DNA of 64,000 bases from the human T2T-CHM13v2.0 reference genome, Homo sapiens. Numbering within the stretch: the stretch's first letter is position 1; every line of letters starts with the position of its first letter. Of this stretch, positions 1-64,000 are shown in pieces. The stretch lies in assembly GCF_009914755.1 (NCBI RefSeq), contig NC_060929.1. One strand, written 5' to 3'. Made by a program: the position numbers and the translations under genes. The notes under the pieces are model-generated. The model was not told the origin of the DNA and searched no databases. It worked only from the letters and a program-made list of their open reading frames with translations.

Positions 1-9
1 GGCATAAAA

Positions 10-590
10 ATCTAATCCCATTTGCATGGCATGAAAAGTTCTTCTCACTCTGATTTTGGCCTATTTATTCAGGGTTATCTCTTGCCACTTCCTTGCTCAG
101 ACTTTACTCCCCTGAAATACTGAACCATTTGTAGCATCATGAATGATTCAGGTTCTATATGTTTGCACCTTTATTATACACTACTCCCTCTATGGCGGTG
201 TTCTCCTCTGACTCTTTCCCCTTTGTCAAAATACCTCAAACACCTTTCATTGCCAGCTCAGTCATTATCTTCTTCATAAAACCTTCTCTCACTCTTGCAG
301 GTAGGGATAGATAATCCTTTTCCTGTTTCTCTGTTTTTTGTACATACATTTATTATAGCAGCTATAGAAATATCTCTTTCAGATATTATCGAAACTAATT
401 GATTGGAAGTCAATGGTACTGTTTATACTAAAAGAGTATCATACTGTATTCTCTCTGTTTGCATGGTTATCTCCTTAAGAAACTGACTGCTTTGACAATG
501 GGACATAGAATCTTCATCTCTGTAACCCCAGAGCCTAATATAATCACAGGGGCCCACTAGCTCTCAGTTAACATTTATTAAATTAATGAA
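10..590 (+). mobile_element. L2 LINE 3' portion, highly diverged
   Basis: Ends in a degenerate L2 3' terminus (tcttcatctctgtaaccccagagccta...acatttattaaattaatgaa). Edges approximate. Confidence 0.6.
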
Positions 591-1006
591 ACCTTGTATT
601 ATCTGTATCAGTCATGCAATCCATAATGATCAATAATATCATAGTTGTTACCCTCCACTTCCCACTGCCAACATATCCATAAACAAAATGAGAATAATTC
701 AACCTATTTTGTAGTGTAGTTAAATTTTTTTAAATGAACTAGATTTAGGTATGCCTATTTGTACATAAAGATAGGGCTACTGGCACAGTTATGAACCAAC
801 TGAATTATATCTTGGTATATCACAACGATTAATATTGATGTAAAGATAGTAAGACAAAAAAACATTTCAGGTCAGATTTAAGATTTTACATGAAATTATC
901 ACTGGTGGAAAACCAACAGATTCCATATCAGATGGATCCCAGGAGAAATGTGGGACTGACACAATGTGGAATAAGAATTACAGAGTTTACAAAATCAGTG
1001 TCAGCA

Positions 1007-1066
1007 ATATGCGTGTGTGTGTGTGCACGCACACGTGTGCGTGTGTGCATATACACACACATACAC
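1007..1066. repeat. (TG)n/(CA)n alternating purine-pyrimidine microsatellite
   Basis: atatgcgtgtgtgtgtgtgcacgcacacgtgtgcgtgtgtgcatatacacacacatacac. Confidence 0.9.
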
Positions 1067-2027
1067 CAAGCTTCAGGCCATTTCTGTATTTTAAAAATAA
1101 TTTTGACTAAGCTGTTTTAAAAAGACAATCTGTTAAGTTTATGCATCCTAGCTCAGCTGAATTACATCCGAGGGCAATGAGAAAAATTGCTGGCAAGATC
1201 ACCAGACACTGTTGGAAGACTATTTTAGATCGTTATTTGGAAGCTGTTTGTACACAGGCACATAACAGCTGCACTCCACTTCAATCCAATTCGGGTCCTT
1301 GCAATTTACTCTAGGATGTGACAATCCCCAGTAAACTACATGAGAAGAGAACAATGCAATCATTATTTACCCAAACTGTAATGCATTCCTTATTCCAGGA
1401 GTGGAATTAAATAAATAACTGAATGGAAGGGTTCATGTGTGAAGGATTGAAGTGCCTGCACATGCAACTTTTATTTAAGGTTTGTGGTAGAATGATGCAG
1501 AAAATGATTTTAATATTGAAGAATTTGAATACTAGTGGAGTTTTTTTTTAAAGCATGAAGATTAAAACCACTTAATTCCTGAGTATTTATTAATGTCATA
1601 TAACTCTGGATAACATACCAAAAAACATACAGGAAGGAGAAACAGCTAAGTGATAGACAAGAGAGAGAAAATTCACCTTAAACAACTCGAGCATTTCCTC
1701 TAGGAAAGAAGAAAGACCGAAAGAAGGAAGGAATCCAGAACTTGTATAATACCCTATACAACCCACTTACAGGGTGTTGGCTACCTCCTGGCCAGGAGGG
1801 CAACCGACAAGCCCTTGCCAACCCTAAAGGCAGAGGCAGCATGGCTCACCAGGAGCATACACTTGGAACTCAAAAGTTCCGGGATTTTGAAATTCACTTG
1901 TATTATTACCAGCTGAGACAATCTGATCAAAATAATCTTTTCGGTCCCATTTCTACGTATGAAAATTAGCTTTGAAATATGATAATGCCTTGCAAGGTAA
2001 AATAATATATTTTCTGTTCAATAAATG

Positions 2028-2152
2028 TTTTTTTTTAATCTTTCAAGCTTTTATTTAAATGCCATGATCCAGGATAGATTTTAGATCTTGTTGAAAGCAG
2101 CCACATCCATGGACTGCACACAGTCCTCAAAAGCAGTGAACTGCTCCTCCAA
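2028..2152 (-). pseudogene. EEF1B2: 5'-truncated processed pseudogene stub of translation elongation factor 1-beta
   Basis: Minus strand reads [23 protein letters not shown] (stop 2081-2083), matching the recalled EEF1B2 C-terminus [23 protein letters not shown]. It is followed by a short 3'UTR, AATAAA (2050-2055) and poly(A). TSD caataaatgtttt at 2019-2031 and 2153-2165. Confidence 0.92.
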
Positions 2153-2665
2153 CAATAAATGTTTTTCTAAGTGCTGCTCAATAAACTACACCTTTCCTTT
2201 TTCTCAGAGCCGCAGAAAAAAAAAATGGTACATATGAAGCAAAAACTACCTCCAGTTGCAAACTTTATTTTCTGAACTCTTCAAAGATTGTTGTCAGTGA
2301 TTTTTAGATGCATCGGATATTTGTAGTTCTAGGAATCCTGCAAGTAAAACTAAGTCTTAATTAAGACCTCTAATGAATGTAAGACTCACTGTAGAAAGAG
2401 TGCAACTAAGTTTCATGCCCTAAGAAGGCTGTTTGGAAATATTTCTTTGTATTCAGGGAGTCAGATAAAGTTAGGTAACTGTAGGTTTGAATATTTCAAT
2501 GCAAGTGAATAATATGATTTTTAAAAATGATAGCACTCATAACCCACATTGCTCAGGCCATATTGGCCTGAGGGAACAATTAAAACAATTCGTCAAGTAA
2601 TAGTATGGACAACGTTCAACAGCAAAACAGATGAAACCCTAGCCGACAGGTCATTTCTTTATTAG

Positions 2666-3240
2666 TTCATTCATTCAACAAATGCTGAGCCAAGCACTCT
2701 CCCAGGCACTAGAGGTAGGATGGTGAGCAAGAGTAGACTAAATCTTTTATGAAGGAGAGAAATCTGGCAAATAACAAAGAAAACTTACCTAGATTTGAGA
2801 AAGGGGGAGAATTGCAAGCAAGACAAGTGTCCCCATGAAAGGACACTTGAGCTGACTTATGATGAGTCAACTGTTAACCAAATAATAGTAGGGAAGGCTC
2901 AGAAAGAGCCTTAAGGACTCTTCTCAAGGTGTGGAGAACAAATGATGGGGGTGGGGGAGGCAAAGCTAGATGAATTAGACTATTGTGGTAAATGGCAAAA
3001 ATCTAAGTACATTGTAAAGACTTTTAGCCACCCTTCCCTCTCTGGAAGCCAGGAAAAATACTTTCTTTCCCAGAGAAACTTGTCCTCTGTAGTGGAGATG
3101 AAAGGATGTGGATTAATTGAATATTTGGAAGATAACATTGATAGGACATAGGAATAGACTGGATATGAATACCAGGCAAAGAGTAGTCAAGAGTTTGTAT
3201 AGCTGGACAAATGAGAATGCTATTTGTTTAGGAAACACTA
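2666..3240 (-). mobile_element. L2 LINE fragment
   Basis: Begins ttcattcattcaacaaatgctgagc (reverse of the L2 3' end), followed by purine-rich L2-like body. Right edge uncertain. Confidence 0.55.
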
Positions 3241-3264
3241 AAGATGTTTTCTTATAAATGAAAT

Positions 3265-3496
3265 AGGTAATATATTCTGAACATTTTCTATGCAATAAGC
3301 ACTGTTCTAAAAGCTACACACATTTTATGCAGTTTGTTCTTTATAGAAATTCTGTGATGTAGGTACTATCTTATAGACAAGGAACTGATGCAAAGAAAGA
3401 TTAAGCAACATGTCCACTTTTACACAGATTTTAAATAGTGGATGCAGGTATTGAGTCCAGAGTCCATGCTTTTAGCCACTGTGCTATGCTGTCTCC
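3265..3496 (-). mobile_element. MIR SINE
   Basis: Core atagacaaggaactgatgcaaagaaagattaagcaacatgtcc and 5' end agtccatgcttttagccactgtgctatgctgt. Confidence 0.8.
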
Positions 3497-3792
3497 CACT
3501 CAGAAATGGCCTCCACTGTCATGCCACCAAATCTGTTTCACTTGAGTTGCTCAAACAAAAGGAAGTTTCTCTTTCTGGCTTTCACTCTTGTAATCACCTC
3601 TGATGTTCACAATAGCTTCCCAGTAGCTAAATTGCTGTCAATGCTCCAGGCCAAAAAATATTCCTGTCTCTGTGTTAATTTTCCCTCTCTGGGCCATAAA
3701 TTATCACTGTAACACAAAGTTAATAAAGGCAGAGATGAGGATTTCAATTTGCATTCCTATTGGTCAAATACAAGTTCATGGACAAAATGAAT

Positions 3793-4211
3793 TGTCTTAG
3801 TCTGCTAAGGCTGCCATAATAAAATACCATAGAATGAGTGGTTTAAACTACACACATTTATTGTTCTTAACAGCCCCAGAGGCTATATGCCTGAGAGCAG
3901 GATGCCACCATGATTGGTCTCTGGAGAGGACTCTCTTCCTAGCTTGCAGAAGGCTGCCTTCTGACTATATAATCACATGGAGAGAGAGAAAGAGGGGAAG
4001 AATTATGGGGAGGGGAAAGAAAGAGGAAAAGCAGGGAAGGAGGACAGGGGGATCTCCTTACTCTTGTAAGATCATCAGTCCTGTCAGATTAGGACCTCAT
4101 CCTATGTCCTTACTTAACCTTAATTATCTCCTAAAAGCCCTATCTCCAAACACATTAGGGGTTAGAGCTTCAATATATGAATTGGAGGGGGATGCAATTC
4201 AGTCCACAACA
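3793..4211 (-). mobile_element. MaLR solo LTR (MLT1A/MLT1B-like)
   Basis: tgtcttagtctgctaaggctgccataataaaatacc ... gcaattcagtccacaaca with TG..CA ends and 5-bp TSD tgaat/tggat. Confidence 0.88.
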
Positions 4212-5284
4212 TGGATCCAGGGGTCTTCTTTAAAAAAAAAGAATGGAAGATTAGTTCAAATTCACTCACAGGCCCCTGAAACTTCTATTTCTCCATCATT
4301 ACAGTAATTTTGCCTTTGTTTGGAGGGAGCAGTTCATTAGACTTTTGTTTAGATCTAAATTGGGTTGGAGGTGGAGTGAAGGTGCAGGGAACTCACTGAG
4401 AAAAAAAAAAGACTTTGGAAGCAAATCTTATTTCAGTGAATTTGACTGAATACAGCAGAGTGCATCCCTGCAGGAAGTGGTGAAAATTGACTGCTCTGGT
4501 GGCTTTGGAAACCCCAAACCCTCAATCACAATCACAGTGATGGTCATCAATGTCTATGTCAAACACTAGAAGATAAGAGGACTTGTTCAATATGGTAGGT
4601 GCAAGACCTCCCAGGGACTCAAGGAATAAGTAGAACAGGATTTAAAGGAGTTGGAAAGCCCAAGAAAGCAGGTGGTGATATCTTCTAGAGAAATCACCAA
4701 GACTATGATTCCCCATACCCCTTTCCCAGGCTGGTGTAGCCTGGGAACACATAAATTATATCACCTGTAACTTCACCCTGGTTGGCATGACTCTAATTTT
4801 AATAGTCAAATATATACTCAAATATTCTTCTTCTACTTATGTTAAACTCTAAGAGCTGGCCCCAAACAGAATATCCACATATTCTCTCTTTTCTTTGTTT
4901 TTTTAGTAATATAACTCTAAGTACATCCCCTCTGCTAGGATAACCAATCATTGCAGTTTTTCCAAAACTGAGGGTTTTGAGGGGAGCAGTCCTTTCAGTG
5001 CGAAAACCTGCATAGTCTGGGCAAATCAAGACACTTAGTCATGCCAAGTCTAGCTCCTACTCTAAGAAAGTAGGAGACTCTTGCTAGCGTAGGACCAGAG
5101 AATATACTGCTCCTATGCCCCCCAAAACAGAGTGCCTGAATCCAGTAAAAATCATTCTGATTTCACCCAGTGAGATCTTTCTTCTTCCTTAGACCTCTGA
5201 AAGATAAAGAAATTCACTATTTGATGTGGCTTAGAACTCTGATCCCTGGTGTTATTTACAAAAACAGGTAATTTGCTGATTTGG

Positions 5285-5400
5285 ATTTTTTAAAGAAATT
5301 GCATTAGAATATTTTTTATTTTAATTACTGAGTTTTGGGTGCCCCCTTAAATTTTACACTTGGAGCAAAGGCCTTACTCACTTCACCCTATTCTGACTTT
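5285..5400. mobile_element. hAT-type DNA transposon end fragment (subfamily uncertain)
   Basis: ttactgagttttgggtgcccccttaaattttacac...cttactcacttcacccta resembles a recalled hAT-Tip100-like terminal sequence. Confidence 0.45.
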
Positions 5401-5694
5401 ACCAATAAGTAACTGGCTCCAAGTGATTCCTGGTGGCCAGTCACCAGCCTCTGATGGTTCAGTCCTCCTTGCTCCCATCAAGTGCATCAAACTCTCTGTC
5501 AGACTAAACTGAGGTCCCTCCAGCCTGCCACGTGTACCCTGTGATACCCAAATCTGCTGTAGTTTCACAATGATAAGCTTATGTTCTGGTACTTTTGCTA
5601 TGCTTATGTTAAAATCAAATGATAGTGATTTGATTCTTGAAAAATAAATGTACAGTATATGCTTTTAATTCCTGCAGAGATACACTATCTGAAG

Positions 5695-5925
5695 CAGAAC
5701 ACAGCATGGTGTTAGAAAGCACAGCTCTTGAAAGCAAATTAGGTCTCTGTCATTAACAACCACACTATGATGAGCAAGTTAATTAACTTTAATGAAGCTC
5801 AGTTCTATCCACTGTAAAATAAAGATAACACCTACCTTATAGAGTTGTCTGTGAAGATTATATAAATTAGCATAAATAAAGTGTATATCAGGCTAGCTGG
5901 CAGGAAAGTATGCTGTGAATGCTAA
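5695..5925 (+). mobile_element. MIR SINE
   Basis: Core gagcaagttaattaactttaatgaagctcagttctatccactgtaaaataaagataa. Confidence 0.8.
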
Positions 5926-6177
5926 TTCTCTTTCTTCACCTTTCCTGCCTGGTCTCCTCGCCACTTCTCACCAAAATCATTTTTGCAATTTTAGTATTTG
6001 TGGATCTAGAATTTTGTCTTGACAAGTGCACTGGACATATTTTCAAACGTTTTGGAAAAAAATAATTATTCTGTCATTGTACTATTAGGTTCAAAGTATA
6101 GTTTGTTTTGTATTCTCTTGAACTGTTTGTGGTGTAAAAAGTAAATAATCAGGCTAGAGAGTTCTCAAGTCCAATAT

Positions 6178-6180
<3 letters not shown>

Positions 6181-6211
<31 letters not shown>

Positions 6212-6478
6212 ACAGAGTCTCGCTCTGTAGCCCAGGCTGGAGTGCAGTGGCGTGATCTCGCTCGCTGCTACCTCCACCTTCCAGCAATTCTCCTGCCTCA
6301 GCCTCCCGAGTAGCTGGGATTACAGGCACACAACACCATGCCCAACTAATTTTTGTATTTTTAGTAGAGACAGAGTTTCAACATGTTGCCAGGCTGGTCT
6401 TTAACTCCTGACCTCGTGGTCCACCCACCTCAGCCTCGCAAAGTGCTGGGATTACAAGCATGAGCCACCGTGCCCGGC
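6181..6478 (-). mobile_element. AluS SINE, full length
   Basis: T30 tail, both arms, ends gcccggcc. TSD ccaatatgac(ttt). Confidence 0.97.
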
Positions 6479-7389
6479 CCCAATATGACTTTAAAAATAT
6501 ATATTTATTGAGCACAGTGGTTTTTCTTTTCAGATTCCCTGAATAATACTGGAACTCTACTTGAGATTTCTAAATTTTAAAGTTAGTAGAGGATGCTGCT
6601 GTGTTCAGCACTCTCGCATGACAGTGACCCTGAGGCAAAAGAACTTCCTCCCAGACTCTCTCACCTGCCCCTGTGCTTGCTGCTTAAACAGGTATTGTTC
6701 CCATATTTATTTCTCTGTAAGTTAAGACCTTTCCATCATTACCACGTGGGGGAAAAATCACTGACAGAATAAGCTAAAGTACTTTCCAATATGAAAAAAC
6801 AACTCGATTTAGAAGGTTCATGATAAAGTAGAAGTAAATTATGAAGACTGCTTCTCTGGCTACTACTTTATTCAGACTATAAGGAGATAAGATTTTTTTT
6901 AACCTTGTTTTGTGCTAAAACATCTTAAAGAATGCTAGCCCTTAAAACAGACTATCATCTATCATCTATCAATAATGTCTATATTTCAGTGGGAAATACA
7001 TTCAGAATCTAGTTTGTTCATTGTGATTCATTCCTTAATTAAATGCTATTATCTTTCCAACAACTAATGAAATATGCCCCAAGGCCTGGTGCCATCAGAT
7101 GCATTTTAGAAAATTACTATTTTATACGAGCACAATTATGCCTATTTTAATTGATGGAGCTGACATTAAATCATCAGAAAAAAAATAGCTCTTTCAAAGG
7201 AACTAGTGAAAATGATGTTTGCATTATATTTCTTCAAAAAGTTATAATGTCATCAATTTTCAAATAATATTTTTTTAGTGACATTCATAAGAGACTCAGT
7301 TTCCTTCTCTGACCTTGATTTAATCATGTCAGGACAATCTGAGGCATGTCCTCCATGGTTGCACAAGATTTTGTCAAGTGGACAAGAGG

Positions 7390-7558
7390 TTGGGGCTAGA
7401 AGAAATCTTAGAGATCATCTAGTCCAACACCTCACTGAACAGAGAGTGAAAGTTTTAAAGATTCCCTAAAGGCCAAAAAGCCAGGATGAGGAAGATCCAG
7501 AGTTAGAGCCCAGGTTTCCTTGTTTCCAGACTAATGCTTATCCCACCTGTCATACTAC
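7390..7558 (-). mobile_element. MIR3/MIR fragment
   Basis: cttagagatcatctagtccaac ... agagcccaggtttccttgtttccagactaatgct. Confidence 0.6.
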
Positions 7559-8089
7559 ATGATCATTGCACTGGTCTCCCAAATCTTTCTGTTCACAAAC
7601 TAATTTATATAAGGAGAATGAGCACATCATGGTCCCCTTCAGAAAAAGTGATAGCTTCAAAGTGGAAAGCTTAAAGAAATGAATTCTAATAAATTAGACA
7701 ATGTGAGATACAAACATTTGTCGAAATCCCAGACAAGAAGAGAAGCTCTTTTCTCTTTTTCTTGTCCTCTTTAAGAAACAAAAGAAAAATATATCCAAAT
7801 TCTAAATGTCTTGAGTTTCAGGAAAAATGCTCTATTAATGAGTCAGACTTTCAAAATAATGTTAGCAAAGGAAGTGACCGTCAATGCGTGGGTGAGGCTT
7901 TTTTTTTAGAAGTCACACCAAAAACATAGCTCTATATGTGCAGTTCTGAAACATTCTCTCCCTGTCTATTCAGAGCTTCCTCGAATGTGCAGGCTGCCAT
8001 GGACTAATTTAGCTTCATTTTGCTTTCTGCCCTCTTATTTCATGTATTCTGAGGTTCAGCCCAGGAGCGCTATTATTTTCTTTCAGTAG

Positions 8090-8400
8090 TCCATGTACCC
8101 TAACACTTCTGAGACTTTGATGTTGCTCTTTCATTTGCCTGGAATGTCACTTTAATCCTTCTTCTCCACTTGACAAAATCTTGTGCATCCTTCAAATGCC
8201 TGATTTACTACCACCTCCTCCTTAAAGCCTTTGCCAATCTCCTAATTTATAATTAGTGACTACATGCTATAGCACTTTTGTTGCGTCTCTTATAGAAATT
8301 AATCCAGTATACCTCATTCTGTAGAACTCTTGACTGTCTTCTCTGCTGTTATTCAGATCTAATTGAGGCCTAGGAAAATATCTGATTTTTATATGTGCTG
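8090..8400 (+). mobile_element. L2 fragment
   Basis: tgctctttcatttgcctggaatgtc...catccttcaaatgcc...ccacctcctccttaaagcctt is typical of the L2 3' region. Confidence 0.6.
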
Positions 8401-8475
8401 GGGGCATGTTAAGTATCAGGAATTCCAGAGTAAACACGAAATAGCCTTTGTTTCAAGAAGCTGTCTCTAGCAGGC

Positions 8476-8958
8476 AACCTTAGATTGTATTCCCCTGTCG
8501 AAAGCAGACTGTGACACAGGATTTGGATATAAGTGTTTGGGAAGTGAGGAGTGAGGAAGTGACATAGTAAAGGAAGGAAAGTTGAAAAGGGTACATTAAT
8601 CAGAAGCAGGCTTCTGCTATGGGCAACTGGGCCCAGTACTGCTGAGGACCCACTGAGAAACTATGGCGGACATGCCTCAGATTGTCCTTCTGAGATGAGG
8701 AAGCTGGGCCATAAATCCCTCAATTCTGCCCTCCTAGTTTGAAGGTTGCTCCTGAGAGGATTAATACAAATCACTTCTGGCCTGTCCTATACTCAGGCCA
8801 AGCATTTCTCCAAGTATCCAGAGAAGACCCTGAGGCAAAGACACAGGTCCTTGAGGCAGAAAGCTGTTGGCAAGTACTGCAACTGCCCACCCCAGCCACA
8901 GCTGACCTTCAGGGTGGGCCAGGAGGCTATAGGCAAAGCAGCAAGGATGCTGGCTACA
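8476..8958 (-). mobile_element. ERVL solo LTR (LTR16C-like)
   Basis: aagcagactgtgacacaggatttgg, tgggcaactggg, gaggaagctggg and gaagaccctgaggca motifs; ends gctaca. Confidence 0.75.
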
Positions 8959-9119
8959 AGGCCTTACACACTGACTGTTGAGTTTATTTAAACTAACTAA
9001 ATTTAGTTTAAATAAACCTAGTTGCTACTCTTAACAAAATGTAAATTCTGAGAAAGTACTGAATTTATCCTTTTCTAAGGAATCTGAGGAGGTTTTTTTA
9101 GTATATTTTCCTTACTAAA

Positions 9120-9135
9120 CTCTCTCTCTCTATCA

Positions 9136-9171
<36 letters not shown>

Positions 9172-9189
9172 TTTATATATATATATAAA

Positions 9190-9222
<33 letters not shown>
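9120..9222. repeat. Compound (CT)n(TA)n(CA)n microsatellite with a 24-bp perfect AT palindrome
   Basis: Seen directly; tattttatatatatatataaaata at 9169-9192 is its own reverse complement. Confidence 0.95.
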
Positions 9223-9229
<7 letters not shown>

Positions 9230-9293
9230 GTTTTCTGTGAAATACTCAGTCAAGAAAAGATTTTGCTTTCTTGAGGAAATTAGATTTTCCTAA

Positions 9294-9729
<436 letters not shown>

Positions 9730-9860
9730 TAAAAACATTCTAAAATACACAAGAAAAAATGAAAAATCAGCTAATTCATTGGTCCCACCAAATACTGACC
9801 CAGAAATATAACATAGAACCATCCTGTTTGTAGTCCTAAGCATTTGTCCTAATAAGATTA

Positions 9861-10162
<302 letters not shown>

Positions 10163-11033
10163 TGACTACTACCTATTACCTCAACTGTTAGATTATTGAT
10201 AAACTTGCTGTGTTATTAAAGGACATGCTTATTAAGTGTCATTTGGTTTTGGTTTTCATAATATATGCAGTTCCAACCTTTTATTTTTGCAGACTTAAAT
10301 TTCTTAAACAGAATTTGCAGCCTGGAGAAAATATTGCTTATAGTGAAGCTATGTAGAGTTTTTAAAAATATTCATTATTGGTTTCTAATTACCCTGTATT
10401 ATGGTAACAGAGCATAGTCTGTCTTATATTAATATTTAGAACATTTGGAGGCTTCATCCCTGGCCTGGTATATAATTTTTGTGAATATTACATAGATTCT
10501 CAAAAACAGTTTTCTTGTCTCAGGTTTTTGAGGAATATGTGCTACCTTCTTCAGACTGAAATCTTGAATTCTAGGTGACATATCACACTATCACCTTGCA
10601 TATAAACTTATTAATGAAATACTTCAGTGGTGTTCTATAACTTTACTAGTTTGGTCAATTACAATGCCCTGAGAAAAACTATACTTAGAATCCTCTCTTC
10701 TACTCATTACAAACTTGAAAGTATAAACTTCTCTAAATGTCATCCTAAGCCTGTTGAGACAAAGATTTTGCCAGAAGGACTGAAGAATAAAGGAAATGTA
10801 CATCCAGAATATATAGATAGATATACATTCCCTACAATTTCAGTGCACCATATGGAGAACATGGAGTACATGCTCTGTTGGAAGGATCCTTCTGAGAAAA
10901 CATACTGCTCGAAATAGAACACAAATTCACAAAGCATTCCTCAGCATTTCTCGTAAGACCAACTGTATTTTTCCTAAAGTCCTCAAGCTCCCTTAAAGTT
11001 TATAGTGAACACAGTCTTAATAAATAAAGTTGC

Positions 11034-11364
<331 letters not shown>

Positions 11365-11490
11365 TTAGTTCTAGCATCTTCTAGTGATCATCAAAAGGGG
11401 ATGATACAAAAACTATTTGGAAAATAATCTGTAACCAAAGCATGCAAACTGTTAAAATGTTGCAATTTTAGTAGTTTTCAATATATTTTC

Positions 11491-11572
11491 CTTGAACTCC
11501 TGGCTTCAAGCCAATCTTCCATCTTGGCCTCCCAAAGTGCTGAGATTACAGGCATAGCCACCATGCCTGACC
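11491..11572 (-). mobile_element. Alu/FLAM 5' remnant
   Basis: cttgaactcctggcttcaag...ggcctcccaaagtgctgagattacaggcatagccaccatgcctgacc. Confidence 0.85.
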
Positions 11573-11999
11573 TTCCAATAGATTTTTCAATACATCCTCT
11601 GAGGAACGGAGAGCTTACAAATCCAGAAATATTCCTATTACTATATGAAAAAAAAATTAAGGAAGAATAGTTAAAGGAAACAAACTCATATCCTAGTAAA
11701 AAACATCTTTTGTGATACTACTAAAAGGAGAGCTAAATAGTAAGGTGAAATGTAGAGACCACATGTGGATTATGAACAAGATTCTTTTTGTTTTTATTAT
11801 TCTTTAAGTTCTGGGGTACATGTGCAGAATGTGCAGTTTTGTTAAATAGGTATACACGTGCCATGGTGGTTTGCTGCACCCATCAACCTGTCATCTACAT
11901 TAGGTATTTCTCCTAATGCTATCCCACCACTAGCCCCCCACCACATGACAGGCCATGGTGTGTGATGTTCCCCTCCCTGTGTCCATGTATTCTCATTGT

Positions 12000-14900
12000 T
12001 CAACTCCCACTTAGGACTGAGAACATGCAGTGATTGGTTTTCTGTTCTTGTGTCAGTTTGCTGAGAATGAAGGTTTCCAGCTTCATCCATGTCCCTGCAA
12101 AGGACATGAACTCATCCTTTTTTATGGCTGCATAGTATTCCATGGTGTATATGTGCCACATTTTCTTTATCCAGTCTATCATTGATGGGCATTTGGGTTG
12201 GTTCCAAGTCTTTGCTATTCTGAATAGTACTGCAATAAACATACGTGTGCATCTGTCATTATAGGAGAATGATTTATAATCTTTGGGTAAATACCCAGTA
12301 ATGGGATCGCTGGGTCAAATGGTATTTCTAGTTCTAGATCCTTGAGGAATTGCCACACTGTCTTCCACTATGGTTGAGCTAATTTACACTCCCACCAACA
12401 GGCTAAAAGCGTTCCTATTTCTCCACATCCTCTCCAGCATCTGTTGTTTCCTGACTTTTAATGATTGCCACTCTAACTGGTGTGAGATGGTATCTCATTG
12501 TGGTTTTTGATTTGCATTTCTCTAATGACCAGTAATGATAAGCTTTTTTTCATATGTCATTGTGGTTTCTGATTTGCATTTTTCTAATGACCAGTAATGA
12601 TGAGCTTTTTTTCATATGTTTGCGGGCTACATAAATGTCTTCTTTTGAGAAGTATCTATTTATAGACTTTGCCCAGTTTTGATGGGGTTGTTTGCTTTTT
12701 CTTGCAAATTTGTTTGAGTTCATTGTAGAGTCTAGATATCAGCCCTTTGTCAGATGGAGAGATTGCAAAAATTTTCTCCCATTCTGTAGGTTACTTGTTC
12801 ACTTTGATGATAATTTCTTTTGCTGTGCAGAAGCTCTTTAGTTTAATTAGATCCCATTTGTCAATTTTGTCTTTTGTTGCCATTGCTTTTGGCATTTTAG
12901 TCATGAAGTCTTAGCCCATGCCTATCTCCTGAATGGCATTGCCTAGGTTTTCTTCTAGGGTTTTTATGGTTTTAGGTCTTAGGTTTAAGTCTTTAATCCA
13001 TCTTGAGTTAATTTTTGTGTAAGTTGTAAGGAAGGGGTCCTGTTTCAGTTTTCTGCATATGGCTAGCCAGTTTTCCCAACACCATTTATTAAATAGGGAA
13101 TCCTTTCCCCATTGCTTGTTTTTCTCAGGTTTGTCAAAGATCAGATGGTTGTAGATGTGTGGTGTTATTTCTGTGGCCTCTGTTCCGTTCCATTGGTCTA
13201 TATATCTGTTTTGGTACCAGTATCATGCTCTTTTGGTTACTGTAACTTTGTGGTATAGTTTGAAGTCAGGTAGCATGATGACTCGAGCTTTGTTCTTTTT
13301 GCTTAGTATTGTCTTGGCTATGCGGGATCTTTTTTGGTTCTATATGAAATTTAAAGTAGTTTTTTCCAATTATCTGAAGAATGTCAGTGGTAGCTTGATG
13401 GGGATAGCATTGAATCTTTGGGAAGTAAATAAATTTGGGAAGTATGGCCATTTTCACGATATTGATTCTTCCTATCCATGAGCGTGGAATGTTTTTCCAT
13501 TTATTTGTGTCGTCTCTTATTTCCTTGAGTAGTGGTTTGTAGTTCTCCTTGAAGAGGTCTTTCACATCCCTTGTAAGTTATATTCCTAGGTATTTTATTC
13601 TCTTTGTAGCAATTGTGAATGGTAGTTTACTCATGATTTGTCTGTCTGTCTATTCTTGGTGTATAGGAATGCTTGTGATTTTTGCACATTGATTTTGTAT
13701 CCTGAGATTCTGCTGAAGTTGCTTATCAGCTTAAGGAGATTTTGGGCTGAGACGATGGAGTTTTCTAAATATACAATCATGTCATCTGCAAACAGAAACA
13801 ATTTGACTTCCTCTCTTCCTATTTGAATATGCTTTATTTCTTTCTTTGGCCTGATGGCCCTGGCCAGGACTTCCAATACTATGTTGAATAGGAGTGGTGA
13901 GAGAGGGCATCCCTGTCTTATGCCAGTTTTCAAAGGGAATGCTTCCAGTTTTTGACCATTCAGAATGATATTAGCTGTGGGTTTGTCATAAATAGCTCTT
14001 ATTATTTTGAGATACGTTCCATCAACACCTAGTTTATAGAGAGTTTTTAGCATGAAGGGCTGTTGAATTTTTTCAAAGGCCTTTTCTGCATCTATCGAGA
14101 TAATCACATGGTTTTTGTCATTGGTTCTGTTTATGTGATGGATTACGTTTACTGATTTGCATATGTTGAACCAGCCTTGCATCCCAGGGATGAAGCCGAC
14201 TTGATCTGGTGGATAAGCTTTTTGATGTGCTGCTGGATTTGTTTTGCCAGTATTTTAATGAGGATTTTCCCATCGATGTTCATCAGGGATATTGGCCTGA
14301 AATTTTCTTTTTTTTGTGGTGTGTCTGCCAGGTTTTGGTATCAGGCTGATACTGGTCTCATAAAATGAGTTAGGGAGGAGTCCCTCTTTTTCTATTGTTT
14401 GGAATAGTTTCAGAAGGAATGGTGCCAGCTCCTCTTTGTACCGCTGGTAGAATTCAACTGTTAATCCCTCTGGTCCTGGACTTTTTTTGGTTGGTAGGCT
14501 ATTAATTACTGCCTCACTTTCAGAACTTGTTATTGGTCTGTTCAGGGACTCAACTTCTTCTTGGTTTAGACTTGGGAGGGTGTATGCATCCAGGAATTTA
14601 TCCATTTCTTCTAGATTTTCTAGTTATTTGCATAGAGGTGTTTATAGTATTCTCTGATGGTAGTTTGTATTTCTGTGGGATCAATGGTGATATACTTTTT
14701 ATCATTTTGTACTGTGTCTATTTGATTCTTCTCTCTTTTCTTCTTTTTTATTCTGGCTAGTGGTCTATCTATTTTGTTGATCTTTTCAAAAAATCAGCTC
14801 CTGGATTCATTGATGTTTTGAAGGGCTTTTCGTGTCTCTATCTCCTTCAGTTCTGCTCTGATCTTAGTTATTTCTTGTCTTCTGGTAGCTTTTGAATTTG

Positions 14901-15883
14901 TTTGCTCTTGCTTCTCTAGTTCTTTTAATTGCAATGTTAGGGTGTTGATTTTAGATCTTTCCTGCTTTCTCTTGTGGGCATTTAGTGCTATAAATTTCTC
15001 TCTAAACACTGCCTTAAATGTGTCCCAGAGATTCTGTTATGTTGTGTTTTTGTTCTCATTGGTTTCAAAGAGCTTATTTATTTCTGCCTTAATTTCATTA
15101 TTTACCCAGTAGTCGTTCAGGAGTAGGTTGTTCAGTTTCCATGTAGTTGTGCAGTTTTGAGTGAGTTTCTTAATCCTGAGTTCTAGTTTGATTTCACTGT
15201 AATCTGAGAGACTGTTATTATTTCCATTTTTTGCCTTTGGTGAGGAGTGTTTTACTTCCAATTCTATGGTCAATTTTAGAATAAGTGTGATGTGGTGCTG
15301 CTAGGAATGTATATTCTGCTGATTTTGGGTGGAGAGTTCTGTAGATGTCTATTAGGTCCACTTGGTCCAGAGCTGAGTTCAAATCCTGAATATCCTTCTT
15401 AATTTTCTATCTCATCGATCTGTCTAATATTGACAGTGGGGTGTTAAAGTCTCCCATTATTATTGTGTGGGAGTCTAAGTCTCTTTGTAGGTCTCTAAGA
15501 ACTTGCTTTATGAATCTGGGTGCTCTTGTATTGGATGCCTATACATTTAGGATAGTTAGCTCTTCTTGTTGCATTGATCCCTTTACCATTATATAATGCC
15601 CTTCTTTGTCTCTTTTGATTTTTGTTGGTTTAAAGTCTGTTTTATCAGAGACTAGGATTGCAACCCCTGCTTTTTTTTGCTTTCCATTTGCTTGGTAAAT
15701 ATTCTTCCATCCCTTTATTTTGAGCCTATGTGTGCCTTTGCACATGAGATGTGTCTCCTGAATACAGCACACTGATAGGTCTTGACTCTTTATCCAGTTT
15801 GCCCGTCTGTGTCTTTTAATTGGGGCATTTAGTCCATTTACATTTAAGGTTAATATTGTTATGTGTGAATTTAATCCTGTCAT
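12000..15883 (-). pseudogene. Disrupted L1 ORF2 (endonuclease/reverse transcriptase)
   Basis: Fragments MTGLNSHITILTLNVNGLN (EN start), [15 protein letters not shown] and LFADDMIVY (RT motifs), C-terminal WNQPKCPS. Many frameshifts and stops. Confidence 0.95.
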
Positions 15884-15946
15884 TATGATGCTAGCTGGTT
15901 ATTTTGTCTGTTAGTTGATGCAGTTTCTTCATAGTGTTGACGGTCT

Positions 15947-16903
15947 TTACAATATGGTATGTTTTTGTAGTGGCTCATACCAGTTTTTCCTTTCCATGTT
16001 TAGTGCTTCCTTCAGGAGCTCTTGTAACACAGGCCTGGTGGGGACAAAGTCTCTCAGCATTTGCTTGTCTGTAAAGGATTTTATTTCTTCTTTGCTTATG
16101 AAGCTTAGTTTGGCTGGATATGAAATTCTAGGTTGAAAATTATTTTCTTTAAAAATGTTGAATATTGGCCCCTACTCTCTTCTGGCTTGTAGGATTTCTG
16201 CAGAGCGATCCACTGTTTGTCTGAAAGGCTTCCCTTTGTGAGTAACCCGACCTTTCTCTCTGGCTGCCCTTAACATTTTTTCCTTCATTTCAACCTTGGT
16301 GAATCTGACAATTATGTGTCTTGGAGTTGTTCTTCTCAAGGCGTATCTTTGTGGCGTTCTCTGTGTTTCCTGAATTTGAATGTTGGCCTGTCTTGCTAGG
16401 TTGGGGAAGTTCTCCTGGATAATATCCTGAAGGGTGTTTTCCAACTTGGTTCCATTCTCCCCGTCAGTTTCAGGTACACCAATCAAACGTAGATCTGGTC
16501 TTTTCATGTACTCCCATATTTCTTGGAGGCTTTGTTCATTCCTTTTCATTCTTTTCTCTCTAATCTTGTCTTCTCGATTTATTTCATTAGGTTGATTTTC
16601 AGTCTCTGATAGCCTTTCTTCTGCTTGATTGATTCAGCTATGATATTTGTGTATGCTTCACAAAGTTCTCGTGCTGTGTTTTTCAGCTCTATCAGGTCAT
16701 TTATATTCTTCTCTAAGCTGGTTATCCTAGTTAGCAATTCCTCTAGCCATTTTTCAAGGTTCTTAGCTTCCTTGCATTGGGTTAGAACACGCTCCTTTAG
16801 CTCAGAGGAGTTTGTTATTACTCAGCTTCTGAAGCCTACTTCTGTCAATTCATCAAACTCATTCTCCATCGTTTTGTTCCCTTGCTGGTGAGGGGTTGTG
16901 ATC
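15947..16903 (-). pseudogene. Disrupted L1 ORF1 lacking its first ~22 codons
   Basis: MKRNEQSLQEIWEYMKRPDLRLIGVPE...RHIIVRFTKVEMKEKMLRAAREKG; N-terminus lost at the splice junction. Confidence 0.92.
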
Positions 16904-17029
16904 CTCAGTTGGAAATGCAGAAATTACCTGCCTTCTGCAGTGATCTCACTGGGAGCTGAAGACCAGAGCTGTTCCTATTTGTCCATCTCGCCAGCCTCTC
17001 CTCTGAACAAGATTCCTACACTGCAATGA

Positions 17030-17494
<465 letters not shown>

Positions 17495-18038
17495 TAATGC
17501 TGTTATCTTAAATGCTTAAACTATCTGTCTCTAAAGACCTCCAATTTCATACCACTTCTATTATCAGTCTTGATATTAGAAAACTTGTCTCTCTGAGAAA
17601 GATGTTTGTTCCGTGTTCAGATAGCAAACTCACACATAAACTTTTGAACTGTAACCTGTGGTTAAATTGGGAGCTCATCATATTAATTTCTGCCAAACAG
17701 ATTTTTTTGACTCAGGACAACGATAGACTATCAGGTGACAGCACAGTTTTAAAAAACTGACTTCCTATCCTGAAGGAGTTGACTACAACAGACTACCAAT
17801 AAATCCAAATTCCAAGACAGTGCTGTGTAGGTTAGAACAGTCCCACCATTTTCTAATGTAAATGCTGAGAAATATTGTCAGTGCCCATGACAGTTATTTT
17901 GTGGTTTGGGTAGTGTGGAGAAACATAACCCCCAACTTCTTATATGTGTGCATACATGATACATACAAGACACACACACACACACAAACCTTGCCAAATT
18001 TGAAAAACATAGATTTTTTTTTTCCTCCAGAGTAGTAG

Positions 18039-18336
<298 letters not shown>

Positions 18337-18804
18337 TCTTTTAACTCTATGAAAGGGAGACACAGCAAGGTAAAGAGAACTGATTATAATGTAATCTTCC
18401 TCTGTTTTCCATAATTTTTTACTCTTACTGGAGGTTTAAGAAACCTGCAATTCTCTCACTTCAGCAGCTGTCAATCCGAGCAATGCTACATTTAGGGAAC
18501 AATTTCCTTAACCTAGAGTTACAGAGAACATCAAAAGCATAGTTTTATTTAGATCTAAATTATATAACATTTAGAGTTGCAGGGCCCCATCCCCAAAAAG
18601 AAAAGATAATAATTAATTCTGTCATTTGCTTTAATCCAACTAGACACATTAAAAACAGCTTGAATGTCTTTACTTGCTCTACCTAAGTTTTCAAGGATTC
18701 TAGAATGCTATTGCTGTAACAAAATATTCAGATAAAAAGAACCTAAATTTGTTCCCTAATGTTGGAACAAAATAATAGGAGTATTTTCACTCATAAGGGA
18801 GTGA

Positions 18805-18868
18805 AAATAAAAATAAATAATAATAAATAATAAAACAATAAAATAAATAATAAAACTAAAAATAAAAT
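18805..18868. repeat. A-rich (AATAA)n low-complexity tract
   Basis: Seen directly. Confidence 0.8.
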
Positions 18869-19654
18869 GTATGAGCAATTAAATTATGCTCTTAAATTAT
18901 ATTCAGTGATTTAAAATGAAGAGATTCTTACTGGCTTTTAGAATTAACACAGTTAATATGTTTTTTATTTACATATTTTATCCTCAAAAATAAACTTATG
19001 AATTCACACTCTAGGTCCTAGAGGCTAAAAAATCTAGTGATTTAAATAATTTGGTTAATATAATGTATCCTGTGTTTCAGAATATTCAGTTTTATTTGTA
19101 AAATTATTTGATTTACTCTGTATTCCAAATACACTACAAAATTCATATGTATTATAAATAGATGTATTAAGAACAGAATGCATACACACATATAGGAGAA
19201 CATTTTATTAAGTCAGATACGTTTAGTCAATAAATATTCATTGAGCATCTACCACATACCAGGCACAATGATAAATTACTTCAAATAAATGCGTATTTAG
19301 AGATTATCTTCACACCGTGAAGTAGCTGGCTAATATGCATAGCTATTTAATATGTATGTGTATGTAAGAACAGATGTACATACATACATATACATATCTA
19401 TATGTAGATACATATCATATATTGTATATTCTCCATATACACATTACACAAATACATACTACTTATACATGTATATTTTATATACATATATAGAGAGAGA
19501 GCATATGCCAAAATAAATTTAAATTGAATACTTTAAAATTACTCATATTTTATTATTTCTCTTGAGAAAGTCTATGCTGCTATAATTTATTTCAGGTAGA
19601 TAAAGTCATACTTTTAAAAAATGCCTTTTTATCACAATGGTTCACAATGGTGCA

Positions 19655-21606
19655 TTTTTTTTTACTTTTTATTTTCATTTCAATAGTTTTTGGGGTACAG
19701 GTGGTTTTTAGTTAGATGGATAAATTCTACACTTGATCTCAGCTAAAAGGCTGTGAAGTGATGGATGGATAAGCTCTTTAGTAGCGATTTCTGAGATTTT
19801 AGGGCACCTGTCACCTGAGCAGTATACAATGTACCCAATAGGTAGTCTTTTGTCCCTCACCTCCCTCCCAAGGTCCACCCCTCCAAATCCCCAAAGCCTA
19901 TTGTATCATTCCTATGCCTTTGCATCCTCATTGCTTAGCTCCCACTTATAAGTGACAATATACGATATTTGGGTTTCCATTCCTGAATTACTTCACTTAG
20001 AATAATGGCATCCAGCTCCATCCATGTTGCTGCAAAAGACATTATTTTATTCCTTTATATGGCTGAAGTATTCCATGGTGTATATATACCACATTTTCTT
20101 TATCCACTCATTGGTTGATGGGCACTTATGTTGGTTTCATATCTTTGCAATTGCCTATTGTGCTGCTATAAATATGCACGTGTATCTGTCTTTTTCATAT
20201 AATGACTTCTTTTCCTTAGGTAGATACCCAATAATGGGATTGCTGGATCCAATGGTAGTTCTACACTTAGTTCTTTAAGGAATCTCCATATTTTTTCAAT
20301 AGTGGTTGTACTAATTTACATTCCCACCAGCAATGTAAAACTGTTCCCTTTTCACCACATCCATGCCAACATCTATTGTCTTTTGATTTTTAAATTATCA
20401 CCATTCTTGCAGCAGTAAGGTGGTATCGCATTGTGTTTTAAGTTGCATTTCCCTAGTGTTGAGCATTTTTCCATATACGTGTTGGCCATTTGTATATCTT
20501 CTTTTGAGAATCATCTATTCATATCCTCTGCTCACTTTTTCGTGGGATTATTTTTTTTCCTGCTGATTTGTTTGAGTTCCTTGTAGATTCTGGATATTAG
20601 TCCTTTGTCAGTTGCATAGTTTGTGAATATATACTCCCACTCTGTAGGTTGTCTTTTTACTCTGCTGATTATTTCTTTTGCTGTGCAGAAGTTTTTTTAG
20701 TTTAATTAGATTCCATTTATTTATTTTTGTTTTTGTTGCATTTTCTTTTGGGATCTTAGTCATGAATTCTTTGCCTAAGCCAATGTCTAGAAGAGTTTTT
20801 TCAATGTCATCCTCTAGAATTTTTATGGTTTCAGTACTTAGATTTTAGTCTTTGATCCATTTTGAGTTGATTTTTGTATAAGGTGAGGGATGGGGATACA
20901 GTTTCATTCTTCTACGTGTGGCTTGCCGGTTTTTCCAGCACCATTTATTGAATAGGATGTCCTTTCCCCAATTTATGTTTTTTATGCTTTGTTGAAGATC
21001 AGTTGGCTGTACATATATGGCTTTATTTCTGGGTTCACTATTCTGTTCCATTGGTCTACATGCCTATTTTCATGCCAGTACCAGGCTGTTTTGGTAACTT
21101 GTAGCATAATTTGAAGTTGGGTAATGTGATGCCTCCAGATTTGTTCTTTTTGCTTGGTATTGCTTTGGTTATGCGGGCTCTTTTGGGGTTCCATATAAAT
21201 TTTAGAATTGTTTTTCTGGTTCTGTGAAGAATGATGATAGTATTTTGATGGGAATTGCACTGAATGTATAGATTACTTTGGGGCAGCATGGTCATTTTCA
21301 CAGTATTGATTCTTCCCGTTCATGAGCATGAGATGTGTTTCCATTTGTTTGGGTCATCTATGATTTCTTTCAGCAGTGTTTTGTAGTTTTCCTTGCAGAG
21401 AGATATTTCACCTCCTTAGTTAAGTATATTCCTAGGTATTTTATTTTATGTTTTTGCAGCTGTTGTAAAAGGGATTGAGTTTTCTATTTGAATCTCAGCT
21501 TGGTCATTGTTGGTGTAAAGCAGTGCTACTGATTTGTGCACATTGATTTTCTATCCTGAGACTTTACCGAATTCATTCATCAGATCTAGGAGTTTTTTGA
21601 ATTAGT
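19655..21606 (-). mobile_element. 5'-truncated L1PB (L1PB1-like) LINE-1
   Basis: L1PB-type 3' end tttcaatagtttttggggtacaggtgg; ORF2 C-terminal fragments ([14 protein letters not shown]). TSD tcacaa(t/a)ggtgcatttt at ~19642 and ~21607. Confidence 0.92.
19727..19762 (-). pseudogene. RNU2: 3'-truncated (tailless) U2 snRNA retrocopy, nt 1-36
   Basis: Reverse complement atcacttcacagccttttagctgagatcaagtgtag versus recalled U2 5' end atcgcttctcggccttttggctaagatcaagtgtag. TSD gatggataaattct / gatggataagctct. Confidence 0.88.
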
Positions 21607-21744
21607 CACAAAGGTGCATTTTATGATTCTTTAAGTGTTAATATCAAGTTTATGTATTATCTGGCGTGGCTTTCAGACACAAAACTTAAACATAAAATAT
21701 TTATTTAAAAAAACCCTGCTTCTTGATATCATAATTAGTCTAGC

Positions 21745-21862
21745 TCAGTTATTCAACAAATATTTATTCAATGCTTATTCCATGCCAGTAATTGTTTTAA
21801 GCCCTGGGACTACAGAAGTTAACAAAACAGAGATCCCTACCTTTGTGGAGCTTTCATGGTAG
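21745..21862 (-). mobile_element. L2 3' end fragment
   Basis: attcaacaaatatttattcaatgcttattccatgccag...aacaaaacagagatccctacctttgtggagcttt. Confidence 0.8.
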
Positions 21863-22444
21863 CATTATGCAATTCAGTGGAATCAGTCTTGCAGTTTCCT
21901 TTATTATCTTTATCATAAGATCTTAGGACTGTGATTATGACATCTTGTAATTAAACTATACATTGTATTCTATGGACCATTAATAATTATGAATCAAGGA
22001 GACTAATAAGTCCTAAGAAGAGAAAGCTTTCTGTTCTATTTATTAACTATTCATGGTAATGCAAATCAACAACTGTGAATCAAATGCATTATTAGAAGTT
22101 GTTAGTTGGTTTTCATAGAGCTGAAATTATATTAGGAGCCTTAAAAGTAATTAGGTCCCAGTGTAAGAAAATGGATAATGAAGGTATTCCTATGTGGTTG
22201 ATTTATTTTATAAGTAGATTTGTAATCTTTATAAAGCCATTACTAATTGTTCCACTTGCATAACATATAATTAAAAGGAAGGTTTATGGTTCCGACACTA
22301 TTACAGTAGCAGAGAAAAATGTCCTACCATAAGGCTAAGAACTAGGAATTGGCTTTGATTTGAACAATGATAATTATTACAGCCAACATCTACAAATAAT
22401 ACAGGCTATACTTATAGCTTACTGTTACTTACATGAATTATTAC

Positions 22445-22683
22445 AACGAACATTTTTTAAACATTGACATTGCCAAGCATCATGCATTTCATATAAATCA
22501 ACTTTAATCTTTACACTAAGCACCCCCTACAGGGAAGTATTATTTTCCTATTTTACTAATGAGAAAACTGAGACTAAGGGAGGTGAAGTGACCTGACCAA
22601 GACGGTATTTAGGATGTGCATTTTGAATCTCTGTATCATTTGTCCCCCAAAACGCCAAACTTACTAATTTCTATTCAGCCTCC
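22445..22683 (-). mobile_element. MIR SINE
   Basis: Core ttttactaatgagaaaactgagactaagggaggtgaagtgacctgaccaag. Confidence 0.8.
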
Positions 22684-24454
22684 CAGGCTCACAGAACCAA
22701 GCCCAGAAGTCAGAGTATAAGGTCTGTAGCACAGTATATAATTCAGCTAACTGGAGCAAATAAATGACTTGAATTTTAAAAAAAAAATTAGGATCTGAGC
22801 TAGATAGAGGTTAGCTCTTTTCTTGGCTTTCTACTTTAACTTTGCTTCACATTCATCCAAAAGAGAAATGGGACTGAAAGCACAGATAATCATAACTAAG
22901 CCCTTAGTCATTGTTATTTTATTATTAATGTACTTGGAGGAAAATAAACTTCCTAACCTTCTCTTGAATTCTCTGAGTTAGCCAAACAATCCCAGATAAT
23001 CCTTTTCTATGACCAATGGGCTAAAATTTAAAAAAAAAGAAAATAATTATAATAGCAACTATAAACCAGATTTAAACCCATCGTAACTGAGTATAACAAG
23101 TCTCCCAAATTCCACTTTTCCTCATACCTACCTTAGCACACTTGCTTTGCTAGTCCAGCTATAATTGAAGAACAATTAACGTTAGCATCACATAATATAT
23201 AAAAGGGAAAGAGACTACTTTTTCCACAGCCAGTGCCTTTTGGAGGTGATCCTCATACAAATTGTGTATTTTGGGTGATTTATACTTGCAATATTTTTCT
23301 TAAATATAAATAAAAGCACTCATATAGACAAATAAGCAGAAATAGTTCTCATTGAATTTTCATATTCTAGATTTTTTTAATTAAATGGTGATGAAAGGCT
23401 GGTATTTAGATTTGGCAAACAGACACCTAAAGGAAATTTTAAAATTTGGCAGCAGACTGCCATGGTATTCATTTATGATAGTAATTTTGAAATCGACAGG
23501 CCTTATTCTGTAGACAGCCTTTGATAGAGCTGTTTCAAAATGAGTGAGATTTATTTAAATCATTTCCTCCACCTCAAGAACTTGAGCTTGACAGACATGG
23601 ACTAAACTAATCTAACCTGTTTTTCAATATCTGGATCTACTGGGAAGCCAGCCAACCAAGAAGAAATAAAAACTCTCTAATGTGGTAGAAACAAAATCAC
23701 ATATAGCATAGCTAGATGAAAAAAAAAATGTAGTTGGGAAACCCACATTGATCTCAGTCGAAAGTGGACTGAATTTGTATGAATACCTGTACCAAAAATC
23801 AATCTTTGACTAAAAATGTAGAAGAGAAAAGTACAGTTAAATATGTGAATGGAAAATGGGCTTACTTTACATTGTATAGTGAGTCTTTCAGAGGCACAAC
23901 CTGACTGAATGCCAAAATTATCAGGGGGAATTTCTGGCAAATATTTTGCCATCCCATACCTGGAGGCTGTGATGGGACTGCCTCAGGATTAGGCTTGGAA
24001 CATAGAGGATTCCTTTAAAAACAAAACTAAACAAAAAAACATGGAGGTATGGGGGCAGAAATAGTCCCAATAGTGCCAGTTCACCAATATAGGTGCACTC
24101 TGATTAGAAAGAACAGTAAGAAAGACAGAAGTTAGACCCACCCTAGAAACCTCAGATTGGGATGACTGTTGGGGCCTCAGAGTTCTCTGGGTAGACTGGA
24201 GAATCAAGCAGAAATTGGCTACTTAGAAGAGACCAAGGAGAAGGAAAAGTCATAAAAAGAGAGAGGGAATACACAAATAATAAATTTAGCTGACTTGATC
24301 ACTGTGCCTCTGGAGAGACTCACCTGAAAATCAAAGGCACAAAATCTAATTGGCCTGAAGACATATTTCCAGCCAGTAAAATTTATCTTAATCTTACCCT
24401 CACCTTCATCTTTATTAACATTATAATTATATTCTGCAGTTTATTCCTAAAAAA

Positions 24455-24606
24455 TATCTTAGAGATTATCTAGCTCAAACTGTTCAATTAGAGGATATGA
24501 AAACTGAAACCAGAATCATTTAGTGATGGGCCCAAGGTTAGCTAATAAGTTAGTTGCCAGAATCTCCTTCAGACAACTAGGTCAAGTTTCTTATTATTCT
24601 ATGCCA
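24455..24606 (-). mobile_element. MIR3/MIR fragment
   Basis: cttagagattatctag...tgaaaactgaaaccaga...gcccaaggtt. Confidence 0.55.
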
Positions 24607-24939
24607 ATGTTTGCCAATCCTCAGTCATTTCTGTCTCCTCTTCACTTTTTGCCTCGTCTTAGTATCACCAATACTATCATCTTTTTCTGAAATTGATTCA
24701 GTTTTTACTTAATACATTTACATAAAGAAAAATAATTTTTATTATACTTTAAATTCTGGGATACATGTGCAGAACATGCAGGTTTGTTACATAGGTATAC
24801 ATGTGCCATGGTGGTTTGCTGCACCTGTCAACCATCTACATTAGGTATTTCTCTGAATGCTATCCCTCCCTTTGCCCCCACCCAGCAACAGGCCCTGGTG
24901 TGTGATCTTCCCCTCCCTGTGTCCATGTGTTCTCATTGT

Positions 24940-27900
24940 TCAACTCCCACTTATAAGTGAGAACATGCAGCGTTTGGTTTTCTGTTCCTGTGTTAGTTTG
25001 CTGAGAGTGATGGTTTCCAACTTCATCCATGTCCCTGCAAAGGACAAGAACTCATCCTTTTTTATGGCTGCATAGTATTCCATGGTGTATATGTGCCACA
25101 TTTTCTTTATCCAGTTTATCATTGATAAACTGGTTGGTTTCAAGTCTTTGTTATTGCAAATAGTGCTGTAATAAACATATGTGTGCATGTGTCTTTATAG
25201 TAGAATTATTTATAATCCTTTGGGTATATACCCAGTAATGGGATTGCTGGGTCAAATGGTATTTCTGGTTCTAGATCTTTGAGGAATCGCCACACTGTCT
25301 TCCACAATGGTTGAACTAATTTACACTCCCACCAAAAGAGTAAAAGCATTCCTGTTTCTCCACATCCTCTCCAGCATCTGTTGTTTCCTGACTTTTTAAT
25401 GATTGCCATCTAACTGGCGTGAGATGGTATCTCATTGTGGTTTTTGATTTGCATTTCTCTAATAACCAGTGTTGATAAGGTGTTTTTTCATATATTTGTT
25501 GGCCACATAAATGTCTTCTTTTGAGAAGTGTCTGTTCATATCCTTCACTCATGTTTTGATGGGGTTGTTTTTCTTCTTGTAAATGTGTTTAAGTTCCTTG
25601 TAGATTCTGGATATTAGCCCTTTGTCAGCTGGATAGAAAATTCTCTTCCATTCTGTAGGTTTCCTGTTCACTCTGATGATAGTTTCTTTTGCTGTGCAGA
25701 AGCTCTTTAGTTTAATTAGATCCCTTTTGTCACTACTGGCTTTTGTTGCCATTGCTTTTGGCATTTTAGTCATGAAGTCTTTGCCCATGCCTATGTCCTG
25801 AATGGCATTGCCTAGGTTTTCTTCTAGGTTTTTATAGTTTTAGGTCTTAAATTTAAGTCTTTAATCCATCTTGAGTTAATTTTTGTATAAGTTGTAAGAA
25901 AGGGGTCCAGTTTCAGTTTTCTGCATATGGCTAGCCAGTTTTCCCAACACCATTTATTAAATAGGGAATCCTTTCCCCATTTCTTGTTTTTGTCAGATTT
26001 ATCAAAGATCAGATGGTTGTGGATGTGCAGCATTATTTCTGATGCATCTGTTCTGTTCCATTGGTCTATATATCTGTTTTGGTACCAGTACCATGCTGTT
26101 TTGGTTACTGTAGCCTTGTGGTATAGTTTGAAGTCAGGTAGCATGATGCCTCCAGTTTTGTTCCTTTTGCTTAGGATTGTCTTGGCTATTTGGACTCTTT
26201 TTTGGTTCCATATGAAATTTAAAGTAGTTTTTTCTAATTCTGTGAGGAATGTCAATCATGGCTTGATGGGGATAGCATTGAATCTATAAATAACTTTGGG
26301 CAGTATGGCCATTTTCATGATATTGATTTTTCCTATCCATGAGCATGGAATGTTTTTCCATTTGTTTGTGTACTCTCTTATTTCCTTGAGCAGTTGTTTG
26401 TAGTTCTTCACATCCCTTGTGAGTTGTATTCCTGGGTATTTTATTATCTTTGTAGCAGTTGTGAATGGGAGTTCACTCATGATTTGTCTCTCTGCTTGTC
26501 TATTCTTGGTGTATAGGAATGCTTGTGATTTTTGCACATTGATTTTGTATCCTGAGACTTTGCTGAAGTTGCTTATCAGCTTAAGGAGATTTTGGGCTGA
26601 GACGATGGGGTTTTCTAAATATACAATCATGTCATCTGCAAACAGGGACAATTTGACTTCCTCTCTTCCTATTTGAATACTCTTTCTTTCTTTCTCTTGC
26701 CTGATTGCCCTGGCCAGAACGTCCAATACTATGTTGAATAGGAGTGGTGAGAGAGGGCATCCTTGTCTTGTGCCGGTTTTCAAAGAGAATGCTTCCAGTT
26801 TTTGCCCATTCTATATGATATTAGCTGTGGGTTTGTCATAAATAGCCCTTATTATTTTGAGATATGTTCCATCAACACCTAGTTTATTGAGAGCTTTTAG
26901 CATGAAGGGGTGTTGAATTTTATCAAAGGCCTTTTCTGCATCTCTTGAGATAATCAATCATGTGGTTTTTGTCATTGGTTCTGTTTATGTGATGGATTAT
27001 GTTTATTATTTTGCATATGTTGAACCAGCCTTGCATCCCAGGGATGAAGTCAACTTGATCGTGGTGGATAAGCTTTTTGATGTGCTGCTGGATTCTGTTT
27101 GCCAGTATTTTAATGAAGATTTTTGCATCGATCTTTATGAGGGATATTGGCCTGAAATTTTATTTTTTTGTGCCTCAATTTCAGAATTTATTATTGGTCT
27201 ATTCAGGGATTTGACTTCTTCCTGGTTTAGCCTTGGAAGGGTGTATGTGTCCAGGAATTTGTCCATTTCTTCTAGATTTTCTAGTTTATTTGCATAGAGG
27301 TGTTTATAGTATTCTCTGATGGTAGGTTGTTTTTCTGTGGGATCAATGGTGATATCCTCTTTATCATTTTTTATTGTGTCTATTTGATTCTTCTTTCTTT
27401 TCTTTTTTATTATTCTGGCTAGTGATCTATCTATTTTGTTAATCTCTTCAAAAAACCAGGTCCTGGATTCATTGATTTTTTTGAAGGGTTTTTCATGTCT
27501 CTATCTCCTTCAGTTCTGCTCTGATCTTAGTTATTTCTTGTCTTCTGGTAGCTTTTGAATTTGTTTGCTCTTGCTTCTCTAGTTCTTTTAATTGTGATGT
27601 TAGGGTGTTGACTTTAGATCTTTCCTGCTTTCTCCTGTGGGCATTTAGTGCTATACATTTCTCTCCAAACATTGCTTTAGCTGTGTCCCACAGATTCTGG
27701 TACATTGTGTCTTTGTTCTCATTGGTTTCAAAAAACTTATTTATTTCTGCCTTAATTTCGTTATTTACCCAGTAGTCATTCAGGAGCAGGTTGTTCAGTT
27801 TCCATGTAGTTGTGCGGTTTTGAGTAAGTTTCTTAATCCTGAGTTCTAATTTGATTGCACTGTGGTCTGAGAGACTGTTGTGATTTCCGTTCTTTTGCAT

Positions 27901-28583
27901 TCGGTGTGTAGTGTTTTACTTCCAATTATGTGGTCAATTTTAGAATAAGTGCGATGTGGTGCTGCTAAGAATGTATATTCTGTTGATTTGAAGTGGAGAG
28001 TTGTGTAGATGTCTGCTTGGTCCAAAGCTGAGTTCAAGTTCTGAGTTCTGTAGGTCTGCTTGGTCCAGAGCTGAGTTTAAGTCCTGAATATTCTTGTTAA
28101 TTTTCTGTCTCATTGTTCTGTCTAATATTGACAGTGGAGTGTCAAAGTCTCCCATTATTATTGTGTGAGAGTCTAAGTCTCTTTGTAGGTCTCTAAGAAC
28201 TTGCTTTATGAATCTGGGTGCTCCTGTATTGGGTGCATATATATGTAGAATAGTTAGCTCTGCTTGTTGCATTCATCCCTTTACCATTATGTAATGCCCT
28301 TCTTTGTCTTTTTTTATCTTTGTTGGTTTAAAGTCTGTTTTATGAGAGACTAGGATTGCAACCCCTGCTTTTTTTCTTTTCCTTTCCATTTGCTTGGTAA
28401 ATATTCCTCCATCCCTTTATTTTGAGCCTATGTGTGTCTTTGCACGTGAGATGGGTCTCCTGAATACAGCACAATGATGGATTTTGACTCTATCCAATTT
28501 GCCAGTCTGTGTCTTTTAATTGTGGCATTTAGCCCGTTTGCATTTAAGGTTAATATTGTTATGTGTTAATCTGATCCTGTCAT
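24940..28583 (-). pseudogene. Disrupted L1 ORF2
   Basis: IYAPNTGAPRFIKQVL (EN), [15 protein letters not shown] and LFADDMIVY (RT). Multiple frameshifts. Confidence 0.95.
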
Positions 28584-28646
28584 TATGATGCTAGTTGGTT
28601 ATTTTGCCTGTTAGTTGATGCAGTTTCTTCATAGTGTCGGTGGTCT

Positions 28647-29668
28647 TTATAGTTTGTTATGTTTTTGCAGTGGCTGGTACTGGTTTTTCCTTTATGTGTT
28701 TAGTGCTGCCTTCTGGAGCTCTTGTAAGGCAGGCCTGGTGGTGACAAAATCGCTCAGCATTTGCTTGTCTCTCAGGATTTTATTTCTTCTTTGCTAATGA
28801 AGCTTAGTTTGGCTGGATATGAAATTCTGGGCTGAAAATTCTTTTCTTTAAGAATGTTAAATATTGGCCCCCCACTCTATTCTGGCTTGTAGGGTTTCAG
28901 CAGACAAATCTGCTATTAGTTTAATGGGCTTCCCTTTGTGAGTAAACCGACCTTTCTCTCTGGCTGCCCTTAACATTTTTTTCTTCATTTCATCCTTGGT
29001 GAATCTGATGATTATGTGTCTTGGGGTTGCTCTTCTCGAGGAGTATCTTTGTGGTGTTCTCTGTATTTACTGATTTGAATATTGGCCTGTCTTGCTAGGT
29101 TGGGGAAGTTCTCCTGGATAATATCCTAAGAGTGTTTTCAAACTTGGTTCTATTCTCCCCAGCACTTTCAGGTACATCAATTAAACATAGGTTTGGTCTT
29201 TTCACATAGTCCCATATTTCTTGGAGGCTTTGTTCGTTCCTTTTCATTCTTTTTTTCTCTAATCTTGACGTCACACTTTATGTCATTAAGTTGATCTTCA
29301 ATCTCTGATATCCTTTCTTCTGCTTGATCGATTCAGCTATTGATACTTCTGTATGCTTCACGAAGGTCTCGTGCTGTGTTTTTCAGCTCCATCAGATCAT
29401 TTATGTTCTTCTCTAAAGTGGTTATTCTAGTTAGCAATTCCTCCAGCCTTTTTTCATTTTTAGCTTCCTTGCATTGGGTTAGAACATGCTCCTTTAGCTC
29501 AGAGGAGTTTGTTATTACCCACCTTCTGAAGCCTCCTTCTGTAAATTCGTCAAACTCATTCTCCATCCAGTTTTGTTCTCTTGCTGGCAAGGAGTTGTGA
29601 TCCTTTGCAGGAGAAAAGGTGTTCTGGTTTTTGGAATTTTCAGCCTTTTTGCACTGGTTTTTCCTCAT
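28647..29668 (-). pseudogene. Disrupted L1 ORF1
   Basis: Starts MRKNQCKKAENSKNQNTFSPAKDHNS; coiled-coil region, then stops and frameshifts. Confidence 0.92.
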
Positions 29669-30983
29669 CTTCATGGATTTATCTACCTTTGGTCTTTGAT
29701 GCTGGTGACCTTCGGATGGGGTTTTTGTGTGGATGTCCTTTTTGTTGATGTTGACGCTATTCCTTTCTGTTTGTTAGTTTTCCTTCTAACAGTCAGGCCC
29801 CTCTGCTGCAGGTCTGCTGGAGTTTGTTGGAGATCCACTCCAGACCCTGTTTACCTGGGTATCACCAGCGCAGGCTACAGAACAGCACAGATTGCTGCCT
29901 GTTCCTTCCTCTGGAAGCTTCGTCTCAGACGGGCACCCACCAGATGTCTGTTGACCCCTGCTGGAAGGTCTCTCCCACTCCGGAGGCACAGGGGTCAGGG
30001 ACCCACTTGAGGAGGCAGTCTGTCCCTTAGCAGAACTTGAGCACTGTGCTGGGAGATCTGCTGCTCTCTTCAGAGCCAGCAGGCAGGAACGTTTAAGTGT
30101 CCTGAAGCTGTGCCCACAGCTGCCCCTTCCCCCAGGTGCTCTGTCCCAGGGAGATGGGAGTTTTATCTATAAGTCCCTGACTGGGGCTGCTGCCTTTGTT
30201 TCAGAGATGCCCTGCTCAGAGAGGAGGAATCTAGAGAGACACTCTTGCTACAGCAACTTTGCCGAGCTGCAGTGGGCTCCACCCAGTTCAAACTTCCCAG
30301 CAGCTTTGTTTACACTGTGAGGGGGAAACTGCCTAATCAAGCCTCAGTAATGGCAGACGCCCCTCCCTGCACCAAGCTCAAGCATTCCAGGTGGACATCA
30401 GACTGCTGTGCTGGCAGCGAGAATTTCAACCCAGTGGGTCTTAGCTTGTTGGGCTCCGTGGGGGTGGGATCTGCTGAGCTAGACCACTTGGCTCCCTGGC
30501 TTCAGTGCCCCTTTCCAGGGGAGTGAACAGTTCTGTCTCGCTGGCATTCTAGGGGCTACTAGGGTATGAAAAAAACTCCTGCTGCTAGCTCAGTGTCTGC
30601 CCAAATGGCTGCCCAGTTTTTTGCTTGAAACCCAGGGCCCTGGTGGTGCAGGCACCCAAGGGAATCTCCTGGTCTGTGGGTTGCAAAGACCGTGGGGAAA
30701 GCATAGTATCTGTGCCGGAATGCCCCGTTCCTCACGGCACAGTCCCTCACAGCTTCCCTTGGCTAGGGGAGGGAGTTCCCTGACCCCTTGCGCTTCCCGG
30801 GTGAGGCGACACCCCACCCTGCTTCTGCTTGCCTTCTGTGGGCTGCACCCACTGTCTAACCAGTCCCAATGAGATGAGCTGGGTACTTTAGTTGGAAATG
30901 CAGAAATTATCTCCTTCTGCGTTGATCTCGCTGGGAGCTGCAGAGCAGAGCTGTTCCTATTCAGCCATCTTTCCAGACACCTC
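29669..30983 (-). promoter_or_regulatory. L1 5'UTR internal promoter region (CpG-decayed) with YY1 motif
   Basis: GC-rich L1 5'UTR; AAGATGGC on the minus strand at 30964-30971. Activity unknown. Confidence 0.6.
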
Positions 30984-31452
30984 AAGAAAAATTTTATATC
31001 ACTACCGCAAATAGAAAAACCAAATTATTTGCCATGAATGGAAAGTAACAGTAAATATAAACACGACAGAGTAAAAATAATAAAACATGGTAATATATTC
31101 TAGTAGTATATTTCCTGATGAAAACTTTTTACAGGGGTCTGCTCTACCTTGGCAAAATGAAAAATTAGAGAAATTTAGAGACAACACCAAACTGAGAGGT
31201 CCTCCTTGAGATAATCACAAAGATTAAATGTTGTTTAGGAGGAAATAACTTTGTCGTTATGTGATTCAATGCTAATTAATGCCATATCCATGAACATGAA
31301 ATCATGTCTCATGCTTCCTAATGTTATCTCAGGTATTGCCAGTGGTGACACATTTCTGGAAACACTGCTCAGTGGTATCACATGGAGTAGTAAACTGAGT
31401 CATACAACATTTTACTGGTAGTTATATTTAAATTTCTATTAAAAATGTTTTT

Positions 31453-31765
<313 letters not shown>

Positions 31766-32276
31766 TCATAGGAAATGCTGATTGAATTTCAAGTCTAAAA
31801 AACCAGATTAATTACTTGATTTGAATAATTTAGTGCTAATTTAAAAGTCTTTTAATTACAACCCGAGATGAATTTAGGAATCAAAGCCATCTGACTTGTG
31901 ATTATCCGTATCTTTTGTTAGGAGTTAGGTCTTATATTAATTGATTTTTGTCTTTCAAAGCATCTAGCATTGGTGACCCATGTCCAGGGATCTCATTGTG
32001 GTGGGGTGATGATTACTGACCAGGCTATGATCAGGTATAGAAAAACATTCACACTCTATGCTCTCAGGGTCTGGCCTCTGCTTGGCTCCATGTTGTACAG
32101 CTGAGAGTAGTGCAAGCTCTTCAATGATGAGATAGAATAAAAATATGTCTCAACAACTGAATTATCTGATTACCCAAAATGATTTCATATGGAAAAATAA
32201 TTACTACATATAGAGGACATTTCATTTCAGTGACTTGAAGGATACTGAATTATTTGAAATTATGGACTAGACACCC

Positions 32277-32610
32277 TGCTATGGTCTAATATATCCCCCT
32301 AAATTCATGTTGGAAACTTAATCCCCAATCTAGCAGTATTAGGAGGTGGGGCTTTGGGGGAAGTATTTATGTCATAAGGGTTTCACCGTTATGAATGGAT
32401 GAATGCCATTATAAAGGGGTTTGATGGAGGAAATTCATCCTTCTTGTGCCCTAAGCCTTCTACGATGTTAAGATACAGAAAGAAGACCCTCACTAGATAC
32501 CAGTGCCTTAATCATGAACTTCGTAGCCTCCAGAATAGTGAGAATTAAATCTCTATTCTTTGTAAATTATTGTTTCCAGTATTATGTTACAGTAACACAA
32601 AACAAAGACA
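32277..32610 (+). mobile_element. MaLR solo LTR (MSTC/MSTD-like)
   Basis: tgctatggtctaat...cctaaattcatgttggaaacttaatccccaat ... aagaca; TSD caccc/cactc. Confidence 0.85.
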
Positions 32611-32844
32611 CACTCTAATACTAACCCTTGACTGATTACTAAATTGCAGAAATCAGCTCTTTGGTTCAACATGTAATCAAGCCAACCCTGGAAGACATTG
32701 CCTTCTACCTCCAGGGCCAACACTGGTCAACCTTTCCCCACCTCATGCCTGCCTTCTACCCTTGTGGGTTAGTGAGTGTCTCCCTACCAAAAAAAAATAA
32801 TAATAATAAGCCGAATGAGTTAAGCATATAGAAGCCTGATTATA

Positions 32845-33023
32845 CTATGAAGAGCATTTACCTTTGAGTCAGAGACTCAAGTTTGAATAGTTACTTAACT
32901 TCACTGCTTAACAGCTATGAAGCCTGGGCGAAATCACTCAACACAGCCTGTTTCCTCTCTAAGAAATAAGGGATAATCATACTTTATTTATGAATTGTTA
33001 TGAGAGTTCAATTGAGTTAACAT
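32845..33023 (+). mobile_element. MIR SINE
   Basis: agcctgtttcctctctaagaaataagggataatcat. Confidence 0.7.
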
Positions 33024-33217
33024 TTCAGGTTAGTTGGATTTGACTAAATATTGGTTTAATTCATTTGTTCACTGATTAAAATTTTAATCATTCTCTAAAG
33101 TTCTTTCTTCTCTATTCTCTCACAATAATACTGTAAATAGCTCTGCTAAACTTGAGCTCTAAAAAGTACTTTTAAAAAATAAAGCATACAGTTAGGTTTA
33201 AATATTTTATGATTTAA

Positions 33218-33893
<676 letters not shown>

Positions 33894-34149
33894 TAATTTT
33901 TCTTGAGCTTTGAGAAAATATGATTTATGAGCAATAAACCAATAAAAAGGCTATGCAAAAGTAGATGATGTTTCAAAATACTTTTAAGCTAGACTTAAGT
34001 ACTTAATAAAATAGCTGAATTTATTCTTATATATAATATAAATCTCAGCAAACTGAATCTTTTCAATAAGAAAAGTAAAGGAAATATAGACTATTCCTAG
34101 CATAGTTCAGCTTAGTTGCTGGTTTGGAGAGATAGAAAAGAGTGCTTTA

Positions 34150-34457
34150 GGCCGGGCGGGGTGGCTCACGCCTGTAATCCCAGAACTTTGGAAGGCTGAG
34201 GCGGGTGGATCATGAGGTCAGGAGTTTGAGACCAGCCTGGCCAACATGGTGAAACCCCATCTCTACTAAAAATACAAAAATTAGCTGGGTATGGTAGCAG
34301 GTACCTGTAATCCCAGCCACTCAGGAGGCTGAGGCAGGAGAATAGCTTGAACCCGGGAGGCAGAGGTTGCAGTGAGCCGAGATCAAGCCACTGCACTACA
34401 GCCTGGGACAGGGCAAGACTCCATCTCAAAAAAAAAAAAAAAAACTGGAAAAAGAAA
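34150..34457 (+). mobile_element. AluS (AluSg-like) SINE
   Basis: Full dimer; TSD agaaaagagtgcttta on both sides. Confidence 0.97.
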
Positions 34458-34497
34458 GAAAAGAGTGCTTTAGGATTAGGATGTTGTTTGAATGTTT

Positions 34498-34533
34498 TAT
34501 ATATATATAGTGTGTGTGTGTGTGTGTGTGTGT
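34498..34533. repeat. (TA)n(TG)n microsatellite
   Basis: Seen directly. Confidence 0.9.
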
Positions 34534-34969
34534 CTGTATAAAATGGACCAAGCAATAAAGAACTTTTAGCCAAGTATACTTTTAAAACCAAGTAAAATTT
34601 AATGTCATAACTTAAGTTATATTATAGGTGTTATTCGTAATATTTGGTTTTCAGGCTGTTTTCAGAATAAAACAGGGAAAGATCAAGAAATCGGCCAGTG
34701 TCTCTTCTTTCTGTGTAAACAGGTCTTTGTAGATAACCGTGTTTATCAGAGTCTGATTTTACTTTTCTCTTTGTACTAAATCTTCTGTTTAAAAAGTCTT
34801 AAACCACCTCTGTGTTTGTTTGAATTCCAAAGTTGAATAAATATAGCTGTTATGCGTAAATAACCAAAGGAGTGTTTCTCAAATTGTGTTGTCATGATTG
34901 TTTTCATTAGAATCAGCTGGAATGACTGTTAAAAGGGTAATTTCCTGGGCTCCACCACCCCAGTGCTAC

Positions 34970-35621
34970 TGTAATAGAATAATGACCCTCAAATATGTCC
35001 ACATCCTAATCCCCAAAACCACAGCCTATGTTGTGTTACCTGGCAAAGGAGAATTAAAGTTGTGGATGGAATAAAGGTTGCTAATCGGCTGGCCTTAAAA
35101 TAGGGAGATTAAAGCTGGGCACAGTGGCTCACACCTGCAATCCCAACCCTTTGGGATGCGGAGGCAGGAAGATCACTGGAGCCTAGGAGTTAGAGACCAG
35201 CATGGGCAACATTGTGAGACCCTTCTACAAAAAATAACTAAATAAATTAAGGAGATTCACCTAGGTTATCCAGATGGATCCAATGTAATCAGAAGGGTCC
35301 TTAAAGTAGAATAGGAGGCAGAAGAGGAGAAACAGTCAGAGGAAAGTGTGGCTACAGAAGAAAGGCACAGAGATGCCATGTGGTGGCTTTCAAGGAGAAC
35401 GAGACCCATGAGCCAAAGAATGTGGGTGCCCTCTGGAAGCAAGAAAAGCGGTTCTCCTCTAGAGCCTTCAGAAAGGAACACAGCATTCCTGACACCGTGA
35501 TTTTAACCCAATGAGACCCGTTCGAACTTCTAACTACAGAAATGTAAGGTAATAAATTTGTGTTATTTAAGCCACTAAGTTTCTGGTAATTCATTAAAAC
35601 AGCAATAAGAAACTAAAAATA
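34970..35621 (+). mobile_element. MaLR solo LTR (MLT1D-like)
   Basis: agaataatgaccctcaaatatgtccacatcctaatcccc ... aagccactaagtttctggtaatt...agcaataagaaactaa. Confidence 0.88.
35113..35248 (+). mobile_element. FLAM/AluJ left monomer inside MLT1D
   Basis: Monomer with A-rich tail; ggagatt repeated on both sides. Confidence 0.88.
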
Positions 35622-36488
35622 TGCATCAAATCAAAATCTCTGAATATAAGATCAAGGAATGTGCCTTCTTATCAATTTCCCGGGTGAATCTTTTGTACTC
35701 TAACATTGGAAAACAACTGGTCTCGAGCAGTTTAAAAAAAAATTGAAGATATTTTAAAGGAAAGATAAATTTCTTACCTTTATAATGTAGGCAAAAAAAA
35801 AAAAAAAAAGAGGGACAAGATAGTCAGGCTTCTGTTTGGAAGACCTACAAAGCTGGGAAAGTTAAGAAATAGTTAAATACGTTAACTTCTTCAGTGATGT
35901 ATACTGAACACTGAACACTCCTTACAATGATTATTAAATTTTACAGTATAAGATATAGGTTCTTTATTCTTTATTCAAGTACTATAGGATCTAAAAGAGA
36001 GAAAAATTAATGTCAGCTGGAATACATTAATGATAGTTGGAAAAAGTGGATTTTCAATGGTAAGTGGAATTGAACACAAATGAAGTTTTAGTGAAGAAAT
36101 ATTTACAAAAGCAAAGATACCATGTAAAACCTAAAATGGTGCATTTTTGAAGGACCATGAAGCTAACCTGATTAACACGCGAAGCCATGAGGAGTTATGA
36201 GAAGTCAGTGGCTATCCTAGGAAATTCTGGAAAGTAAAGTTGGATGGTTAGTATGGACACTGATTATAGAAAGCTTTATAAGGCAAAGATTTTTGCCTAA
36301 ACTATGGACAAATTGTTATTGAATAGAATCCTGTTGGGTGTTTTTAAACATGGTTACCTGATAAAAAAGCAGTCTGTAAGAAAAACTGGTCTTGTGGTAC
36401 TATGTACAATAAATAAAGGAATGAACTAAAGTGACCACTTAGTCAGGATGCTTTAGGGTAACTTATGCTTACAGTGCCTAGGGCTAGA

Positions 36489-36785
<297 letters not shown>

Positions 36786-37180
36786 TACATTTTTTTTTAA
36801 TGACAGACGCTATATTAGAGGTGAAGATATCAATAACTCATATTTAGCTTAATATAAATACAAATGGATACATGTAGAAATAGGGATTTCTATATGTATC
36901 CATGGAATAGTGTACATATATATATTTTCTTTTTCATTTGAGAGGGCCTAAAAGAAACTATACCCCAATACCAATGGGCACACCCAGTGCCCAAATCTTG
37001 ATTGCAGAGACAATTCTCCAATAAAAGGAAACAGCAATCCTTGGAGAAATAATTGAGTCAAAACTGTGGCAATATGGTAGAATAATGTCCTTTCTCATCA
37101 AGAGGTCCACATTCTAATCCCCAGAAACTCTGAATATGTCATGTTAAATGGCAAAGAGGAATTAAGATAGCAGATAGATT

Positions 37181-37318
37181 ATTATTATTATTTATTTATT
37201 TAGAGAAAGGGTCTCACTTTGATGCTCAGGCTTGTCTCAAATTCCTGGCTTCATATAATCCTCCTGCCTTGGCCTCCCAAAGTGTTAGGATTACAGATGT
37301 GAGCCAACATACCCAGCT
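37181..37318 (-). mobile_element. FLAM/AluJ monomer
   Basis: TSD tagcaga(t/c)agatt. Confidence 0.88.
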
Positions 37319-37513
37319 CTAGCAGACAGATTGTAAGTTGCTAATCGGCTAGTTCTAATAGAGGGAAATTATTGTGGATTTTTTTTAGGTGGGTCAATAT
37401 AATCACAAGAGTCCTTAAGTGTAGAAGAGGGAGGCAGAAAAGGATAACCAGAGAGATGGCAGCATGAGAAAGAATCAACTTGATATTGCTGGCTTTGAAA
37501 ATGGAAGAATGGA

Positions 37514-37836
37514 GGCCATGTTGGTGGCTCACACCTGTAATCCCAGCACTTTGGGAAGCCAAAGTGGGAGGATTGCTTGAGCCCAGGAGTTCAAGATCAA
37601 TCTAGACAACATGGTGAAATCAAAAAAACAAAACAAAACAAAAAACTAGCTAGGCATGGTGGCATGCACCTGTATTCCCGGCTACTCGGGAGGCTGAGTG
37701 GGGAGGATAGTTTGAGCCCAGGAAGTCACGGCTGCAGTGAGCCGAGATTGCACCACTGCACTCCAGCCTGGGTGACAGAGCAAGACTCTGGAAAAAAAAA
37801 ATATATATATATATGAAAGGAAAGGAGAAAGAAAGG
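37514..37836 (+). mobile_element. AluJ SINE
   Basis: Dimer with composite tail; TSD gaaaatgga(a/g)gaatgg. Confidence 0.94.
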
Positions 37837-39569
37837 AAAATGGAGGAATGGGACCATGATCCAAGGATGTTAGAAGGCTCTAGAAGATGGAAAAGGTAAA
37901 AAAACAAAATTTCCCTTTCAGCCTCCAGAAAGAATGCAGGCCTTTGTATACCTCAATTTTAGCCCAGTGAGACCCATTTTGGAATTCTTACCATCAGAAT
38001 AACAAGATAATGAATTTGTGTTGTTTTAATCTACTAAGTTTATGGTAACTTGTTACAATAACAATAGGAAACCAATACAGACAGGAAATATACAAGATGA
38101 CCCTAGAGCATCTTATAGTGCCAGGATGTAAGGAAATGTTTAAAAGAAAAAAAAATGAGGTATGTCAAAGGAACATAGGAGCTGAGTGAAAGAGCTTCCA
38201 ATGGCTAGAGCTGGAACAATTTGAGGAATGAAGTAAATAACAGCATTGTATTATAACTCAAAGTATAATATAAATATCCCTGAGTTCACACTGATAAAAA
38301 TAAATAATTGAATAAATAGGCAAGAATAGACCAATTTCTATGTAAAAATTCAAGTAATTCCTAAAGAAACTCTGTTCTCAAAGAGGGGAGCATAACTACC
38401 CACTTCTTAAGTGTGGGCTGCATATAATAGCTTCCTTCCAAAGAATACAGTACAGAAAGGGAGAAAGAGAATAACTTTACGATGGAGAAATCTAACAAAC
38501 ACCACCTCAGCCAGGTAATCAAGGTTAACATTAGCAACAATAATCATGTTGACAGCATGCACTCCTGATACATGATGAGAATGGCACTTTATCTCTGTAG
38601 TCTTTCTCCCCAAAACTTATAACCCCAGTATAGTCATAAGAAAAACTACATACAAACCCACTGAAAGACATTCTAAAAAATACCTAACCAGTACTCCTTA
38701 AAACTCTAAAGGTCATCTATAACAAAGAAAATCTGGGAAACTATCACAGCCAAAAGAAGCTTAAGAAGACATTACAACTAAATGCAATGTAATATCCTGG
38801 GTAAGATTATGAAATAGAAAAGAAATTAGGTAAAAACCAAGGAGGTATGAATGAAGTATGAACTTTAGTTAATAATAATGCATCAGTGTTGTTTGATTAG
38901 TTCTGCCAGATATACCATACTAATGTTAAGATGCTAATAACAGGAAAAACTGCATGAAGGATAAAAGAGATTTCTCTATTCTCTTTGCAATTTTCGGTAA
39001 ATATAAATCCCTTAAATAAAAAAGTTTATTTTTAAAATGACAGAAATATTCTAGAGGAAGAAACATTTTATGCAAGATTTTAAAGGAAATAATAACTGGG
39101 TTAGTGATTAATTAGATAAAGCAGATGAAAACTAATGAATGAGTCATAGATTATGCCAAAGTTTTAGGCCTCTATTGTCAGGAGAATGTAATGCAGTGAC
39201 AAAGAGAAAGCTTGCTGGTGGTTGGGCAAATAAGTTTGGGACACAACAAATTTGAGACAAAAATGGATAATCCAAGTGTAAACATAATCAGCAGTTGGTG
39301 ATAAAGAATTGGATGTTGGGTGAACGTTTGTAAATGGAAATGTGGATGTAGATTTAGTCAATCAGTAAACATATATGGAATCACTACTTAAAGAGCTCTG
39401 TGTGGAGTAGGGAAAGGAAATGTATACTAAAATGCAAACCAAGGCATATGTCTATATAAAAATAACAAAAAACCGTGAATGTGCTTAAATAAGAACTATC
39501 TAAGAGTTCAGTAGACAGAGGCTCCTCCATGCACACTTTGTCTGTGTGAGTGAAATCAGTAATGAAAAG

Positions 39570-39952
39570 ATGATGATGTGTCCCCCCAAAATTCATATGC
39601 TGAGGCCTTAATTCCCAATATTGCTGTATCTGGAGGTGGGGCCTCTAAGAAGTAATTAAAGTTAGATGAGGTAAGGAGTATGGAGTCGTAATCTTCTAAG
39701 ATTAGTGTCTTCATAAGAAGAGACACCAGAAACCCCCCTTCCCCTTCCCTCACTGCAAGGTGCACACACCAAGAAAAAAGGCCGTGAGGTATATGGAGAA
39801 TGTAGCCAGGAAGGGAGACCTCCCCAGACACCAAAATGGCCAGAACCTTGATCTTGGAATTTCCAGCTTCCAGACTGAGAGAAAATTAATTTATGTTGTT
39901 TAAGCCACCCAGCCTGTGGTATTTTGTTTTTGCATCCTGACTGCCTAATACA
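39570..39952 (+). mobile_element. MaLR solo LTR (MLT1A-like)
   Basis: tgtgtccccccaaaattcatatgctga...tttaagccacccagcctgtggtattttg...taataca. Confidence 0.87.
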
Positions 39953-40029
39953 GATGGTTACCAGAGGGTAAACTGAAAAAATGTGAATAGTGAGAGCATA
40001 AAGTAAGACAAGGAAAAAGAAGCCTTCTT

Positions 40030-41752
40030 TTGTTTGTTCATAAATATTCAAAATTTATCTTGTGCCAGACATTGTACTAGATCCCAAGGTTAGGATAATG
40101 AACATGATACAATCTCTACCTGCATAGAACTTACATTTTTGGCATGTCACAAACAAGAAATAATAGAAAAGCCAAATACAGATCATGAGAAGTGGTATGA
40201 ATGAAGATGAAAGAAGGAAGACGAAATAAAGAATAATTATATTCAGTGCAAGTGGGTCTTGAGCAGTCAATTAAGAACTCTGAGGAGATAGTATTTAGGC
40301 TGAGACCTGAAGGATGAAAATGAGCTAGCTATGCAAAAATACTTAAGAGCTTTGCAGACAAAGAGAACAGGAAGTGCAAATGCCTTGGCATCAGAAAGCA
40401 CCTTGGGAATTTGAAAAACAGAAGAGAGGCCAATTGGATTGCCATAAAATAATTAAGGGAGAATATAAAGGGTAGAAGGTAACATTGTATAGGTATACAG
40501 GAGCCACATCATCCAGACAGGCCATTGTAAGAAGAATGGACATATTCTAAGGACAATGAGAAACCACTGAATTAATCTAAGAAAAAAATGATTCCTGATT
40601 CATGTTTCTAAGTGATTACTGATTGCTATGTGAAGACAAATTTTTTTTGGAGAAGGGCAAGAGAAGAAGCAAAGAAATCTATTTCACATAGTACAGAAAG
40701 AGATTGTAGTGAATTAATTTTGAATGGTGGTATGTAGATAGAGGGAAGTGGTAAAACCTGAGATATTTTTTGGTGGTAGAAAAAAATGAACTGGATGATG
40801 AATTGGATGTAGGGAATTGCAGAAAGAGAAAAATTAAAGCTGATACCTGAGTGTTATTTTAGAAAATGGATGAATAAGGGTGCCATATACTGAGATGAGA
40901 GAGAGTTGCAAATAACTAGGTTTGTGAAGAAAGTCAAAAGCTCAGTTTGGGTCATTGGGCTAGAAATTAATTTTGAAAACCATGAGTGTATACAGTACAA
41001 GTTACTTAAATCCATGAGACTAAATAAGATCACTTAGGGAGAAAGCTCTGATAGAATTGAAAAGAGACTAGCTCTGAGGCTTGGCAAAGAGAGAAGGAGT
41101 AACAGTGAGGTAAGAGGAAAACCAGGACGATGATGTCACAGAGCCAAGGGAAGAAAGGCTTTAAGGAGAGTGTTTTGCTGGGTCTAATGCTGCCAAGGCA
41201 TCAAATGAGGTAGGAAGAGAGGAGTTGGGTTTGGCAATGCAGAGACTGTGGGAGACCTTGACAAAGGTCCACCTCACTGCAGAGGTGGAAACAGAAGCTA
41301 CATTAGAATGGGGTGAATAATTAATTGGAAGAAAGAAAGTGGTGATAGTGAACATTGATAACATGTTTAAGATGTTAAATAGAAGAATTAAAAGTAATAG
41401 GGCAGTATCCAGAAAATAAGATGGAATCAACAGAAGTGTGTTTACTTTTTTTTTTTTTTAACATGGGGCATGTCAGATACGTTAATAGGTATGATCTAAC
41501 AGAAAGGGTGAGAGTGATGCTGCTAGATAGAGGAGCAGAGGAGCAAATACTCCTAGTCCATGACAAGCAAGAGGGGATTAAATCCAGAGAAAAATAGGAA
41601 GATTTGCATTTGATAATGGCAGAGATATTTCCTTCACTGTAACAAAAAGGACAAAGTTTCTGTTTGGTTAGATTTCGTGTGGGAAGATGAGGGAGTTTAC
41701 CTTCAATGTTTTCTATTTTCTTTTCCCTTTTCTTTCTTTTTTTTCTTCTGCT

Positions 41753-41800
<48 letters not shown>

Positions 41801-42760
41801 AGACAAGGTATCACTTTGCTGCACAGGTTGAAGTACAGTGGTACAGTCATGGCTCACTGTAGCCTTCACAAACCCAGTCATTTGGACTCCTAGGTTCAGG
41901 CAATCCTCCTGCCTCAGCCTCCAGAGTAGCTGGGACTATAGGCATGCTTCACCATGCCTGGCTAATTTTTTTTTTTTTAAATAGGGACATGATCATGCTA
42001 TGTTGACCAGGCAGGTCTGGAACTCCTAGGCTCAAGCAATCTTCCCACTTTAGCCTCCCAAAATGCTGGGATCACAGGCTTGAGTCACTGTGCCCAGCGG
42101 ATACCTTCTGTTTTCTCAGTTAAGCAGGGAAGGTGTGTGAAGGGTGAAGTGCAGGTTTTCAACTGTCATCTGAGAAAGTCAAAAGCAAATCTGCTAGAAA
42201 AACATACAAGAATGGTAGGCAGTATTGAATGGCTAGTTGAAGTTTTTGTGATGAATTTCAAGTGTTATCAGTCACCCTAGTATTTTCTACCAATGTTAAG
42301 CTACTGAAGTTCAAACAAGGAAAACAGTAGTTTGCAGATTACAATAGGGCTAAAGAACTGCAGCAATGGAAGACTCAGGTAAATGAATTAGAAGAACAGG
42401 AGGTGATGGTCATAAAGTAGGATGCTTCAAATAAAGAATTACCAGGTGGTTTCATTAGTGGTGATAAGTTCCAGTGGTCTTGTGATAGGTGGCAAAGGTG
42501 GGATAGAGGAAAACATTGAAAGAGGAGAGGTCAAGGAATAGAGAAGCTAAAGTTCAGAGTGTTTCTTCTACATGGTTCTTGGAATCACTAAGAACAATGA
42601 CAGGAATGAAGATGTACAGGAAGGCAGTGAGTCAGTAGTTGAAGTATTAAGTGAATGAAGAGAAATGATTAGGAAGGTAGATAGGAATTACCGCCAAGAA
42701 GTCATGGGTAGTAAAACCGGATAGGAAAACACAGAGTACTTGATCAGCTAAGATTGGAAG
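40030..42760 (-). mobile_element. Long L2 LINE relic interrupted by an AluJ
   Basis: Starts tttgttcataaatattca...tgtgccagacattgtactag; ggctgagacctgaaggatga, gatgtcacagagccaagggaagaa and ggagaccttgacaaagg L2 landmarks. Confidence 0.75.
41720..42098 (-). mobile_element. AluJ SINE with a long poly-T tail
   Basis: More than 40 consecutive T, AluJ diagnostics, degenerate TSD taccttc(aa)tgttttct. Confidence 0.93.
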
Positions 42761-42793
42761 GATATTGTCCTAAAGACAATGTATCATGGCTCT

Positions 42794-42916
42794 TTATATA
42801 TATATATTTGTTTATATTTATATATAATATATGATATATATTTATATATAATACATATTTATATATAAATATGTATTTTAAATATATTTATTTATATTAT
42901 ATATATCATATATATT
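42794..42916. repeat. Degenerate (TA)n tract
   Basis: Seen directly. Confidence 0.85.
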
Positions 42917-43724
42917 CAGTTACATACATATGTGACTATGAATAACTCTACAATGTGTTTTCATTTTTTAATCATATGCTCTTATCAATCAAGGATTCTG
43001 AGCATATAATATTTATAAATCACAAATATGCTACTCTGCAGATAGTTATTACAAAAGAAATTTTATAGGATTAAATATATACATCAAATAAACTAAGCCT
43101 AATATTTCAAACATCTTTACTCTCACTAGAAAATTATTAATCATTTTATAATTGAAAATACTTTATTTTTAAAAACCTTGATTTAAACTTTGGAATCAAG
43201 TGATTTGAAAGTCCGGTACTAAGTTTAGTTTACATCAGTACATGATTTTAATGATTTTCCTAACTGAAAAAGAAACCTCACAAAAACATTTGTGTGCAAA
43301 TGAAATGTATCTCTGGCTGTGTTTACCAAATTCTGATACTCATTTTTTAATCCTACTTAGCAACTATACAAAAGTTTTCATAACTTTCATATAATAAATA
43401 TCAATTTATCCTGATGTCACTAAACTTTTCTATAAACTAATAAAAAGTTATAATATTCTTATGTAATAAATGAATTTAAAACTCACTGAATTCTTTATGT
43501 GAAAGATTTAGAATAAATTAGAAAAATCTTGTTAGGCATGCTGATAAGGGGATTTTAAAGAAGCTGTAATAATTTTTAGCTGTATCACTTAAAAATGGAA
43601 AATTTTTCAGTTTATATTCAAAATGCCCTTTTCATAGCACAAATTTCTTTCAAAAACAAGATACTTTTTAATAATTGCTAAAATACTATTTTTTTTATCT
43701 GTGAGAGATTAAATATAAGGACTG

Positions 43725-44111
43725 TTTTTGTTGTTTGAGACAGGATCTGGCTCTGTTGCCCAGGCAACAGTTGTGCAGTGATACAATCTTGGCTCACTGA
43801 AACCTCTACCTCTTGGGCTCAGGCAATCTTCCCACGGCTCACTGAAACCTCTACCTCTTGGGCTCAGGCAATCTTCCCACGGCTCACTGAAACCTCTACC
43901 TCTTGGGCTCAGGCAATCTTCCCACCTCAGTTTCCTAAGCAGCTGGGACTACAGGCGTGCACCACCACACCTGGCTAGTTTTTATATTTTTGGTAGAGAT
44001 GAGGTTTCGCCACATTACCCAGGCTGATCTCAAACTCCCAAGCTCAAAGGATCCACCCGCCTGAATCTCCCAAAATGCTGGGATTACAGGTGTAAGCCAC
44101 TGTGCCTGGCC
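43725..44111 (-). mobile_element. AluJ SINE with an internal triplication
   Basis: Dimer lengthened by 90 bp. Confidence 0.93.
43791..43925. repeat. Perfect 3 x 45-bp tandem repeat
   Basis: ggctcactgaaacctctacctcttgggctcaggcaatcttcccac at 43791, 43836 and 43881. Confidence 0.98.
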
Positions 44112-44505
44112 AAGGTTTTTTGTTGTTGTTGTTGTTTGGTTTGTTTGTTTGTTTTTCTTTCTATAAAGCTGCTTGGTAAAATACATACTTAGAACAATTG
44201 GGTTTTTTGTGTGTGATGGAAAATGACTCACACATCTTGGCCTCACTAGTCTTTGGGGACTCTGTGTACTTATTCCAACAGCCATTGCAGCAACATACAG
44301 GTATGTGTGACTTGTGTGACTTCACAAGGTACAAACTGCTAGCACCTCTCCTCCCATCCTGGGATTCTCTTTTAATGCTAAGGCATAAGATGCCACCACA
44401 TGATTCCTTGGCATTCACATATGTACAAGTCCAAAATGTGGGAGAATCAAAGCTCCATGGGGTGAAACTTTGTATTAGTTAGGGTTTTCCAGAGAAACAG
44501 GACTA

Positions 44506-44583
44506 TTAGGTTGGTGTAAAAGTAATTGCGGTTTTTGCCATTACTTTTAGTGGTAAAACCACAATTACTTTTGCACCAACCTA
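44506..44583. mobile_element. MADE1 mariner MITE
   Basis: ~78-bp palindrome ttaggttggtgtaaaagtaattgcggtttttgcca...tggtaaaaccacaattacttttgcaccaaccta flanked by TA. Confidence 0.95.
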
Positions 44584-44718
44584 TAATAGGGGTGTGTGTG
44601 TGCATGTGTGTACACATAAAGAGAGATGTATTATAAGAAATTAGTAAGAAATTAGCTCATGAGATTATGCTAAGATGTCCTATGTTCTGCCATTTACCTG
44701 GAGACCCAGGAAAGCCAT

Positions 44719-45575
44719 TGTGGTATTGTGAAATATATATCTGGTCTTCTTCCCTGTTTCCTGGCATACAGATACTAAAACCCTTAGAATTTCAGAAATG
44801 ATGGATTATCTTTTGTATGTTAATGAGATAACCAGTAGGTGTGGAACCCTAGATAGCTTCAGGATGGGAGCTGGTTGCCAGAAAGACCAAGACATAATTA
44901 GAGGATTGAGACTTTCAGCCCTAACCTATGGAGAAGGGAGAGGGGCTGAAGATTGAGTTGGCCATCAACAATGGCCAATGATATAATCAATCATGCCTAT
45001 GCAATGAAGCCACCATAAAAACTCAAAAAGGCAGAGTTTGGAACAGCTTCTGGGTAGCTGAACATGTGAAAGTTTCTGGAAAGTAATGTGCCAGTGAGAG
45101 CATGAAAGCTCCATGTCCCTTCTTCCATACTTTAATCTATACACTTTTCCATCTGGTTGTTCATCTGTATTTTTTATAATGTCCTTCATAATAAGTGGGT
45201 AAATGTAAGTGTCTCCCTGAGTTATGTGAGAACCTCTAGTAAGTTAACAGAAACTGAGAAGGAGAGTCATGGGAACCCTGATTTATGGCTGCTCTGTCGG
45301 AAGCACAGGCCACAACCTGGGGCTTGCAGTTGGCATCTGAAGTGGAGGACACTCTTGGGGGACTGAGCACTCAACCTGTGGGGTCTGATGTTATCTCCAG
45401 GTAGACAGTGTTAGGATTGAATTGAACTACAGGACACCCAGCTTGTGTCTGCTGGAGGAGTGCTTGCTTGGTGTGTGGAGAGATAACCTCACACATCTGG
45501 CCTCTGAAGTGTTGGATTGAGTATGTTAGTACAGAGTCTGAAAAACATTTGGGTTTGTTTTTCCCATGTATTATA
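44719..45575 (+). mobile_element. MER21 (MER21B-like) LTR
   Basis: tgtggtattgtgaaatatatatctggtctt..., tggccaatgatataatcaatcatgcctatg; TSD gccat/gccag. Confidence 0.85.
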
Positions 45576-46311
45576 GCCAGAAATGTAGTTCTGGAAAGCT
45601 GATGGTGCCAATTTCAGGGTAGGTCTGAAGACCTGAGAACCAGGAGCACTCAGGGAAAAGATTGATGCCTCAGCTCAAGCAGTCACACAGAGAGCAAATT
45701 CAACCTTCCTCTACCTTTTTGTTCTATTCAGGCCCTCAACAGACTGCATGATGCCCATCCACACTGGGAAGAACAATCTGCTTTACTTGATCTACTGATT
45801 TAAATGCTAATCTCTTCTAGAAATAACTTCACAGGCACCTCTAATAATGTTTTACCATGTATCTGGACATCCGGTATCCCAGTTAGGTTGACACATAAAA
45901 TTAATAATCACAAGTTTTGGCCAAGAGAAGAAGGCCAGAAGATTATTACTTCCCCATTTCTCCTCCCAAGGGACTCTCCTGGGAAGATGAAGTCACTTAT
46001 AAAGCCTCTAAGAAGATGGCCACATGAGACTGAGCCATGGCATTTGACACTAGTAGCGGCATTCTGGTTAATGCAGCTTTGTATTGGCTCTCTCTCTCAT
46101 TTCTTGCCACATTCTTGTTTTGCTTCATCCTGGGCCTAAGGATTGCATTACAGATGAGGATATAACATATAATCCTTCCCCTCAGTCTCTAAACCCAAGT
46201 TAATAGAAATACTTTTTCCTGAGGTAAAGAATGAACCCCTTATTGTATAAAATATGCTCATGGTAACACCTCCTCAAATTACAAAGTATTTCAGGTAACA
46301 TAGGAGATATA

Positions 46312-46897
46312 CAGCAGGTCCTCCTGGTATATGATTCAATGTCATTTTGTTACAATGTTGATGAGAAAAAAAATGTATTCCTGGCTGAGGTCACTATCTG
46401 TGTAGAGTCTGCCTGCGTGTTCTCCCCATGTCTGTGTGGGTTTTCTCTGGGTACTCTGGTTCCTTCCCACATCCCAGTGATGTGCACATTAGGTTAATTG
46501 GCACATCTAAATTGTCCTGGTCTGAGTGAGCGTGGATGTGAACGTGCTCTGCGATGGGATGGTGTCCTCTCCAGGGCTGGTTCCTGCCTTGAGCACTGAG
46601 CTGCCAGGAAAGGCTCCAGCTACCGGCAACCCTGAACTGGAATAAGCAGGTAAATAATTATCTTACTTGTTTTTATTAACTTTAAATGTATGTGTAGCTC
46701 ACATTTATTTCAATGTTTATTATTAGAAGTGTTTTGGTCTTTATTTAGAAGTTTGGTGGGTTTTGTGACCAGAAATATGCTATAGATACTTAACTTTGGT
46801 TTATATTTATCCTATGGTAAAATCGGTTTTGCTGTACACTGTTTTGGTTCAAGTCAGTTTCCAAGAACCTACTGACAATGTTAGTGAGGACGTACTA
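46312..46897 (+). mobile_element. MER6A-like TcMar-Tigger DNA transposon
   Basis: TA|cagcaggtcctc ... gaggacgtacta|TA terminal inverted repeats; internal ttctccccatgtctgtgtgggttttctctgggtactctgg. Confidence 0.85.
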
Positions 46898-47596
46898 TAA
46901 TCATCTGATCCATTTAACCAAGTACATTTAATTGCAATATGTGGTAACATAATTTTACATAAATGTGGTGCCAGTGTAAAATCTTCCAGTGTAAATCCTG
47001 TGTGGGATTTGTTTCTTAGGCATACCTTACATATTGTATATAAAATGGGACCATCAGACAAAAAAGCCTGATTTTGTCAGTATCAATTAATATATTAAAC
47101 ACAAGTAAAGCTTAATATCTCTGTCTCTCTACCTAGCTATATTTAGAATTGACTTGCATGCCTTCTTGGGAGTATACATCCCCATTTTGGAGACAGGTGT
47201 TCTAGAAGCTTCACAGTCAATGCCTATATGGCAACAATTCCCTCCGTAGTAGTGGTGAAGTCATGAGACATCAATGTCCTACATGAAAGAGATAGTTATA
47301 GCCCAATAGATGGGGAAAATAATATAAATTTAGAGAACTAATTTTAATCACCTCCTAGGAAGATAGAGTGCAAAGCTTTTTGAAGCAAAGACCCCTCTCT
47401 CACAGTATGTGTTAATTTCTTATTCAGCATTTAGGTGTAAATTGTTCATTTTGAAATAAATTGTTCTATCAAATGACCTGGGTATCATCTACCACTAATT
47501 TTATCTTTTAAGTATAGCTATTAATCATAAGCTTTAATTCAAAATATTTAGCACTATACATGTTTTTATCAGAGATCTATTTAAATTTTACTTACT

Positions 47597-47800
47597 CTAT
47601 GCAAAGGTGTAAGAATGATACAATGGAATTTGGGGACTCAGGGGAAAGAGTGGGAGGGGAGTGAGGAGACTACACATTGGATACAGTGTACACTGCTCAG
47701 GTGATGGGTGCACCAAAATCTCAGAAATCACCACTAAAGAACTTGTTCATGTAACCAAACACCACCTGTTCCCCCAAAACCTATTGAGATAAAATTTAAA
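47597..47800 (+). mobile_element. L1PB 3' end (heavily 5'-truncated)
   Basis: aagaatgatacaatgga...ggtgcaccaaaatctcagaaatcaccactaaagaac; TSD aaatt(t/a)tactt(a/c)ct. Confidence 0.9.
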
Positions 47801-48235
47801 AATTATACTTCCTGCAACAGATATGAGTTATCTCCAACCTAAATCATTTCCATTTTAGCATTTAAACTGAAGTTTTCTGTTTTACAAAAAGTAGGACTGT
47901 TATTGTACAAATTTTAATTTCCTTAATTATGTATAAAATATATTTTTAAAACAGTAGAATTAATATATCTTTAATTCATAATACTTTTCACAGATATTTG
48001 GGGAAGTTTCTTTCAGGAAACAGCCAAAATTCTAACTGCCACATATTGGCTAATAGTCGAAAAATCATAGTTTGAGTAAATACTGTTGTTTGAGGTTATA
48101 ATTTAAATGCCAGTTATAAATAAGTGTATTAAAAACTTCAATGTCTAATTTGAAACAATTGTATATAAAAAGATCACATTTCAACCACAATCTCCAATTA
48201 GAAGATATATTGTGTAGATCTTTTTTTATAATTCT

Positions 48236-49515
48236 ACACAAAAATACAACAAAAAAGAAAACTACAGGCTAATATCCCTGATGAACATAGATGCAAAAAA
48301 TCTCAACAATATATTAGAAAACTGAATCTACCAACATATCAAAAAGATTATACATGATCGAGTTGGATTTTTATTGTCATTTTTTTAGATGGGGTCTTAA
48401 TATGTTCCCCAAGTTGGTCTCTTACTATGTTCCCTAAGTTGGTCTCAAACTCCTGGGCTCAAGCAATCCTCCCACGTCAGGAGTGGGAGGATTGTTGCAA
48501 CTACACATATTGCATCTACAGGCATGTGCCACTGAGCCTGGCTTCAAGTTCAAGTGGGATTTATCCCAAGGATGCAAGGATGGTTCAAAACATGCAAGTC
48601 AATAATCGTGATATATCACATCAACAGAATGAAGAATTAAAAAAATGATCATTTCAATAGATGCAGAAAAAGCATTTCATAATATTCAATATCACTTAAT
48701 GATAAAAACTTTCAACAAATTAGGCATAGAAGGAAAGCACCTCAACACAATAAAAGCCATATATGACAAACCCACAGCTAACATACTGAATGGGGAAAAG
48801 ATGGAAGCTTTTCCTCTAAAAACTGGAATAAGACAAGGATGCCCACTTTCACTACTCTTATTCAACATAGTATTGAAGTCTTAATTAGATCACTTAGGCA
48901 AGAGAAAGAAATAAAAGCCATTCAGACTGGAAAGGAAGAAGTCAAACTGTCCCTGTTTGCGGATAACATGATCTTATATATAGATAATGCTAAAGATGAC
49001 CAAAAAACTCTTAGAGCTGATAAACAAATTCGGTAAAGCTGCAAAATACAAAATCAGCGTACAAAAATCAGTAGCATTTCCATTTATAATTATACCTACC
49101 CAAAAAAGTCTAGGAATAAATTTAATAAAGGGGGTGAAATATCTCTAAAATGAAAACTACAAAACACTGATGAAAAAATTAAGAGGACACAAAAAATGAA
49201 AAGTCATCCTATATTTATGGATTGCAAGAATTAATATTTTTAAAATTACCATGCCATCCAAGGTAATCTACATATTCAATCCAATTCCTATCAAAATACC
49301 AATAACATTCTTCACAAAAATAGAAAAAAAACCCTAAAATCCAAACAGCCAAAGCAATCCTAAGCAAAAACAAAAACAAACAAACAAACAAAAACAAAGC
49401 TGGCAGCATCACACTACCTGACTTCAAAATATACGACAAAGCTATGGTAACTACATGGCATGATATTGCATAAAAATAGACGCATAGACATAGAGAACCT
49501 AGAAATCACATACTT
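48236..49515 (+). mobile_element. Old L1 (L1MA/L1PB-like) ORF2 RT-region fragment
   Basis: ORFs [11 protein letters not shown]...[15 protein letters not shown] and [14 protein letters not shown]. Confidence 0.9.
48371..48543 (-). mobile_element. Rearranged FLAM/AluJ monomer inside L1
   Basis: Monomer with internal direct and inverted duplications; TSD tcgagttggattt / tcaagtgggattt. Confidence 0.8.
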
Positions 49516-49719
49516 ATAAAATTGTGCTTCTGCTCTTTAAGAAGAAATGTGGATAGATATGTTATGGGTAACCAATAGTGACTGCCACAGTGGTTGTATA
49601 AATTCCTGCTCCTGTAGAAGTGTGTGTGTTTGTGTTTGTATGTGTTTTACTTGCTAATATAAGGTTTTGTTTTTCAGTCATTTTGGAAGTTTGTTGTATG
49701 TTATAGGTAAACTCTGGTT

Positions 49720-51450
49720 CACATTCACATTTTCATGATAAATGGTTAAGCATTTTTTCCATATATTTATGGCCATCTGAGTCTCCTCTTCTGTGAACTA
49801 TGTTTATGTTTTTGTTCTCTTTTGATATTTCTTATCTACCTGAGGAGCTCTTTATAGTCTAGATATGAATTATTTTGTAAGATGTATGCATCACAGATAT
49901 TTTCTCCCAGTCTGTGTGCTATGGACTGAATGTTTGTGTCCCCAAAAAACTCCTATGTTGAAATCCAATCCTCCCACCCCCATCCTGCCTTCCAAAGTGA
50001 TAGTATTTGGATCTGAGGCCATTGGAAAGTGATTATATCATGAGGGTGAATCCCTCATAAATAGGATTAGTGCTCTTGTAAAAAGTACTCCAGAGAGCCA
50101 TCTTGTTTTTCTGCCATGTGAGGACATAGTGAGAAGATGGTGGTCTATAAACTAGAAAGTGGGCTCTCTTTGACTGGGACTGCTCAGCCTCCAGAAACTA
50201 TGAGAAATAAATGTTGTTTAAGCCACTCAGTCTATGGTATTTTTTTATACAGCCAGAATGGACTAAGACACTGTAACTTATCTCTTAATTGTATTTTGGT
50301 GTCTTTTACGGAACACATGTTTTATTTAATGTTATAAAAAAAATGCATTTTGTCGTTTATGCCATTGCATCTAGCTTAAGAAAGCTTTCCTTACTGGAAG
50401 TCATAAATTCTCCTATCTTTTTCTAAAAGTCTTAAAGTTTTGCTCTTTGTATTTAAGTTTCTTTCATCTGAAGTATATTCCATGTAAATAGAGTGAGGCA
50501 GAGATCTTTCTGACTTTTTCCCATGTGACTAACCAATTATCCCGGCATTATTTGTTATTTTTTTATTTTACTCCTGAATTTTAATGTCACACTTGTCATA
50601 CACCAAGTTATCAAATATGTGAATCTGTTCTGAGTTTTGTTTTGTTGGTCTATTAATTTTATTTCTGACACAATAATACAGTTGTATAATTACAACATTA
50701 GAATATCAATATCTGGTAAAGTAATATCAGTGAAACTGATTTATGAATTGCATGTAAAAATTTTAAGGCCACCATGTCAATGTAATTAGCACTGGCCTAC
50801 AGATAACCTATTGATTTGACCACTTTGCTCTTGTATGTAGAAACTTTGCTTAACTCTCCTATTCCAGTTCTTCAGCTGTACAATTATTGGATTTTCTATA
50901 AAAAAAAATATTCAAATAATCAATATTTGATCTTCCCTAATCCATATAACTGGTTATTTCTTTCTTATTTCATTGGTTAGGAACTCCAGAGCAATGATGA
51001 TTATTGGTGGAGATAATAAGTATTAATGCTTGTTCCTAATGTTAATGGGAATTTTATAACTCTCATACATTATTTCTAGGATAAATCATATTTGATCATA
51101 ATGCATTTTTTAAAATGCTTGATTCAATTTGTCAACATCTTATGATACTTGCATGTACTCATAAGGAAGATTAACCTATAATTTTTCTTTCTCTTATTTT
51201 TCTAGTTCAGCTAACTAGAATATATTAACTTCATGAGAGAAACTACAGAATTTTCCTCTTTTTCTGTATTTTGTAGCATTTTGTGCTAAAGAGATTTTTC
51301 TGTGCTTTGAATGTTTGTTGGTAATCCCTGTGTAAAATTTTCTAGACTTACTGTTATTTATTTTGGGTAGGTTTTTGCTTACTAATTCAATTTTTCCAAA
51401 GGCTTTCTCCTCAGACATAGATTTACTCTTGAGTCAATTTTGGTAATTTA
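49720..51450 (-). mobile_element. Ancient L1M (L1ME-like) ORF2 relic
   Basis: gcattttttccatatatttatggccat...tcttctgtgaa, tattttctcccagtctgt, cttgttcctaatgttaatgggaa landmarks; split by an MLT1A0. Confidence 0.7.
49917..50270 (+). mobile_element. MaLR solo LTR (MLT1A0-like)
   Basis: tgctatggactgaatgtttgtgtcccc ... ggactaagaca; TSD ctgtg/ctgta. Confidence 0.9.
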
Positions 51451-51907
51451 AATTTTTAGTGATGCCCACCTGCAAAGGGCCAGGTCTGGCATACAGTTTG
51501 AAATTTGCTGCCAGAGTCCCATTTTGCAATCCCGAACTTCTGGTGGAGACTGGGGTGTCCATGGCCCACTACCCAGTGGCGAGTAAACTCTTTGCTCCCA
51601 GACTGTTGCAAGAAGCTTAAAGGATGGCCTCCAGATCTGGAACAATTATGTTCTCATATTAATAAAAAGATTAACAATATTTTTAAAAATCTGTCATTGA
51701 GAAACTGGCCAAGAACCTACCTTGAAGAATATCTTAATAGGAGATGAGATCACTGTAAGAAATGAACTTCTAAATAAATTTGAATAGGAAATTCAGTATT
51801 AAGAACAAACCAACAATTCACTCAAGGAACTCTGTAAATCTCTTGAAGAATATTATAAAATGTGGAATATCTCAAAGAAAACTTTCCTTCCCATGTGCCT
51901 CAAATAA

Positions 51908-51995
51908 CAGGTCTCAAACTCCTAGCCTCAATCAGTCCTCCCACCTCAGCCTCCCAAAGTGCTGGGATTACAGGTGTGAGCCACTGTCCCCAGCC
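51908..51995 (-). mobile_element. Alu/FLAM fragment
   Basis: gtctcaaactcctagcctcaa...cctcccaaagtgctgggattacaggtgtgagccactgtccccagcc. Confidence 0.88.
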
Positions 51996-52184
51996 ATAAT
52001 TTATTTATATTTTATTTCTTTAGCTTTTTCATCTTCTATCCTGTTTCATATAAAATTCAAACTTTTTTGGATAAATTTTTTAATCAAATGCTTCCGTTTA
52101 AGTTAGTTTTAGCATTTATTTTTATAAAATTTTAGCATGTAATTTTAAAATAATTTTTTATATTTTAAGATCATACCTGTCCAT

Positions 52185-52857
52185 GTGACTCCAATTCAGC
52201 TGTAAAAGATCTGAGAAATATTTGATCTGTTGTCCAGGAAGAAAAGGAGAGGAGGAACATTCTTCTATCATTTCACTCTTACCTGTATATGAAGAATATA
52301 CTTACCTCCCCCGAAGGAGGACAATCTGAAGTCCCTTCTAGTTAGTGCATTCAGCTCAAAGCCAAAGACATTCAAGAAATGTGTCATCTTCTCCAATACG
52401 TGAATGTTTGAATTCTCCTGAAATAAAATCCCATGAACTGAAGAAATATCCTGTCTTTACCACCACTCCCATATACACCTACATGTGAGGGTGCATGCAT
52501 GCACATGAACACACACACATCTAATATACAAAATGAATCAAGGACAGAAGTAGCTATAATAGGAATCTGATTAGTAAGGGTAGGAATGGAAGGCAAGCAA
52601 CAGTAACCAGTGCATATAGATCTTAAACAACAGATCGCCAAACACACTGCAGAATGATAAGAGGGTCTGAAATGTAATACATCAAGTGTTAATGTGCCAG
52701 ACCTAGAAGTGGCAAATGTCACTTGGACATATTCCACTGGCTAAAACTCAGTTACATAGGCCCAGTAAAATGATAAAAAGCCTATGTAAGTTTTGGTTGT
52801 ATGCCAAAAAAGAAGAGGACAAAATGGATATTGATGTGCACTAACAGTCTGTGTCAT
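52185..52857 (-). mobile_element. Old MLT1 (J/K-like) LTR pieces with probable internal sequence
   Basis: gccagacctagaagtggc...atattccactggctaaaactcagttacat LTR motif; second LTR end near 52190-52255. Confidence 0.5.
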
Positions 52858-53001
52858 CATGGTGACATGATCCTTCTATCATGAAGTAATCAACCTCTTT
52901 AGAGAAAAATCATTATTAGACTTAAAGTTGTTTTCTAATATCAATATTACTGTCAGATCTATTTTGGTCCGGTTCCTGGTGTACAGTTTTTCAACCTATG
53001 A

Positions 53002-53837
53002 CAGTAAGTTCTCAACGTTGTTGATAGGGTCTTGGAAACTTCAACTTCAAGTGAGATGCCATGTAACAAAACCAGTTTTACTATAGGCTAATTAATATAA
53101 ACAAGAATTAGTTCCTATGGCATATTTGTATCACAAAAACATCAACAAATTTCTAAGTGAAGACTTGAAACACTTCTAATGTTGAATATTGATATAAATG
53201 TAAGCTATACATACATTTAAGAAAAATCAACAAAAATAAGTAAGCTATTTGTCCAATTTTTGGTGAATCAGTGAGTGACAGCCGTCATCCTGGTGGTAGG
53301 TTAAATCAAGAAATAAATGTTTGTAAAGTGAAAATTGTCAGGAGTACCTCCTACCAACACACAGTTCAAAAACAAACAATATTCAATAAGGCAGACTCTC
53401 TAAGCACTTTCATACAACATTTCTTATTATTTTGCATTTGTATGATTATCAAATACTTTATATTTTATCTTATAATAATTTGTATTCATTTATTCTTTCA
53501 TTTTCCAACCCACTTACTCCAGTTCAGGTTACAGGAGGCCAAAGCCCATTCAGCAGTTCAGGATACAAGGTGGGAAGCAACCCTGGCCATGACACCATCC
53601 CAACACAGGGCACACTCATACATATACCCACACTCACCTTGACTGAGATCGCTGACACATGCCCACCCACCTGAAATACACATCTTCAGGATGTGGGAAG
53701 AAACTGGAGTACCTGGAGAAAATCCACACAGACATGGGGAAAAGGTGCAAATTTCACAAAGACATTAGCCTCAACCATGAATTAATTTTTTTTCCCATCA
53801 ACATTATAACAAAGTAACATTATCTGAGCACCTGATA
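53002..53837 (-). mobile_element. MER6 (long form) TcMar-Tigger DNA transposon
   Basis: Reverse complement of the element at 46312-46897 plus ~250 bp of extra internal sequence; starts cagtaagttctca. Confidence 0.85.
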
Positions 53838-53861
53838 TAATTTCAGTCTTTTGAGATTATT

Positions 53862-54150
53862 ACTATTATGAGACAAAATCTCACTTTGTAGCCCTGGGTA
53901 GAATGTAGTGGTGCAACCTCGGCTCACGGCAACTTTCATCTCTGGGTTCAAGTGATTCTCATGCCTCAGCCTCCAGAGTAGCTGGGATTACAGGTGTGTG
54001 CCACCATGCTTGGCCAATTTTTGTATTTTTAGTAGAGATGGGGTCTTACCATGTTAGCCAGGCTGATCTCGAACTATTGAGCTCAAGCTATTCACCCGCT
54101 TCAGCCTCCCAAACTGCTGCGACTACAGGCAAGAGCCACTGCGCCCAGCC
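53862..54150 (-). mobile_element. Alu SINE (J or old S)
   Basis: Full dimer; TSD ttgagattatta. Confidence 0.94.
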
Positions 54151-54819
54151 TCTTGAGATTATTATATTTTGGGTGTGATTCTTTAAAAAAGCATATAGCC
54201 TAAACTTAGTTTTTTTAATCCAATCTGGGAATCTCTGTATTTTTCAGGTGAATTTAATCCATTTTCAGTTTTACAAGTTTGATACTAGAAAAGAGTTATT
54301 TTCAAAGAGCAAAACTATCATTCAAGATGTATTGTGAAATAAACATTTCTCAGAATAAGACAGAATGTACCACTTGCAGACCCTCTTTAAAATAACTGCT
54401 GAAGTATGCAGAATGCAAAAAGCAATGTCTGTAAAAAATAATACTTGGTGAACATGTTGATAAATCTTATTAAATACCGTGAAAAAAGATGAATTTGGGG
54501 GTTCTTAATGACAACTTGAAATATGGTACAATTAAAGATAGGAGTGGGATGTTAAACTTAAAATATTTCAGGGTACTTGAGTTTGAAACGAACTAAATAG
54601 AAATATTGATGGGAGATGTGTGCTACAGAGACAGACTTAGCAACTATCAATAAAAGAGAAGAAAATCACAGAAATGTTTTTGGATGAAGTGCTTTCCCCA
54701 GCAGGGAAGTGAATCTAACTAATCCTAGGTAATGTAATGAAGTAGGCAAATGACTCTTCTACAGGCTCTTGCCTGTAATCCCAGCACTTTGGGAAGCTGA
54801 AGAGGGTGAAAAGAACCAA

Positions 54820-55030
54820 AATGTACAATGTCTCAAACACAATAAAAGTTTGTTTTTCTTACACATGAACAGACCAACATAACTCTAAGTTAGTGGGTGA
54901 AGCTGGAGGTGATTCTGCTCCACACAATCATTTGGGGACCCAATCTGAAGGAGGTTTTATCTACCACAGATAACTTCCAGGGTCACTCTAAACAAAAACA
55001 TTCAGCCAATGAAAAGGAGAAGAGCATGTC
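54820..55030 (-). mobile_element. MLT1K-like LTR fragment
   Basis: caataaaagtttgtttttctt...tctgctccacacaatcatttggggaccca. Confidence 0.55.
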
Positions 55031-55092
55031 TGAACATGTTGTGCCTTTTCTCAGTGAATAATGTCAAGGGGCACATGATATCAATGTGTCTC

Positions 55093-55633
55093 AAGGGTAA
55101 CATAATCAGTACTGAGATGTATCAATCATGTGTCTTCTACTATGACACACTGAGAAAGACAGAAAGACTGCTGTCCTAGTCTTGCAAAAAATGCCTAAAC
55201 CGAATGTGATTATGAGGAAACATCAAACACATACTGAGGGACATTCTTCAAAATACCTGACCATCTGCTGTCAGTGAGTACAAGAAAAAACAAAAACGAA
55301 CCTGACCAGTTATCTTTAAAAGTATCAAAGTTATGGAAGACAGGGAACTGAAAGTCAAGGAAAGACTGAGGAACTCTTACAGATTGGAAGAGACCAAGGA
55401 GACACGACACCTAAATGCAATGTGTGGATCAGATAAAAACATTAGGGAAATAAATAATGAAATTTGAATGAGATCTATAAATTAGTTAATATTTTCTCAA
55501 TATTTCCTGCTTGATACTTGCTGTGTGGTAAGATGCTAAGACTAGTTTGATGAAGTAAATATAGGAATTCTGTGTCATACTTAGTAACTTTTTTCTAATC
55601 TTGAACTTTTTTCAAAATGAAAAGCTTTTTAAA
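55093..55633 (+). mobile_element. L1MC4/L1MC5-like 3' end
   Basis: tatgaggaaacatcaaac, tgagggacattcttcaaaatacctg, aaagactgaggaact, ctaaatgcaatgtgtggatc. Confidence 0.75.
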
Positions 55634-56442
55634 GAAATGAATAAGCAAATAAAGTCCCATCATGTTCCCATGTATATGAAAAGCTGTTACCAGAAATAAA
55701 AAAGATTGTGAAGTCCACTTAATAGGTGCCACTACCCTTCCTGTTCTTCATTCTGTACCTAAAGTATCATATTAGCCACATCTGAATGAATTTATTTATA
55801 ACTAGGATGGCCCCTACCCTTTTTGGAGTGTAAATAATACACTTCAGAGTGTAAATGTTTAACCCACTTTCTGCTATGTCAGGCCTCAAGATTACAAATC
55901 TAACTTCTTTCATAACAATTCCAGTTGTGCTTCTAATATTCCCCTTAGATCCATTAGTGTTGGGAAAGACAGAGAATTTCAGTCCAGCTTTGCTTTGACT
56001 ACAGCAGAGTAACATTCACAGTGCTGGTGAGTCATAGCAAAGCATGGAAGTTGGTAATACCCTGGCCTCTCTGGTGCCTCAGGTTCAAATGTGGACCAAC
56101 CGTACCACTTAAGGATTATCAAATCTTGACCGCTTCTCATCCAGGATTATATTGAATAAATGGAAATTTCAACTGAACTGGCTAGGGTACTTCGACTTAA
56201 CAGACATGAAACAGTTGAGATTAGGGTTGGAGTGGCTAGCACTTTTGAACACAAAATGATATGACAACACATTGTTTTATCCAGAAATGATACAACAAGC
56301 TCAGAAGTTAGGCAATAGTGAAGACTCTCAGGCAGAAAGACAAGGCCACAGGGAGGAAGTTGGCAACTGTTCTCAGTCACAAAGAAAGAAGGAAATCACA
56401 AGTGTATTCTCTCATGGGGCACTTTGTCTAGGGCACTTAACA

Positions 56443-56910
56443 AATTAGTTAAGGTAAGTTAACTGCCTAACAGCTATAAGAAGTTGACCCAAAATAATGA
56501 TTCAAATATAATGAAAATTTATTTCTCTTATACATAAGCAGACCAAGGCAGCTGAAGGTTTTCATGTAGCATTGTTTGTTTGTTTTTTGGTCCACCACAG
56601 TCATCCAGGGACCAGGACTAAAGGAGACTGCTGACTTGCATACACATCTTCCAAGAACACACTGGGCATCAACATCCAACAAGCGAAAAAAGGAAGGAGC
56701 ATGTAGGATGCCATGGACCTGGTCTAAAAATGACACACAGTACTTTCTCTAATATTCCACTGGCTGGATTTCATCTTAATGGGTATACCTAACTGCAGGG
56801 AATTCATACCTAACTGCAAGGAATTCATACCTAACTGCAAGGTAATGTTTAGTGGTTCATCCAAGAATAAAAGGAAAAGGGTCTAGTAAACAGTGGTTAG
56901 CCTGTGCCAA
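56443..56910 (-). mobile_element. MLT1K/L-like LTR
   Basis: cacagtcatccagggaccagg, atattccactggctgga, acctaactgcaagg. Confidence 0.65.
56785..56842. repeat. 21-bp tandem repeat, ~2.8 copies
   Basis: atacctaactgca(g/a)ggaattc repeated. Confidence 0.95.
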
Positions 56911-57420
56911 AAACTTCCATATATACATGCTTGTAAACAATAATATTTTTAGTGTTTCTGCCCATACTCAAGGAAAAATTTAAGAGTATATACAACAGTC
57001 TTTGCTCTCTAGAAGGCTACAGGTTACTATGGATTATAGATGTTGGGAGGAGGTGGAAGTAGTCTATTTACTCCTACTCTTCTTAAGGTATTATTTTTAC
57101 TTTGTAATAGATAGGGGAGGGGAGCAGACTCATATAGAACAACTGTGCCTCTTAAGAGAGTGGTTCTCTTTTAAGAGAAGAACAAATCACCAGACAGTGT
57201 TTGTGCTTTCATCAGATTGCAGGCCCCTAAAAACCTGGTTCCTCTTCACTGCCTTTTTTTAAATTCACCTTTCCTACCCTACTGCAATGACCTTGTATGT
57301 TTGTAGAAAGTATCTTTAGCATCATGAAATCAGTGTGAGGGATTCACCCCTGTCCAGCCCATCAGATTTTCCTTTGTGTGTGTGTGTTTGTCTGTGTGCG
57401 TGTGGTTGCTCTTTTTGATT

Positions 57421-57728
<308 letters not shown>

Positions 57729-58016
57729 ACTCTTTTTGATTTCTTACAGTTCATATGAAGAGAAACAAATTTGTGCAATGAAATGTCCATGAAACAATTT
57801 AAACCCTTCACAAATTTTAGAAAGAAACTAAGGACAGGGATTTTTTTTATGTAACACTAACCCCAAAGCATTATCTTTATACACTAAATGCAGTATGCTA
57901 TAGTAAGAATAAAGTCAAATACAGGCTATGTATATATTAAGATGCTAAGTGGAAAAAAGTTTGTTTCTTCAACTGATAACCTCTCTGTCTCCTGATCATT
58001 CCATTCTTAAATCCCA

Positions 58017-58190
58017 AGGTGCACTGAATTCAGAATTAGAAGACTCAGTTTTAGTTCTTGCTCTGCCACTCTGGCAACTACGAATTTTGGCAAACTAATT
58101 TTTCTATATGTATATCTTCATCTGTAAAATGGGAATAAGAACTGCTTTGCCTCACCAGGGTTTTGTCAAGTAGAAATGAGAAGCAACATT
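58017..58190 (+). mobile_element. MIR SINE
   Basis: ctctgccact...cttcatctgtaaaatgggaataa. Confidence 0.75.
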
Positions 58191-59474
58191 CACCTGACAA
58201 CTTTATAAGTCACTTTACACATTACATTTTTGCACAATCACTAATGATCTTAGGATCAGAGTGTCAAGGATCCAACCCAGGGTGTTTTCTTATTCCTGAC
58301 ATTACCTCATGCTCTTGGCCATGGTTGTTGACCTTCAGGGCATTGTGCCCGAGATACCTTTTTGTGTTTTTATTCCGTTCCTGGTTTCCTGCTAGGATGT
58401 TTTTTTACTTCTGTTTTTTACAAAAAAATGTTGTTCTTTGGCAAATGTATTTCAGTTTATTGTGATGTTTATATTTTACACAAAATATAAATCTATTTTA
58501 TTCAATTTAAAAATCAATTCATTTCAAAATGATTAAGAAATTTTAAAAGACCAATAGGTTTCAAAAAGTATTGCAAGAACTCAGAAGGTAGAGCAAAAAA
58601 AAGGAAATCCATTACTGCATCTTAATTATGAAAAAGTTGTTTTTTGACAAAATTTTGCTAATATGAAAACATTATAATGAAAGAAAAACTAAGTTTCATC
58701 ATATAGTCTGTGGTAATAGGTAAAAATGTGTATGTAAATCTAATTTTTATAAGGTAATGAAAAAATATGAAAAAAACATTTTTTTCACGCTCACTAATGT
58801 TCCTTTATTTTCAGATCCCTGTTGTAGAGCTATTGGTTTACTCAGACTTTCCCTACAAAATAGTCACCATCTGCCTGATTAGTCTGTTTCCTTGGTATCC
58901 TGCCCATTCTTGTTACTTGAGTTTCTGCTCTATTTCAAGAAATGCACTCATTAGGGATGGTCACATCTGTGATCATTTGAAAAGAAGTATACATATTCAA
59001 AAAACATCTAATAGCACCTTGGCATTTCATTAAATATAAACAAGAAAAGTCTCTTTTTGACTGCCTTACTCTTAAATGCTAACAAAATATAGCATGATCT
59101 TTGAGGTCCCTTCCCGCATTTGGAAATTCCATGGGACTAAAATAAAAAAAAGAAGTGCTCAACACAACTCGGACATTTTCATTATATACACATTTATAAG
59201 CACATACAGAGAAAAAATGCCATCTGTTAAAAATAGTTAACTGAATACTAGCTGAGGATAAAAAATGTAAAACAGGTATATTTGCTTATTCTGATGACTA
59301 TTTATATCTGGCTATCTCCTAAAACTCCGGAAGTGATAAGACAATACAAATAAACAGTATAGACACTTTTCCCCTTAAACTCTCTTAGAATGTATGCTCC
59401 ACGTGGACTAGAATTTTTATCTGTTTTTTCACTAATGGGTGCTAAGTAACAGGACACATAGTTAAATATCTGGC

Positions 59475-60078
59475 TGTTTTGGGCAGAATTCTAAGATGGC
59501 CCTCCAAGATTCCCAGCCTCTGATGTATTCTCCTACTTATTCAAACACTAATCTAAGAATTGCTGTGAAGAGATTTTAGGGGTGTAATTAATGTTCCAAA
59601 TCATTGACCTTAAGAAAGGGAGATCATCCTGGTGGGCCTGACCTAATCCCATGAGTCTTTAAAAACTCAGTGTTTCTCTGCTGATTTCAGAAGTCAGAGA
59701 GAAGCATATGACACGTTCAGAAGAAAGGAACTGCCATATTGTGGACAAGGTCACATGGCAGGGAATGGTGGGCAGCCTCTAGAAGCTAAGAGCAACCCCC
59801 AGCTGACAGCCAGCAAGACATCAGAGACTTCAGTCCTACTGCCCCAGAAACTGAATTCTGCCAACAACCTGGACGAGCCTGGACAGAAACCTGAGCCCAG
59901 AGTGAGAAATGCAGCCCCAGCCAACACCTGGATTTCAGCCTGATGAGACCCTGAGGAGAGAATCCAGTCATGTTGCATCTGGAATTCTGACCTAGAGAAC
60001 TGTGAGTTTGTAAATTTGTGTTGTTTTAAGTTGCTAAGTTTGTGAAAATTTGTGATGCAGCAATAGAAAACTGATATC
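59475..60078 (+). mobile_element. MaLR solo LTR (MLT1E-like) inserted in an L2 3' end (L2 pieces ~59380-59474 and ~60405-60457)
   Basis: ggcagaattctaagatggcc...tattcaaacactaatcta...ttttaagttgctaagtttgtg...gcagcaatagaaaactgata. Confidence 0.88.
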
Positions 60079-60082
60079 CTGT

Positions 60083-60405
<323 letters not shown>

Positions 60406-61462
60406 CTATAGTAGGCATTTAATAAATATATGTGGAATAAATGAATGAATGAATGAAAGAAATTTTGATATGTTACATGGTAAAGGTAAGATAATTATAA
60501 GAAAGGCAAAATATGAAACTATACTTGTGATTTTAGAACTAAGTTCTGGATAGTTTTAATAACCACATATCTTGTATTATTTATATACATTCATGTGACA
60601 TTAATATATCATCTTTAAATAAAAAATACTAAAATAAAAAACAATACATGAAAAAGGCATGTGTAATGTATATTATATATATTTGCATTAATATTTTACA
60701 TTTAAATGAAAGAAGCTTAGAGTAAATTAGTCTACAAACCCACCTCAAATTTATTTTGAATGTAGGAAGAATATCATTTATACTTACATTTTTAGTTCAT
60801 GAAACATAATTTACTTCACTTAGAATAGCTATACTATTAAATTTATGGTTGGACTTGCAATTAATACTTCGGAACTTTACCCTATCTTCCTTTTAAATAT
60901 GGTGTATAAAATTGGAAAAGATTCAAATAAATATACAATCAATGTTCTCAGAAATCAGTGTATAAGGTTTCAGAAATTCACTAATTAAAGTTTGACTAAA
61001 TGGTTAGGAAGAAAAATCAGCATGGATGTCATGATGTTACATAGAAAGTAAGGTTATAGGATCCAGAAGGAACAGTAAAAAAAATAATGTGTCGTGCTTT
61101 TTAAATACTTTGGCTTCTGTAGTGTATAGAAGATGCTTGATGGTCTTAACAGTATTTATTTATACATCATTGCTTTTCAAAAAGGATTTGAGGTGACTTA
61201 ACATAAATCATTCACAAAGTTGAATAAACACAAATAAAAAAATAAAATGATAAAAAGAAGAAGCCAAAATGTTAATTTTAATGTCTAAAATAGTTGTTAC
61301 TTAATTGAGCATTAAATTGGGCTTGGGCTACATATGCTGTCAGTAAGAAGATTACTATTTAAAAATATTAAGCAAAAATTATCAGTGGTCTTACAATTTC
61401 CCTTTGATCTGGCAACTCTTATGACCTCTTGTATTTTCCACAAAAAAAAAAAAAAAAAAAAA

Positions 61463-61532
61463 GGATTGCTTGAGCCCAGGAGTTTGAGACCAGCCTGAGC
61501 AACATAGCAAAACTCCAACTCTAAAAAAAAAA
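61463..61532 (+). mobile_element. FLAM/AluJ 3' fragment
   Basis: ggattgcttgagcccaggagtttgagaccagcctgagcaacatagc...ctctaaaaaaaaaa. Confidence 0.85.
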
Positions 61533-61547
61533 TTTAATAAAATAAGT

Positions 61548-62525
61548 ATGAGACAATGTCAAGTGCTGGAGAAGATGTGGAGAAACTGGAGTTTATGTTT
61601 GTTTCTCAGCCTGTAAATTGAAACAACACTTTAGAAAACTATTTGGCAATATCTAGTAAAGCTGAACATGTATAACATAAATTCAAGCAATTTCTTAATT
61701 AAAAAAATTTTTTGAGACAGGCTCACTCTGTCACCCTGGGTGGAGTGCAGTACACAAACACGGTTCACTGCAGCCTTGACCTGCTGGGCTCAAGCAATTC
61801 TCCCACCTCAGCCTCCTGAGTAGCTGAGACCACAGGTGCATGCTACCACACCTGGCTAGATTCTTTTTTTTTTTTTTTTTTTTTTTTAGAGGTGGGGTCT
61901 TGTCATGTTGCCCAGGCTGATCTCAAATTCTTGGGCTCAAGCAATCCTCCTGCCTTGGCTTCCCAAAGTGTTCAGATTACAAGTGTGAGCCACTGCACCC
62001 AGACCAAGAAATTTTAACCCTAACTAAATACCCAAAAAAAGTGTATATATGTTCCACAAAGGACATGGGTAAGAATGTTTATAGCAGCAGTATTTGTAAT
62101 AGCCAGAAACTGGAAACAAGCCAAACATCTATCTACAGCAGAAGAGACTATTGTTTATTTATACAATAAACTACAATATAGCAATAAAATGAATGAGCTA
62201 CAACAACAGAAATCAATTTCACAAACATAATGCTGAGATAAAGAATACAGACACAAAAGAGAATATTTGGTATGAGTCCATTTATATGAAGTTCAGAAGT
62301 AAGCAAAGCTAATCTCTGGTGTTGGAAGTCAGGTTAGTGATTACCATTAGGGTAAGCGAGGTAGGAACTGGAAAGAAGTTTCTGAGATTCTGTCATTGTT
62401 TTATTTATTGACCTGGTGCTGATTTCTTGGGAGCACTTCTTTTACGAAAATCAATTGAGCAGTACATTATGATTTGTATACTTCTGTGCATATATAAATG
62501 AAATTGTATTCAAAAGTAAAACTAA
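61548..62525 (+). mobile_element. L1ME-like 3' region interrupted by an AluJ
   Basis: aagtgctggagaagatgtggagaaactgga, tggcaatatctagtaaagctgaacat, gtaatagccagaaactggaaacaa. Confidence 0.8.
61708..62005 (-). mobile_element. AluJ SINE
   Basis: Dimer with expanded middle T-tract; AluJ diagnostics. Confidence 0.94.
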
Positions 62526-62635
62526 AGCACCATCCATCCCACCACCAAAAAAACCCACTTAATTAATTTGTCATTATCTAAAATGTTGATTAACTGAAAA
62601 TTAACATTTAAAAGGTTGTTAAACCTATTGCTGAA

Positions 62636-62719
62636 ACTTCAGGAAAAAATAAGAGTATTAAATACCGATTTGAAATTTAAAAGCATGCAAATTATAAACT
62701 ATAGATCTCTCTGTCTCAC

Positions 62720-62761
<42 letters not shown>

Positions 62762-63046
62762 GCCCACACACACCCATGGTTTCATACCTTTATGTGTAGT
62801 ACCAAAGATTATTATTCATAATTAATATCCGAACATCAATTTGCACTTCAGGAAAAAATAAGAGTATTAAATACCCATTTGAAATTTAAAAGCATGCAAA
62901 TTATAAACTATAGATCTCTCTGTCTCACACATACACACACACACACACACATACACACACACATGCCCACACACACCATGGTTTCATACCTTTATGTGTA
63001 GTACCAAAGATGATTATTCATAATTAATATCCGAACATCAATTTGC
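62636..63046. repeat. Tandem duplication, 209 + 202 bp, each copy with a (CA)n
   Basis: Copies at 62636-62844 and 62845-63046, near identical. Confidence 0.97.
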
Positions 63047-63520
63047 ATTTTCAACATGTAACCAAAAGCATTCTCAACTGAATTATATGATTAAGTAAGA
63101 TTGAGGAAAAGGTTATGGTCTGTCAGTGATAATTAATCTTCTAATAAGTTATTCTAAAAAATTAAAATGATAACCCAAATGCAATTTATCAACGAATCCA
63201 TACCAGAGGCCATTAAACCTAAGACTTAGATAATTAAGGCCAAAAAATATATAAATTGAGGGTATCAGTGTCTAAAAATTCAAAAGCAGGATATGATACA
63301 AATATTTAATATATAAGTTAAAGATTGCAGATTATAATAAAGTTATAGGTGCTGTGCTAATTTTCTTTTGCTATATAACAAATTGTCACAAATTTAACAA
63401 ATTGAGGGCCTTCCTCAATTTGCTTTTCCCTCCTTTCCACTACTTCTTTTTACAAATTATCCCCTTTAGTTCAGCTTTTCTTTTATTATTATCATTAGAT
63501 TATATTATTTTTTAAAAAAA

Positions 63521-63740
63521 TTTTATTTTATTTTAGGTTCTGGGATATATGTGCAGGACATACAGGTTTGTTACATAGGTAAATGTGTGCCATGGCAGTT
63601 GGCTCCACCTATGAACCCATCACCCAGGTATTAAGCCCCATATGCATTAGTTATTTATCCTAATGGTCTCCTGCCGCGCCCCCCACCCCCCGCGCCACCC
63701 CCCATCCCCCCACACAGGCCCCAGTTTGGGTTCTTCCCCT
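63521..63740 (-). mobile_element. L1PA (PA8-PA13-like) 3' end
   Basis: ttctgggatatatgtgcaggacatacaggtttgttacataggtaaa...ggtattaagcccca. Confidence 0.88.
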
Positions 63741-63765
63741 TTTCAATACTTACTTTTACTACTTC

Positions 63766-64000
63766 TGTTACGGGAGCTTTGCAGTGTCACTTTTCCTGAC
63801 AGAAACCTCTGTGGTTGGTGGCACCTTTGCCTGAGTTCTTGTCCTGCATCCAGGAAGAATGAGGTTCGCAGTCAGTGGGGTGAACAAGACCAAGAGGAGC
63901 TTTACTGAGTGTTAAAACAGCTCAGAGGAGGCCCTGGAGAGGGTAGTTCCCCTGCAGCTGGTAGTCTTGTCCCCTCTAACGGCAGAGAGGGTAGGTCGTC
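63766..64000 (-). mobile_element. ERV1 LTR (MER52/LTR27 family), runs off the window
   Basis: tgttacggga...agaaacctctgtgg...cctttgcctgagttcttgtcctgcatccaggaagaatgagg. Confidence 0.75.

What the first reader, a model, noticed from the sequence alone, without database searches (positions are those of the whole stretch)
11785..17003. L1PA7-like element retrotransposed from a spliced RNA, with its unspliced sister 8 kb away
Seen: both TSDs and the extreme 5' end are present, yet the L1 sense strand reads ...ttccaactgag|gatcacaac... at 16904/16903. In the sister L1 those two sequences are separated by 29603-30886 (1284 bp), which begins GTACCC and ends ttttctcctgcaaAG, an exact GT-AG intron with a pyrimidine tract. 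The sister's first exon is 97 bp. Known: this matches the 5'UTR +97 donor to ORF1 acceptor class of spliced integrated retrotransposed elements (SpIRE 97/976 type), which I recall being surveyed mainly in L1PA1-PA6. Inference: the splice removed most of the promoter, the ORF1 ATG and 22 codons, so the copy was dead on arrival and probably needed ORF1p supplied in trans. It would extend that splice-site pair to an older subfamily with a longer 5'UTR.
Basis: partly seen in the sequence, partly recalled or inferred. Interest (0 to 1): 0.82.

Follow-up and report, generated by a model that had tools for sequence, protein, structure and literature searches.

The report
Old spliced L1 retrocopy (SpIRE)
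This is a roughly 30-million-year-old LINE-1 copy made from an RNA that had been spliced between a known donor in its 5'UTR and a known acceptor in ORF1, which is a described kind of dead-on-arrival L1 found here in an older subfamily than the published lists cover.

Summary
A minus-strand L1 (11785-17003) has 12-bp target-site duplications, an A-rich tail and an intact 5' terminus. It reads ...CCAACTGAG|GATCACAAC... at 16904/16903. The neighbouring full-length L1 (24734-30983) has 1,284 bp (30886-29603) between those points, starting GT and ending in a pyrimidine tract plus AG.

In unspliced relatives genome-wide, 88 of 100 listed copies have GT at the donor and 91 of 100 have AG at the acceptor.

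The same donor/acceptor junction occurs at 28 loci in this assembly and at 0 in reversed-pattern controls. Ten of these match the 11 published SpIRE97/976 copies. One, on chr7, belongs to the same old lineage and has its own 15-bp duplications.

In a tree with published subfamily labels, this element falls outside the PA2-PA6 copies. It sits next to its neighbour, which a 2026 preprint names L1PA7.

It is therefore a SpIRE97/976-type insertion in an L1PA7-like lineage and is absent from Larson et al.'s table. The mechanism is known, so this is a new member of a known kind.

The "sister" is only a comparator: at least 39 other copies are closer to this element. Orthology in monkeys could not be tested.

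The parts
17004..17015 (-). 5' target-site duplication GAATCTTGTTCA of element A
   Evidence: Read. Exact 12-bp repeat found by script.
16904..17003 (-). Exon 1 of element A: the L1 5' terminus up to the +97-type splice donor, ending ...TTTCCAACTGAG
   Evidence: In one search it aligns with exon 1 of 25 other junction-bearing copies. In one search the conserved GAGATGG...AATAGGAAC motif lies 86 nt before the junction, as in 24 others.
16903..16904 (-). Splice junction GAG|GAT. 1,284 bp present in unspliced copies are absent here.
   Evidence: The same junction is found at 28 genomic loci and 0 in the reversed control.
11802..16903 (-). Exon 2 of element A: ORF1 from codon 23 onward, the inter-ORF spacer, ORF2 and the 3'UTR. 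All are decayed; the longest open frame is 183 aa.
   Evidence: Colinear with B from the acceptor to the 3' end. ORF list.
11785..11801 (-). Short A-rich tail AATAATAAAAACAAAAA
11773..11784 (-). 3' target-site duplication GAATCTTGTTCA of element A
24734..30983 (-). Neighbour B: an unspliced full-length L1 used as the comparator. It is flanked by 9-bp TSDs ATTTTTCTT (30992-30984 and 24733-24725). The MAJEC preprint names it L1PA7_dup4347.
29603..30886 (-). The 1,284 bp of B that A lacks. It begins GTACCC (30886-30881) and ends TTTTCTCCTGCAAAG (29617-29603). It holds most of the 5'UTR plus the ORF1 ATG (29668-29666) and 22 codons.
   Evidence: GT is present in 88 of 100 and AG in 91 of 100 listed unspliced relatives.

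Best explanation

Proposed sequence of events:
1. A full-length transcript of an L1PA7-like master element was spliced by the host spliceosome. The donor was the conserved one at 5'UTR position +97 (GAG|GTACC). The acceptor was the AG in codon 22 of ORF1 (pyrimidine tract, then AAAG|GAT).
2. This removed about 1.28 kb: most of the internal promoter, the ORF1 start codon and 22 codons.
3. The spliced RNA was inserted by ordinary L1 target-primed reverse transcription. That left a complete 5' terminus, an A-rich tail and 12-bp target-site duplications.

The copy is homologous to SpIRE97/976 of Larson et al. In the numbering of its own longer 5'UTR it would be 97/1382.

Shown here: the anatomy, the position of the gap on GT and AG, the recurrence of the junction at independent loci, and the placement outside the PA2-PA6 copies.

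Inferred: that RNA splicing rather than DNA deletion made the gap, that the copy had no working promoter or ORF1p from the start, and that ORF1p came from another L1 in trans.
For: 1. Anatomy. TSDs, tail, intact 5' end and one clean 1,284-bp gap relative to B, otherwise colinear.

2. Splice sites.
- In B the gap starts GT and ends with a pyrimidine tract plus AG.
- A donor-side pattern with NN at the GT matched 1,567 places, against 0 in the reversed control. Of the 100 listed, 88 read GT (9 AT, 1 TT, 1 GC, 1 GA).
- An acceptor-side pattern with NN at the AG matched 329 places, against 0 in the control. Of the 100 listed, 91 read AG.

3. Recurrence.
- A degenerate 35-nt junction pattern with up to 3 mismatches found 28 loci and 0 in the control.
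- All 28 have different 5' flanks, and 26 of 28 keep the L1 5' terminus.
- 16 of 28 have an exact TSD of at least 9 bp placed after the tail. One more has a TSD with a single mismatch.
- Ten loci correspond by chromosome and position to 10 of Larson's 11 SpIRE97/976 copies. Two of these were checked against the flanks in S1 Data.

4. Same lineage, second event.
- The chr7 copy (G000:C7:96.06 Mb) has the identical GATCACAAC-type junction and its own 15-bp TSD, AAGAGTTTGGATAAG.
- A is closer to unspliced B than to that copy (node support 0.988).
- A is also closer to 39 other genomic copies (89-90% identity) than to the chr7 copy (86.9%).
- The two therefore look like separate splicing events.

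5. Age.
- The trees form a ladder: PA2, PA3, PA4, PA5, PA6, then a chr9 copy, then (chr7, (A, B)). Support for the A/B/chr7 group is 1.0.
- Terminal branch lengths are PA2 0.011-0.014, PA6 0.050-0.051, A 0.061, B 0.058 and chr7 0.080.
- B is called L1PA7 in the MAJEC preprint (passages read).

6. Published experiments (sections read). The L1.3 donor G98U99 and acceptor A974G975 are used in cells. The spliced construct does not retrotranspose in cis and is rescued at low level by ORF1p supplied in trans.
Against: - The junction has 3 bp of microhomology: AGG lies at both edges, as the splice-site consensus itself dictates. A microhomology-mediated DNA deletion would give the same product in any single copy.
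- No primate ortholog could be examined, so the state at the time of insertion was not observed.
- No RNA evidence exists for splicing in this subfamily.
- B's own donor exon now reads CTAAA rather than CTGAG, so B itself does not display the full donor context.
- The endonuclease site implied by the TSD (ATTC/C, or TCCT/A if the TSD is read as 14 bp with one mismatch) is far from the TTTT/A consensus.
- A's subfamily label rests on grouping with one labelled neighbour and on anchors labelled by Larson. No RepeatMasker or Dfam classification was available, so L1PA7 and L1PA8 cannot be told apart for A.
Confidence: 0.9

Rival explanations
1. A full-length L1 inserted here and later lost 1,284 bp through a genomic deletion, for example microhomology-mediated end joining at the AGG repeats. 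The coincidence with splice sites would then be accidental.
For: 3 bp of microhomology (AGG) at the two edges. No ortholog was examined.
Against: - Both edges land on the exact nucleotides used by a documented splice pair.
- The same junction recurs at 27 other loci with different flanks, and 0 times in the reversed control.
- One of those is a copy of the same lineage with its own TSDs.
- Two random deletion ends in a 6.2-kb element would hit these positions with a probability of about 1e-7 (inference).
Confidence: 0.05
2. A was not made by a fresh splicing event. It is a retrocopy of an older SpIRE, such as the chr7 copy or a lost relative, that was transcribed from a flanking promoter and mobilised in trans.
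For: Larson et al. show that 97/976 RNA can be mobilised at low level when ORF1p is supplied in trans. Two copies of the old lineage share the junction.
Against: - A groups with unspliced B rather than with the chr7 SpIRE, with support 0.988. Shared site patterns are A+B 34, B+chr7 25 and A+chr7 12.
- Over 1,004 nt of ORF1, A is 86.9% identical to the chr7 copy but 89-90% identical to 39 other copies.
- No 5' transduced sequence lies between the TSD and the L1 terminus.
Confidence: 0.04
3. The gap arose during reverse transcription. The L1 reverse transcriptase jumped along the template from ORF1 to position +97.
For: None specific. Template jumps by L1 reverse transcriptase are known (recalled, not from a call).
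Against: A template jump has no reason to land on GT and AG or to recur at the same two nucleotides at 28 loci.
Confidence: 0.01

Closest known systems
SpIRE97/976 (5'UTR/ORF1 spliced integrated retrotransposed elements; Belancio et al. 2006, Larson et al. 2018, PMC5860796)
   Same: - Same donor (the GT after ...CCAWCTGAG) and same acceptor (the AG of ORF1 codon 22).
- Same loss of the ORF1 ATG plus 66 nt.
- Same hallmarks (TSDs, tail, full 5' end).
- Length of 5,219 bp falls within their range of 4,058-5,232 bp.
   Different: - The subfamily is older. Larson's list runs from PA2 to PA4, with one copy labelled PA4-PA6. This one groups with an L1PA7-labelled element outside the PA6 anchors.
- The excised stretch is 1,284 bp rather than 878 bp, because this 5'UTR is about 1,315 nt long.
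- Exon 2 starts GATCACAAC rather than GAACGCAG.
- Larson's 100-nt L1.3 probe with a >95% identity cut-off would not have found it.
SpIRE97/622, 97/790 and 97/853 (intra-5'UTR SpIREs, Larson et al. 2018)
   Same: Same +97 donor and the same route of splicing followed by retrotransposition.
   Different: Their acceptors lie inside the 5'UTR, so ORF1 stays whole. Larson et al. report no 97/622 copy older than L1PA6.
Processed pseudogenes (retrocopies of spliced cellular mRNAs)
   Same: An intron is removed before L1-mediated insertion, and the copy has TSDs and a tail.
   Different: Here the spliced RNA is L1's own transcript and the 'intron' is its promoter and the start of its first gene.

Membership tests
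SpIRE97/976 class | L1 insertion with the hallmarks of target-primed reverse transcription (TSDs, 3' A-rich tail) | tested here: met
   12-bp TSD at 17015-17004 and 11784-11773, and a 17-nt A-rich tail. The implied endonuclease site is atypical.
SpIRE97/976 class | Complete L1 5' terminus up to the +97 donor | tested here: met
   Exon 1 at 17003-16904 aligns with the first exon of 25 other copies. The conserved motif lies 86 nt before the junction.
SpIRE97/976 class | Internal gap whose edges are the GT donor and AG acceptor of unspliced copies | tested here: met
   B has GT at 30886-30885 and AG at 29604-29603. Of the listed relatives, 88 of 100 have GT and 91 of 100 have AG.
SpIRE97/976 class | The donor/acceptor pair is homologous to L1.3 G98U99/A974G975, removing the ATG and 66 nt of ORF1 | tested here: met
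   The junction aligns with 10 copies listed by Larson. The ATG lies 66 nt upstream of the acceptor in B.
SpIRE97/976 class | Recurrence as independent insertions | tested here: met
   28 loci with distinct flanks, and 0 in the control. The chr7 copy of the same lineage has its own 15-bp TSD.
SpIRE97/976 class | The gap was present at insertion: orthologs share it and the empty site lacks the element | not testable with these tools
   No primate genomes are held.
SpIRE97/976 class | RNA of this subfamily is actually spliced at this pair | not testable with these tools
   Only L1.3 experiments are in print.
L1PA7 subfamily | Sequence assignment to L1PA7 rather than PA6 or PA8 | tested here: inconclusive
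   - A groups with B (support 0.988). B is named L1PA7 in the MAJEC preprint.
- A lies outside the PA5/PA6 anchors, and its terminal branch of 0.061 exceeds the PA6 value of 0.050.
- No RepeatMasker or Dfam call was available for A. Khan et al. 2006 is not held.

The most novel reading that the evidence does not exclude
The +97 donor has been producing SpIREs for at least about 30 to 40 million years, back to L1PA7- or L1PA8-like elements. The published catalogue is therefore a young-biased undercount. This assembly holds 28 loci with the 97/976-type junction against 11 listed, and 78 matches to the 97/853-type junction against 9 listed. In the old lineage, the two 97/976 copies look like separate splicing events. 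If so, SpIRE formation is a steady by-product of every L1PA subfamily that carries the RUNX3-site donor, not a feature of the last 27 million years.
Probability: 0.6. Interest if true: 0.35.

Novelty: new member of a known kind. Interest (0 to 1): 0.25.

Why it matters
The mechanism is already described and tested, so nothing about L1 biology changes.

The modest value lies in bookkeeping and time depth. This copy and the chr7 copy push the 97/976 splice pair back to an L1PA7-like lineage with a 1.3-kb 5'UTR. That fits Larson et al.'s statement that the donor is conserved back to L1PA10.

The counts also show that a probe built from L1.3 with a 95% identity cut-off misses most older SpIREs. 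Anyone counting 'full-length' old L1s, or using them to infer promoter evolution, should expect a small fraction to be spliced copies.

Tried and rejected
- B as the source or true sister of A: rejected. Over 1,004 nt of ORF1, B is 88.1% identical to A while 39 other copies are 89-90% identical. Sliding 300-nt identity between A and B stays at 88-94%, so there are no gene-conversion tracts.
- Further GATCACAAC-type copies: two shifted junction patterns found only A and the chr7 copy. Copies with more than 3 mismatches in 35 nt would be missed.
- The first tree had four very long branches caused by rearranged or interrupted copies. It was redone on an alignment anchored to B and gave the same topology.
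- Subfamily diagnostics from print. Khan 2006 and Belancio 2006 and 2008 are not held. Table 2 of Wagstaff 2013 is not in the held text. Campitelli 2022 gave nothing usable.
Three shorter anchors were fetched instead, so they cover only about 2 kb of the alignment.
- The 11th copy in Larson's table (chr15:54.06 Mb, hg38) was not recovered by the junction pattern. No reason was established.
Full report
**The observation**

I re-read both elements on the minus strand. Element A runs from 17003 to 11785.

- Immediately upstream lies GAATCTTGTTCA (17015-17004).
- The same 12 bases follow the A-rich tail (11784-11773). A script found this as the best exact repeat in the right places.
- A begins GAGGAGAGGCTGGCGAGATGGACAAATAGGAAC, the L1 5' terminus.
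- It reads ...TTTCCAACTGAG|GATCACAACCCC... with the bar between 16904 and 16903.

The neighbouring L1, B, starts at 30983 and is flanked by ATTTTTCTT.

- After 97 nt B continues GTACCCAGCTC... from 30886.
- It reaches ...CCTTTTCTCCTGCAAAG at 29603, after which GATCACAACTCC follows.
- BLAST of A on B leaves just this 1,284-bp gap. The two are otherwise colinear at 86-91% identity.
- B's ORF1 ATG (29668-29666) is 66 nt before the acceptor, so the gap takes the ATG and 22 codons.
- B's 5'UTR is about 1,315 nt.

**Are the edges real splice sites in this lineage?**

- Donor side. A pattern with NN in place of GT matched 1,567 places and none when reversed. Of the 100 places the tool listed, 88 read GT, 9 AT, and 1 each TT, GC and GA.
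- Acceptor side. A pattern with NN in place of AG matched 329 places and none reversed. Of the 100 listed, 91 read AG.
- The common form of the intron end is CCTCTTCTCCTCCAAAG, a 13-nt pyrimidine tract.

The test is passed.

**Recurrence**

- The exact 18-mer across the junction occurs twice in the assembly, here and on chr7.
- A degenerate 35-nt pattern covering the younger variants of exon 2, with up to 3 mismatches, found 28 loci and none reversed.
- I fetched all of them. All 28 have different 5' flanks, and 26 of 28 keep the L1 5' terminus. The other 2 are truncated inside exon 1.
- 16 of 28 have an exact TSD of at least 9 bp directly after the tail. The chr9 copy has one with a single mismatch.
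- For the remaining 11, no exact repeat was found in the 6.3 kb fetched. Several of these copies are rearranged or interrupted.

**Comparison with the published list**

Larson et al. 2018 is PMC5860796. I read sections 7, 13, 15, 16, 21, 22 and 39 (first of two parts only), S1 Table part 2, and passages of S1 Data. They list 11 SpIRE97/976 copies labelled PA2, PA3, PA4 and one PA4-PA6.

- Ten of my 28 loci match ten of these by chromosome and nearby coordinate. Two were confirmed by flanking sequence shown in S1 Data.
- Their chr15 copy was not recovered.
- The other 18 loci, including A, are not in the table.
- Their probe was 100 nt of L1.3 with more than 95% identity required, which explains the gap.
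- They state that the donor is conserved from L1PA1 to L1PA10, and that they found no 97/622 copy older than L1PA6.

**Age and subfamily**

I aligned 4.87 kb downstream of the acceptor for the following rows:
- the 28 junction copies;
- B;
- three 97/853 SpIREs that Larson labels PA5 or PA6, located through their junction and fetched over about 2.5 kb each.

Results:
- Both trees give the ladder expected for L1PA: PA2, PA3, PA4, PA5, PA6, then the chr9 copy, then (chr7, (A, B)).
- Support is 1.0 for the A/B/chr7 group and 0.988 for A+B.
- Terminal branches rise in step: 0.011-0.014 (PA2), 0.026-0.031 (PA3), 0.030-0.036 (PA4), 0.043 (PA5), 0.050-0.051 (PA6). Then 0.058 (B and the chr9 copy), 0.061 (A) and 0.080 (chr7).
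- Taking Larson's figure of about 27 million years for PA6, simple proportion puts A near 33 million years. This is rough.
- The MAJEC preprint (10.64898/2026.04.10.717472, passages read) calls the minus-strand L1 inside LINC01949 'L1PA7_dup4347'. That element is B.

A is therefore L1PA7-like. I could not run RepeatMasker or Dfam, and Khan et al. 2006 is not held, so PA7 against PA8 remains open for A. The chr7 copy may be older.

**The 'sister'**

- Over 1,004 nt of ORF1, A matches B at 88.1% and the chr7 SpIRE at 86.9%.
- The 39 best other copies in the genome match at 89-90%. Only 40 of 8,481 candidates were scored, so more may exist.
- Identity between A and B in 300-nt windows stays between 88% and 94%, so there is no sign of gene conversion.

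B is just another member of the subfamily, and its position 7.7 kb away looks like coincidence. The same numbers argue that A is not a copy of the chr7 SpIRE. The two appear to come from separate splicing events.

**Mechanism**

- The best reading is that a full-length L1PA7-like RNA was spliced from the +97 donor to the ORF1 codon-22 acceptor and then inserted by ordinary target-primed reverse transcription.
- For L1.3, Larson et al. showed that this spliced form makes only N-terminally truncated ORF1p. It does not retrotranspose in cis even with a CMV promoter, and it moves at low level when ORF1p is supplied in trans.
- Applying that to this subfamily is inference.
- A today is decayed. Its longest open frame is 183 aa.

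**What counts against this reading**

- The edges share AGG, so a microhomology deletion would give the same product in one copy.
- No ortholog or RNA evidence could be examined.
- The implied endonuclease site is atypical.
- The recurrence at 28 loci and the exact GT and AG placement make a DNA deletion unlikely. I put it at about 0.05.

**Literature on older SpIREs**

Two searches were run: 'spliced integrated retrotransposed' (21 papers, 16 listed), and L1PA7/L1PA8 with splice terms (48 papers, 20 listed). Judged from the listings and from passages of four papers, neither turned up a survey of SpIREs in L1PA7 or older. Belancio 2006 and 2008 could not be read, and their lists might bear on this.

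**Verdict**

This is a real SpIRE of a known class in an older subfamily than the published catalogue holds. It is a new member of a known kind, and interest is low to moderate.

Noticed in passing
Genome-wide (G000); loci L033-L059: Besides A, 17 loci carry the 97/976-type junction but are absent from Larson et al.'s S1 Table. By tree position, most look PA4- to PA6-like. 10 of the 17 have an exact TSD after the tail, and the chr9 copy has one with a single mismatch.
   Followed up: partly
Genome-wide (G000): The 97/853-type SpIRE junction matched 78 places (0 in the reversed control), against 9 copies published. About 20 of the exact matches lie in acrocentric short arms, pericentromeres and chrY. 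They are probably segmental duplicates of one insertion.
   Followed up: no
window 28386-30983: The annotated last exon of LINC01949 (28386-30980) begins 3 nt inside neighbour B, right after an AG at 30982-30981. It runs through B's 5'UTR and ORF1. The MAJEC preprint reports no junction-spanning reads for this lncRNA. It attributes the decitabine-induced signal to the L1PA7 itself.
   Followed up: partly
window about 27171 (B); A 14318-14510: B lacks about 193 bp that A and the other junction-bearing copies that reach this point have. This is a deletion private to B.
   Followed up: no
Genome-wide (G000): 9 of the 100 listed unspliced copies read AT rather than GT at the +97 donor, more than any other variant. 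This could be a sub-lineage without a working donor or a recurrent G-to-A change.
   Followed up: no
L036 (G000:C3:138.15 Mb), L056 (G000:C1:172.59 Mb), L050 (G000:C7:96.06 Mb): Two junction-bearing copies are rearranged. One has an internal inversion. The other has inverted L1 sequence at its 5' side and an internal deletion. The chr7 copy carries an insertion of about 490 bp that has no Alu head motif.
   Followed up: no
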